A stretch of 63,841 nucleotides of DNA, filler included, from Olpidium bornovanus S191 (lineage: Eukaryota; Fungi; Olpidiomycota): the NCBI GenBank assembly GCA_017911155.1. It is 36 parts of 36 records of this genome, joined end to end, with 100 filler letters (N's around TTAATTAATTAA, not from the genome) between each part and the next. Parts side by side here need not be neighbours in the genome. Positions count along the whole stretch, not along the records: positions 59,978 to 61,034 come from JAEFCI010009940.1; 35 more parts are not named here. One strand, 5' to 3'. Shown piece after piece: positions 1 through 63,841 of this stretch. Each line of letters begins with the position of its first letter. Position 1 is the stretch's first letter. A program made the translations under genes and the position numbers. The notes beneath the pieces were generated by a model. That model made no database searches. It saw only the letters and a program-made list of their open reading frames with translations, and was not told the origin of the DNA.

Positions 1-121
1 AGGAAAGCAGACAGGAAAGCAGACAGGAAAGCAGACAGGAAAGCAGACAGGAAAGCAGACAGGAAAGCAGACAGGAAAGCAGACAGGAAAGCAGACAGGA
101 AAGCAGACAGGAAAGCAGACA
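1..121. repeat. Perfect 12-bp tandem repeat (AGGAAAGCAGAC)x10
   Basis: Ten identical units read directly; the array is truncated by the window start. Confidence 0.95.
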
Positions 122-210
122 CCATGAAGACTCACTAAACGCAGAAAGAAGCAAAAATGCAGAAAGCCAAACGCGACACCGGCTTTCTGCTCTCCATAGC
201 AGTCTCTCCA

Positions 211-242
211 TAACCCTTACCCTACCCTAACCCTAACCCTAA
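211..242 (-). repeat. Short degenerate telomere-like tract (TAACCC / TTAGGG)
   Basis: taacccttaccctaccctaaccctaaccctaa: about 5 imperfect CCCTAA units. Confidence 0.55.
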
Positions 243-698
243 ATTTAAAAGAGGGCTTTTGACGTCTGGCTGTGATTTGTGTTGTGTGCGCAAAATAGTT
301 ATTTTTCGCATAGTATGCGCACCGTAGATTAACTCAAAGAAAGTAAAAAGAAAAAAGGGGGGGTGAGAGGGAAAAGAACACCGGGTGGACGGAGGAAAGA
401 AGAGCACCAGTGGCGCCCAGGCGACGACGAGAAGGAGGACGAGGGCGACGAGGGCGACGACGGCGACGGGGCCCGAGATCCACAAGCACGGCGCGGACAC
501 CGGTGGGGCCACGCGGAGCTCGAGGCGGGCCGGGCCTGTGAGGGGTCGGCGGGAAAAGCCGGCGGGCGGAACGGAAGCCGGCCTGACCCCGGGCTGTTCG
601 TGGCGTGCGGCCACGGCGCTTCACTGCCCCTCCCCCCTTCCGCACCCTCCATCGCTTTCCCCGTTAAGAAGAGTCCAAAGCAGGCAGAAACGGTCGGC

Positions 699-1989
699 AT
701 GGCTCCGTCGTCGACTGCTTCTTCCCAGGAGTCCCCTCTTCACGCCGCCAACGCGGACTGCAACGGGGGGTGCACTGGCGCCGACGTCGACCACGCGCGC
801 TGCACGTCACCGGAAGAGCAGAGACGGACGGGAGAAGCCGCGTCGCAGGCCGACGAGAATACTCCCGGAAAACCGGCCGCTGTCGGGACGGCGTGCGGAA
901 AGGTGGATCCGGGCCCCGGTACTGCGACGACGGCCGTTGAAAGCGTCGCCGCCGAAAGCGTTGCCGCCGAAAGCGTCGCCGCCGAAAGCGCCCCCGCCGA
1001 GGGCGCCCCCGACGAGGGCGGCGCCGACGAGGGCGCCCCCGCCGAGGGCGGCGCCGACGAGGGCGCCCCCGCCGAGGGCGCCCCCGACGAGGGCGGTGCC
1101 GACGAGGGCGCCCCCGACGAGGGCGTCGCCGACGAGGGCGTCCCCACCGAGGGCGTCTTCGCCGAAAGCGAGACAGCCGGTGCTGAGAACGTGAGGCGGG
1201 GTTCAGAAGGAGCTCGGGCTGGATTTCCCGCCGAGGGCTGGCACAACGGTGGCGGACTCGCCGCGGAGTCTACGCCTGCCGCCTTGTCTCCTGACAAGAG
1301 GAGGAGGGCTGGCAGTGAGGAAGAGGAAAGTCAAGATCTGCAACAAGGCCGACGAGACTCGCAGGCGAACTGCTTCCGCGATGACGGCGATTCGCACACG
1401 GCCAAGAAGAACAAGCTCAGCACGGATCTAAGCGACCCGCACAGCCTTGCCGCCCCGTCAGGCCACGAGACACCGCGCGAACCCGACGAAGAGGAGCGCA
1501 CAGAACGCGGCTCTACCGCGGGGACTAGCAGTCCGGTAGCCGCCGTCGATATCGCCCGACAGAGCGGCGGCGACTGCTCAAGCCCCGACAGGTTTGTGCC
1601 GAGGAGGAGGAAGAAGTGGGACATGGGCTCTCCGATCCTGCTGCCCAAGCCCCGGGCGGAATCCGGCCCGCCCAGGATATGCTCGTCTATCGACGACTAT
1701 AAACGCGTCAAGTTCCTCGGCGACGGAACTTTCGGGTGGGTTGCGACACGCGGAAATTGCGTTTTTTGGCCTCTAGACGGAAGCCGTGTCGGCAACCGTC
1801 GGTTGGGGGTTACGTGCTGACCCTTTTCCCCTCCACCCCCGCCACCCCCCTCCTCCCTTCCACGCCGAATTTGCTTGGATCCGCCATTCACAACCCTGCG
1901 CGCTCAGGTCAGTATATGAGGCCTTCCACAAAACTATGGGCACCCGTGTCGCCCTTAAAGAGATTAAACTCGAGAAGGAGAGGTTGGGG
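699..1989 (+). CDS. CMGC/CDK-family protein kinase (CDK9/CDK11-like), 5' part, spliced
   Basis: Exon 699-1735 ends CSSIDDYKRVKFLGDGTFG; GT-AG intron; exon 1908-1989 gives SVYEAFHKTMGTRVALKEIKLEKERLG (subdomains I-II). Long acidic low-complexity N-terminus; start codon uncertain; truncated by gap. Confidence 0.85.
945..1170 (+). repeat. In-frame 15-bp tandem repeats in the kinase N-terminus
   Basis: AAESV x3 followed by EGAPA/DEGGA/DEGAP variants, period 15 nt. Confidence 0.85.
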
Positions 1990-2028
1990 GTGGGTTCCCA
2001 CGGTGCCCCGCAATTTGCGGCTTGCGGG

Positions 2029-2128
2029 NNNNNNNNNNNNNNNNNNNNNNNNNNNNNNNNNNNNNNNNNNNNTTAATTAATTAANNNNNNNNNNNNNNNN
2101 NNNNNNNNNNNNNNNNNNNNNNNNNNNN
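2029..2128. other. Artificial contig spacer (first of 35): 44 N + TTAATTAATTAA + 44 N
   Basis: The same 100-bp structure recurs throughout (e.g. 4030, 6106, 8201 ... 62522); the 12-mer puts stop codons in all six frames. Confidence 0.98.
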
Positions 2129-2420
2129 CAAAACAATATTTCGCCAGCAGCTGTCATTGCCTCGCAAGACACACCACTTCCTCCAGCCGCAATAAATTTC
2201 GTGACTACTTACCTAGCACGTGCAAAAGAAAAACTAATTTCCCGTCCTTTACTTTGGAAGTCACCAACAGAAATTCCCGAGCTACTCGCAAGACTTCAGG
2301 GAGACATTTGTGGACCGATCCACTCACGCAGTGAGCCGTTCCGTTATGTTCTTGTTTTGGTGGATGCTTCAGGCAAGCTGTCTCATGTTACACTGTCACC
2401 AACAACGAATCTTGCACGTC
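2129..2420 (+). mobile_element. Ty1/Copia integrase remnant
   Basis: KLISRPLLWKSPTEIPELLARLQGDICGPIHSRSEPFRYVLVLVDASGKLSHV matches the Copia integrase N-terminal core (D-I-C-G-P ... F..LVD); the zinc-finger cysteines are lost and homology stops after TTNLA. Confidence 0.8.
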
Positions 2421-3454
2421 CATACCTGCCGATATGCCTGTCTGCATTGTGGCTTTCTAGGAGGTACGCGGAGGGTGCTTTAAGGTATCCTTTGGGATGT
2501 AGCTCAGAGTTGTGCAGGCCGGGCCGGAGGGCCGGCCGAACAGCTAGTTCACATTATGGGCGGAATGCCTTAACCAGACCCCGTTTTCTTCAAAACGGCG
2601 GCGATGCGACGGCGGCGACGAGGCGGCGATGGTGAGCACTGCGTGGACGCGGCTCGGAGCAACGGTGGCGATGGCGTGCGTCTGTGGCTTGGTTGAACCA
2701 GAGGCGACAGAGCAGTGGCGAACGCGGCGGCGATGCGAGCTAGTGGGCTGCGGCGCAGAACGGTGAGAGCGGCGGTGGCGTCGAGCGCAAACAGTCAACG
2801 GCGGCGGCAAAGGCGCTGCGACGAACAGCGGCGAGCTGTGGCGTCAACGGGTGTTGTGGAGCGGCGTCGCAGTGGCGGTCGGCGAAAAACGACGGCGAGC
2901 TCTGCGACGAGCGGCGACGATTGCAGCTCGGCGGCGGCGGTCGGGGATGGCAACGGCGGTCGACGAGGGCGAACGGTGGGGGGGGAGGGGGGGGATGGTG
3001 GAGCAGGGCTTCGGAGAGCGGCGCTGCAGATGCGCTGTGGGAAAGCGAAGCGTTGATGGTGAGCTCTGCGACGAGCGGCGATAAAGGCGGCTCGACGACG
3101 GGGTGGTAAAGGGGTTTGGAGGAGGGGGAGAGAGGGGGGGGCGCCAGCGGGGCGGCGTCGCAGGGGCGGTCGTGAAAAAAAAAAAGAGAACGACGGCGTG
3201 CGGCATCGACGGCGAGCTGTGCGACGACCGGCGATGAAAGCGGCTTAGCGGAGGCGGTCGACGACGGCGATCAGTGTCGGCGATCGGTGACGGCGACGGC
3301 GATCACTGGCGGCGGTCGGGGGGGGATGCTCCGGTCCGAATTGGGCTCATAACCTGTTGAATTTCGTGTTTCGCCTCCGTGAGGAGAGCAGTTTTATTCG
3401 GAGATTTACGCTTAGTAGTACAGGAGAATGGGACAAGACACATTGTACGCAACA

Positions 3455-3855
3455 CTTCCTTCCTCCTCTCTTCCTCCTCCGTCCGTCCTTCCTTCCTTCC
3501 TTCTTTCCCTCCTTCCTTCCTTCTTTCCCTCCTACCTTCCTTCTTTCCCTCCTTCCTTCCTTCTTTCCCTCCCACCTTCCTTCTTTCCCTCCTTCCTTCC
3601 TTCTTTCCCTCCTTCCTTCTTTCCCTCCTTCCTTCCTTCCTTCCTTCCTGGCGTCAGCGCGGGTCGACGTTTTGCGTTGCGTGTGGCGTTACAGATTGGC
3701 AAACCCCTCTCCCCCCCTCCATTCCTTCCTTCCTGAATCCTTCCCTCCGTCCTTCTTTCGCCCTTCCGTCCTTCGTCCTTCCTTGTTTCTTTCTTCTTTC
3801 CTTCCTCCTCCGTTCCTCTTCCGTCCTTCCTTTCGTCCTTCCTTCCTCCCTAGCG
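3455..3855. repeat. Polypyrimidine (CCTT/CTTT)n compound microsatellite with two diverged ~65-bp non-repetitive inserts
   Basis: ccttccttccttctttccct units; inserts at about 3651-3715 and 3852-3915 share gcgcggg.cgacgttt.gc.ttgcg...attggcaa.ccc. Confidence 0.85.
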
Positions 3856-3977
3856 CCGGCGCGGGGCGACGTTTCGCATTGCGAGCGACGTTGCGAATTG
3901 GCAACCCCCCTTCCTCCCCCACCTCCCCCGTTTCTGTTGGAATGGCTTTGCAGGGCTAGCCAGACACCTGGTGAATA

Positions 3978-4029
3978 GGGCAGATAGCGCAGTTGGTTAG
4001 AGCATCCCTCCGGGAAGGAGAAGTTCATG
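3978..4029 (+). tRNA. tRNA-like 5' half (pseudo-tRNA or tRNA-derived SINE head), truncated by gap
   Basis: GGGCAGA-TA-GCGC-AGTTGGTTA-GAGC gives an acceptor 5' strand, D-arm and a good A-box; the anticodon arm is imperfect (TCCCT-CCGGGAA-GGAGA); the T-arm is missing. Confidence 0.5.
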
Positions 4030-5071
4030 NNNNNNNNNNNNNNNNNNNNNNNNNNNNNNNNNNNNNNNNNNNNTTAATTAATTAANNNNNNNNNNNNNNN
4101 NNNNNNNNNNNNNNNNNNNNNNNNNNNNNCATGGATACTATCGCGCAGTCGTATGTTTTTTCCCCTTTCCTGCGTGGTTTGGGAAGAGGCGTGTGCGCTC
4201 TTTGCTAATATTTCGCGTCTACCACCGGAACGGCCTCTGTTGTTTATCCGCGTTTCTATCGCGCGTCTCGCTTTACTTCCCTGGTGGCTGCGACTGGGCG
4301 CATCGAAATGAAGTCAAAAACTGCGCAAGGTGGCCGCCGACCGATCGTTCACCAAACAGGACTTGCAGAACCTGGCCCAGAATGCGTGAACTGGGGATGT
4401 ACCTTACTTTGGACGTCTGCAACGCGGGCTTGTGTAGACAAGACACAAAGCGCAAACCACGAGACGTGCGAAGGGTCGTGAATTTTTTTTTTTTTTTTTT
4501 TTTTTCTTTTTTCTTTTTCGGGCGGCGGTAGGCTGCGCCAACGTCCGCTGGGATTTTCTGGTTTAAATTTCGGTGACGTGCATCACGCGCGGCTGGCAGC
4601 GACGAATCACGCACACACACGAGCGGGATGCCGCCAGCGCCTACGTCGACGGGTCCTAAGACGGACCTCGTGAACGCGCCGAAACACGTTACCGCACGGT
4701 TTCCACCCACAGCCACGTTCGTCACGCGGCCGGCACTTTGCGCAACGAGGCGGTGCTGCAATGCGTTCAGAATGCCGCGCGGTGTCAGATTTTGTGCAGC
4801 TGCAGGCGGAACTCGCCTCCACGGTTCGACGTCGAAACGCCACGGAGAAGCCCGTTCGCTGTCGTTGGGAAAATCCATCCCGGGCGCGCTCGGTGCGCGA
4901 ACCGTCGGCGAGGGTGCCCTCCGCCTCTCAACCAAAGAGGATTGAAACCCCGTTCTCCTTTGGCGGGGGTCGCGCGGTGTCGGCGCGCGACCTCGCGGCA
5001 TTGAGAGACGGATATTCCCCCGGTTGCAGCGGAATAAGGGCGGCCAGTCCGAGTGGCGCGCGGGGCGCCGC

Positions 5072-5131
5072 CGCCGCCTTCTGGACCCCGCCGCCTTCTG
5101 GACCCCGCCGCCTTCTGGACCCCGCCGCCTT
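5072..5131. repeat. 17-bp tandem repeat (TTCTGGACCCCGCCGCC) x3.5 upstream of the TERT ATG
   Basis: Units start at 5079, 5096 and 5113, with a partial at 5130. Confidence 0.9.
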
Positions 5132-5404
5132 CCCCCGGGGGGCCTTTTCGCCCGCCGCCACCGCAGGAAGACAGCGCTTCCTTGCGCTCCTGCCCTGCCG
5201 CTCCTGCGCGCCCGTCTGCGGCCGCAAGGCTCTTGACCGCTTGCCTTGCCTCGTGCGCCTCTCTCTCTCTCTCTCTCTCTCCCGCGCGCGCCCCGACAGG
5301 AACGCGGTCGCTCTGCTCGGCAGAGGCCGCGGCGGAGGAGCACTAACAGGCGGAAGCGGAGCGGCCCCCGCGCGCCGGCCACTGCTGGTAAAACGGAGAG
5401 CCGC

Positions 5405-5902
5405 ATGGACGACGTCGACCCGTCGGCGGCCGGGACGGCTGTCCCGACGCAGACGCCGCTGCACTTCACCCAGCCGCACCCGCCGTTGCTGCCTGGCCTG
5501 CGAGCCGCCGGCGTCGCCCCGCATTGCCACTCGCCGTGGCCCCGACCACCGCCGTCCCGCTTCACCCCGGCAGCCGCCGGCGGGTCGTCGTTGCACGTGC
5601 CTGACACGGGCGCGTCGCCGCCGACGCCGGCGCGAAAGGAAACCCGGCTGCTCGCGCTTCAGCACGTCTTCGGCGGCTTGGCCGTGCGGGGCGACGCTAC
5701 GCGCGAAGGAAAGCGCCTGTGGGTGCTCGGGGACTACCTCGCCGCGATCACGGGCCGTCCGAAGCAGGAGCTGCACCGCGCCGACGACCCGAAGGAGTAC
5801 AGGGTCCTCCTGGCCACCGCCGTCGTGGGAATCCCACCGGGGGCGAAAGAATTCCGGAGCAGCGAGTCTCACGACGCCTTCGTCGGGTCGACGATGAGCG
5901 AG
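5405..5902 (+). CDS. TERT: Telomerase reverse transcriptase, N-terminal (TEN) exon
   Basis: LWVLGDYLAAITGRPKQELHRADDPKEYRVLLATAVVGIP...STMSE parallels the TEN motif LATFVRRL...LVQRGDPAAFRALVAQCLV; the exon ends at a GTGCGC donor; no RT domain on this contig. Confidence 0.65.
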
Positions 5903-7243
5903 GTGCGCCTTCCGCCTGTAGACACATGGCCCCGCGTTCCTGCCCACCCGGGGGGCACACTGCGGTCCTCAACCTCCTTTCTTAGCCTATCCTGCCCGTT
6001 TCTCGCGAAACCCGACCCAGATTGTACACCGCGTGATAAACTCGCTGTTTGCCGCGAGCTTGAAACCGGCCGTTCCGCATGTTTTGTGTTTTGGATATCG
6101 GAGGGNNNNNNNNNNNNNNNNNNNNNNNNNNNNNNNNNNNNNNNNNNNNTTAATTAATTAANNNNNNNNNNNNNNNNNNNNNNNNNNNNNNNNNNNNNNN
6201 NNNNNAAAAAAAAAAAAAAAAGAAACAAACCCCCCGCCAGTAAAAGCTGCCTCCCGCCTACAAAAGAAGCCCCACCTCCGCCCGGGCCGGCCCCAGGCCC
6301 CCCGCTCTCCCCGCCCGCCGCCCCTCCCCTACGCCTTTTCCCCACCCTTCCCGCGGGGCTCTCCCAGATGCGCGCAGATAAGGCTTCCTGGCCCCTCCGC
6401 GCGCGCAAAGATCTCTTTTCTTGTGCGGACGGATGCAGAATTCGGATGCAAAATTGTAGGCAAATTAACACGCAGAATCTGAGGTAGATGCATGCGCAAT
6501 ATCGGACGGAGTTTCATGCGCAGTATCTGACGCAGAATTAGACGAAATTTCCCTTCCACTGCAAAATTCAAATATCGATTCGGCAAATTTCTAGACCGCC
6601 GGGGCCCTGTGTCTTTCAAAGCTATGATTATCCGTTCTCCTCACGTCCGGTTATCTCTCTCAAATTTGTCTCTTTCCTTCGGGGAGGGCGTTGCGTACGT
6701 GCCCTTACAAGGCGGGAAGAAGGAAGGAATGGAGTGAGGGGCGAGGATGGTTTATGGTCAGCGGCGACCATGGTCAGCGTGTTTTCCGCTTCCCGGGCGG
6801 TTGCTGCAAGTATACCCATGCCCTCTCACTAAAACCCGGCGGCGCCTTCCACTGCCAACTACCTGGCCGGCCGTCGCTCGACGGGACCTCTTGAAGTCGT
6901 CCACACCGACACCGTAGCGTCTGGCATATGTGCATGGACAAAATCTACCGGAGAGCCGACGTCCTGTCTAGCTCGCGACCGCGGGGAGGGGCGGCGGTTC
7001 CAGGTGGGAGGGAGGTCCGGGGTGTTCGGGGAGATCTGCATCGTTCTAGGTCTGCTTGCTGCTTGTGCGCGCGAAGCGTCCGGCGAACGGCCCAGCCCGC
7101 GCCGTGCGCCCGTTGCGCTTTTCCGTGGGCCCTCACGCAGGGTCACGTGACTCTGTTGTGACGCCGGCTCCCCTTGACTACCCCCTGGGAAATACCCCGG
7201 CGGGGCAGAGGCGGTGACGAGCGAAACTACTTTTGCCGGTCAA

Positions 7244-8200
7244 ATGGCGGCGGCAGCAGCGGCAGCGGCGGCAGCAGGCACTGCGCGGCAGCGGCGACGA
7301 CGACGGGCACCGCCGCTCGCCGGCGGGCCGCGCGCGAAGAAGGCGCCTGCCGTCAAGCCCCGCGCGGACGACGGCGCCGGGGAGTCGAACGGCGAGCAGG
7401 CCGGGGGAGGTGCGCCGTTGTCGGCGGGAGATGCGAGCGAGGACTCCGACGATGTGCCCGACGACGACGACGGCGGCCACGCCAGAGCCGAACCCTCAGC
7501 GGACGGTGAAGAGTTGCTTGGAGACAGCTGCGACGAGGGCGACGGCGATGACGACGGCGAGGTGGACGACGACGAGGGCGACGGCGACGCCGACGGCCAG
7601 GTGGATGACGACGACGACGACGACGTGGACGAGGCGGAGGTCGCGGCTTACCTGAACATGCAGCAGGAGAAAAACGCGGCGGCGGCAAAGGAAGCGGCGG
7701 GACCAGGAGGCTCCAAAGGGCAGCAGCAGGAGAGGCGTGTCATAAACGACAAAAAAGCGATACTCGCGCTTATCGATGAGATTAAGTACCCGGACTCGAT
7801 GCCGTGGGAGGAGCTCATGGACGTGACCACCGACGAGCCGGTGAACGTGCCGGACGTCAATAACGACCTGGAGAGGGAACTCGCCATGTACGTTTGCTGA
7901 AGCAGGCGTAGGCGAGCGGGCAGGTTGTATTTAGCAGCGGCAGCTTACGGCGGAGCTGCACCGTCGGGGCGCCCCGGCCGGCGCACCCGGTTCGCGGCCT
8001 GCAAATTTGTCAACGGCCCTCCAGACGTTATCCCCCGTTTCTAACAGCGTTTTTTCCTGGGGGGCGTACTGAACACTGGCAGCTACACGCAAGCGAAATC
8101 CTCCGTGCTGGTCGGGCGCCGCCTGCTCCTGAAGGCCGGCATCCCGTTCAGCAGGCCGGACGACTACTTCGCGGAGACCGTCAAGTCGGATTCGCACATG
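7244..8200 (+). CDS. EBP2: rRNA-processing protein Ebp2, 5' part, spliced
   Basis: Acidic N-terminus, then RVINDKKAILALIDEIKY..MPWEELMDVT...DLERELA | IYTQAKSSVLVGRRLLLKAGIPFSRPDDYFAETVKSDSHM; truncated at gap. Confidence 0.92.
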
Positions 8201-8510
8201 NNNNNNNNNNNNNNNNNNNNNNNNNNNNNNNNNNNNNNNNNNNNTTAATTAATTAANNNNNNNNNNNNNNNNNNNNNNNNNNNNNNNNNNNNNNNNNNNN
8301 CGGGCGAGGCTCCCCCTTACTTTCCCCCCCGCCAAAAGGGGGGGGGGAGGAAAGGAAAAAGCGCGGTTGCATGGGGGAGGCTTGCGGCTTACTCTCTCAG
8401 CAACCCTCTTTCCCCCCCCCCACCCCACCCCACTCTCGCCCTCCGTCCTGCGTTCACGGGCTTCCCCGCCCGCGCTGCCGCCACTAACCCCTCTTTTTCC
8501 GTCTTCGCAG

Positions 8511-9741
8511 GAAGTCTTCGCTCCTTCTCCGGTTCACGGAGGACCAGTTCGACAGCGAGGTCAACGCCACGATCGGCGTCGACTTCAAAGTGAAGAACAT
8601 GGAGATCGACGGCGTCACGTACAAGCTGACGATATGGGTATGCGCGCAGAAAACAATTATGCTTTCGACCAGCGCCGCCTTCGCCTCCCCGCCCGCTTCT
8701 TTTTTTTTTGCCCCGCCGGAAAGCGGAAAGTTTAACGGGAAAAGCCGGCGGCATTACCCCGTTTGCGAACTCCGCTCCTTTTCCACTGCGCGCACGCAAA
8801 ATTTTCTGGGGTGGATGCGGATCTATCGCGCATATCTCTCCAAGGACACGGCCGGCCAGGAGCGGTTCCGCACGTTGACCTCGTCGTACTACAGGGGAGC
8901 GCAGGGCGTAATCCTAGGTAGTGGCTTGCTTTTTTTTTTTACTGCGGGGAACTGCCGCCGCCGGGGGAGAGAAGCGACAGAGAGAAAGGGAGAGGGGCAG
9001 ACTGGACTTTTTCGTTTACCGGGGTGGCCGCCGCCTCCGGTGTTCTTTTTTTTTTCTGCCCGTGAGGCTGAAAGACCTATTCGATGAAACCCTTTCCTTT
9101 TTTTTTTTTCGCAAAGTGTACGATGTCACCCGGCGGGAGACTTTCACGCACCTCGAGCAGTGGTTTAACGAGCTGACGACATACGCGTCGTCGCGGGACG
9201 TCGTGATCATGGTCGTCGGGAACAAGATCGACCAGGAATCCGACCGGCAGGTGAGCAGGCAGGAGGGCGTCGACTTTGCTCGCAAGCTTCAGACGCTGTT
9301 CATCGAGAGCAGCGCAAAAACGCGCGTCGGCGTGAAGCAGACGTTCGAGGAGCTGGTGCAAAAGGTACACCCGGGTGTGTTGCAAGGGAGGGAAGTGGTG
9401 GCGGGCAGGGGGCGAGGAAGTGGGGGGGGGTGGTGTTGGGAGGAAAGAAAGGGGGTTCCACGTGAATCGGGAGGGCGGGGCTCGTTTGTTCGCGGCAATC
9501 CGGCTTTTGTCTCCGGAAACCTGGCGTTACCCCAATCGGAAAGTCTCCCGGCGCGTGCTCGAACGCGGGCGACGCGTCGCGCTAAGTCACCGCGCTTGCT
9601 TTTCGCTTGTCCTTCGTTTGACCCCCAAAGATCGCGGATACGCCGTCCATATGGAAGCGCCAGCCGGTCCCCTCCGGCGCAAGATCCGTCAATTTCGCGA
9701 CCGAAGCGGCGCCGGCCACCGGCGGCGCCTGCGCTTGTTGA
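8511..9741 (+). CDS. RAB18: Rab18 small GTPase (4 visible exons)
   Basis: KSSLLLRFTEDQFDSEVNATIGVDFK, DTAGQERFRTLTSSYYRGAQG, VGNKID, ESSAK; last exon 9631-9741 IADTPSIW...GGACAC* ends in a CXC prenylation motif; CTAAC branch point at about 8484. Confidence 0.95.
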
Positions 9742-9770
9742 CGGGGGGGAGGGTAGCCGCGCCCACCACG

Positions 9771-9807
<37 letters not shown>

Positions 9808-9809
9808 CC

Positions 9810-9851
<42 letters not shown>

Positions 9852-10116
9852 CTTTTTTTTTTTTTGTTTCGTTTTTTTTTTTTTGTTTCGTTTTTTTTTT
9901 TTCTTTTTCGTTTTTTTCTTTTCTGGCTCCTCTCCCGCAAACCAAAAAAAAGGGCACGCTCGGCTTGGGATCCANNNNNNNNNNNNNNNNNNNNNNNNNN
10001 NNNNNNNNNNNNNNNNNNTTAATTAATTAANNNNNNNNNNNNNNNNNNNNNNNNNNNNNNNNNNNNNNNNNNNNCACTCGGCATCTTGTCCTGCGGAAAA
10101 GCCGGGTCACGTGGGG

Positions 10117-10616
10117 AAGTTATAACAGCAACACCTGGTCGCGCCGCGCCAAGTCCTGCGCCACCTTTGTGGACTTCCACCAATCCGTGTTCATGGGTCA
10201 GTTCGCGTTTTGTTTGAAAACGGCTCTCGTGAGATGGAGGAATTACCCTAACATTGTCTACCGACTGCAGGTGTGGAGGCACAATGGCGCAAGCTCAATC
10301 CCCCGTCGAAGTGAAAAAAAATTTTTACTCCCCCTTCCCCCCCGCCTTCGCTCTCTTTGCACTCTCAATTTCCCATAACAGAAAGGCACGCAAATTCATT
10401 ATGAGATGAGGGCTCCGTCAAACCACCCGCGTTTCCGCTGCGGTTTGCGAGAGACCCCTTCTGTGTCAGCGGCAGCTGCCAGGTGTGTCTCTCGCAGGTC
10501 CCATAACAGAAAATACCCAAGCGTATGAGAGACGGGTTCCCACACCACCTGTACAATTTGCAGGGCGTGTTTCGCTGCGTTTACGATTCGAAGCATCGAT
10601 TCTTGTTGGGATCCGT
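10117..10616 (+). CDS. Unassigned multi-exon coding fragment
   Basis: Putative exons SNTWSRRAKSCATFVDFHQSVFM|GVEAQWRKLNP and KIPKRMRDGFPHHLYNLQGVFRCVYDSKHRFLLGS, flanked by GT/AG; family not recognised. Confidence 0.3.
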
Positions 10617-11072
10617 GAGGTGTCGGCACCTCTGGTCAAAAGAAACAGATCTATGCGCCTTCGCCGTGATGTATTTACACAAAAACAAATATGGGTTGAC
10701 CTGACCATCTAAGTATCGCCGGCCGAAGCATCGCGTATTGTGTGAGCGGCGACTCCCACTATTTGAATAAGGAGAGGCAGGGCCGTGGACGCCCGGAGCC
10801 AGACCAAGAGCTTGGCATCCGTGCCGCCATCGGCTGTTACGGAACTAGTGAGCCTCTCATATGCAAAAACCCCCTGTCATCTGAACCGTCAGCCGGTTGC
10901 GCCTGACCGCGTTGCGGCGGACACGGAGACGAGCGGAGCGGAGGGGAAGAAGGGGGGGGGGGGGGGGGGAAAGGGGGGGGGGGGGAGGGGAAACGGAGGC
11001 AGAGGCGATCTGCGCGAGAAAGTCGATATATATGGCGCTGCAGGTCGACACCAGTGTTCGACACCTCTCTGC

Positions 11073-11439
11073 TCATCCGCTGACGAGATCGGCGTTATGT
11101 ATTCCGGCCTGTTGCTCGTTGTGGCCGGCGTCGCGCCCGTGCGGGTGCTGATGTTTCCGCTTTGATGTGGCCGGCCCCTCGACAACTGCGGCCCGGCCGG
11201 GAAGTCTCGCGTGATAGTAGTCAAGAACGTCGAATATTTCGCTGCCGTAGTTGGTAAGTTTCGATTTCTGTCAGCTTCCGGCGACGAGAACACTCGGGGT
11301 GAACTCTGGCAATCCCAGCCGACGCGGGTGGCGGCAGGGACGGAAACACACGCCGCGCACTCACTATATAGCGTCGACGGTCCGCGCTTTCTGGAACATC
11401 TGGTATTTCTCCTTCTGCTTCGGGTTGACCATCTGCATG
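11073..11439 (-). CDS. C-terminal coding fragment, possibly HRDC-like (RecQ/Rrp6 type)
   Basis: Spliced reading ...ESADRRRYI|KSKLTNYGSEIFDVLDYYHARL...* resembles the HRDC end (KL.KYG.E.L.VI..Y). Confidence 0.3.
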
Positions 11440-11578
11440 NNNNNNNNNNNNNNNNNNNNNNNNNNNNNNNNNNNNNNNNNNNNTTAATTAATTAANNNNN
11501 NNNNNNNNNNNNNNNNNNNNNNNNNNNNNNNNNNNNNNNGGGGGGGGGGACCGGTCGAGGCCGCGCGCGGTCGTTCCG

Positions 11579-12849
11579 CTACCGGACCGGCCGAAAGAGG
11601 TCCGCGATCTCGTCCAACGCCCGCAAAAATCTGACGTCGGGGCCGTCACCCCGGCACCACACGGACTGCCGCAGATCCAGCAGCTTGACGTCCAGCATCG
11701 ACCGCGACTCGTCCTCCCGCTCGTCGTCGCTGCTCTCGGCCCCGTCGCCCGCCGCCGGCCGCGCGTCCGGGCCGTCGGGCGCCGCCGCGGCCGCCGCGTC
11801 GCCGTGCGGATCCGCCTCGTACACCATCGCGATCACGCAGCTTCCCAGCCGGACCTCCGCGGACCGCGCGGCCGACGCCAGCGCTTCGAGCTCCTCCTTA
11901 AACCCCGCGAGCAGCCCCTCGACGTACTCGCTGCCTCCAGCCTCACCCGCTTGCCGCAGGTACGAAGCAACAACCTGGGACAGAGCGGAAGGTTGGGAGT
12001 CGCCCGCGACCGCCGGCAGGTCTTCGAAGGCGCCGGTGCCGGCGTTGTACAGCTGGGAGGCGGGCGACGGAAAATAAAATCCCGGCCGGGCGAGACGAGC
12101 GCGGAACGGCCGATGTCAATTTTGTTCGCAAAGCCCCGACAACCCGGGCGGGAATTTTTCGTAAAGCATGGCGGTTTGCGTCGCACGCCCGCGCGCCCCC
12201 CCCCCCTTCCCCCCCTTCTTTTTTTTGGGTGTACCTTGGCCATCACGACGTCGGCTGCGCTGCTGTGACGCCGACCGCTTTCCGCGGGGGCGTCCGCCGC
12301 CGCCGCCGCGTTGATCACCACGTAGAGGACGCACGGCCTCCGGAAGCCGTGCGTCGGGTTCTGGATGCATATGGCGCGTGTAATCACGCGGGCCGAACGC
12401 ATTTGTTTTTTTTTTTTCGAACGGTCTCGTCAAAGACACGGGGGGGAACCGGCAAACGACCGCGCGGAACCGCGCGTGCGTGTCCACACCCTCAACCCCC
12501 CCCTTCTCGACGGGCTAGAAAGGATATTGTCCGGCGGGTGAACGCCGCCGTCCGCGGCGTCGGCGTCACGCGCTCCGCTGCCGCTGCCGCCGCCTCCGCG
12601 GTCGCCTCCCTCCACGGCCTCTTCGGACCTGTCGGCGAGGACTCGGGCGCAGAGCGAGGGGTCGCGCACGCGGGTGAGGTCGCCGCAGTATCCCGCAAAC
12701 GGGACGAGCGCCGGGCACAGCCAGGGCAGGCCGGCGTAGAAGGCGCGCTCGGCCGGCGACGGGGCGTCCATGATCACCAGCGGCTCGTCGGGGTCGAGGA
12801 GCGGGAGCGGCGCGCGGAGCGGCATGCGTCGCGGGTGGGGCGGCGTCAT
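11579..12849 (-). CDS. Inositol polyphosphate kinase (IPK/IPMK) family protein with degenerate catalytic motifs
   Basis: IPK motif order is preserved: E.AFY..L..CPALVPF..Y.G.L; NPTHGFRRPCVL; KLYNAGTG; RLGSCVIAMVYEAD; LDVKLLDLRQS..CRGDGPDVRFLRALDEI. Three exons with GT-AG junctions. Confidence 0.65.
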
Positions 12850-12879
12850 GTGGCCCGCCTTCCCGCGCGGGCGTCGCAA

Positions 12880-12933
<54 letters not shown>

Positions 12934-13420
12934 CCCCCCCCCCCCCCCCACNNNNNNNNNNNNNNNNNNNNNNNNNNNNNNNNNNNNNNNNNNNNTTAAT
13001 TAATTAANNNNNNNNNNNNNNNNNNNNNNNNNNNNNNNNNNNNNNNNNNNNCCCTGCCCCCCTTCCCCCCCCCCCCCACACCTCGTTGACCCCGCCCGTG
13101 CGCGCAGCGGTGAGCTTTCCAGCGCTCGAATGCGCCCAGCGTAAACAAAACCCCCGTCAAAAAAAAAGTAAATCACAGGGAGGGGAACCCTTGACGCTTC
13201 TGCAAAAAAAAAGAAAAGAAAAAAAAAAGAGCAAGGCAACGCGTCTGCAAGGCCTGGCCGTTCAACGAAAACAACCAGCGAGCGCAAAGGGGGTTGGGTG
13301 GCCGGGATAAATAAGATATACATATATTACAAACCGCGCACGCGGAATGGTGCGGATCTTCATCCCCGTGCGTCACTCCTGTTCTCGTCCCCACCTCCTC
13401 CCCCGGCCCCCGGCCGCAAT

Positions 13421-14074
13421 CTACAGCCACGCGGCCCTGGACGGAACCTTCCCTCCCGCGACATTCAGCGGCGGCTTCCCGTCCGCCTCCGCCTCCTCCA
13501 CCGCCGCCGCTGCCGCCGCCTCCGCCCGCCCGTTCCCGGTGCCGCCGCGCACCTCGACTTCCGGGACCCCATAGGCCTCAGCGAGGAGCTCCTCGGCGGC
13601 GCAGGTCATCAGGAGCTTGGCTTCCACGCTCCGGTCAAAGTCGGCGCTCCCGCCGTCAAGACGGTACCGGGCGAGGCGCCCGCAGGCGGGGAAGCGGGCG
13701 GCCGAGGCGGAGGAGGCGGAGGAGGAGGAGGAGGAGGCGACCTTGGCAAAAAGGGCGAGCAGGTCGTCGAAGCAGTCGACGAAAGCGGACGGGTTCGGGG
13801 CGAGGGTGGCAAACAGGACCAGGATCTCTAGCGTGGCGGCGTCCGTCGTGGCCCCGCGGTACGCGGCCAGGGCCTCCGCGAACGCCTCGCGCGGCGGCCG
13901 CGCGCTCGAGGGGCGTCTCGGCGCGGCGGCCGCCGCCGCGGCCGCCGGGTGACGATCGGGCCGGCCCGGCACGGAGCCTGCCGAACCACCAACGCGGGAC
14001 GCCGGCGACCCAGGACCGACATCCGCGAGGATGTCCACGAGCAGCCGGATGCACCGCCGTAGATGCGAATGCAT
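13421..14074 (-). CDS. Hypothetical alpha-helical protein exon
   Basis: 217-aa ORF with protein-like segments (EAFAEALAAYRG..TLEILVLFATLAPNPSAFVDCFDDLLALFAKV) and GC3-rich codons; family not recognised. Confidence 0.45.
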   Translation of the reverse strand: MHSHLRRCIRLLVDILADVGPGSPASRVGGSAGSVPGRPDRHPAAAAAAAAPRRPSSARPPREAFAEALAAYRGATTDAATLEILVLFATLAPNPSAFVDCFDDLLALFAKVASSSSSSASSASAARFPACGRLARYRLDGGSADFDRSVEAKLLMTCAAEELLAEAYGVPEVEVRGGTGNGRAEAAAAAAVEEAEADGKPPLNVAGGKVPSRAAWL

Positions 14075-14204
14075 CGAGAAGGCTGCCGAGGCTGCGTCCG
14101 CGAGCAGGGCACGTCACCGGCGGTGGCGGAGTCAGTTATTTCCAACGGTGGTTTAAAATGCCACACCTGCAGTGACTTGTTCACCAAGGCGGTGCGGTAG
14201 GCGA

Positions 14205-14256
<52 letters not shown>

Positions 14257-15721
14257 CCCCCCCCCCCCCCCCCNNNNNNNNNNNNNNNNNNNNNNNNNNN
14301 NNNNNNNNNNNNNNNNNTTAATTAATTAANNNNNNNNNNNNNNNNNNNNNNNNNNNNNNNNNNNNNNNNNNNNATATCAGGCGATGATTCGTAACGCTGT
14401 GTGGCAGTGCTCCTCGAGCAATGCCCCGACAAGTTTTCTGAGAAAGTGGTTTGTGTGATGGGGGGCGGGGTGGGGAATCTCTTCAGTGAATACGACCAGT
14501 TTCAGCTTGCAGCTTGGGGTGTGGAAGTATAACTGCCAAAAAGACGACCCTTTGGCTGTTACAGATGCCGTGCGGTGTTCAACGGTGAGGGACAAATTAG
14601 CGTGAGCCACCTTGCTGGTTTTCGAGCCCGTACTTTCTTGGACCGTCGCGGAGGTGCGGCGGCGGAGTTTCAGTCTCACTGGGGACGACAGCGCAGTGCA
14701 CGATCGCTGTTACCGATTTCCAAGCAATCCGGCCGGGGTTGAAAAAAAAAAAAAAAAAAAAAGATCGCGTGGCACGTAATTGACTTGCGATCGGCTGGAT
14801 CGTCAGCGCATTTAATCAGAATCCGAACACGCTAAAAGTTCTTGGAGGTTCCCTTCGAGATAGCGGAGGATACGTTTTGAAGTGACGTGCAGGGAATTTT
14901 TGTCCAAAAGGGTTCGCCGTTAAGCGGACAGGAAGAAGTTGGTCGCAGTGGCTAATTGTGACCAGGCACGTGCACAAGGCAAAGGTGTCATTGAGACCGC
15001 CGGACGAGCTCGCGACATCACCGTTTCTCCTCCTCCGTGGCTGTTGGTCGTACGGTCTGAGGGCACGACCCGGCGTGAGACATCAATGGTGTAGGCCCAC
15101 CATGCAGCGCCCCATTCCCCATCGCCGCCGCCGCCGCCGCCGTCGGGCCTCGTAGACCCCGTCTGCCCTTCTCGACGAAGCGCTTGGCTTCCGCGACTCC
15201 GGGAGAGCCGCTGCGCCCGCCGTCCCACCCCCCACGACCCCCACTCCCCCCCCGTCTCCGTCCGGCGGCTCCGCTGACGCCGCCCCGCCGCATCCCGGCG
15301 CCGGCGCCGGCTCCGCGCAACCCGCCATTCGCCCTTCGGCGGACCGCCGTCCGGCGCTCCCACTGCGCTGCCCCCCCCCCCCCCCCCCCCCCCCCGCCCG
15401 CCCCGCCCGCCCNNNNNNNNNNNNNNNNNNNNNNNNNNNNNNNNNNNNNNNNNNNNTTAATTAATTAANNNNNNNNNNNNNNNNNNNNNNNNNNNNNNNN
15501 NNNNNNNNNNNNACGGCGGGCGTCCGCAACGCACACTGCACTGACGTGCCGGGCTGTTTTCCGTTGTGTTGTTTCCCAATGTTTCCCCAATGCAATTATT
15601 ATTTCAGACCGTGCGCTGCTTGAGGGGTGCATGAAGCGCGGGAAAGAAAACGCATGCGAACTGCAATTCCAATCCACGCCCCGCCCGCGCAAGGCGCGTA
15701 CGCCAAGGCGAGCAGGGCGCC

Positions 15722-16569
15722 ATGGAACACCTGCTGGCGGGGTCAGCGTCTGGCCTGCTTTCTTGCCTTTTCCTGCAGCCCTTCGACCTAGTGAAGACAA
15801 GGTGAACAGTTGCGGGGCGCGGCGCGGCGCCGCTCCACCAGTGCCGGGGAACCCGAGCCGCTCGCAGGAAAACACGCCGACGTCTGACGCCCAAATCTCC
15901 GTTTCGGCTTGTCGCCGCAGGTTGCAGCAGCAGCAGAACCAGCAACCGCGCAGGATTTTCGACGTCGGAGGAACGGCGTCTTTCACGCCGATGTCGGGGT
16001 GGGCAAACGACTCTGGAGCGGGTTACGGGTGCCGTTGCGCGGGGGCCGCTTCCACCAACGGATTCGGAGCAGCAGGACAATTGGTTATTCACGTGCCACG
16101 GTTTTCTGGGAAAGAACCGTGTCAGGGTAACACGGCGGCCTACGTCCGTCTTTTCAGAAGAGCGCGATCAACCGTGAAGGAGATCATAACCAAAGAGGGT
16201 GTATTTCAGTTGTGGAGAGGAACGATACCGACTATCCTGCGGTGGGTAGAGGTTCCATTGTGTGCTCGAAGTCAAGGAACGGAGGCGACCACGATCGCCG
16301 AAAGTTCTGACAATTTGCTGCCTGCCTCGAATAACGCAACGGAAGCCAGAAATGTACCGGGAACGGGCCTGTATTTCGCCGCCCTCAACCAGATTCGAAG
16401 CCTGTTTAGCCGAGCTCATTCCGCCAGCGAGACGGGTTTCCCGCCGGGTACTAGGGACCAATCCCTTCCAGTTCTTTCCAAGACGGAGAACCTGCTTGCA
16501 GGTGGCACCGCTCGAGCTGTAGTGGGGTTTGCGCTGATGCCGTTTACTGTTGTCAAAGCCAGGTACGAG
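15722..16569 (+). CDS. HEM25: Mitochondrial glycine carrier (SLC25A38/Hem25), 5' part, spliced
   Basis: MEHLLAGSASGLLSCLFLQPFDLVKTR|LQQ; EGVFQLWRGTIPTILR|NVPGTGLYF; ENLLAGGTARAVVGFALMPFTVVKARYE, with PX(D/E)XX(K/R) carrier signatures. Confidence 0.92.
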
Positions 16570-16849
16570 GTGAGATTTGTGGTGCGCGGTCCTTGGCTCG
16601 CCTGCCGGCGCGCTCCTTAGCTAATTTCGAGTTTGACTACGGTCTTAACGTTTGCCCTGGGTATAAAACACGTGGTGTTCGCTGCTGCGGCATACGTCTA
16701 TGAAAATCCTCTTTGCCGTAGAGCAATCTGTACTCCTATTCCAACATGNNNNNNNNNNNNNNNNNNNNNNNNNNNNNNNNNNNNNNNNNNNNTTAATTAA
16801 TTAANNNNNNNNNNNNNNNNNNNNNNNNNNNNNNNNNNNNNNNNNNNNC

Positions 16850-17935
16850 ATGTCGTTCTTGGAAGACGGGGTTAATGAATTCGAAGCATACGCTTCGGAT
16901 GAAGCCGAGCTGAGTTCGGAGGAGACCGAACTGAATTCCGACGGCCGCGGGCGGGCCGAGGGTACGGACAGCGAGAGCTCGGAGGAGATAGAGTCAGGTT
17001 CCGACGACGAGGAGCGGACCGAGGGTGCGGACAGCGAAGGCGTCGAGGAAGACGCGGAGGACCGTGGGAGCCCCGGCGTTGCTGCTGACGGAAACGACGG
17101 TGGCGGGATCGGGTGTGGGAGCATAAGCGACGCGCCGGAAACGGACATCTACGGCCGGCCGCGCAATCTCTCGGCCGTCGCCGGATCGCGCAAATACGTG
17201 CCGCCTCACCTGCGAAAAGCTCCGGCGACCAAGTCGGAGCAACAAGTCCGCTTACACCGGCAAGTGCAGGGGCTGATTAACCGGCTGTCACAGTCGAACA
17301 TTGAGTCCATCTTCGTGGACGTCGAGAAGCTTTACCGAGAGAACGCGCGGAACGACGTGACTTCGGCGATCACGGAGATCGTCCTGGGCACCGTCGCGGC
17401 GCGCTCAAATCTGCTGCACGGCTTTGTGATCCTGTACGCCGCTTTCGTCGCCGGTATTCACCGCGTGGTCGGCGTGGAGTTTGGCGCCCACGTTGTGCAG
17501 GCCCTCGTGGAACTTTACGAGAGGCACGCGGAGGAAGCGAGAAAACCCGTCCTATTGGAAGACGGCGCAGACGCCAAAGGCGCCAAAGAGGCCAACAATC
17601 TGCTGCAGCTCCTCGCAGAGATGTACAACTTTCAGGTGGTTGCCTCCGTGCTTGTCCACGACATCCTCAAAAGCCTGGTGGCGGACCTGTCGGAGGTGAA
17701 CGTGGAAATGCTCCTGACGCTGATTAGGGGTCAGTCGGTGTTTCTGTCGCGCGGCGCTTCGTTTCGGCTCGTCGGGCTTTCTTAACGCGCGGATCGCCGC
17801 GCATTTGCGAACACAGCGACAGGTCACAAGCTCCGGCAAGAGGACCCCGCTGCGGTAAAAGACATTTTTGTATTTTTGAATGCGGAGATTACGAAACGTG
17901 ACGCGTCTACGCTGTCGCCGAGAACGAAGTTCATG
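16850..17935 (+). CDS. SGD1: Nucleolar MIF4G protein Sgd1/NOM1, partial
   Basis: KYVPPHLRK...RQVQGLINRLSQSNIESI; ANNLLQLLAEMYNFQVV; next exon GHKLRQEDPAAVKDI...SPRTKFM. Confidence 0.92.
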
Positions 17936-18064
17936 CNNNNNNNNNNNNNNNNNNNNNNNNNNNNNNNNNNNNNNNNNNNNTTAATTAATTAANNNNNNNN
18001 NNNNNNNNNNNNNNNNNNNNNNNNNNNNNNNNNNNNGATCTAAACGGCCTTCTGGGCGCACCGG

Positions 18065-19189
18065 TTGCGTGATTCCCGCAGCTTGCTTGCTGCCACGGCT
18101 GCGTGCGTCGCCGATCAGCCAACACCGGAGCGCCAATGCACTTTACGTGGACGCATGATTCGCTTTATCCATTACACGTGGAGGTTTCGCGCCATCCACA
18201 AGGACGAAAGCACCGAAGCATGCGTTGCCCTTCTCCAGTCAGTCCGATCCTTCTTTTGTAATGCAACCCCACTTTGGCAAATAACCTCGCGTTCGACTCC
18301 TTGCAGACTTCACCGTTCCATGATCGAGGCGTTTCTTCAGGTCATGAATTGGCCAGCCACCTTTTGGCTGTCCGCGGATCCCCGCGACCCGGAATTCCTG
18401 TTCCTACCGTCAGAAACGCAATACTGTAGTCCTGGTGGCCCTGAGGATCGCAACTATGATCCGCGTCCCGCCCCCGTCGCCGATGACAGGTATATTCAAG
18501 TCCGCGTTCTCATGCGCCCGGTTTCCCCGCCACAGCCAGACGCCGAACTCCCCGACGATGCTCCGGCAGCCATCTCTCCCCGCGCTCAGAATTCCTGGTT
18601 CCCCGAGCTCCGCCAAAGTGCCGAGTCCTATAATTTTCTCCGCCGGCTCGCTGTCGCACGGGAGGATCCTCCTATTGACATGTCCCGGGTTGATCAGGGC
18701 CAAACCTGTTCACGAAACTTCCTCTTCTCAGACGTTTGCCGGGACGTTTCGCGCGACGACGAAGACAATCCTGAGGGAGATGGCGGAAACGAGTGTGCCC
18801 CTCCTCCTACGGACCGCATCACACGGTCACAGACCCGCGCCAGTCACGCCCCCGCATCGGCAACCAGAAGTGCCGTTGTTCCGCCAGCTTCCCGTTCCTC
18901 CTCCTCCTCCTCAACAACCCGCTGGATCGCTTCTGCCACCGCCCCCAGCAGGCTTCGTTCCACGCGGTCGGGGACAACCGGCGCTGTCGTTCTTTCGTCG
19001 TCGGGCTCCACGTCATCAGCTTCCGCACCCGCAACCTCCACCAATCCCTCGTCATCCCTGGCCACCTTGTCGTCTACCAGCGGGTCTTCCTCGTCAGCCC
19101 CGTTTCCTGGCGGATTTTCCTCGGCCCCACCCAGTGGCGACACATCAGCGTCCATTGCGGCGACAGTTGATACTCCGACTGCTCCGTAA
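18065..19189 (+). CDS. Long ORF of unknown function, antisense to and downstream of a Gypsy integrase
   Basis: 374-aa intronless ORF on the same contig as the integrase; the C-terminal third is Ser/Thr/Pro low complexity. Confidence 0.4.
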   Translation: MRDSRSLLAATAACVADQPTPERQCTLRGRMIRFIHYTWRFRAIHKDESTEACVALLQSVRSFFCNATPLWQITSRSTPCRLHRSMIEAFLQVMNWPATFWLSADPRDPEFLFLPSETQYCSPGGPEDRNYDPRPAPVADDRYIQVRVLMRPVSPPQPDAELPDDAPAAISPRAQNSWFPELRQSAESYNFLRRLAVAREDPPIDMSRVDQGQTCSRNFLFSDVCRDVSRDDEDNPEGDGGNECAPPPTDRITRSQTRASHAPASATRSAVVPPASRSSSSSSTTRWIASATAPSRLRSTRSGTTGAVVLSSSGSTSSASAPATSTNPSSSLATLSSTSGSSSSAPFPGGFSSAPPSGDTSASIAATVDTPTAP

Positions 19190-19458
19190 CCCTTTCGCTC
19201 TCGTCGCTTGACGTAGAAAAGAAGAAAAAAAAAAGATATGTTGGAATTTCAAAATGAAGCTTTGGAATTTGTCGGTCCCAGTTTGGTCGAGCCTCTCGCA
19301 TTGTTTTTATCTCGACATTTAGCACCTCGGGGCGCCCCGCTCCTACTCGTCGACCCAACCATCTATAACCCCGCAGATAGCACTAACAGCAGATGTGATC
19401 GACGAGCAAGCACGGTCCGGTCCCGAGTGCACCCCTAGCAACCTGTCGCGTCTCGAAT

Positions 19459-19692
19459 TGCAACAGTCTCGTTATCCCACGTCTCCCGATGAATATTCAA
19501 CGATCATAGACTGCCTACGTATCCTGGACGAGGAATCAGGGCATTCTATAGTCTGAAAATAGTCTGAACAGTCAACTCTAAGAAGTGTTGCATGCTTGAA
19601 CTACAAATGCCCTGATTCTTTGTCGAGGATACGTAGGCAGTCTATGATCATTGAATATTCATCGGGAGACGCGGGATAAAAAGACTGTTGCA
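19459..19692. repeat. Inverted repeat: 87-bp arms (19459-19545 and 19606-19692), 60-bp spacer
   Basis: Manual alignment of the left arm to the reverse complement of the right arm gives 80/87 identity. Confidence 0.95.
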
Positions 19693-20391
19693 GACTATTT
19701 TCCGCACCAAGGTCTGCGTCATCTTCGTCACGAGGTTTCACCAAAGGTCTGACGTCGAGCGTTCCATCACGACGTCAGAACAGACGAATCCGCGTGCCCG
19801 TGTAGCGTGTCTTAAGAACAGACCCATCAAGCTCACGTAGAATATATGTACGGGACTCCGGGTTAACTTCCGCTACAACATACGGACCAAACCAGCGAGG
19901 TAGAAGCTTGCGTTCCGTGCAAAACTCATTGTAAATATGATTGTTATGGACGAGGACCCATTCCCCCACTTCAATCGTTTTCGACCGAGTGGATCTTGAC
20001 GCATCTATTCTTTCCTTTGCTATTTCTCGCTCTTGTCGAATTCAGGGAATTGCTCGTTCCAAATCTGACTCGCGTCTTTCCAACTGCCTGATTCAATTTG
20101 CCACCAGGTCCTCCATGGAACAATTGTCTGTCCAGGGCAAACCTGTCCAGCTAACGATCTCTGAGTCCACCGGAAACGGAGGCTGTTTACCAGTAAGCAA
20201 CTCGGCTGGCATGTAACCTGTCATGCGCGATACTGTCAAACGATCGGCGCAGAGGGCAAGTGGTAGCCTGCATGCCCAATCTCTCAGGTGTCCGTCGCAA
20301 CTTTTCCGAAGAACTCCAAGCAAACTTCGATGTCTCCGCTCAACCTTTTTATTTGCTCCAGGGTTGTACGGCGTTGTAAAGTAAAGCTTAA
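19601..20391 (-). mobile_element. Ty3/Gypsy integrase C-terminal region, pseudogenised
   Basis: TTPYNPGANKKVERRH (catalytic E), LPLAL.ADR.TVSRMTGYMPAELLTG, and GEWVLV...KLLPRWFGPYVV (GPY/F module); single frame with three in-frame TGA. Confidence 0.92.
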
Positions 20392-20597
20392 NNNNNNNNN
20401 NNNNNNNNNNNNNNNNNNNNNNNNNNNNNNNNNNNTTAATTAATTAANNNNNNNNNNNNNNNNNNNNNNNNNNNNNNNNNNNNNNNNNNNNCATGACCCG
20501 TTTTTCCCGATTTCCGCCCACGAAGTACCCGAACACCTTCACCTCCTCCCCCCCAATCCCTCCACGCCGCCGTCCCCCGCCGTGGCCATTGTAGTAA

Positions 20598-21589
20598 TTA
20601 CGGCCAGACAATTTTGTCGCACGCCATATTCGCCACCTTGTTGCCGAAATTTTTGATGGGCCTTTTCGATGGGTCAACGGCCTTGTAGCTCGCATTCGAC
20701 GCCTTGTTCTGTTGCGCAATGGCGTCGTGAGCGCGGGCGCGTCGAGCAGTATCGTTTGCAAGGCTTCTCGCCGACTTGCCGCTGTCGAGGCCGGTGGTGA
20801 CGGTTGTAGACGTTTTTGCTTTATTCTTCTCGCAGACAGACTCGTGCTTGGAGATCCGGTCTGAAATCGCAGGTGCAAGGCGAAGCACCTCAGCAAACGA
20901 AATCGAGAACTTCCGGGATGCGTCGGTGGTAATTCAAATTTGTTTTTTGGCTTGCAAATTGCCGTACCTGGATTGAACTTGCGACCACAATGGCTTCATG
21001 AGCAGGGCAAAATGCCGGACAACCGGCGAGGAATAAGCGAACTCTCAGGTTTCAAGGCCGAGCAGTGCCGTCCGATCTCGCAAATATCCCGGTCGATTCT
21101 ACGGCCGCAAGAAAAAGGCAAAAAAAACAAAAAAAAATCTACGTACATGCCCGCCGGCATGGCCGCTCTCGCCTGCTCCTCGGCCGCGCGGTTCCACTCG
21201 TCGACATCGACAACCCCGCCGGCGGACGGCACGATCGGCTTCTCGGCCGGCACCGCCTTCGCCCGTAGCTCCTTCGGCAGCTTGGCCTGTTCCAGCCGCC
21301 ACTTCTCGAGGCACTGCGGGACGTGGATGGGCAGGCTGGCGGCGGCGAAGGGGCGAGAGCAAATGTGACACGCGAGGAAGCGCGGGCCGCGGCGGGCGCT
21401 GCTGGCCCCGGGCGTCGATCGCGGCGCGGCGCCCGACCGGATCGGTTTGGAAACACTGTTGACCGAAGACGAGGAGGCGCGGTCGAGCGAAAACGGCGGC
21501 AACAAGGAGGAGCCGGAGGCCGGGGGTAATCTCTGCTTCGGCAAGGGAGACCGCGCGCGGGCGGCGGTCGGGCCGGAAGCCGGCGCCAT
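20598..21589 (-). CDS. C2HC-type zinc finger protein (ZNF474 / zf-C2HC_2-like), spliced
   Basis: FLACHICSRPFAAASLPIHVPQCLEKWRLEQAKLPKELR...WNRAAEEQARAAM, and a second finger HCGRKFNP|DRISKHESVC. Confidence 0.8.
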
Positions 21590-22380
21590 GAGGTGGTTCC
21601 TGAAAGAGGTGCAGCGCCGGGCACTTGCGTCTTTTCGTCCGAAAGCACAACACGCAGCAATTGGGCCGGGTTTAAGGGAATTTTTTCCTTCCGGCCGCAA
21701 CAACAGGGGCCCGTCGGGACAACCTGTTTCGCAGCAGGCACGTACACACGCACACGCAAGGTCAAACGCACCGGGCAAGCGGTCGATGTTGTTCGCATCC
21801 CTCCAGCTAAAAGTTTCACGAGATATCATGACTTCTGCTAAGCTGCCGCTCCGACCCTCCCCCGTCGGTGCGACAGCTACGAGGGGCACTTGTAGCCCGA
21901 AACTTTGCCCGCTCGGGATCGGTACTAGCCCATCTTACCTCATGGGCCCCGACCGCGATTGAAGACAAGGCATTCTCCCCCTTCCTCGCTGATGGTACCA
22001 GTTTGTCCAAATGCCGCGAGAAGGAAAGCGATCGAATGGCGATCGCTGATCGGGATTCCCGGCGGCTGACTGCCGACGAGCGGGCGAACGTTCTGTTTGT
22101 GGTCGGTGTGGCGGCCCCGGTGGCGTCCGCGGAGATTCTCCCCGGCTACCGTCGTGAACACAAACCTTGCGCCACTTTCCGTGGCTCCAATGTGTGCCGA
22201 CGAGCTGTCGACTTTCAAGTTGCAACGCATCGTCCCAAAGGCAAACGTCCGAGTGTCGAGACCTTGGAACCGACGACGCACGCGATGGGGCAATAAGTAA
22301 AATTAAAGAAAACGGAAAACGGGTAAGGTAGCCCTGACCGTGGGAACAGATCCCCGGCGTCACCGCACTCGGTTGGCGTC

Positions 22381-22461
22381 AAGCTGTCTCACCAAGGCTG
22401 TCAAGCTGTCTCACCAAGGCTGTCAAGCTGTCTCATCAAGGCTGTCTCAAGCTGTCTCACC
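22381..22461. repeat. 22-bp tandem repeat (AAGCTGTCTCACCAAGGCTGTC) x~3.5
   Basis: Units start at 22381, 22403, 22425 and 22449. Confidence 0.9.
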
Positions 22462-22639
22462 GCCGCACGACTGCTGTCGAGCTCGCCGTCGCTGTCAGCT
22501 GAACGCAGCCGCCGACTTCACCGCGCCCGAATGCCGTCATCACTCCTAAGGATGACGTCGGCGGCAGTGATGACAGCAGGCCGAATGCCGGTCGCCTAAG
22601 GGTTTGACAGATTCAGCTTTCGAGCCTGAATCCGTACTC

Positions 22640-23200
22640 GTTTTTTTGGGTTTTTTTATTTTTGATTTTTGATTTTTGATTTTTAATTTAATTTCTGATT
22701 TTGAATTTTAGATTTTGAATCTTTATTTTTGATCTTGATATTTGATTTCCAATTTCTGATTTTTGATTTTGATTTTGATTTTTGGTTTTTGATTTTTGAT
22801 TTTTGATTTTTGATTTTTGATTTTTGATTTTTGATTTTTGATTTTTGATTTTTGATTTTTGACTTTTGATTTTTGATTTTTGATTTTTGATTTTTGATTT
22901 TTGATTTTTGATTTTTGATTTTTGATTTTTGATTTTTGATTTCTGATTTGTGATTTTTGATTTTTGATTTTTGACTTTTGATTTTTGATTTTTGATTTTT
23001 GATTTTTGATTTTTGACTTTCGGTTGTTTTTATTTTTTATTTTTGAATTTATTTTTTGATTTATGTTGATTTTGATATTTGATTTTTGGTTTTGATTGGT
23101 TTTTAATTTTTGCTTTTTGATTTTCAGCTTTAGATTTTTGATTTTGATACGTTTAATCTTTGATATTTAATTTTTGATTTTTTTGATTTTGATTTTTTTT
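22640..23200. repeat. AT-rich, strand-biased (GATTTTT)n minisatellite, about 560 bp
   Basis: Perfect 7-mer core at about 22790-23015 with degenerate GATTTT flanks. Confidence 0.95.
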
Positions 23201-23330
23201 GTTACGCTTCGAACCGGGGACGTCCCCGTCTGCCCAGCGCGCGAGATCGAAGTTGGTGGCTAGGGATAACGTGAAATATTTGACGCTAGCCGAATAAGTT
23301 GATGGGGCTTGAATTCAGACTAAGCTCGAC

Positions 23331-23387
23331 GGCAGGCGCAGCCTCAACGGCAGGCGCAGCCTCAACGGCAGGCGCAGCCTCAACGGA
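23331..23387. repeat. 18-bp tandem repeat (GGCAGGCGCAGCCTCAAC) x3
   Basis: Read directly. Confidence 0.9.
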
Positions 23388-26300
23388 GAACTCCCGCAAC
23401 CCGTTCCGTGCAGTTTCCCTGCTGGGCCGTAATTTTTTTTCTCGGTTTACGCTCAGTCCGTTGCTCTTTTTTTTCTGTTTTCTTCTTCCTTTTTCTCCCG
23501 TTGCCATGTGGAGGTCATGCGTTCGTCGGCGTGTGGCGCGTTTGTGAGTACACTGACGCAGAGGCCACCCAGGAGGCGACCGCGCTCCACCAACGCGCGT
23601 CACTCTGCACGGAGGCGGCGCTGGACGAACCTCCGGTGGTGAGCGGTTGGGGAAGACTAGGGAGAAACGGACCGTAGTGACCCCCACCTGCTTCTCTTTC
23701 CCTCACGTCTGCCCGTGTTTCCCGGGATTTTCGTTCGAGCGCTCGAAACCGCCCTACGGTTCGCGTGTATGTACAAATGCTCGGCGAATGAATATCCTAT
23801 CTACAATGTTGAGGCAAAGGAATAAACGAGCTGTAGGGACTGTTTCCGAAGCTACCTCCTGCGCAAACTGCGTGGGGCTTCGTATCGCACTGTATCAGCC
23901 GCTCCAACATCGTCGGCCGCTCCTATAACGTCCGCCGCNNNNNNNNNNNNNNNNNNNNNNNNNNNNNNNNNNNNNNNNNNNNTTAATTAATTAANNNNNN
24001 NNNNNNNNNNNNNNNNNNNNNNNNNNNNNNNNNNNNNNACATGGTTTTTATTGGCTATGATAATCCATTTCCCATTTAGCTCTACTTGCTGTTGGAAAGC
24101 AAAACTACAGCGAAATTGGACGAAGGCATACCGTTGGAACAAATCTCTTGTGATCGGTGGGCAAAAACAATGTTGCACCACTACGATCTCCCTGACTGTT
24201 TGTGTTCTTTGACGTACTTGGACAAAAGAATAACTTACCAATTCTACTTTTTTCACCAGTCGTGACAGCTCTGCGTTGCTTATCCACGACACGCCGGATA
24301 GCTCCTTCCAAGCTAGGTCCGTTTAGTTTGCCTAAACGCTAGTGAAACCGTCCTTATTTGTAAGGTAATGACGGTTTAACAAGTCGTAGTAGGCGACATA
24401 GACAAATTAGATTACCCAAAATAGAGATGGCTGAACTAGCTTTGTGGCCCCGCTTGCTCGTTCTCTTCTTCAGCGGACCAGCACTGCAGGTTGATCATCT
24501 TTCTTAGGTTCGTCACGTGTTCAATATTTGGTAGCTTATGACACACCGGAACAAGGATTTTCTACCGGTCTCATTCGAAACTTCTCACCCACCCTGGCGC
24601 ATCCTGACTCCTTGCTTGTTGTTTGCTATGGCCATGGCGTAAAATCTACCATGTCAGACGAGGTTTTCGCTTGCTTGTGTACAGACAAAAAGGAGAAGGA
24701 CGGCAGCTTTTCTCGGGTGTTCAACCGCTCACGGCTCAACTGCAAAAACAGGATGAACGGAGGCGCCAATGGGGACTGGTGGGGGGGGGGGGGAGGGGGG
24801 GGGGGGGGGGGGGATGACGGAGGTAACGGCAAACTACTTGTAGGGTTTGACGCCGAGGTGTTTGGGGGTGATCGGGGGGCGGGGAGCTTTGTTCGTCTAG
24901 CGTGCAGGGTGATTGGGGTCGGCGTGTTTTGGGAGGGTTTCGAGCGGCCATCGTTCCATACCGCGATTCTCTCTGGTAGCGCGTGGATTGATCAAAGAAG
25001 GGCGCGAACACGCCGAGTCGAAGCCCGAAAACGACAGGAGATTTCGAGTCTGCGACCCGAAATATCGAATGCACGAGTTGAATCATTGTCTCCCAACTTG
25101 TCAGCGCGTCTTCGGATAGTCTCATCTTCTCCCTGAATTGTCGCGCGTGTCACCAGAGTTGATTTGCCTTTCCTGTTTCGCGGCATTTTGCTCTGATGTT
25201 GGCTTTGTCCTCTCGTCTTCGATCGCGTGGCGCCGCCTTGGATTTGTGATGTATGGTTTTTCTTCCCATGCCAGCAGGACATCAAAGATTTTGCAGCTTG
25301 GAAGTATACCGCCGAGAACGCTTTGGGCAGCCACGGAAGATCAAGCCGAAGCGGGAGCGCGTATGTGGAAGCAATCGGCATTAGGTGTGGCAACAAAGCA
25401 CGGGAATCTCTCCACAAGAAAAAAGTTGGTGTGTGAGCATGAAATCACTTTTCAGGCACTAAGAAACGAGGGCAGGGCGCATAATTGAAGGGAGAGAAAC
25501 GCGTCCGACAAAATTTTGCGTTCGCCTCCGCCGGGTGGTTCGCTCGCTGCGGCTTTCTTCCCTGACCCCCTCCTCCCCTCTTCCTCCCCCCAGCCCCCTT
25601 ACCCTCCCCCCTGCTCTCACCCCCCCTCCCCGTCTTCCGACTCGCAGGGAGGACACCAGCAGCGCTTTCGTCTTCCAGNNNNNNNNNNNNNNNNNNNNNN
25701 NNNNNNNNNNNNNNNNNNNNNNTTAATTAATTAANNNNNNNNNNNNNNNNNNNNNNNNNNNNNNNNNNNNNNNNNNNNCATGATTGGAAAGCTTCGTACG
25801 CACTCACCGTCATATATGGTAGGAAAATTATTTACGAGTTCATTCCACCGCGGGTTTCTTATACGCAGGAGAGTTGTTTCCCAACAAACCCGCATTTTCG
25901 AAAGCCTCTCGACTTTGATCAATGACGAATCAATTCGGTGCAGTCTTACCCGGCCAACAAATCTTTAAGCAACCTTCAGGCACTGCACGGTTTGCCCACT
26001 TTCTTGACTTTTTCGTTACTGACGTTTCTGCCGCTACAATACTAATATCCGTCATCAAAAAGAATTCGAAGGGGGCTAATTGGCGCGCATGGAAAACTTC
26101 TTTACTCGATGCGTGGGACTGGTCGAACGACGGGGACGTCAAAGTGTTGACCTTGGACATTATCGCGAATTAGGCCATTCGTCGCGGCTATGTTGGACAA
26201 GCCGCGGCTGACGGCGACGGCGGCTTCGATTATGGTCAAGGCGGGGTGTTGCGCAGTGCGCGCCGCAGATTTTTTTTTTTGTTTTTGGACAGAAAGGGCG

Positions 26301-26519
26301 TGGACTTGGCACGGCACGCGCACGTGACTACCGCGTGACCGCCAATCTTCGCCAGACTCGCGCTTGTCGCCGCGGGGCGAACAAAAACCTTCTCACCTCC
26401 ACACGGCGAAAATAACCGTCCGCGGCAGAAGCTGGGACGCTTTCGGTCCCAACCAGAAAGACTCCCGAGAAAGCCGGGCGCTGGCGCCTCTCGCCGCAGG
26501 GGCGCCCTCCGGCTGAGGG

Positions 26520-28173
26520 ATGAGCGCGCCGGTGACTGCGTCGCCGGCGGCAGCAGCAGCAGCAGCACGGCTCCCATTGCCTGCAGGAGCAGGACCAGAT
26601 GCGGCGCAACCCGGCGGCGCACCGCCGCTGGTGTTCGGATCGTTACGCGCCGCCGATCAGACGAACGCCGCAGCTAGCGAGGCGGTTGCTGCGACGACGC
26701 CCCTGTACGCGGCGGCGCCCGGAACGCCGGCGACGCCACCTCTCATAGCGGCCGGCTCAGCACCGGCGGCACCCCTGCCGCCTCCGAGGTCGACGTCTCT
26801 TTCCAAGCTGTCGACCCCGAAGGTCCCCAGTCCACCTTTGCCGAGCGGAACACCGTCCGCCGCGAATTCGCCTGTCGTTCATGCTCGACAATCCAGCTGC
26901 ACATCCCTGCACCATCGCGGTTCGCCGCCCACGTCGGGCCACCTGTTTTTCTCCTCTTCTCTTCCCCCGAGAACGAGTTCTGGCTCTAGCCCGGCGATGG
27001 TGACTTCCGATCACATGCTTCACCGCTCCGCAAAACCTTCGCTTGCCAGCCTCTTCCGGCAGCCCGAGGGTCTGGCCGCGGGCGGATATACGGCATCAGA
27101 CGACATGCCGCCCCTCTCGCCTCCTTCGTCGACCGGGCTTGCGTTGGCGCCGGCGCCTTCTCCCAAACGTCAGAACGAGATTATGCAGCGAATTCAGACT
27201 TCTCCTGTCATCCCCCGGCCGGACCCGCATCCCGGAAGTCACAAGGCTTCGCTCTCGGACGTCGTGGCTGCCGGTGCTGGTTTTGAAACCATCACGAGGC
27301 CGAGAACAGACAGTCACAAGGCTTCGCTTTCGGAAGTCGTGGATGCCGGCGCTGGCTTTGACACCATCACGAGGCCGAGAATAGACGCGCGCGCCACGGG
27401 CGGGGAAGCGTCTCTACCGTCATCTCTGTACCCCGCTCCGGCCGGTTCTGGAAAGTTTCCGCGACGACGACCATCGACCGCCTCCTCCGCCGTTTCCGTT
27501 GACACCGTCGAATCCCGTCACCAAGCCGGCGGCCACGCACAGGAGGCTCGAGCGACGGCCGGCGCGGGTGGCGGTTCTTTACGTCCGCCCCCCGGCGAAG
27601 CTGAGGAGCATACAGGCGCCCAGGTGACGGGAAGCCTCGTACCCCATCCGAACGCCGACAGCTCTCAAGGAAGCCTTGCAGTCGCTGGCAACGACCGCCG
27701 GAGGTCGCGGGTGCTGGTGGACGAATTTGGATTTCTTTTGTTGGATGAGTCACCTGACGCGGAAACCATTCCCGCGGAGACCGCGCGTGACCAAGAGGCG
27801 TTGCAGGCGTACCGTGACCGGGAATCAAAGTGGCTGGCCGTCATGAGCGGAATGGATGGCAAGGCAGCGAAGAAGAAACCGAAGGTGAGAGCCGGCCGGA
27901 CTCTCCCGGGAACAGTGTCGCCCCGAGCGTGGGGTTTGCTGGAGATTCCTGCAACGATCAAATACTTCGGCATAACGCGTACGACGTGTGCTTGGATCAA
28001 CGATAGCAATTGGGGCTTGATATGCTTTTTCGTCTCCTTACCCTTGTCACGTCATGATGGACTGCGGGCTCTAGGCTAAAAGCCTGATTCTTTTCAACCA
28101 GATTAAAAAACTTGTAAGACAAGGTATACCCGATTCATTGCGTGGCAAAGTCTGGATGTACCTTTCCGGTGCC
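26520..28173 (+). CDS. TBC-domain Rab GAP (TBC1D10/EPI64-like), 5' part
   Basis: Long Ser/Pro-rich N-terminus, VDEFGF...RDRESKWLAVM...KKKPK | exon 28102-28173 IKKLVRQGIPDSLRGKVWMYLSGA. Confidence 0.88.
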
Positions 28174-28664
28174 NNNNNNNNNNNNNNNNNNNNNNNNNNN
28201 NNNNNNNNNNNNNNNNNTTAATTAATTAANNNNNNNNNNNNNNNNNNNNNNNNNNNNNNNNNNNNNNNNNNNNGGGCCGAAGCGGAAAACTCATTCACCC
28301 CCTGACCCTTTCCCTCAGCGCGTACTCCGCACAAACAAAAACGCCGGAAAGGAAAAAAAAAAAAATAACAACACCGAAAACCACAGCACGCACACTCCTC
28401 CCCCCGCTACCCCACGCCGCCGAATCCGTCCGCCCGTTTTCCTCCCCGCGCCTGCCCCTTTTCTCCCTCCCCCCTTTCCCCCCTTCCCCCCCCTCCTTCC
28501 CCTCCCCCCCTTTCCCCCCTCGGGGGCCAAGCGACGCTGGGAGGGAAGCGCGACGCGAGTGCGAGAGCCCGAAAGTGGGGGCGGGAGGGGGGGGGAGGGT
28601 GGGGGGGAGGAAGTGCGCGGGCGCGGGTTGCGTGTGCACGCGAGCGGGAATCACCCTGCGTGTG

Positions 28665-29034
28665 ATGTCGCGCCGTCCCGCCGACGGCCAGCCGCCGCGC
28701 GGCCTGGCCGGCTCGTCCTCCGCGACGCTGGTCTTCCGCCGCTCGAGCGGGCACGCGGCTTCCCGCGCTTCCGCTTGTTCTCTTTCCTCTTCTCCTTCCT
28801 CTTCTTCGGCTCCGCGCAAGGGCGCCGCCGGACCCCCCCGGCGCCGCCGGCGGCCGGACGACGACGACGACGACGACGAGGAGGAGGACGCGCGATGCGG
28901 CCGGGAGGGCGGCGGCGCCGGCGGCGGCAGCGCCGGCAGTGCCGACGACGACCCCGCCCGCGCCGGCGCCGAGCCGCTCGTCGCCCTGCTGCGCGTCGGC
29001 GACGATGACAGAGTGGGGAGGCTGGACTTTGGTA

Positions 29035-29069
<35 letters not shown>

Positions 29070-29273
29070 TTCCCAATGTCTTTCCGCCCCCTTATTTCTT
29101 TTCTTTTTTTTCGGGGAGCCGTCCGATTGTCTTTTCCGAGTTTTCTAACTCCTCCTTCCCTTTCCCCCCCACCATTCCCCCCCGCGCCCCAGAGGCGACG
29201 GACGACGCCCTGCTGATCCTGAAGATCGCCGTCTTGACCTCGGCCATCACGTTCGTGCTCGCGTTCATGTACA
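28665..29273 (+). CDS. Membrane protein, 5' part (family unresolved)
   Basis: Exon to 29031 (GTATGT donor), then exon 29193-29273 in frame: EATDDALLILKIAVLTSAITFVLAFMY, a transmembrane-like segment. Confidence 0.5.
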
Positions 29274-29373
29274 NNNNNNNNNNNNNNNNNNNNNNNNNNN
29301 NNNNNNNNNNNNNNNNNTTAATTAATTAANNNNNNNNNNNNNNNNNNNNNNNNNNNNNNNNNNNNNNNNNNNN

Positions 29374-29677
29374 ATCTGCTTCAAAGGGTGATGCGGTCGT
29401 CGACAGAGGGCGGACAACGGCTCCAGGCAGTAGCAAGAAGGCCACGAAGCGGAAGGGAAAAGTCGGAGCGGCCGGCGAGGCGCCGCAGTTCATGCCGCCG
29501 GCTCCGGCCCCGGCGGGACCGTGGGAACGGCGGGCACGACGGAAAACGCCGACCGTCGACCACGGACCACAGTCGCAACCAAATTTGATTCCCGTCAAGG
29601 ACTTCAAGGAGCTGAAGAACATCTACAACAACGGCGTTCTGAGAAATTTTCTGGACGTGCTGCTCCCGGGGAGATGA
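29374..29677 (+). CDS. C-terminus of a DHHC palmitoyltransferase (Swf1/ZDHHC4-like)
   Basis: Ends ELKNIYNNGVLRNFLDVLLPGR*, the PaCCT-type motif (NIY..G...N...V); the DHHC domain is not on this contig. Confidence 0.6.
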
Positions 29678-30568
29678 CCCAAAGGGAGCTTTCACCGTCT
29701 TGGTCCAGAATGCCACTGGCGGGCGAGCGGATACACGAAATCAATTAAGCATACTCCGCACGCGTCGCGCAACCCTGCCCGTCTCGAAGTTCTACACGCT
29801 GCTGCCGGTTGGCCGGGCTGCGTATTCCCTATGAAAGCCACAACGACACCGTCTACAGCATGCGCTGCCGGTAGCGGCACCACGGTTGCCGCTTCCGTGC
29901 CACGCTTATTCGTGCGTCATTCGCAGGCGTGTCGGCATCAGCTCCTCAAAACTTAATCTCCGCGCAGTGCTTGCTCTCCGCCCTTACCGGGTAATTCCAC
30001 CGGCTTGCGCCGGAACCTTTTTTCCCATGTAGGTCTGGCGACCACACCTATCGGTTTGGTTTATTCGCTGTGCGCCGCAGCAGGCGGGGCCCTACCACCC
30101 CTCTGACCCCTAGCAGACCGCAGGAAGCTGAAGTTGCTGCCTTTGTACCATTCACCAAAGCAAACTTAGGGCTGAATACAAAAGAGACGAAGAGATTTTG
30201 CCCACGGTTGAACTGGCTGCTGCAAAGCTCGCGTCCTATTGTCAATTGGTTCCAACTAGGCTAGCCCGCCTTTTACCCAGTTCTTGGTGAGGTCGCTGCC
30301 GGGGCGGCGCGAGCTCGAAGAGCCGCCTCTGACAGAGACGTCGGACCGCGCTTGTGCGGTATAGCAACAGCCGTTGTTCGAACTCCTGCCTTCCGAAAAC
30401 GAGATTGTTGTGAGAAAAGAAAAATGTCCGTCGTTAAAGCCAAATCGCGCCGTTGATCAACACACATGNNNNNNNNNNNNNNNNNNNNNNNNNNNNNNNN
30501 NNNNNNNNNNNNTTAATTAATTAANNNNNNNNNNNNNNNNNNNNNNNNNNNNNNNNNNNNNNNNNNNN

Positions 30569-31305
30569 CGCATGCACTTCTCGACGTCGACGGCGTGAGC
30601 TTCCATCACGAACCCGAAAGCGCCTTCGCCGATGATGTCGCCGAGGGCGAATATGTCGTCGAAGTGGGGGTCGATCCTCCAGTTTTTCAGGAAGAACTGC
30701 TCGGCGTCGTGGAACCTTTCGCGGGCGACCCTGGCGTCAAACTCGGCGGTGGTCTCGTTGGGGAGCCGCCCGAAACCGAAGACGGCGGCCGGCGGCACGC
30801 CCTGTCCCTCCTCCGGCGCGATCTCGGCTCCCGAGGGCGGGCGCGACCGCGGCGGCTCCTCCTCCTCCGGGCCGGCCTCCGGAACCGCCTGCTCGGGAGG
30901 CGAGGCGGCCGCCTCCGGCGTCTCCCCGTCGTCCGCCTGATCGTCCGGGCGATCGTCGGGACAGTCGTCCTCCTCCTCCTCCGGCCGACCGTCCGCCGGC
31001 TCGCCGGGCTGCTCGTCCGGGAGCTCGGCCGGCGGCGATTCTTCGGGGCCGGGAGGCGGGTCCTCCCCGGCCGGAACCGGAAGCTGAATGTCGGGCGGCC
31101 GGTCCTCGCCGCCGCCGCGGTTGCCTCCCTGTTCGGCCTCGGCGGGCTTCGGATGCTTCCACGCGGCGTTTCCCAAGCAGCCGAGCGGCGCCAGTCCGGC
31201 CACGCGCGATCTGACGGAAACCGGCGAAGGGGAATAGCTGCAGGAAGGGTCATCGACCGCGGGCCTGCGCAAGGCTCTGGGGTCGAATGATTGCGTGCAC
31301 GACGG
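30569..31305 (-). CDS. Ser/Thr protein kinase, N-terminal region and Gly-rich loop (PASK/PIM-like)
   Basis: FDDIFALGDIIGEGAFGFVMEA following a Pro/acidic region; truncated by gap. Confidence 0.75.
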
Positions 31306-32699
31306 CTGCAAAACGTAATCAACCGTCAGCGGGGCTCTGCAGCCGGGAAAAAAAAAAAAAAACCTTCCGGGCAGCGCCCCGTAAGGATGGGGTTACCTAC
31401 CGGAGACGCTTCGCTCTGATTGGAGGGGGGTGTTTCGTTCTGGCCGTTTTCGGATCCCTGAAATGCCAGGAACCGGGCGCGGGGATGTCAGAAATTTGGC
31501 CCAACTACTCCCGCAATTTGCTCCCCATCAATCTCGCCTCACCTGCGGTGACACGTCTCCGAACTGCGGCGCACGGCGAAGGTCTGTTAGGAAAAGGCGG
31601 TCGCGGAAATGCCGAGAAAAGAAAACTTCGTTCGATCAAACTTAACCGGATTTGCCGCTCCGTCGTTGCGGCGATGCTGAGATCGGTGGAAGTGGGGGGG
31701 GGAGGGAATTCGGTGGTAGACAGGGTTAATAAGAGTTTTCGCGAAACAGCCGGGCCAGAGGAGGCGGGTAACGCGTACCAGACCGGCGTGGGATTCGCTG
31801 AAACTCCGGCGTTCATGCTACGCCGCGCGGTCGAAACAGAAATTTGAGTGGCCCCGGCCTTGGGGGAAACGACGTCGGTTAAAGGAGCACACCGCTTACC
31901 ATCCTGGACCGGACAATCCTGGCTCCGCTCTGAAGGAACGCACAAAAATTCTGTCAGGCTCGTTACCGAGATCATGACATTTCAAGGCGAAAAGGGGTTA
32001 TACGCTTACTGCAGCGAGCGGCTTCGGATTGGAAGACTTGAAGTTGACATTGAGCAAATCGGAGCGCGTCAGTAACAATCCGAGCATCTGGCANNNNNNN
32101 NNNNNNNNNNNNNNNNNNNNNNNNNNNNNNNNNNNNNTTAATTAATTAANNNNNNNNNNNNNNNNNNNNNNNNNNNNNNNNNNNNNNNNNNNNAAAAAAA
32201 AAAAAAAAAGAGAAAAAACCTCCCCGCCGGGCGGTCGGGTCACGTGCCGCGCGCTTTCGGCTCGGCTCGGCTCCTCCCCCCCCCCCCTTCCCCCCCCCCC
32301 GGGTTTCGGCCCCTCCCGCGACGCCAAACCCACCGTCCCGCGCCCCGCCGGAAGCGCCGCCGCACACTACCCAACCATCAGCCGCCGCCGCCGCCGCCGC
32401 CGCCGCTCTGCCCGCCCGTCGTACACTCCCACGCCTCGACGAAATCGTCAGGTGCTCCGAACAGCTTCCCGCGTGCGGAGGCCGTGGCCCTGGGGTAACC
32501 GAGCGCGAGCATTTACCGCGCGCGTGAACGCCCTTCCCCCCCCCCCCCCCCCCCCCCCCCCCCACGCCCCGCCCCTACGTCCCGTCGGTTTGCCAGGGCA
32601 CCACCCGGTTTCCGCGTGGGGTGGGAGGAGAAGCGGGCGGGGCGGCCTTTTTGGTTCGAAAGAGAATCGCCGGCGTTTGCACGGCCAGCGGACGCAGCT

Positions 32700-33397
32700 A
32701 TGGGCAAAGAAAAGAACAAGCTGGAGACGTGGGGTTCGTATTTGCCGGAAGCCCCTTTATGCGAGCCCGCTCGCGGGCCTCATCCATTTCGCGTTACCTT
32801 GGCTTCGGTTTCCCGCTCCTCCGCCTGCGCCGCGTCCTGGTCTTTTTCCTTTCCGCCCGCCACCCCTCCCCCTTCCCGGTGTGATTGTGTGCTCTTTCGC
32901 GTGTTTCGCCTCAGTTGTGGTTACTGAAATAGGTCGTGTTTGGCGGTGAGGTTTCCTGGGGAAGACCGAACAACTAGTTCGTAAAACTTAGTTCGTAGGC
33001 CCTCCGTCTGGCTTTTTGCTACGGAGACTCGCGATTGGTCCCCCTCGTTGGTCCCAGTACGCGACCTCTGACCCTATTTTGCTGCGCCTTCGTTCAACTT
33101 GCAGGCAACGAGACCACGATGAACCTTAACCCGATAGTTCATCAAAACGTTCAAGCCTCGTTGTATTTCAAGAGCCTCTAGTGAGTAACGAGGCGCTTGT
33201 CGTGCGTCGTGTTAGTCAGGCTCGCAGACTCCTGTTAACAACCCTGTGTTTCACGTTAGTGAGAAACGCACTTTCCATGAGGTGCTCCAGGAGGTCAAGA
33301 ACCACGGTAAGCACCGTTGTATGCCTTGTCGGGAATGCAGGTCAACGTTTCGCGGTAACTTGACTTATTTGTTTCTTATATCCAGTCACGAATTTGG
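32700..33397 (+). CDS. PRPF38B: Pre-mRNA splicing factor 38B-type, 5' exons
   Basis: Spliced MGKEKNKLETWG|NETTMNLNPIVHQNVQASLYFKSL|YEKRTFHEVLQEVKNH|VTNL matches PRP38B WGNEKTMNLNP..NI..S.YFK..LYELKT.HEVVDE. Confidence 0.85.
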
Positions 33398-33547
33398 GTG
33401 CGTTCATAGCTTAAAGCTTATCAAGCTCGCGCTTCATGNNNNNNNNNNNNNNNNNNNNNNNNNNNNNNNNNNNNNNNNNNNNTTAATTAATTAANNNNNN
33501 NNNNNNNNNNNNNNNNNNNNNNNNNNNNNNNNNNNNNNCGCCTTCCC

Positions 33548-33584
<37 letters not shown>

Positions 33585-33724
33585 CGCCTCGCCACCGTCA
33601 CTTCCGGCCGATGACTCTGCTGCCCCCTGCCGAAGCTGCGCCACCCGCTCATGCAGGGAGATCGCGGTCAACCCTTCCCGCCTCTGCCCCTGATTTCCGA
33701 CCTCAACTCATATTTGCGAAACAG

Positions 33725-35061
33725 AGAAAGCAGGGGTGTCCAAGCAGAGGCAATCCGCAAGGGACAAGCTCAAGGGCCTTAAACAGCACCATTTCCAGGA
33801 GTTGAGCACGGACGTGTACGATGAGATGAGCAGGAGGTTGCTGGACTCGCCAGATGGTGAGCGCAGTTGCTTAGTACCCCGCGCTTTTTGCTAGGGAAAA
33901 TTTATGACTTTTCCCCCTTTCCCCACGAGTTCTTGATCACTGCTGGCTTACGATCCCGCTTCATGGTTTGCCCGGCGTGCACTTTGACATGTACCCTGAT
34001 ATGTTCTGTTGGATCCGCGCCTTCCTCCCCCCACACACATTGGTTTCAGTCCCCTTCCTTCCGGTCCGAGACGACTTTCACCCGAAGCGAAACCAGGCCC
34101 GGCAGAAGCTGGCCACCCTTCAAACGAGCCGGTATAAGGACCTCGCGTCCGACGTGTTCTCCGAATTGCTGCGCCGTTATCCGGACGTCGTGCCAAAAAC
34201 GGATCAGCCAGAGGATCATTGGATTAGCGACGAAGACGGCGTTCGTTGGGGCGGTGACACGACCCTGGTGGACGCGCGTGACAAGGAGGCGGGGTCCCGA
34301 CCGCGTCCCAGCATTGACGGCGAGCGCTCCCAGGACCAGCAGAGACGCCCGTCGGAATCGAAGGGTGGATATGCTCAACAACAATCGCCCGGATCTGCGC
34401 TCTCGCCTGCGCCCCCTCTCTCCACCGGTTCGACCCCGTTATCCCCGGCGGCGATTTATAGCGTTAATTCGCTGATGGATCATCCGCAGTCTGCTGGAGC
34501 GGCCGTGCGCCGTGGGTCCGAGACGGTGACGACGACCATCTTCCCGCATCAGCAGTCAGCCACTGTGCTGCCCCAAACCTATACTGTGCAGAACAGCTAC
34601 GATGAGCCCGCCGATCTGCCTGGCGACAGATGGCTTGGATCATTGTCGGCGAAGGATTTATCTGCGGCGGACGAGTACCCTGCCACGGAGGGCTTGTTGG
34701 ACACACGCAGAAACGTGGGCCAGGCGGGCAGCAAGGCCGAGCGGTTGACAAAACCGCCAACACTGCGCGTCGACGCGCTTATCAGCAGCACCACTGCCGC
34801 AGGGAATGTGGCAATCCCGGAGCCTGCCGTGCAGCAGAAAGGATTGTCGGCAGGGGTGGCGAGGGAGCAGCCTCTTTCAAAAACGGGCGTGGCAGATTTT
34901 TGGAACGATTCCGAGGTCAATCTTGCCGACATTGACTCCCTCATGGCTGACCTCGGCGAGGCGATCCGCGGCGAGAAACTGGCGAAGGAGGGGCAAGTTG
35001 TTTCCCCAAATAGTCGGTCCGCCGCATCCCCTCAGCAGCAGCAGCGAGTCTTCAAAGATTC
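33725..35061 (+). CDS. SPA2: Spa2/GIT-homology (SHD) polarity scaffold protein, partial
   Basis: Two SHD repeats: ARDKLKGLKQHHFQELSTDVYDEMSRR | VPFLPVRDDFHPKRNQARQKLATL..RYKDLASDVFSELLRRYP. Confidence 0.88.
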
Positions 35062-35330
35062 NNNNNNNNNNNNNNNNNNNNNNNNNNNNNNNNNNNNNNN
35101 NNNNNTTAATTAATTAANNNNNNNNNNNNNNNNNNNNNNNNNNNNNNNNNNNNNNNNNNNNACCCCCCCCCCCCCCCCCCCCCTCCCCCTTCCCCCCCAC
35201 CTCCCTCCCTTCCCCACCTGCCCCCTCGGCCTCCCACACACGACGTTCTACTCCACCTGTAAAGCGGGGGGCCATTCGGAAGGCTCCGCGGCGGCCGCTT
35301 CCTTCCCCGCGTCGATCACGCGTTCTTTTT

Positions 35331-36477
35331 TCAATCCAACAGAAATATCCGAGCCCCGATGTCGTCCGCGATCCAGTCCATTCCCTGCACGAGATTCTCC
35401 CCCGTTACGGCGCTGCAGGCCTGTATCGACCAGTGGTGGGTCTTTATCGACTGCAGACCGAGCGCGTCGCGAAGCTCCGCGTCGCTGAGCGCGCCGGGAA
35501 GGTCCTGTTTATTGGCAAAGACGAGCAGCGAAGCGCCGGCAAGCCGCTGTCGAAACGTAAAGATAAACCCCCCCCTCCAAAAAAAGGGCACGAAGCGGAG
35601 GCGGTTCATTCAAAAAACAAGCCCGGAAAAACGGCCGGGAGAGGCTGGCCTCGCGCGCTTTCCCGGAAATTACCGACGCGCCGCCGGGAGGGGGGCCCAC
35701 CTCCTCCTTGAGCAGTTCCTTCAGCTCCTTTTCGCAGTCCGGCAGGCGCATCCTGTCTGCGCTGTCCACAACCCACACCAGCCCGTCGGTCTGCTCAAAG
35801 TAGTTTCTCCAGTACGAGCGGATGCTTTTCTGCCCGCCGACGTCCCAGATGTTCAACTTGTACCTGGAGATTATTTTTTTTTTGTCCCCAGTACGGCAGT
35901 CGTTTTAACTCCCAAAAGGGGCGGCTCAAAAACAAGAACAAGCCGCCCGCGCAAGATTCGCGGCGTTTTCGCACAGACCCTCGGTGTTCCAAAGTTTTGA
36001 TGTTGAATCCGAGCGTTGGAGATACCGACGTTACGTCCTCGCCGTTCACCCGCTTCAGAATGGTCGTCTTGCCCGCATTGTCTAGGCCCCTGAGATTGCG
36101 AAAAAAAAAAACGGCCGCCGGGTCAGAGCTTTTTCCTCGCGTCCCTGGTTTCCGGCGTTCGCGAGCGGCGGGTCGGGGTTAACGGGCAAGCCTGCCTTCC
36201 ACACCCCTCACACCCCCCGACTTTCGAGTCGCGTGCGGGGTGTCCCCGGTGTCGGGCTCTGCCGGCGGTTCCAAAGGCGGGAGGGGGGGCGAGAGGGGGG
36301 GGCGCACAACATCAGGAGCCGGATCTCCCGTTCCTTCCGGCGGTTTTTCCGTAAGACGCTCAGCAGGCCCTAGGAAAGAGCAAAAAGGTTGTTGCGGCAA
36401 CGGGACTATCGGTGAGCGACCCGTTCGGCGAGCGCGTCCTGCTTCCTGCCAGGCACGAGCGGCCGGCTGCCTACCAT
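35331..36477 (-). CDS. ARL2: ADP-ribosylation factor-like GTPase 2, complete, 5 exons
   Basis: M|[21 protein letters not shown]|GLDNAGKTT...[11 protein letters not shown]|[26 protein letters not shown]|[16 protein letters not shown]...RIFLLD*. Confidence 0.96.
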
Positions 36478-36526
36478 TTTTTTTTTGTCCAGGCGGCGCG
36501 CTGGGCGGAGGGCGGGGTCTTGGAAA

Positions 36527-36583
<57 letters not shown>

Positions 36584-37881
36584 CGGGGGGGGGCGGNNNN
36601 NNNNNNNNNNNNNNNNNNNNNNNNNNNNNNNNNNNNNNNNTTAATTAATTAANNNNNNNNNNNNNNNNNNNNNNNNNNNNNNNNNNNNNNNNNNNNAGCG
36701 CCACTCGCGTGGCCGTTACATCAAACGATATCAAATGCTACCCGCCAGGGTGCGATGGAATCAAATGACAATAGTTCCAAAAAGGATATCTGTGCGGCAA
36801 AATGTTGTTTTGCCATGCCATTGAAGGTTTAAGCTTGTGACCACTGCGGTGATCTGCTGCTGACATTTCAACCCGACACCGCCATGGTTGCTCCATCAGT
36901 GACAAACACCCGCGTAATCTCTGGTCTGTTGGTAACACATAAAAACTTAATCGTGATACAGCAGATCTGTCAGAAAAGGAGGTCATGCCCCAAATTGTTT
37001 CGGACGAAGGTTTTAAAAAGCCGCTTCGCTGCCACGATTGTCATTGGCATGCTGGGCCATGCTCCACATAATGGTTACCCGCCGGAGCCCATTTTCTTGA
37101 TTCGGTTAGGTCTTCGACCATATTGCGCTTCAACTAGTTTGGCTTTGGCTTGGCATCAGCCGCCGCAGCCGCCGCCGCCGCCGCCGCCCTGCGAGACTGT
37201 GGCACGTTCAGCGTCGGAGTCTTCAGCCACGTGGCGATCTCAGGTGCCGGCAAATCCAAGAGTGTCTCGAGTTCTCGCTGAATCATGAGGCAGAAGTCAT
37301 CCAGAGGAAGATCATCTGAAGGCGGGTCGGAGGAGGAGGTAACGGGCCTCGTCAAGCGAACCGCATTTTACAAAAACCAAACGTCGGGGGTCGGCATCGC
37401 GCCGTGGGAGGAGGAGGAGGGGGGGGGGGTGCTGTTTGGTTGGGGTTCCCCGCACGCAAAGCATTCGTGCTTTTACGGCAAAACCGGCAAAACCCGGCAA
37501 CGGCACGCATCCGTCCGCCACTTACTGGCGTCGTAGCTGCAGGAAACCGCAAAGGAAAAAAAAAAAACGCGAAAAAAAAAACCGGCGCGCATGGAGAGAG
37601 CGAGGGAGTTAGCGTTCAACCGCGCGCGCGTGCGCAGGACGCGTGAGGCGAGAAGTAGACATAGACAGATCTTCCTTTCGCCCGTACCCGAAAGGGTTCT
37701 GCGTCGTTTGTCGGGTGCGCCGCGAGGGAAAGCAATAAAAAAAGTGGGGAGGGAGGGGGTTGGGCGGAAAGCGCGACAAGATTAGCTCAGCGCAAAACAT
37801 GCCTTTTTTTCCGGCCGTTTCTAAACGCAAACGTACCTCGATTTCGCAGCCGATCAATTCAATGCCAACGACTGAGGCGTT

Positions 37882-37914
<33 letters not shown>

Positions 37915-38499
37915 GTCGTCGCCGCCCATCATTCGAGGTAATCGGCGGGGCGCGCCATCGATGTAAAAAACGATGTGGCGTGCACGTACGCGAGAAGGAG
38001 GCAAGAGCAACGACGGGGACGGTTGCCCAGCCGAGCGTTCCAACGAACTGGAAGGGCAGCGCTAGGCTTGGTAAATGGAAATCCGAAAACGTCAGCAAAC
38101 AAAAAAAAATTATCTTTACGGCGGATTTGTGTTCGGAAAATCTCCCTGCTGCGCTCACCAAAAGAGCCAGACGACTTGAGATAGATGGACAGAATAAGCC
38201 AGCGGGATCGGAGATCTCAGACTGGTTTCGAGTCGGCCGGTGACGACGCACGATGGGGGCCGGNNNNNNNNNNNNNNNNNNNNNNNNNNNNNNNNNNNNN
38301 NNNNNNNTTAATTAATTAANNNNNNNNNNNNNNNNNNNNNNNNNNNNNNNNNNNNNNNNNNNNAGCCGGTACGGGCGATTTTGGTGGATCCGCTTGGGAG
38401 ATAATTTTACCTTCCCTGTTCTCGCCCACCCGTCTAAAAAGAATAAACGGATTAACGACGTTTTCATTTCTCTGCCGGACGTCCACGTTCTTTCGACAG

Positions 38500-39057
38500 G
38501 GGAAGCCGGGAAGCGGTACGCTCTTCCGAACTCTTCGATAATGATGCATCAGCCTTCTGGTGGCGCGAGCGGTCAGGCGTCCGACATCGCCATCATTGCA
38601 AGGGAGATCCTGCGCGTTCGCGAGCGCCTAAACCGGATCTACCAAAAGCACTGCAGGCCGCAGGGAAAGGAGCACTCGCTTGACACGATAGGTGCGTGTT
38701 GGGTGGGGATGGGGGGCCGTAAAGGAGGAGGAGGCATCCAGTTTGCTTTTCCGGCTTCTCTTCCAATTCCGGGAAGACGTACGCTTTTCCCCGTATAAAT
38801 ATAATATATATATATATATATATTGTGTTTTCTGCACTTCCGCGTTCTTTTGGGGGAGGGGATTGATTTTTGAAACGAAGAGCAGCGGCCGTGTGCCTGG
38901 TGGCAGACCCTTGAAATTTGTCGGCCGTTCTTTATCTGCAGAAACAACCGTTGAGCGGGACTATTTCATGACCTCCCAGGAGGCGCTCGAGTTTGGCCTG
39001 ATCGACCACGTCCTCGAGAAGCGTCTCCCGACCTCTGTATCGGCGACGAAGACGTAG
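38500..39057 (+). CDS. CLPP: ATP-dependent Clp protease proteolytic subunit (mitochondrial), 3' exons
   Basis: [38 protein letters not shown] | [25 protein letters not shown]. Confidence 0.95.
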
Positions 39058-40719
39058 ACCGACCCCGTAACGTGAGAGAACGCGTCCATTGCATTGTTGC
39101 AAGAGAACGTCCGACACCACGCTTCGCCGAGCATTTAACTGATGCTGCCCTCTTCCATTCCTCCTCCTAATAAAAGAGCATTATGTCGTCAAAGAGGGTT
39201 TCGGAGAGGACCCGAAACGAAGAATATTCGGCCGGGAATTTTTTCAACGGCTATTTTAGGGCTAGAACTGGACTTTTGACGCGGGATGGACGCGTAGACG
39301 AAAACGCGCCGCATTTGGCCGCGAAAGGGGAGGGAGAGCCAGTGGGGGTAGTGAGTTGTCGGAAACGTCACTTCTACACAAGCACAGCAAAAGCGCTCCT
39401 AGCACAGGTGCAACCGGGCTCGCGCCGCAATTTTGGCGCCATCGCTCGGAGCGAAGCCTCGTCTACTGCGCAGGGTCTCTCAATTTGCGATTCGACGGGT
39501 GGGGAAAGGGGGGCAGCAACTTCCATTGCAACAATGCCCCGAGCAAAATTTGGATTCCTATCAACCTGTCGGCGACGTCAGACGAAGTCTTCCGATTTCG
39601 CGATTTGGGCGGTATGTTCAGCGCTGGAAGCTCGCTTTGACTCATTGCGACCCGCCGACGGCGTGCTGGAGGGAGGTCGGCGCGAGCGATCAGCCGGGGA
39701 AGACCAGTTTCTGGAAGACTGACCGCTTTCCAGCCGGACTTCGCAAGGCGCGAGCGGGGTGAGGACGGCCAGAGCAGGTCGGCTTTCCGCGATTCTCGGC
39801 GAAATCCTCGCGGGCCGGTGGCGCCAGCGTTTCGTGGCGCAGAACGCTGTCGAACCGCTCGACCCGCGGTGGATCGTCGGGGATCGACGGGGGGCCAGGG
39901 TGACTAAGCTTCGGACTCGCAGGGAGCTCGGGACGGTTATCGTGGGCTTGGGCACATCACTTTACTCCTGGCTCTCCTGAATCGAAAACGCCGCGGCCGC
40001 CGATGCCGCGGGCCGAAGGTGAGTCGATGACGAACGGGTCGGTGCGGAAACGATGCCTGCGCGGCGGACGACGCCGCAGAGCGGGGTTTCGATGGTCCAA
40101 AGGATAAGCGACGGGCCCCGACGACCAGGACGATGTGCACGGAGCGCCGATTTTATTTGCGCATGNNNNNNNNNNNNNNNNNNNNNNNNNNNNNNNNNNN
40201 NNNNNNNNNTTAATTAATTAANNNNNNNNNNNNNNNNNNNNNNNNNNNNNNNNNNNNNNNNNNNNCCAGGTGATGTGCCGCAGAGGGCTCCGAACTTTTA
40301 TTTTTCTTTATTTATTCATTTATTTTTTAATTTTGTCGGAAGATTTGGCCATTGCGCTGTCCTTTTATGATCCAGTTGCGCACATGCACCAAAGATTGCG
40401 TCCGTTCAGGCGGTCGGCCACAACAGCGCATCGTTTCTTGGGAAACACCGAAGACGCGTAGCTTCCAAAGGAAGGCTGCGGAGCCCCACAGTAGCCTACC
40501 GGAAAGCGCAACTCCTCGCTTTTATCTCTTTCGACCGTCCCACGTCCGGCTTGGTGGCCTGTGACGTCACCTTCGACTGGGAAGCGGGTGGCGGCGATTT
40601 GATCCCGGCGTTCGGGCCGCCCGGCCCTTCCGCCGCGGAGAACGAGTGGGTCGCCCGGAGGCGGCGCCCACAGTTCCTCACTAAAGCGCGCACGCCCGCA
40701 AATTCCCCAAATCACCTAC

Positions 40720-41120
40720 CCTGTTACACTTGGTTCCCATGATGATCTGGCTGGGGCTCAGCCACGCGCCCGCGAAGATCTTGTCGTGGCCGGCCATGTT
40801 TATCTCCCGTTCCCGGAAGACGGTGGGCAGTCTGGTCGCGGCGAAGGCGGCACCGTTCCAGGAGCGCGAGTGCCTTTTGCAAGCAAAAGATAGCGCACCG
40901 GGAAAAACCGAAACGAGGCGGCGCGGCGGGGCATCGAGAGTTTTGAAGCGTTCGTCTGATCAATGGTCCTTTCCCCAAAGCAAAAAAGGGGGGGGGGAAA
41001 GGGGAAAAAAGGAAAAGAAATGGGCTAGCCATATGTCTTCATAAATTTTCCTTCGCGTACCTCGTCCGGTGATCCAGCTCGCGGTCCAAAATGTAGGAGC
41101 CGACATTATCGTTTGGTCGG
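40720..41120 (-). CDS. DCAF12: DCAF12/WDR40A-like WD40 protein, N-terminal exons
   Basis: Spliced GSYILDRELDHRT|RHSRSWNGAAFAATRLPTVFREREINMAGHDKIFAGAWLSPSQIIMGTKCNR parallels DCAF12 YYLKNREV...QQLPSLLKERE...NKVFASQWLN.RQVVCGTKCN. Confidence 0.8.
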
Positions 41121-41748
41121 GCTCTGTATCTTGTGGGTGCGTGAGAGAGGGAGAGAGAGAAAAAGTGGAGGAGGTAGAGGCCATCGGCGTGGAGGTGCGT
41201 GCCGGGTTCCAGCCGAGGGTTTTCGTTAGCACGCAGTTCAGAAAACATCGATTATGGGGCTTCGGAAGGCATCACGCCAGGTAAACGCCGAGAGACCGGA
41301 AGGACCTTTTTTTTTTAAGGCCGCACAAAAGCGAGGTGAAGAGAGCGAGAAGAACACACAGGTGACCGAGGGGCCTTCGCTTTCCAAGTTGCGCGGCCGG
41401 TTCGGGCCGTTGGCGCACCCGGGCCCGGGGTTGCACGCCGGCAACGCAAGGCGATCGGTGCGGTAGCAAACTGCCGTTTTCGTTTTGCGCGAACTCGATT
41501 TGCCCTCCCTGAAATCACTCGGCCAGCGCCGGCTTCCCTCCGCCTCCTTCGTCGCCGCCGCCCGCCAACCCCACCCTCTGCATCCGGCCCCCCCCCCCCC
41601 CCCTTTTTTTTTTTCCTACCTCCAGTCCCGGGAGTCGGCAGGCTTGAGNNNNNNNNNNNNNNNNNNNNNNNNNNNNNNNNNNNNNNNNNNNNTTAATTAA
41701 TTAANNNNNNNNNNNNNNNNNNNNNNNNNNNNNNNNNNNNNNNNNNNN

Positions 41749-41960
41749 CATGTGGGTGATATTTTTGATGTGCTCGGCACCAGAAAACTCCTCTGTTACT
41801 GGCTGCTCCTGCATCACCTCCTCCGCCTCCTCATAGTCGGCATTCACCACGGCGATGATTTCCTCGTCTGTCATATCGATATGGCGGCCCGGGATTCCTG
41901 CCGGTGGGTTCGCAATTGCTTCCATTGTCATCAGTTCCGCTGTGGAGCCAAGTCCGGGCG
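41749..41960 (-). pseudogene. Possible pogo/Tigger transposase C-terminal remnant
   Basis: DMTDEEIIAVVNADYEEAEEVMQEQP resembles the acidic tail motif of DDE-1 transposases; weak. Confidence 0.3.
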
Positions 41961-42995
41961 AATCGACAGGTGACGTCAATGTGGACAGGAAAAAAATTCC
42001 GTTGATGGAGGGATTGACGGGCGCGCCAGATGTGGTGTCAGCGGCGCAATGAAGTGATCGCGTTGAAGGGCACGTCCAGGAGCCAACGCACGGAACGCCG
42101 AAATAAACAGGCCTCCCAAAATTGCCCGAATGTAAAATGGAGGGCAGATAACCAACGGCACAGAGCAGCCAAGAAGGGGCGAACCACATAACAAAAGCAA
42201 ACTATCCCCACATTCCGGAAACATCGCCGTTTCACAGAGGTGTCGATGCCCGTCAACCTTCTGAGAGGTCATCGACGTTTGGGCCTCACTGGGTTACTCC
42301 GCAACGTTAACGGCGGGGGGGGGGGGGGGGCGGGGGGGGGGGGGGGGGGGATAGACACTCGAAACGGCAAGGGAGATGCAAATCGGCGCCGACGCGTCGG
42401 TCGCCTTTACTTCTTTCTGAAGCAAAGTGGGTTTCATTGCTCCGCCAGTGGAAAACACTTGCGGCTTGTGGGTCCCGCCAGCATTGGCAGTGAACGCAAT
42501 TTGTGACCCGCATTTCGTCATGTCTGAGGCCTTCGCTGCGGGATTGCAGAATCACCTGTGATGGAGCCGAATGGTGAAAAAACGGCCGGCTTCGACCAAG
42601 CTGTAAACGTGTTTGGTACCTTATCAACAAATACTTTCTTGGGGCCCTGGCAGCGTGTTTTTTCAATGGCTGCGGTGTTGTGCCGAACCAGACTCTCGCT
42701 GGATGGCGTGACGCTTCAACCCATGCCGTTTAGGGGTTGGAGGGTGGCCCTGGGCGAATCCCCCCTTCCCAGCAAAATGTTCGGGAGGTCGGTTTATTTT
42801 TTGGCATTCTGGAGAAAGGGGGCTGGGGCTATCCTCTCCCGGGCACGCCGGGCGGTATGCGCAAGTATGGAGTTGTACAACGCAACACAAAAAAAAAAAA
42901 AAAAAAAAAAAAAAGTTTGGCCCACCCCGCGTCCCCCCCCCCCCCCCCCCCCCCAACCCCCCCCCCCGGCCCGGCCCCCCCCCCCCCCCTTTTTT

Positions 42996-43060
<65 letters not shown>

Positions 43061-43642
43061 GGNNNNNNNNNNNNNNNNNNNNNNNNNNNNNNNNNNNNNN
43101 NNNNNNTTAATTAATTAANNNNNNNNNNNNNNNNNNNNNNNNNNNNNNNNNNNNNNNNNNNNGGCGGGCGCCCCGCACCGGAGGACCGTTCTCACGGTCA
43201 ATGCAGGATTGCAGCCGCGCGTCCGCGCGTTCGAGACTTTTTGCGGCCAATCGGGCCCCTCGTCATTTTTCACGATGGACATGCGCGGGGGGGAAAAAAA
43301 AAAGAGAGAAAAAACGGGCGGGGAGCAGAAGTCTGAGGAAACATGGCCCGTTGGTGCTGCGGGGGCGTCATCGGGGGTTTACGCGCCGCGCCGAGAAACC
43401 CGCCGGCAGGTATAAAAAGACTTAGACGGTTCCGACCCCAGATTTTTGAAAATACAGGGATCGCCGAACCAAAAGAAAAACGAACAAAGCGAAGCGAGAT
43501 CGGCGGAAAGAAACGTGTGGCATAACTGCACTTTCCGGTTTGTTTCGTCTAATCTGGCCTAGTTGAGACTCTCATGCGAAAGTCGTGCGCTTTTCTACTG
43601 GCCGTCCAACGACCAAAACATTAGAACTTCTACCTTAAAGCC

Positions 43643-43920
43643 GTGAAGTTCGTCGCAGTTGCTATCGCCGCCGTCGTGGCCCTTACTCAGGTTGTGCCCC
43701 CGTCTCCCCATCCTGATCCTGTCGCTGATCCTGCCCCGGAGCCTTTCCACGGGAAGAAGGGTTACGGTGACTACGGCAAAGGTTACGGCGGCTACGGCAA
43801 AGGTTACGGAAACTACGGGAAGGGCAAGGGCAAGGGCTACGGAGGTTACGGCAAAGGCAAAGGGGGCAAGGGCTATGAACGGGCTACGGCGGTTACAGGA
43901 AGGGGAAAGCATACTACTAA
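43643..43920 (+). CDS. Small secreted Gly/Tyr/Lys-rich peptide precursor (GTG start, 1-nt frameshift near the end; possibly a pseudogene)
   Basis: (M)KFVAVAIAAVVALTQ signal-like, PHPDPVADPAPEP propiece, FHGKKGYGDYGKGYGGYGKGYGNYGKGKGKGYGGYGKGKGGKGY, then after one missing base TGYGGYRKGKAYY* (TAA 43918-43920). Confidence 0.7.
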
Positions 43921-46772
43921 GCTACCTCATATGACCCTACCGCGGGTAATTTACAATTCGAACTTTGTTTACCGCGAAGGTTATTTAAAAATTAGACTCC
44001 TATTTCCTGGGGCGCAAGGCGGAACTGAAAATGCCCGGGGTGTGAACGTGACTGGCAACTTTGGAACGCGGGCTTTGATTCCAGTCAACGGTCGCAACGC
44101 TCTCGATTTTGGAAGCTTTGCGGCGCTTGTTCAGGACGGGAGGTTTGCGCGCATAATAACCGACAGGGCAAACTTTTTGGAGTTCTGCCCCAAACGCACA
44201 CGCAAAAATTTATCAACACGTGACATATAGACGTTGGCGGTTATTTATTTGACCTGCGTCAATATTATCAGCAATAACCGCCGGCCGTCAGCTGGTAGAC
44301 TATTCTGCAGTCGGCGCTATAACCTTTTCCGCGCAGTTTTAACTGCGCGCATCTGTCGCCGGCCCCCTTCCGCTCCCTCTTATTTTTTTCCGTCGGCCCT
44401 CGCCTCGCCCGAAGGCGGAATTGGGCCCGACGCAGGGCGGCCGGAAACTTCTCTCTGTTCGACGCGAGGAAAGCGGGAACGCGCGGATCCGGCACGCGAT
44501 CCGACTCGTGGGACGCCTCGCGCGGTTGCCGGTTACGCCGAGGCTTAGGCGCGGGTGCCGCCGCCGCACCGCCGTAGGGGTGCGAGCCAGGGGTCACGAG
44601 CCGGCACCTTCCGTGCTTTTCTCCCCTTTTTTGGCCACGCGCCGTTTGATTGCAAGTAGCTCTCGGAAAATTTCTGTCGCCGAATAAGCTCTCCGGTCAA
44701 ACAAAATCGAGTCGGTAAGATTTCCAATCCCCTGCTTCGCGTGTCCCACGCGCGCCGCGACGTCTATTGCGCTGTTGCCAAACCGCCCAAAGCTTCCGCG
44801 GGGTCTCCCCTCATCCTTCCCCCTTTGCGCGCGGAGCGTCTCGTTCGTTATCCGCCCTTCTGTTGGATCTTTGTTTGCGTCCAGCGTGCTCCGGCCGCAG
44901 AGGCGCTGCCCGAAAAAAAAATAAATCTCTTGTCACGCTGCACCCTCCCCGATTCTGCGCGAGGCTCTGGCTTTTCGCTTCGCTTCCGGCCCTTCCGTGT
45001 GGCGCACGCGGTTGCGCGAGAGCGCGTGTGACGACACAACCTCGGGTTCTGGACACGAGCAACGTCCGTGCCGTCAACCTGACGTCATGGGGAAGACAAG
45101 GAGGACACGCCCTCCCCTACTACCCCTTCGACCGAGTCTGCGACCAAAAAAAAGAAAAAAAGAATTAAAAAAAAAAGCAGGGAAGGCGCCGTTTACCTCC
45201 CGCCCNNNNNNNNNNNNNNNNNNNNNNNNNNNNNNNNNNNNNNNNNNNNTTAATTAATTAANNNNNNNNNNNNNNNNNNNNNNNNNNNNNNNNNNNNNNN
45301 NNNNNGCATGCCCAGACGGAGATCGAGCGGCGACTGGTTTTCCGGGCGAGAGGGGAGGGGAGAAGGGGGGAACTTTACCCGGCAACAGGACAATGCGACC
45401 GCCGAACTCGGTGTTTCTGGTGTAGCATTCCGCCGGCGTGCTCCCCTGGCCGGCGGGAAATCCAACCAGCGGACAAAGTGGCAGCGGGACCGACTTGCAC
45501 GGCGCCGCGAACGAGCCGAACCAGTGTGAGTAGCCGGAGTCCACCTTGGCCAGCGCAGACATCTTTCACCACCGGGAAGGGCGGGGAGGGCGGGGAAGGT
45601 TAATCCAGAACGAGTAGGAGAAGGCAGATGTCGAAAGAGCGGGGGAGGGAGAGGAGGAGGGAAAGGGAACTGGCCTGGAGGCGATTCAGCCCGGCAACGG
45701 GTGGGGGGGGATCCGAGGTTCCGTGTGGGAGTTGGCGCCCGGGGGGGGGGGGAGGGGCGAACGGAGAAAAAAGGGAGGGGGAGGGGGAAGTCGTGGCGCG
45801 AGGCTGCTTTCTCGCCTGTTTTTTCCCCGCATGCGCTTTCCCGCTGCACTGAAACATTTCCGCCGCGTGGGCGGTAGGAACTTTTTTGATTTCCCATCGC
45901 AAAAAAAAAAAAATCTCCGCGGAGAATTTTATTTTTTTTATTTTTTTTTTTTTGCCCATTTCTTCCGCTCCCCCTCTCCCCGCGCCGAACAGGCGCCGGG
46001 GAACAAGAAAGAAATTTCCAAAGCGCAAAATTTAGCGCGGTTCATACCCTCTTCCCCAACCTCGCCATCCCCCCGTCCCCACCTCCCCGCCTGCCCGTGC
46101 CCCCTCTTCGGGCGTAAAGCCAAACTGGAAAAGAGCAGCGTACGGCGACCCCGCGGCCGAATAATCCTGTTTGCACCGATGGTTAGCATTTGACAATATA
46201 GGACGAAGGAGTATGCCGGTTCGCCAACGGCGGACCCGAACCGCTTTCTTCAACGTCGACGAGGTGCTGTGGGAGCATGCAGTTGGCTGCCGAGAGCTCT
46301 TCTGCAGGGATGAACGTTTCACCGGCCCATTATGTGCAGAGGGGCGCTGTTGGGAGGCCGGGAGGGCACAGGTGCAATCACTGTAGCTTTCTCCTTCCCC
46401 TCATTTCATTCCCCCGCCCCAACCAACCCAACCCGGCGACGTTCTCGTTTTCCCCTCCCGGAGTAGCAGAGGGCGCTTCGGAAGAGAGCCCGCCGAGGAG
46501 GGCGCAGCGGACGGTGCACCGAAGGAGGGCACCTGAAATAGACGCATTTCCACTAACCCTATTGGTTTTTGTTGTCGCCAAAGCACTATCTCCCTCCAAC
46601 GGATGAGAAAGAGGGAAAAAGAGCAGGCAGCGCGCCGTGCTGAGGAGTGCTCAGGAGAGCCGGGGGGGGGGGGGGGGGGCCGGGAACTCAAGTCAAGGGA
46701 GGGTGCGATTCGTCTCCGCCGACTAGCACGCCGGCAGGAGGGAGAGAGAGGGGGAAAGGGGGGGGGGGGGGG

Positions 46773-46816
<44 letters not shown>

Positions 46817-47255
46817 GGAGGTAGAAACTGTAAAGGAGCTGGCTTCCTCCCACCTCCCCTTTGAGGCCGAATGGCGGATGCGCCCACGTGGCATTCCATG
46901 GAAGCGTAATTTGATGTAACTCGGCAGATTAGATTTCGGATGGTCGAATCGGGGAAGTCGAAACTGAGAGCGAGAGTCACGCGGCTTTTGCGGGATCTAG
47001 CAATTGCACAATTTTGCATGGGATTTTATCGGGTTTTCGGTGAAAATCGACGGATTTTCCTGCAAAGACCCGAACCTAAAACGGTTGGAGAAATAATTTA
47101 TGGTTTTACCTCATCTTTGTCCTAAATGCGTTAGGTAAGTCCACAGAAAAAAAATTTTATTCAAAGAGAACAACACCGCGAGGAACAAAACAAAATAGCT
47201 TGAATGGCAAATTACTGCCTTTCTGCGGTGTGCCCCCTACCCGTCCACCCACCCG

Positions 47256-47286
<31 letters not shown>

Positions 47287-48240
47287 TGGGTTCTTTGGCT
47301 GGGAAAAGAGGGTACAAAAACCTTTACCACAANNNNNNNNNNNNNNNNNNNNNNNNNNNNNNNNNNNNNNNNNNNNTTAATTAATTAANNNNNNNNNNNN
47401 NNNNNNNNNNNNNNNNNNNNNNNNNNNNNNNNCATGCATCGATCCCGATGCCACATCGATATCGATACGTCCCCATATCGACATCGCACGTACTCCCTTC
47501 GATGCCGACCTCTATTGCATCGATCCCGATGTCACGTGGGCACGTGACCCTCCTTCGAAGTACGTAAACGACCCACCGCCCTCTTCTAATAAACAACAAC
47601 AACAAACCCTTGAACAAACCAAGGACCCCTCGCCGGCCATTGCGCCATTACATCGTCTCACAACTGCTTTAATGAATCCAAAAAACTCGCACTAAGGAAA
47701 ACTGTACTCAGAAGAAATCCCGCTGAGAGAGAGAAAGAGAGGGAGAGATCAGGATCAGGTGTAAGATCAGGGGTAACCCTGGCGCTATCTCTGAGGGAGC
47801 ACAGCTCTGCGATGTGTAGCTAATCTCCCGATCGCGCAGAGTGCAGATTATGTACTTCGCGCGTCACAACCAACCAGCGAACATGGGCGGCTGCTGCGCA
47901 GGCAACCGCGTTGGCAAAGGATAAGCGCTGCGCGCGACGCCAGAGGCGCCGCAGGTATAAATAGCAGCCCCTCCCCTTGACTTTGTACCATACAAACTCC
48001 CGGTTACACGTACTTTCCGAACCTGAATACAAAAGCGCTCTTCCGCGCGACCTCCTCGACGAAAAGGACCTGACTGCAACGAAGCGCCGTAACCTGACTT
48101 CTGGACCGTCCACAAACCATAGACATTCCGTCTCAGATTGTTTTGTTTTTCTCTTTATGTCTCTTTTTCTCTGTCGCTCACCTCTTTGCATCGCGTCTAG
48201 AACAGAAGCGTTTCTTTGAGCTTCAGCAGCGTAGCCGTCC

Positions 48241-48636
48241 CTATACGGCTCCAACCGTCATCAGGGCTGGGACCCCCTGGTCCCAGAAAAAGCGGCACGC
48301 CTTCTTCTTCAGCTCGCTCTTCAGTTCGCTTTCGACAGCAACTGCCAGATTCCTCGCGGCCTTCTTGGCCAGAGGGGCCGGACGAGGAGCAACGACCGAA
48401 ACCGCAGCGGCACCTTTTGTGATGTCCTTGTCAATGGCAAATTCCATCAGCGACGCGATCAGGCCTTTGGCAAGCTCGTCTGAGAGTTTCTTCCGGGCTA
48501 TCGAGTTTTGCGTGGGCTCAATGGCGCCGGTGGACTCGAGATAATTCAGGAGCCGGAACGCGAAGGTCACATCGGACTCCAGAGGATCCCGGCGGGGAAG
48601 CGCCGGTGCCGTGCTCGGGGCTGAAGCCGTCTTCAT
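48241..48636 (-). CDS. Intronless ORF, possibly retroelement gag-like
   Basis: 131 aa, helical, ending KKKACRFFWDQG; repeat-rich contig with no recognisable host gene. Confidence 0.35.
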   Translation of the reverse strand: MKTASAPSTAPALPRRDPLESDVTFAFRLLNYLESTGAIEPTQNSIARKKLSDELAKGLIASLMEFAIDKDITKGAAAVSVVAPRPAPLAKKAARNLAVAVESELKSELKKKACRFFWDQGVPALMTVGAV

Positions 48637-48672
48637 GCGGTGCCGTGCTCGGGGCTGAAGCCGTCTTCATGC
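48605..48672. repeat. Perfect 34-bp tandem duplication
   Basis: GGTGCCGTGCTCGGGGCTGAAGCCGTCTTCATGC x2. Confidence 0.95.
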
Positions 48673-49084
48673 GGTTTTGGTGGGGGACGCGCTGCGTAGC
48701 GAAGGTTAGACGTAGAGGTAGTGCTGCCTATCGTCGAGGCACCGGTTGCCTTGACACCGCACCTTAAACACTTTGCCTCTAAGAGCCCGTTGAAGTGCTC
48801 TTCAACGGATTAGCCGGTGATAACTGACGTGCTTCCCGTAGCGCCCATATCACCCGTACCGACCTTATACCAATGCGCTTTTGGTAGCGCTTGTAATGAC
48901 TTCGCTTCAACGTGCCCAACGAACCGCCCGCCCCGGTGGGCTGGACGGGGCACATCGAAGCGCCCGCCTCGGTGGGCTGGACGGCTTCCCCGAGGGGTAT
49001 AGAAACCCCTCCGGGGGAGCATGCCCACAGGCGAATTCGCGCTTCGCCCTCACCAGAACAAACACCACAACAAACAAACGCTTT

Positions 49085-49520
49085 CCGCCTCCATCCAAGC
49101 GCCGTGCCATCCCCGCCGCCCGCATCCGCTCACCGCGCCGCTTCCACCGCCTTGGGCCGCCTGCCGCGCCTGCCGCGCCGTCCGCGGCGCCTGCATCCAC
49201 CCGCCGCGGCGCCTGCATCCACCCGCCGCGCCGTCTGCGCCGCCTGCATCCGCCCGCCGCGCCGTCTGCGCCGCCTGCATCCGCCTGCCGCGCCGTCTGT
49301 GCCGCCTGCATCCGCCTGCCGCGCCGCTTCCGCCGCCTCCGGCCGCCCGCCGCGCCGCGTCCGCCGCCTGCATCCGCTCGCCGCGCCGCGTCCGCCGCGT
49401 CCGGCCGCCTCCGCGCCATCTCCGCCGCCTCCGGCCACCTCCACGCCATCTCCGCCGCCTCCGGCCACCTCTGCGCCGCCTGCATCCGCTCGCCGCGCCA
49501 TCTCCACCGCTTCCTGCCGC
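49085..49520. repeat. GC-rich degenerate minisatellite (CGCCTGCATCCGC-containing units)
   Basis: Recurrent gccgcctgcatccgc/cgccgcgccg units produce stop-free ORFs in several frames. Confidence 0.85.
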
Positions 49521-49928
49521 NNNNNNNNNNNNNNNNNNNNNNNNNNNNNNNNNNNNNNNNNNNNTTAATTAATTAANNNNNNNNNNNNNNNNNNNNNNNN
49601 NNNNNNNNNNNNNNNNNNNNACAATCAAGGATTGATAATGAAAAGCATTTATATAAGCCATCTTTTCGTATGGAAACGTGATGAGATCCGCGGACCTGGA
49701 TAGAGAGTCGCTTTGTGGGAGGGTTCTTTAAGAGATTCATGCGGTTGCGGTAGCAGCCTACACGGACGATTGTATCCGATTTCCACATAAGGCCCTTGTC
49801 GTTCCTCGGAGAAATAGACTCAAACCACTATTCATGTGGTGCGATGTGCTTGCATGACGTGGATATTGTATGAACAAGGCCAAACAAACATGCGCTCGCA
49901 ATCAATTCGTACTTGCCGGGTGCTATTG

Positions 49929-51645
49929 TCACGCCTTTCCTTCGCTCTTCACGATATGCCGCTTCTGCTGATGTTCGGCATCCAGCTTTTCGTTCTCTTC
50001 CTCCTCTGACTCAGGTTCCCCTCCGCGAACCCTCTGCATCCCTCTAACGATCTCTCCGCACCTGAGGCACTGCCATTTCGGTTCCGCCATCTTCTCCGAC
50101 GCGAGGCAAAAGTAGCAGTATACGTGTCCGCAGGGCAGGGCGCGGCTTGGCGTGTGGACGTCCACAAGCGGCGCGGATGCGGAGGGCGTCCCGCCGGCGT
50201 CCGCATCGTCGTCGGCCCGATCGTAGCATATTGCGCACACCCGCACCGGGAGTTTCGCCAAAAAGTCTGCCCTCCGGCGCTCCGACGTCCGCGAGACGAG
50301 GAGCCGGGAAAGAATGCGGCGAGCCCGACGGATGTTTATGAGCGGAATTAGATAGAAGAAAAATTCCTTGTGCAAGCGGACCAGCATTGTAAGCAGGGGG
50401 CTTATGCAGCACATCACGTAGCGCTACTGCAAAACTCACCGTGAAAGCGTGCCAAACGAGTTGCCGGTTTAGAAATTCAAAACTGACTCGGCGACCCGTC
50501 TCCCGCCGAGCGTACACCAGTCGTATCCCCAACATGCGGTCGATTATCGTGCGATACCTGACGTTCGAAGAACCAAATCATGACTATTATGCGATAGCAT
50601 AAGCGTGAACCGGAATTACGACTGACCTACGCACTTTCCATCATATAGAAAAAGAAGGAAATTACCCAAGCTAATTGCTCTATATGCGTTTTCGATTTTC
50701 CGCAAGGCAGACCATATTTTCCATCGTATATCGCCCTGAGAAACCGTAAGAACGTGGGTTTCGTAGACGCGAATTTTTAACTGGCGAGACTAGAAATAAG
50801 GCAACTGGTACATGGTCCGCTGTCCGACCTGTTACCTCAAACTGTTCTACCCAGCCGTGCACGGCGGAAGCCCGCATTATTCGCAGCCACGCCCACGGCA
50901 CACCGACATGTAGCAACGCGTGGAGCCGTTTCTGGATCGTTGTTGGTGCCGGATTACGGTTGGCGTCGCCCCGTACTGTGCGGGACAGGGACGTGTGTCG
51001 AGCATGGTAATGCTGAGGCAGCCGCCAAACGATTTCTGAAGAAAGTTCGCGCTCTCTATGGGATGCCCGACGCTCTCCCGGATAATAGAAAACGCACACC
51101 GGGAAAAACCACGAATGGATTGCCGGACGGACGCACGCACTTCCGCGTTCGTTCCGGTACGTCAGATTCTGGAGCTGGCACCCATAGCTCGCGGAGGCCG
51201 CGCTCTGTACGAGGAGGGAATGCGCCGCGAAGCAGAGCAGTGCGATCAGCTCGGGCTCGAGAAGGTCCCTGAACCGTGGCTTGGACGCAGGGAGCGTTCC
51301 CCAACCGGGAACACCCCAATGAGGGGAGCAAAAGGGACACGGGCACACTGGTGTCAGCAGCTTGCGCGAAGCTGGCTTCCGGCAAGAGTGTCCTCAAAGC
51401 TGAGGGAGAGCGGAGCACACCTTAAACAGCTTCAGGCCGTCCCCCAGCTCGTCCTTGAGCAGGCCGAACAGCTCGTCGTCCAGAAGGTCCGCGTCGAGCT
51501 GGCGCACCCTCGCGATGCGCAGCGGGAAGGCGGGCAAGAACGGCCGGCGCTCTTGCGGGCAGGCAGAGGCGACCGCACCACCGGCGGCTGCCGGCAGCAA
51601 CGCAGACGGCGCGTGCCGGCTGCCTGGATCTTGTTCGCCGGCCAT
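49929..51645 (-). CDS. PEX2: Peroxin-2 RING finger protein, complete, spliced
   Basis: RVRQLDADLLDDELFGLL; SYGCQLQNLTY; RRVSFEFLNRQLVWHAFT|EFFFYLIPLIN; CAIC...PCGHVYCYFCL...CLRCG. Confidence 0.95.
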
Positions 51646-51749
51646 GCCTGAGCAGAGAGTGTGGCGTCGTGTGGGCCAGCAAGGGAAGGCAAATTGGAGG
51701 TGGGACGGCTGGAACAATTACGGGGGGAGGCAAATCGCCAGGATAACGC

Positions 51750-51820
<71 letters not shown>

Positions 51821-51965
51821 AACGGCACGCCGACCGCNNNNNNNNNNNNNNNNNNNNNNNNNNNNNNNNNNNNNNNNNNNNTTAATTAATTAANNNNNNN
51901 NNNNNNNNNNNNNNNNNNNNNNNNNNNNNNNNNNNNNCATTTAACGGCCGGCTGTCGGCATACAG

Positions 51966-53915
51966 GTCCAGGATGGTGAGGAAGTGGTCCAGTCCGGCAG
52001 CCTAGCGGCAACGAGGAAATATATTAATAACGGCTGTCCTTTCGCCAGCTCAAGCATGGATGGCTTGTTTCTGGAGGTCGGGGCGTACCGTGTGCAGTTT
52101 CAGCCTGCCGGAAACCTGACTCTGGAAATCAACCAATACTCTTGGCACCACCAAGCAAACGTTCTTTTTGGTTCGTCAGGGGGAGTACCATCCTCGACGG
52201 CACGAGCTGTTGTTCCTCTTCTGAAACGAACCGACTCGACTTTTTTGCGACAGTCGACCAACCGTATGAAACTGGTTTCAGCTACGCAAACGATGTGGCA
52301 GTCACCCACGCTGAGGTGCCGGCTTGTTTGGCGTTGACGCGGAGAGCGAGACGTACTCGATTTGACGAAGCTCACCGCCGTCGCAGGTGACCAAGCGCTT
52401 TCTCACGTTTCTTGACGAGTTTTTCACAACATTTCCGCAGTTCGCCACCGACGAGGTACCAGAACCTGGCGACATATTCCCAGCAGCATCATCACCCGAC
52501 GATGCTGACTAACAAAAGGCGTAAAACCGTTCTCAGGTTTTTCTTACCGGCGAGAGTTACGCGGGTATTTTCATACCCAACATTGCATTGGCCCTGTTAA
52601 CTCAGAACAAGGAACGAACGACCAAGGTATGGAGGGAGAAGTAGCGCTGGTTCTGTGGCGTTGAGCTTGAGCTGACGGCTCAGATAAATCTCCGAGGGAT
52701 TGCAATAGGCAACGGGTGGATGGACCCCGAGACGCAGGTAACTTGCTAAACTATCCTCGGTCAAAGAAAAAAAAGTCGTTAATCATCTACGCTGATAATT
52801 TTGTTCCTGATCGTCTACAGTTTAGGTCATATATCCACTTTGCCTCAACTCGTGGTTTGCTCAGTGACGAGCACCTCGAAACCGCTAAGGGGCATCTGCA
52901 ATCGTGCGAGGCGAGTTTTGCCGGGAATAACACTGCCCCGCTGGGCAAGCAGGCGCACGCGTGCGATGAAATTTTGGGGGCAGTCCTGGCGCAGTCCACG
53001 GCGTGAGTCGTCCTCCGCGAAACCTCGCGGTAAGGATGAGAAAAATTCGACTTTTGCTGATCACTCACATTTTGTCCTCGTTCCAGAAACAACGGCAGAA
53101 ATAATTGTGTGAACTACTACGACATCAGGCTCGCGGACAGCAGTTGCGGTCAGCAGTGGCCTGCTCCGCTGGAGCATGTGACGGCCTATCTCAACGTAAA
53201 CCGCCGTGTTGCACCAACGTTGAACCTGCGTTTCGTTTAGGCTGACCGTGCATTCCCGCACCACGCTTTCAGCAACCAGAAGTTGTCAACGCGGTTAACG
53301 CGGGTGGCAAGGTCGGGGGATGGAAGGAGTGCGCCGGGAGCGTCGATAGAGGCCTTGAGCCCGAAAGCAGCATATCTTCGTATCAGGTGTGTCTGCCGTC
53401 GTGTTCCTGATCACACGTATTTGGCAACGCCATTACGTTACGCCATATGACGCGGGGCATCGTCTTTTCAGCTCTTCCCGGAAATCCTTGCGGAGATTCC
53501 CGTGCTGCTCTTCGCCGGCGACCAGGACTTGATATGCAACTACGAGGGCATCGAGCAGATGATATCCCGGATTTCATGGAACGGCGGCACAGGATTCGCG
53601 AACGAGGACCGGGAGCTGCTGTGGAAGGTCGGCCCCGCCGGCGGGACGGCCGAGCCCGCGGGGACGTACCGGACGGCGCGCAACCTGACGTACGTCAAAA
53701 TATTCAACGCGTCGCACATGGTCGCCTGGGACAAGCCAGCGGAGGCGATGGACATGATTCATCGCTTCGTCGGACTGGGCGGCGGCGTGGGCGTCCAGAG
53801 CTGGATCGAGGGCGAGCCGGACGTTCCGGCGAGTCCGACCGGCCCGCCGCTGACGGAGATCCCGCCGGACGCCGCCGAAAAGAGCGCGACGGTCCCGTGG
53901 GCGCTGCTGAGGTGA
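51966..53915 (+). CDS. KEX1: Serine carboxypeptidase S10 (Kex1-like), multi-exon, partial
   Basis: GPGC|SSMDGLFLEVG, VDQPYETGFSY, GESYAG (catalytic Ser), GIAIGNGWMDP, VLLFAGDQDLICN, NASHMVAWDKP (catalytic His). Confidence 0.9.
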
Positions 53916-55359
53916 GAGGGCTGAAGCGGCCGCGCGTTATTGGGTGGGCGGTGTATCCGGGTGAATTTGGCTTGCGCGCGAGTTTGCCCGCAAGTGGGGG
54001 AGCTCATAATACTGCCACCAGGCTTTTTTGCGCCAACCAATGTCGCATCAGACGTGCCGGCTGATCGTCGCCTTTTCCTTTCTTTTCTTTTGTTTTAATG
54101 TCTTTATTTGATTTTTTTTTCTGATTTTTTAACTTCCTCGCCACCCCTCGATTGGGTGCTTCTTCAAGTTTTGCATTCCTCGTCTTAGCAAGCCTCTGCG
54201 TCGCGTGCTTCGTCGTCACAAAAAGACGGAAGGGGTGGACGTGGCGAAACCTGTTCGCCAAGCGAGATCCCTACGCGGAAATGTAAAGATACATGCGTGC
54301 GCGAACGGGGGGCCTTCCGGAACCCCCCCCCCACTGCGCGAAGTTCCGCGCTGACGTTTTCCCGCCTATCATTTTCTCTTTTCAAAAAAAAAAAAAAAAA
54401 TATCAAGCAACAACGAGCTGGACGTCTGGTCCCAGGAAATCAGGTTCAGCATCGACGAATAGTTTATTCCTCCCCCCCTCTTCCCCCCCCTTCTTCCCCC
54501 CCCCCCCCCCCCCCCCCCAAAGCATTTTATCCGCCCTCGATCCTCTTTGGAACGAGCGTTAGAGCCGGGAAGAAAACTTCCTTTTTTTTATCCGTAGAGG
54601 TATTGCTAGAACGATAGTCTGGACTTCTACACGAGGGCGGGTGAAGGGTGTCCTGAATGCGCGGTTGTGTGAATATGTATATATACATATATATATGTAT
54701 ACGGAGACCTCGGAAAGTTGCTGGGTGGGTTGGGGTGGGGGCTTTTTTTTTGGTTTGATTGCTTCAGCGAGGTGGGGTGTCAGGACTGTCGCTTCCAAAA
54801 TCATGTACCCACACGTAGTAACGCAGACAATAAAAACAAAAGAAAACCCGCCATGAACCCAACCGTAGCAGAGCCCGCGCCGCTTGCAGAGCCCGCGCCG
54901 CTTGAGTTTTCGACCCGCCTAAGCATTTGGTGACAATCTCGAATTTGGGTCGAAGACAGCTGTTTTGGGTTCGGCCATACATTCGGTGACAGTCTCANNN
55001 NNNNNNNNNNNNNNNNNNNNNNNNNNNNNNNNNNNNNNNNNTTAATTAATTAANNNNNNNNNNNNNNNNNNNNNNNNNNNNNNNNNNNNNNNNNNNNACG
55101 GGCGTGGCGCGCCCGCGGGCGGTGAGGGGGAGGGGAGGGGAGGGGAGAAGCGGAAGGGGCCAAGCATAAGGCAGCAAAAAAAAAAAGAAAAGACCCCCCA
55201 ACATTTATACGTTCCATGGGGGGGGGGGGACGTCTCCGCAGCAGAAGGGAAAGGGGGGGGGGGGCCTCCGTCGTAGCCGGGACCCTTTTTTGCCCTCTCT
55301 TCCTCTCGTCTCGCTTGCGATAATGACGTCGCAGAACTAAAAATACAGTTCCAGCACAT

Positions 55360-55830
55360 CTTTGCTATCCTGCAGGAGCAACAGAAAAAGAAAAGCGGAC
55401 ACCCGACTTCTGGCGGCGAGAGCGATGAAGAGCGTCGTTACCGACATCATAAGCGCGAAAAGGAGAAGAAACCCTGTCGCCCTTACCCTGAATCAGACTC
55501 CGAAATGGAGGACAATGAGGACAGACTCACCTTCTCTATGATCAAGCTCCTTCCAGATGACGTCCAACCATATGAAAGACACGGCGGACCATCAACTCTT
55601 GAAGTTTCCACTAAGTTCCAAACTTTCTACAAACAAGCCCGACAGGCACGCGTCAAAAAGCCTCTACTTGTTTTTCAGGCAATAGAAAAACTCACCAAGT
55701 CAACAGCAACCTTCCAGATTGCCCATGACAAAAAAATATGCACACGGAAATCCGGAGCACATAACGACATGGCCGCAGCTGCGCCAAGCGCCAACAGACA
55801 GATTCTATCCAACGAAACATAAAAGAATTG
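55360..55830 (+). mobile_element. LTR-retrotransposon gag remnant (frameshifted)
   Basis: KFQTFYKQARQARVKKPLLVFQAIEKLTKSTATF, then in another frame ITTWPQLRQAPTDRFYP, resembling the gag TW..LK.AL..RF motif. Confidence 0.5.
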
Positions 55831-58800
55831 GCTCGAGACAGGCGGCTTTTCCTTCACCCTCCACATGTACGACTCTGTAAACGGCGACAATGGCGGATTC
55901 CGGTCTCTGTTTGCACAATTACCTGAGCAGGATGATGTTGACAAGAACATTATTGCCGCATACACAAAAAACACTACCAAATGCATTCGAAAAGAAGCTT
56001 CTTTTTATGGCTGCTGTGGTATTGCTAAGTAAACATTATGAATAACATTTCTCGATTTTCACAACACGTGCAGAGTGGCCTAAGGTCGAAGGCCGGCATT
56101 CATTCGCCAACCATACACCAACCAAAAGCAAGAAGAGCAAATTTGGAAAAGGTAATGCGCATGAGTCGCCGAGCAACAACAACAACAACAACAAGCCCGA
56201 GACATTGACAGATTTAATTGAGCTTTGGCACAACAAAACGCGATGAGACTGTTCTCAGCAACAATCATCATCAACGCCATCCCAAACCATCGTTGCCTTT
56301 CTCCAGGGACCCTCCCTCCCCCCCCTTCTAATTCCCTCCCCCCCCCGCCCCCCCCCCCCCCCACCCCCCCCCCCCCCCCCCCAACGACAAGACCAAAAAA
56401 AAAAAAAAAATAAAAAAAAAATAAAATAAAAAAGAAGCGCGCTCGGCGTTCCGGAGCAGCAAGCAGCCGCGCAAGTTTGAAAACGAACACCTCTTCACAC
56501 ATGGCCGCGTCAGCTGTACNNNNNNNNNNNNNNNNNNNNNNNNNNNNNNNNNNNNNNNNNNNNTTAATTAATTAANNNNNNNNNNNNNNNNNNNNNNNNN
56601 NNNNNNNNNNNNNNNNNNNGGAGCGGGCCGGACCGTTTCCCGGGAGAGACGGAGAGAGAAGATGGCGCGCGTCGTCGGGGCGGGACGCGCCCGCCCGCGC
56701 GCGAGCGTTCTCCCACGGGAAAACTCGCGACGCGCGCGCCAAATTTCCCTCTCACAGTCCGACTTCTCTCCGCGCCAGCTATGAACGCGTAAACACACGC
56801 AATCCGCCAACCCGCCCCCCGCCCGTAATCTACACTCTCTCCACCTTCTCCCTTGCACAACCCACCCACGCTTCGCGCAAGGGGACGCGCGCCGAACGCG
56901 CCGCTTTCTAGGGAGAGGGCGAAGTAGAGCGAGGAAAAAAGAGAGAAAAGGGGGGAAGGGAGACAGAGAGTGAGGTAGATAGGGAGAGGCTCAGCCACCA
57001 GAGTTCAACCAAACCCCGGCGAAACAGGCACGACGGAAAACAGAGAAAAAAAGTCCATTCACACTGTTTTCACACGTGCCGCTGCACCCGCGGGCCCCTG
57101 CGTTTTATGTCATTTGTTTTCTTTTTTTTAATCCAGTGAAAACCGCTGAGGACGGACCAAAAAAAAAACAAACCAAAAAGGCGCGCGAGCGTAGGGGGAA
57201 GGGATGCATTGTACAGTCTTTCGCGCAAACGCCGGGCGTGAGCGGAGGAGGGCGGGGGGGGGGGGTTACTCGGTTTTGGGCGTCAAACGCGTTTCGCTAC
57301 TCTCCCCACCTCCGCGCGAACCTCGCACAAACAGGTTCATTTTTTCGCTCTCCCGGTCACGAGCTTTTTCTGTGCGAAAATAATCTATTCCCCTCCCGCA
57401 ACCGATGTGCTTTGTGTGGGGGGTTGAGGAGGTGGGGGGAAGAGTATGTTTGGTGTCCCAACGACCTTCCTTTTTGTAGTGTCAAACGGCCGAGACCTGT
57501 CAGGGAACTTTGAGTTCCCTCGGACACCGCAAACCCAACACCCCATCGCGTGGGCGCATCGAATCCCTCAGGACACCGTCTTTTTGCTTCTGCGCACCAT
57601 CGGTCTAGTTGCGTGTGTTTCGGACTGTCGACAGGCAAAAACAAAAAAAACAAAAAAAAAAAAAAAAAAGGAAAAATTTGTTTCGGACAATCAAGAACAA
57701 GGGCGTAAAATGCGAGGCCCGGCTGCGGGTAAGGTTAATCACCGGGAAACAAAGCCTTTCAATTACACACTCCTCAGGAGGTTATTTGGCGGATGTGACG
57801 GGGAGTCGCGGAGTTTTCAGGTGTTTCGCGGGCTTTCCGCTCGGGTGATGCCCNNNNNNNNNNNNNNNNNNNNNNNNNNNNNNNNNNNNNNNNNNNNTTA
57901 ATTAATTAANNNNNNNNNNNNNNNNNNNNNNNNNNNNNNNNNNNNNNNNNNNNAAGGGGACCGGGCGCGCCCGAGCGTTTTGAACAAGCTTTTTGTGCCG
58001 AGAACCGTTTGTTGTTGGAATAAGGAAAGGGGCGGGGGGTTTGTTCGGTCGCCGCCGTGTTTCGAAGGCGCCGCCGCCGAGGCGGACGTTGCGGCGACGT
58101 TCTGCGGCGTTCCGGCCCACGCCCCTCGCCCCCCCCCCTCCCCTTCTCCCCCGGCTCTCAAAACGGCGTCTTGTCCCGCAACAGGGACCCTGAAAATCTT
58201 TCGAACTGGCCCCTCCCTCAACCCCCCGGCATTAGTAACCAACTCCCTATCTCGCCCCCTCGCTTCGTTTACATCATACTGTTCTAATTTAAAGCAATAG
58301 GCACATTTTTGGTTTTTTTTTTGTTTTGTTTTGCTGGGGGGTAGGTGGGGAAGCGGTGGCGAGCGGGGCGAAGAGGGTGAGGCGATTCGGAAAAACGGCG
58401 GGTTATGTTTTTCCGGTCTCCCGGTGCGTCTCTCTCTCTGCCTCTCTCACTCGGTTCTTTCCGCCCTCCGCCCTCTCATTCTCTCTCTCTTCCTCTCTCT
58501 CGTTCACCCCCTCCCCTCCTCCCCTCCCGCCGCCCCCTCACTCTACCACCCCACAAATTTCGCTCGCTCGCTCTCTCTGCTCTCTCTGCTCTCTCTCGCT
58601 CTCTCGCTCTCTTATCAGACTTCTGCCTTTTGCCCTCGGAGGCTCCAATCTAAATATGATATTTATCTGGCTTTCGTTCTCTCTCTCTCCGCACGCTGCA
58701 GAACGAGGTTAAACGAAACAGCTGCACGACCTTGACAGCACGCCACACCGCCCCCCCACCCGCTCTCGAGCAAGGGGAAGGAAGGGAGGAGGATGAGGAG

Positions 58801-59663
58801 GAAGGGAGAGATGCCCCCCCCCCCCCCCCCTCCTCCTCCTACCCCCACGCCCCAGCCATTATCAGTTGCGCAGTTTGAAAACTCGTCTGTTTTGGAGATA
58901 AATAGAGCATTTCAACTCCCGCCCCCCCTCCCCTTGCCGCCGTTTCCCGCCTACCCCGCCCCGGCGCCCCATAGTGCTTCCTCGGTTCAGTTTTGCCCCG
59001 CTGCCAACTGCGGGTTACCCGATCATGTACGTACCTCTGCGCGGGGAGAAAAAACTGCGGGGGGGTGCTGAGCCCCCCCCCCCTCCCCCCCGGAGGTTAG
59101 CGGGGTGGGGAGGGGAGGGCCGGTCAGTTTTTACGTTTTTCGTGTTTACAACCGCTGACGCGTCTGAGCCGCCGGTTCTCTCCCTTTCCCCCTTCGCGCC
59201 GTGCCCCTTGGAAGTCGCCGCCTCCGACTTCCGATCCAGTGGGTTTTTGTTTTCCCAGGTTTCCGGCACCCTTCAACCGCCATCAAGCTGTTCTGTGGTT
59301 CGTCCCGCCCAGCCGGCCCTCCCCGCCGCCGGCTTTCCCCCCCGCCCCCCCCACACCGCCACCCCCCCCGCGCGGCGGAGGCCGTCATCTCCCCCTATTT
59401 CGTCCGGCTCCCCACAAACCAACTGCGGGGGCCTTTTTCCTTCCCACTTTCTTTCCCGTCTCAGCCCGCCCCCTTTCCCGCGTCCCCCTTTTCCCACACT
59501 TGCTTTTTTCCTTTTACCCGGCAAGGAGATATACTCTCCCCCCCCCCATCCTCCTCCTCCCTTTCTTCCTTGCCCTGTTTTCCGTTGCTCTTCTCTCTCT
59601 CTTTCTCTTTCTCTCTTTTTCTCTCTCACTCTCTGTGATCTTCCTCGCTCTCCCTTTCTGTCT

Positions 59664-59695
<32 letters not shown>

Positions 59696-59804
59696 CCGCC
59701 AAGCGCTCCGTTGTCCGCCGGGTGTGTGGTGAGGGGGGAAAAGGGGCCAAAGGGGGGCCCCCCCACATACCCTATCAGGGGCGAGACGGGTAAACCACCC
59801 GAAA

Positions 59805-59877
<73 letters not shown>

Positions 59878-59977
59878 NNNNNNNNNNNNNNNNNNNNNNN
59901 NNNNNNNNNNNNNNNNNNNNNTTAATTAATTAANNNNNNNNNNNNNNNNNNNNNNNNNNNNNNNNNNNNNNNNNNNN

Positions 59978-60654
59978 CATGATGTCCTCGAGGTCGGGGC
60001 TCAGCGGGCGGCCGTCGGCGGTGGCAGTCGAATAGATATCAGTCATCTTCGCGATGATTTCTGACAACTCCTTCTGGAGAGCCGGATCGGTCGGGGTTCC
60101 ACTGCCGTCCAGCCGCAGGGAGAAAAGTTGGCGTTTTTCATCATCCGTTAGGTCCGGAAACTCTACATACTTTCTCGACTCATTGACGAACGAGAGGTGC
60201 TGTTGCGGTGATGGACGGGAAGTGAGATAACTGGGCCATTCGGAATTGCGTCGACTGCCGTCCCACAAATATCTAGCAAAGCGATGCGGGACCAACCTTG
60301 TCGTTCCACATCAGCTGGGCCGCAGTGGCCAACTCCCGGTTCGCGTCGGTAAGGTTTGTGGCATAAGCCCAGTCTGCCTCAGTCACGGTCGGCAGAAATT
60401 CTGAAAGTTCTCTGTCGCTGGAGCCGGGCGGAGAAAGCGGAGTACGCGTTTTGTCTGATTTCCGTACCTTTTGCCACACACCGGAAGCGAACGCGTGAGG
60501 CGCGCAGAAACACTCACACCCGCTCGAGGAACGCCGAAACGCCGCCGCCGTCGAGGAACGCCGACGATCCCGGCCGCTGGACGCGGAAACGCGGAACGGC
60601 AGCTCGGGCGGCTGCGCCCAGCCCGACCAGGGCCACAAGGCGGACAACCCTCAT
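59978..60654 (-). CDS. Angiotensin-converting-enzyme-like peptidyl-dipeptidase (peptidase M2), secreted, 5' three exons
   Basis: Exons 60654-60518, 60417-60297 and 60199-59978 splice in frame: MRVVRLVALVGLGAAARA...AFLERVDRELSEFLPTVTEADWAYATNLTDANRELATAAQLMWNDKHLSFVNESRKY...EKRQLFSLRLDGSGTPTDPALQKELSEIIAKMTDIYSTATADGRPLSPDLEDIM. The HEXXH region lies beyond the gap. Confidence 0.85.
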
Positions 60655-60971
60655 TCCGGCACGGTCGATCTAGCTCGCGTCGTCGCCTCTTGGCCCCGAT
60701 CCGCCGATTATCGCCTGATGACGCGCGCGGGGCGGGTAAGTGGGGGGAAAAGGGGCGCGCGCTTAGGCGCTCTCGTGCGGGCGCGCGAAAAATGCGCCGG
60801 GGCTGCGAGGAAAGGAAGTCGCGCGTGGCTCGGCGCCGGACGGGAAGGAGACGTGTGCCGCCGCCCTTTTCCCCTCCCCGGCCCCTTTTCCCGAGAGGGG
60901 AGTGTGGGGGAAAACGGGGTCGGGGCGGGGGGGCCAGCGGGAAGGCGCGCGGGGGGGGGGGGGGGGGGGGG

Positions 60972-61023
<52 letters not shown>

Positions 61024-62979
61024 AAAAAAAAAGGNNNNNNNNNNNNNNNNNNNNNNNNNNNNNNNNNNNNNNNNNNNNTTAATTAATTAANNNNNNNNNN
61101 NNNNNNNNNNNNNNNNNNNNNNNNNNNNNNNNNNCATGGTCGCTGAGGCGCAAGTCGCGGCGGTTCGGTGCGGTTGCTTTAGGGCGTGGAAAATGGGTAT
61201 GTTCGCAGAGTTTTCAAAGTTCACGCGGTTTTGCGGCAGATTTTTCGGAGCCCGAGCACGCTTTATATACCCGCGCAGCACCTCACACTCGCAGGTTCCA
61301 CTACCCTTCGAAAAAAAACACAGCAAGTGACACCAACGAGCACAGAATGCTGCTCATCCGGCAACAAGGAGAAAAAGGCGTTCCCGAAAAAGCGACCGAC
61401 GACTGCGTGACAGCGCGGGACCGGCGCGTGAAAGAAGCGCGACGACCCGCGACTTCGTGGCGGTATTCTTTTGAGAACTCTTGCTCCCAGGGGGCCGCGA
61501 TGTCCGCACCAGAAACGCGCCCGGCGGTCCCTCCGAAGTTTCGGGACAAACGGCGACGGCGCACAAAAGTTGGGCGATTAAAAAGCAGGATTGGTGGAAG
61601 CTGGCGCCAGGGGCGACTCTTCATCAGGAACGCGTAAAGTTTCCGTGTCCGCGACGTTCCACGTTTCGGGAGCGACGACCTGCGCACTCGCGCCACATGT
61701 TTGCGTTCCAACCGCATACGACTTTCAAGATTACCAAAGAAACCTTCCATCCGGCCTAAACGAGCAAAGCTTCTCAACATAGAGCCTTAGATAGTTTTTG
61801 CCATCTCCCAACCGGAGAGGGATTGCATACGGGAAGGCTTCTGGCTGCGCTCAATGATGCCGTTCTTAGCGCAATGCGCATAATAACTGCTTTTTTTTTC
61901 TAAATAATGGAGTGCGCTCTATATTTCACCCGCTTCCATGAATAAAACGACTGTTGCGGATGTTTGCCGGCGGCCTCGAGCCCGATCGAAGAACGGACGG
62001 TCCTTCCTGCGATGTATTTTGGTAGGTTGCCCTGTTCCTCGGGATCAAGCTCCCGGGCAACAAAGCGAGGATAAGCCGCTGCTGATATCGGCCTGCAATC
62101 GGCCCGTAAGCAATCCCATCACAAGGAAAGCAACGCGGATACCGCAGGCTTTTACGTCAACATGGAATATTGGCATGGCACAAAAGAACGTAACTAATTT
62201 CTTGGATTTTTGCAAAGAATTCCCGTCGGATGCCTACCAGAAACCGCCAGAAGAGGTGTAAGTGGATGTGGAATATGGCGTGTGCGGTGGCATACTAGGA
62301 GCCCGGCCTCCCGATGCGGCCGGCATGGTAAATTTCGCGGACTGCCGCGTCGTGCGGCTTTGCTGCCCCGAGCTGCGATTGCGGTTTTGTTCTCACGAAC
62401 CATGACTGCGCGCGCTTGCACAAAAAGCAAACACGGAAGAAGTTGCGTTTCTGTTCACAAAAAGGTCTCTTTCAGGAGAGTTGGGGGGGGGTTGTCAAAG
62501 AGCAAGTCGGGATTCCACATANNNNNNNNNNNNNNNNNNNNNNNNNNNNNNNNNNNNNNNNNNNNTTAATTAATTAANNNNNNNNNNNNNNNNNNNNNNN
62601 NNNNNNNNNNNNNNNNNNNNNGGGGGGGGGCAGAGAGAGGGGGGGGGGGGGGGGGGGGGAAGGGCCGGAGAAGGGGAACCCGGGGAGAGAGGCGGGGTTG
62701 AGCGGCGCGCGCGCTCCGCACTTCCCCCGCGCCCTCGGCCCAGAAAGTCTCACCAGCCGTCGGGGTAAGGAAAATTTCCGCACGTGACTCTTTTTCGCGC
62801 GAGGCGCGCGTGCACTTTGCCCCGGGTTTCTTTTGTGCGCGCGCCGCGTCCGCCGAGAAAGTTCTTTCTCTTTTTTGGCAGGTTTTTATTTTTCTTATGT
62901 TTTTTTTTTTTTTTTTTCTTGGTCGTTCGCCCGAGGGAAATAAAATCCCCGTGTGCGTATTTTCTAAGACGAGGCTTGC

Positions 62980-63063
62980 TCAGAAAGTGGGTGGAGGGAA
63001 ATTCGGCGGCGAGTCTTCCCGCCGAGGCCACGGCGGCAGCTCCTTCGCCCGGTTGCTTATGCT

Positions 63064-63100
<37 letters not shown>

Positions 63101-63841
63101 CTGGCGGCCGGATACGGCTCGAAGCCGTCCGGTTCGGGCCGGTCGTCCGCACGTCTCCGGCCGCCAGGGTGCGCGGAGAACAGCAGCGCGTAGGCGGGGA
63201 TCTGCAGGCTCGGGTTCCGGGCGTAGCGCTGGTCGGGCCTGTGGTATAGCGGCGGGGGCAGGCTGTCGGCGGAGACGGAGCGGCGGATGGGGCGCAGGCC
63301 GACGGGAACGACGGGCGGCGCGCCGCCGCCGGGGGCGGCGGGGCCGAAGATCGCGGCGCTCTGCCGCCAATCGGATCCCCAGAAGGGCGCGGGAAACGGG
63401 CCCGGGCCGCGGTAGCGGGCGGGGACCGCGATCCCCCGCGGTTCCGCCGCCGGCAGCGCGAACGGCAGGTCCGGCGCGTAGACCGACGACGTCGCCGGCG
63501 GCGCGAACGGCAGGTCCGGCGCGTAGAGCGACGACGCCGCAGTGCGCGCGCCGACGACCAACGACAGGGCCGGCGACGCGGGGCCGTCGAAATACAGCGC
63601 GTCGCCCGGGCGCATTTCGCCGGCCGGACCGGCGTCCTCGCGCGCCTCCCAGGACTTGCCGCCGCTGGCGACGGCGAACTCGAGGTCCTCGCGGGTGATG
63701 GAGTCCCAGTACTTGTAGACCATGAGGATGGCCAGCAGGTTGAACAGCGTGCCGAAGAAGAGGCCGTCCACGTAGTGATTCGTGTGCTCGCATATCTCGG
63801 TGCCGAAAGCGAAAAGGAGGAGGCAAGAGAGGACGAAGAAA
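62980..63841 (-). CDS. CHS7: Chitin synthase export chaperone Chs7, last exon with a long C-terminal tail
   Basis: EICEHTNHYVDGLFFGTLFNLLAILMVYKYWDSITREDLEFAV..KSWE, the Chs7 C-terminal signature. Confidence 0.92.

Follow-up and report, generated by a model that had tools for sequence, protein, structure and literature searches.

A microbial-eukaryote contig with the leader and first three exons of an expressed, probably secreted peptidase of family M2

What kind of gene lies on the contig of 1057 bases at positions 59978-61034 of the window (i.e., the whole stretch of DNA analysed, 63,841 nucleotides in length), and in what kind of organism does it reside? The question is raised by motifs of peptidase family M2, the family of ACE. 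To our knowledge, enzymes of this family have been studied almost only in animals, with few bacterial examples. In a full-text search of an open-access subset of the literature, M2 enzymes of fungi or protists were the subject of no paper, which is no proof of absence; the early matches to "peptidase M2" really concerned M20 and M24. The reading that best accounts for the data, to which we give a probability of about 85%, is that the contig is genomic DNA of a microbial eukaryote and carries, behind a leader, the first three exons of a gene that is expressed and encodes a probably secreted M2 zinc peptidase; this gene belongs to a small, intron-bearing clade.

The coding strand of the contig is the minus strand, on which the following features are distinguished:

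60655..60900, minus strand: transcribed 5' leader; a 5' UTR of at least ~246 nt, 71% G+C, pyrimidine-rich on the coding strand
60518..60654, minus strand: exon 1; ATG, signal-like hydrophobic segment (MRVVRLVALVGLGAAARA...) and putative start of the mature N-terminus (..SAFLER plus two bases of a Val codon)
60418..60517, minus strand: intron 1; 100 nt, GTGAGT...CAG, splitting a codon 2+1 (GT + C = Val)
60297..60417, minus strand: exon 2; first M2 helix, DRELSEFLPTVTEADWAYATNLTDANRELATAAQLMWNDK
60200..60296, minus strand: intron 2; 97 nt, GTTGGT...CAG, phase 0, after ...MWNDK
59978..60199, minus strand: exon 3, partial (contig edge at 59978); second and third N-terminal M2 helices, HLSFVNESRKY...KRQLFSLRL...ELSEIIAKMTDIYSTATADGRPLSPDLEDIM

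The start codon at 60654 lies in the context GGAATGA, with a purine at position -3, and opens the sequence MRVVRLVALVGLGAAARAAVPRFRVQRPGSSAFLDGGGVSAFLER. It is preceded by an in-frame TAG six codons upstream, and no second ATG is found in the 380 nt upstream of it. In exon 3, the reading frame resumes after the CAG acceptor at 60200 with HLSFVNESRKYVEFPDLTDDEKRQLFSLRLDGSGTPTDPALQKELSEIIAKMTDIYSTATADGRPLSPDLEDIM and runs to the contig edge at 59978. The visible part of the gene thus comprises the first ~160 codons, which correspond to the non-catalytic N-terminal third of the protein, and the catalytic exons would lie beyond the contig edge. The exons have a G+C content of 56-73%, with a GC3 of 68-80%, and the introns one of 55-59%. 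The motifs from which the sequence-only reading had recognized an M2 peptidase (DWAYATNLT, KRQLFSLRL, ELSEIIAKMTDIYSTA, ATADGRP, and LSPDLEDIM) were all found where it had placed them. An exact look-up of the ORF of exon 1 gave no record, and neither an Rfam scan nor scans for bacterial promoters and terminators gave any match on the contig.

Two further features of the contig deserve mention. Its end, at 60951-61032, consists of a run of 21 G's followed by runs of 49 and 9 A's, which on the coding strand is a T-run followed by a C-run upstream of the leader. This low-complexity tract may belong to a genuine promoter at which the assembly broke off, or it may have arisen artifactually during sequencing or assembly; the transcript contigs discussed below end at 60900. 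The plus strand at 60471-61034 contains long Arg/Gly-rich ORFs (e.g., 60471..61082, 203 aa) over the G+C-rich leader, but as genes these have no support, and they look like artifacts of composition.

Part of the sequence is present in 18 public runs from seven studies, most of them labeled organism A and some B and C, with a trace in a soil metagenome; the copies found under the three organism labels are more than 99% identical. In the Logan contigs of runs X1 (organism A, depth ~60) and X5 (organism B), exons 3, 2, and 1 are joined. These contigs skip exactly 60200-60296 ("skips 97") and 60418-60517 ("skips 100"), segments with CT..AC ends on the plus strand, i.e., GT..AG ends on the coding strand. 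In each run, a second contig covers the leader (60602-60900 in X1 and 60628-60825 in X5). The X1 contig also extends 71 nt beyond 59978, showing that the transcript continues past the contig edge. With X1 and X5 taken as RNA, the gene is spliced and transcribed. The three-exon model with GT-AG introns and consistent phases, originally drawn from the genomic sequence, is borne out by both joints to the exact base. A 24-nt "intron" (gttggt...gctag), which would keep the frame of ARYLWDG..., was considered as well and is ruled out by the transcript joint 60199/60297.

The nature of these two runs matters here, as X1 is marked "RNA? (a guess: may be DNA)" and X5 is marked "?". If both were DNA, the intron-less form would represent a processed copy or an intron-loss allele in other strains, and the joints would be no sign of transcription. 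Such an explanation seems very improbable, since both joints fall on canonical GT..AG sites, and the X1 and X5 sets are divided into 167k and 416k short records (54-66 Mb), as is typical of a transcriptome. Moreover, the second contig ends at 60900, within the ATG-free leader, and the runs marked "DNA?" hold fewer words of the sequence than X1 and X5. In two other runs, X22 and X19 (raw RNA-seq, 2026, organism A), no reads on 59978-61034 were found in the ~6% of reads sampled (~10 million reads each), a sample that gives no verdict on expression. The difference between these zero counts and the depth of ~60 in X1 may stem from expression limited to certain conditions or stages, from a difference between strains, or from a mixed sample.

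To which family does the encoded protein belong? In the profile and sequence searches, each exon was queried singly. Peptidase_M2 (PF01401) was the top Pfam match of exon 2 (E 0.0029, 16.8 bits, profile positions 16-51) as well as of exon 3 (E 0.099, 11.7 bits, profile positions 72-116), and the two matches are collinear, each being below the gathering score of 23 bits. The Pfam search that had been proposed as a check thus names the expected family for both exons in the expected order, although neither single-exon score reaches the cut-off. An exhaustive HMMER search with exon 3 among 1.84 billion protein cluster representatives gave 14 proteins at E <= 0.001. Six of these (P0001, P0003, P0006, P0008, P0012, and P0014; E 7e-10 to 1e-3) are M2 proteins, the best being P0001 (E 7.4e-10, 60% identity); the others are repeat-protein noise. 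All six were assigned to Peptidase_M2 by Pfam with E-values from 2e-54 to 4e-9, the lowest again being that of P0001, which also matched human ACE structures (E 6e-51). In BLASTP searches against the N-termini of bacterial M2 proteins, exon 3 showed 36-40% identity with E-values from 6e-8 to 3e-9, which refer to small databases. The segments DWAYATNLT, KRQLFSLRL, DIYSTA, and LSPDLEDIM align column for column with the relatives, with bacterial proteins, and with human ACE, and exon 2 aligns with the W.[YF].TN[IL]TD segment of the relatives and the bacterial proteins.

Several other searches were less informative. Single exons gave no match in NCBIfam, and the sequence search of the PDB with exon 3 alone gave occludin and VTC4 at chance level (E >= 0.08). 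A feature search of the ESM Atlas with exon 3 gave clusters of portal proteins at 0.81, which is meaningless, and a word search with the 106-aa ORF gave no match in a length window that leaves out full-length kin. Even though single exons miss the Pfam threshold, membership of the visible N-terminal part in family M2 is established by homology. The collinear Pfam matches, the homologues of exon 3, and the placement of the gene in a clade of M2 proteins, as discussed below, confirm the earlier recognition of the N-terminal M2 helices in exons 2 and 3. The M3 dipeptidyl carboxypeptidases, such as Dcp, K-26-DCP, and Leishmania DCP, are alike in chemistry, being zinc gluzincins that remove C-terminal dipeptides, and are sometimes termed ACE-like (PMC5157764, PMC3235092). 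However, they constitute a different family, and neither the exons nor the relatives gave an M3 model in any Pfam scan.

All six M2 relatives of exon 3 are partial protein predictions from eukaryotic contigs whose genes contain introns. Proteins and loci pair as P0001/L001, P0006/L002, and P0012-P0015/L003, and P0008 and P0003 belong here as well. L001 is a metagenome scaffold of 15.6 kb from ENA, with neighboring genes encoding Nnf1, Rpb6, HAT-repeat, RRM, and FHA domains. The 32-kb contig L002 stems from a JGI metagenome, and its M2 gene was automatically named "peptidyl-dipeptidase A"; L003 and L004 are Logan contigs. Tblastn searches with bacterial M2 proteins revealed a complete M2 gene divided by introns in each of L001, L002, and L003. 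Their catalytic exons, which the contig studied here ends before, contain VCHASAWD and HHEQGH in all three loci, and in L001 and L003, FHEAIGD and two Cys pairs further downstream could be read as well. The relatives are 44-60% identical to exon 3 and share with it the Cys-less IYSTA..DG..L.PDL segment, signal-like N-termini, and spliceosomal introns. They come from other organisms, AT-rich to moderate in G+C content, in contrast to the GC3 of 68-80% found here, and introns differ in number and size. For example, the M2 gene of L001, on an AT-rich scaffold with the standard genetic code, has GT-AG introns of only 19 nt (7959-7977) and 20 nt (8682-8701), and the exon pieces of L002 are separated by gaps of ~15-200 nt. 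L003 contains a phase-0 intron (445-571) after ...ELEMNK, which lies within one codon of the position of intron 2 (60200-60296), both being preceded by a Lys that ends the first M2 helix. This weakly suggests one old intron that has slid by one codon; alternatively, it is a coincidence. A metagenome scan with exon 3 gave no matches, and one with the alignment gave two weak loci, L086 and L087. Among the best 120 matches of profile word searches on a bacterial template (A5 and A8), no full-length eukaryotic member was present, only Alteromonadaceae and Myxococcota being listed.

At least 597 M2 loci were found in GTDB species genomes with catalytic patterns; the same scan with N-terminal patterns gave no matches. 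The bacterial enzymes, especially those of Myxococcota (L027, L029, L068, and P0136-P0255), are members of the same family, with a single domain of ~600 aa and an N-terminal export signal, and are 50-58% identical to the catalytic exon of the relatives. They differ in having no introns, and in the aligned bacterial templates the zinc motif reads HHELGH, whereas it is HHEQGH in the eukaryotic clade. A characterized example of a bacterial M2 peptidyl-dipeptidase is XcACE of Xanthomonas (PMC3235092).

Maximum-likelihood trees were used to place the gene among these proteins. In the N-terminal tree (239 columns and 51 rows, all of them non-animal), exon 3 falls inside a clade of seven rows (support 100/98), together with L001, L002, L003, P0008, P0003, and P0014. 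A long branch (0.58 + 0.24) parts this eukaryotic clade from all bacteria, and it attaches beside Myxococcota. In the tree of the catalytic region, the eukaryotic clade was recovered with a support of 97/95, and the split between the eukaryotic clade plus the Myxococcota-type proteins and the other bacteria with 100/98. Myxobacterial M2 enzymes thus appear to be the nearest of the sampled prokaryotic relatives of the clade. The phylogeny that had been suggested as a check thus covers the eukaryotic metagenome relatives and the bacterial proteins.

Two observations on other proteins were made along the way. P0153 (725 aa, on an ENA contig of 4140 nt) looked odd but is an M2 protein of the bacterial type whose internal segment from LRIKMC to WWDLRLK is duplicated in tandem, giving a second HHELGH; the duplication is either an assembly artifact or real. 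Contig L021 has been binned as a Thermoplasmata archaeon, and its M2 gene falls among Acidobacteriota sequences in both trees, which is likely due to mis-binning or transfer.

How does the gene relate to the animal enzymes? Animal ACE, ACE2, and AnCE (structures 1o86, 7q3y, and 1j36) belong to the same Pfam family. The motifs W.Y.TN[IL]T and L.PDL are shared, as are HHExGH and HEAIGD when the relatives are included, and the two later Cys pairs of animal ACE are kept, as read in L001 and L003. In contrast, the gene lacks the first disulfide loop that animal ACE carries after YS.ATV (C-HPNGS-C). Where human ACE continues after YS.ATV with C-HPNGS-C-LQLEPDL, the segment here and in every member of the clade is five residues shorter and devoid of Cys residues (ATADGRPLSPDL). 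A rough motif count over 196 sampled M2 proteins of bacteria found the loop in 106, and it is visibly missing in many of the remaining ones, e.g., in Brevundimonas. The templates from Paraglaciecola and the delta-proteobacterium of L027 have it. Thus, the replacement of the Cys loop by ATADGRP, to which the sequence-only reading had drawn attention, is a real loss, but it is nothing special to this gene, as the loop is missing throughout the clade and from many sampled bacterial proteins as well.

In phmmer comparisons, P0001 reached up to 146 bits against bacterial proteins vs. 94-105 bits against single-domain animal ACE and ACE2, and the catalytic exon of L001 scored ~254 bits against bacteria vs. 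~232 bits against the C-domain of human ACE. The clade thus appears closer to bacterial than to animal proteins, a statement on similarity by bit score and not on the topology of the trees, which contain no animal sequences. With the first disulfide loop (Cys-x5/6-Cys after YS.A.V) deleted and a higher similarity to bacteria, the gene falls outside the subfamily of animal ACE and ACE2.

The N-terminus of the predicted protein consists of MRVVR, followed by LVALVGLGAAA and A-R-A. Kyte-Doolittle means over nine residues reach up to 2.5 over residues 3-16, just before the A-R-A sequence, so that the signal-like hydrophobic segment noted earlier was recovered in the hydropathy profile. Similar hydrophobic, signal-like segments are present at the N-termini of the relatives, and bacterial M2 enzymes likewise begin with export signals. 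Most likely, the segment is a cleavable signal peptide, although it may act as a signal anchor that is not cleaved. From these features, we infer the following mode of action. The hydrophobic segment encoded by exon 1 would direct the protein into the secretory route as a signal peptide and be cleaved off. In solved ACE structures, the N-terminal helices form a lid over the substrate channel, and the helices encoded by exons 2 and 3 would constitute the equivalent lid. Judging from the three relatives, the zinc site (HHEQGH...HEAIGD) would be provided by the downstream exons, so that the mature, secreted product would be a zinc metallopeptidase, probably trimming C-terminal dipeptides off short extracellular peptides. 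Signaling or host defense peptides, which the sequence-only reading had suggested as targets, would be conceivable substrates.

Whether the protein is catalytically competent depends on those downstream exons. Only the first ~160 codons are visible, none of which bears on the active site, and the gene could in principle encode a non-catalytic M2-like protein or be decaying. Animals do have such non-peptidase homologues of M2, among which ACN-1 of Caenorhabditis elegans, which has no zinc site, is listed (PMC3235092). Nevertheless, we consider a non-catalytic product unlikely. All three exons in view have open frames, are transcribed, and are spliced correctly, and exon 3 is conserved within the clade at the level of identity given above. 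In addition, HHEQGH is kept in all three relatives, and FHEAIGD and the Cys pairs are kept in both loci where they were read. An active peptidase therefore is the preferred reading.

In which organism does the gene reside? Its introns, its splicing, and its recurrence in seven studies speak against contamination, be it bacterial or sporadic, and the earlier view that it is a resident eukaryotic gene is upheld by the introns and spliced transcripts and by its presence in the 18 runs. The Cys-less loop and the pattern of the scores argue against an animal source. The host is probably a fungus. Among the relatives, L002 adjoins a gene for a 369-aa protein that matches only fungal Rtt109 histone acetyltransferases in the PDB, which suggests that this contig is fungal. 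The pattern GTNNGT is common at 5' splice sites in fungi, and both 5' splice sites of the gene studied here fit it, which is weak evidence. With a distinctly smaller probability, this is a real gene of a non-fungal host, i.e., an amoeba or other protist, or an organism traveling with the cultures or samples labeled organism A. The near-identity of the copies under three organism labels, together with the faint trace in the soil metagenome, would fit such an origin, and so would the zero reads in the samples of the two large organism A RNA runs. Furthermore, introns of 19-20 nt are unusual for fungi, and their presence in L001, the closest relative, indicates that the clade may not be purely fungal but reach beyond the fungi. 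On the other hand, the presence in 18 runs from seven studies, mostly under one label, speaks against a sporadic contaminant, and the neighbor of L002 and the 5' splice sites point to the fungi. A fungal host thus remains the reading that we favor.

What does the gene add to the picture of the family? Its assignment to M2 is routine, as automatic pipelines already name such fragments "peptidyl-dipeptidase A". It is a modest evolutionary curiosity within a well-known family and not a new kind of system, and it leaves the view of how the M2 family works unchanged. A more far-reaching interpretation, which we put forward only tentatively and consider rather doubtful, is that the gene represents an old eukaryote-resident M2 lineage, present in fungi and perhaps in other microbial eukaryotes, that stands apart from animal ACE and was acquired from, or shares its closest ancestry with, myxobacterial M2. 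If this is true, eukaryotes would have gained or retained M2 on at least two occasions, and the host organisms would secrete a still uncharacterized ACE-like dipeptidyl carboxypeptidase. As an expressed, intron-bearing M2 gene that groups with environmental genes beside myxobacterial enzymes, it provides a data point on the origin of the ACE fold, and it may encode a candidate simple secreted enzyme with substrates that are open to testing.
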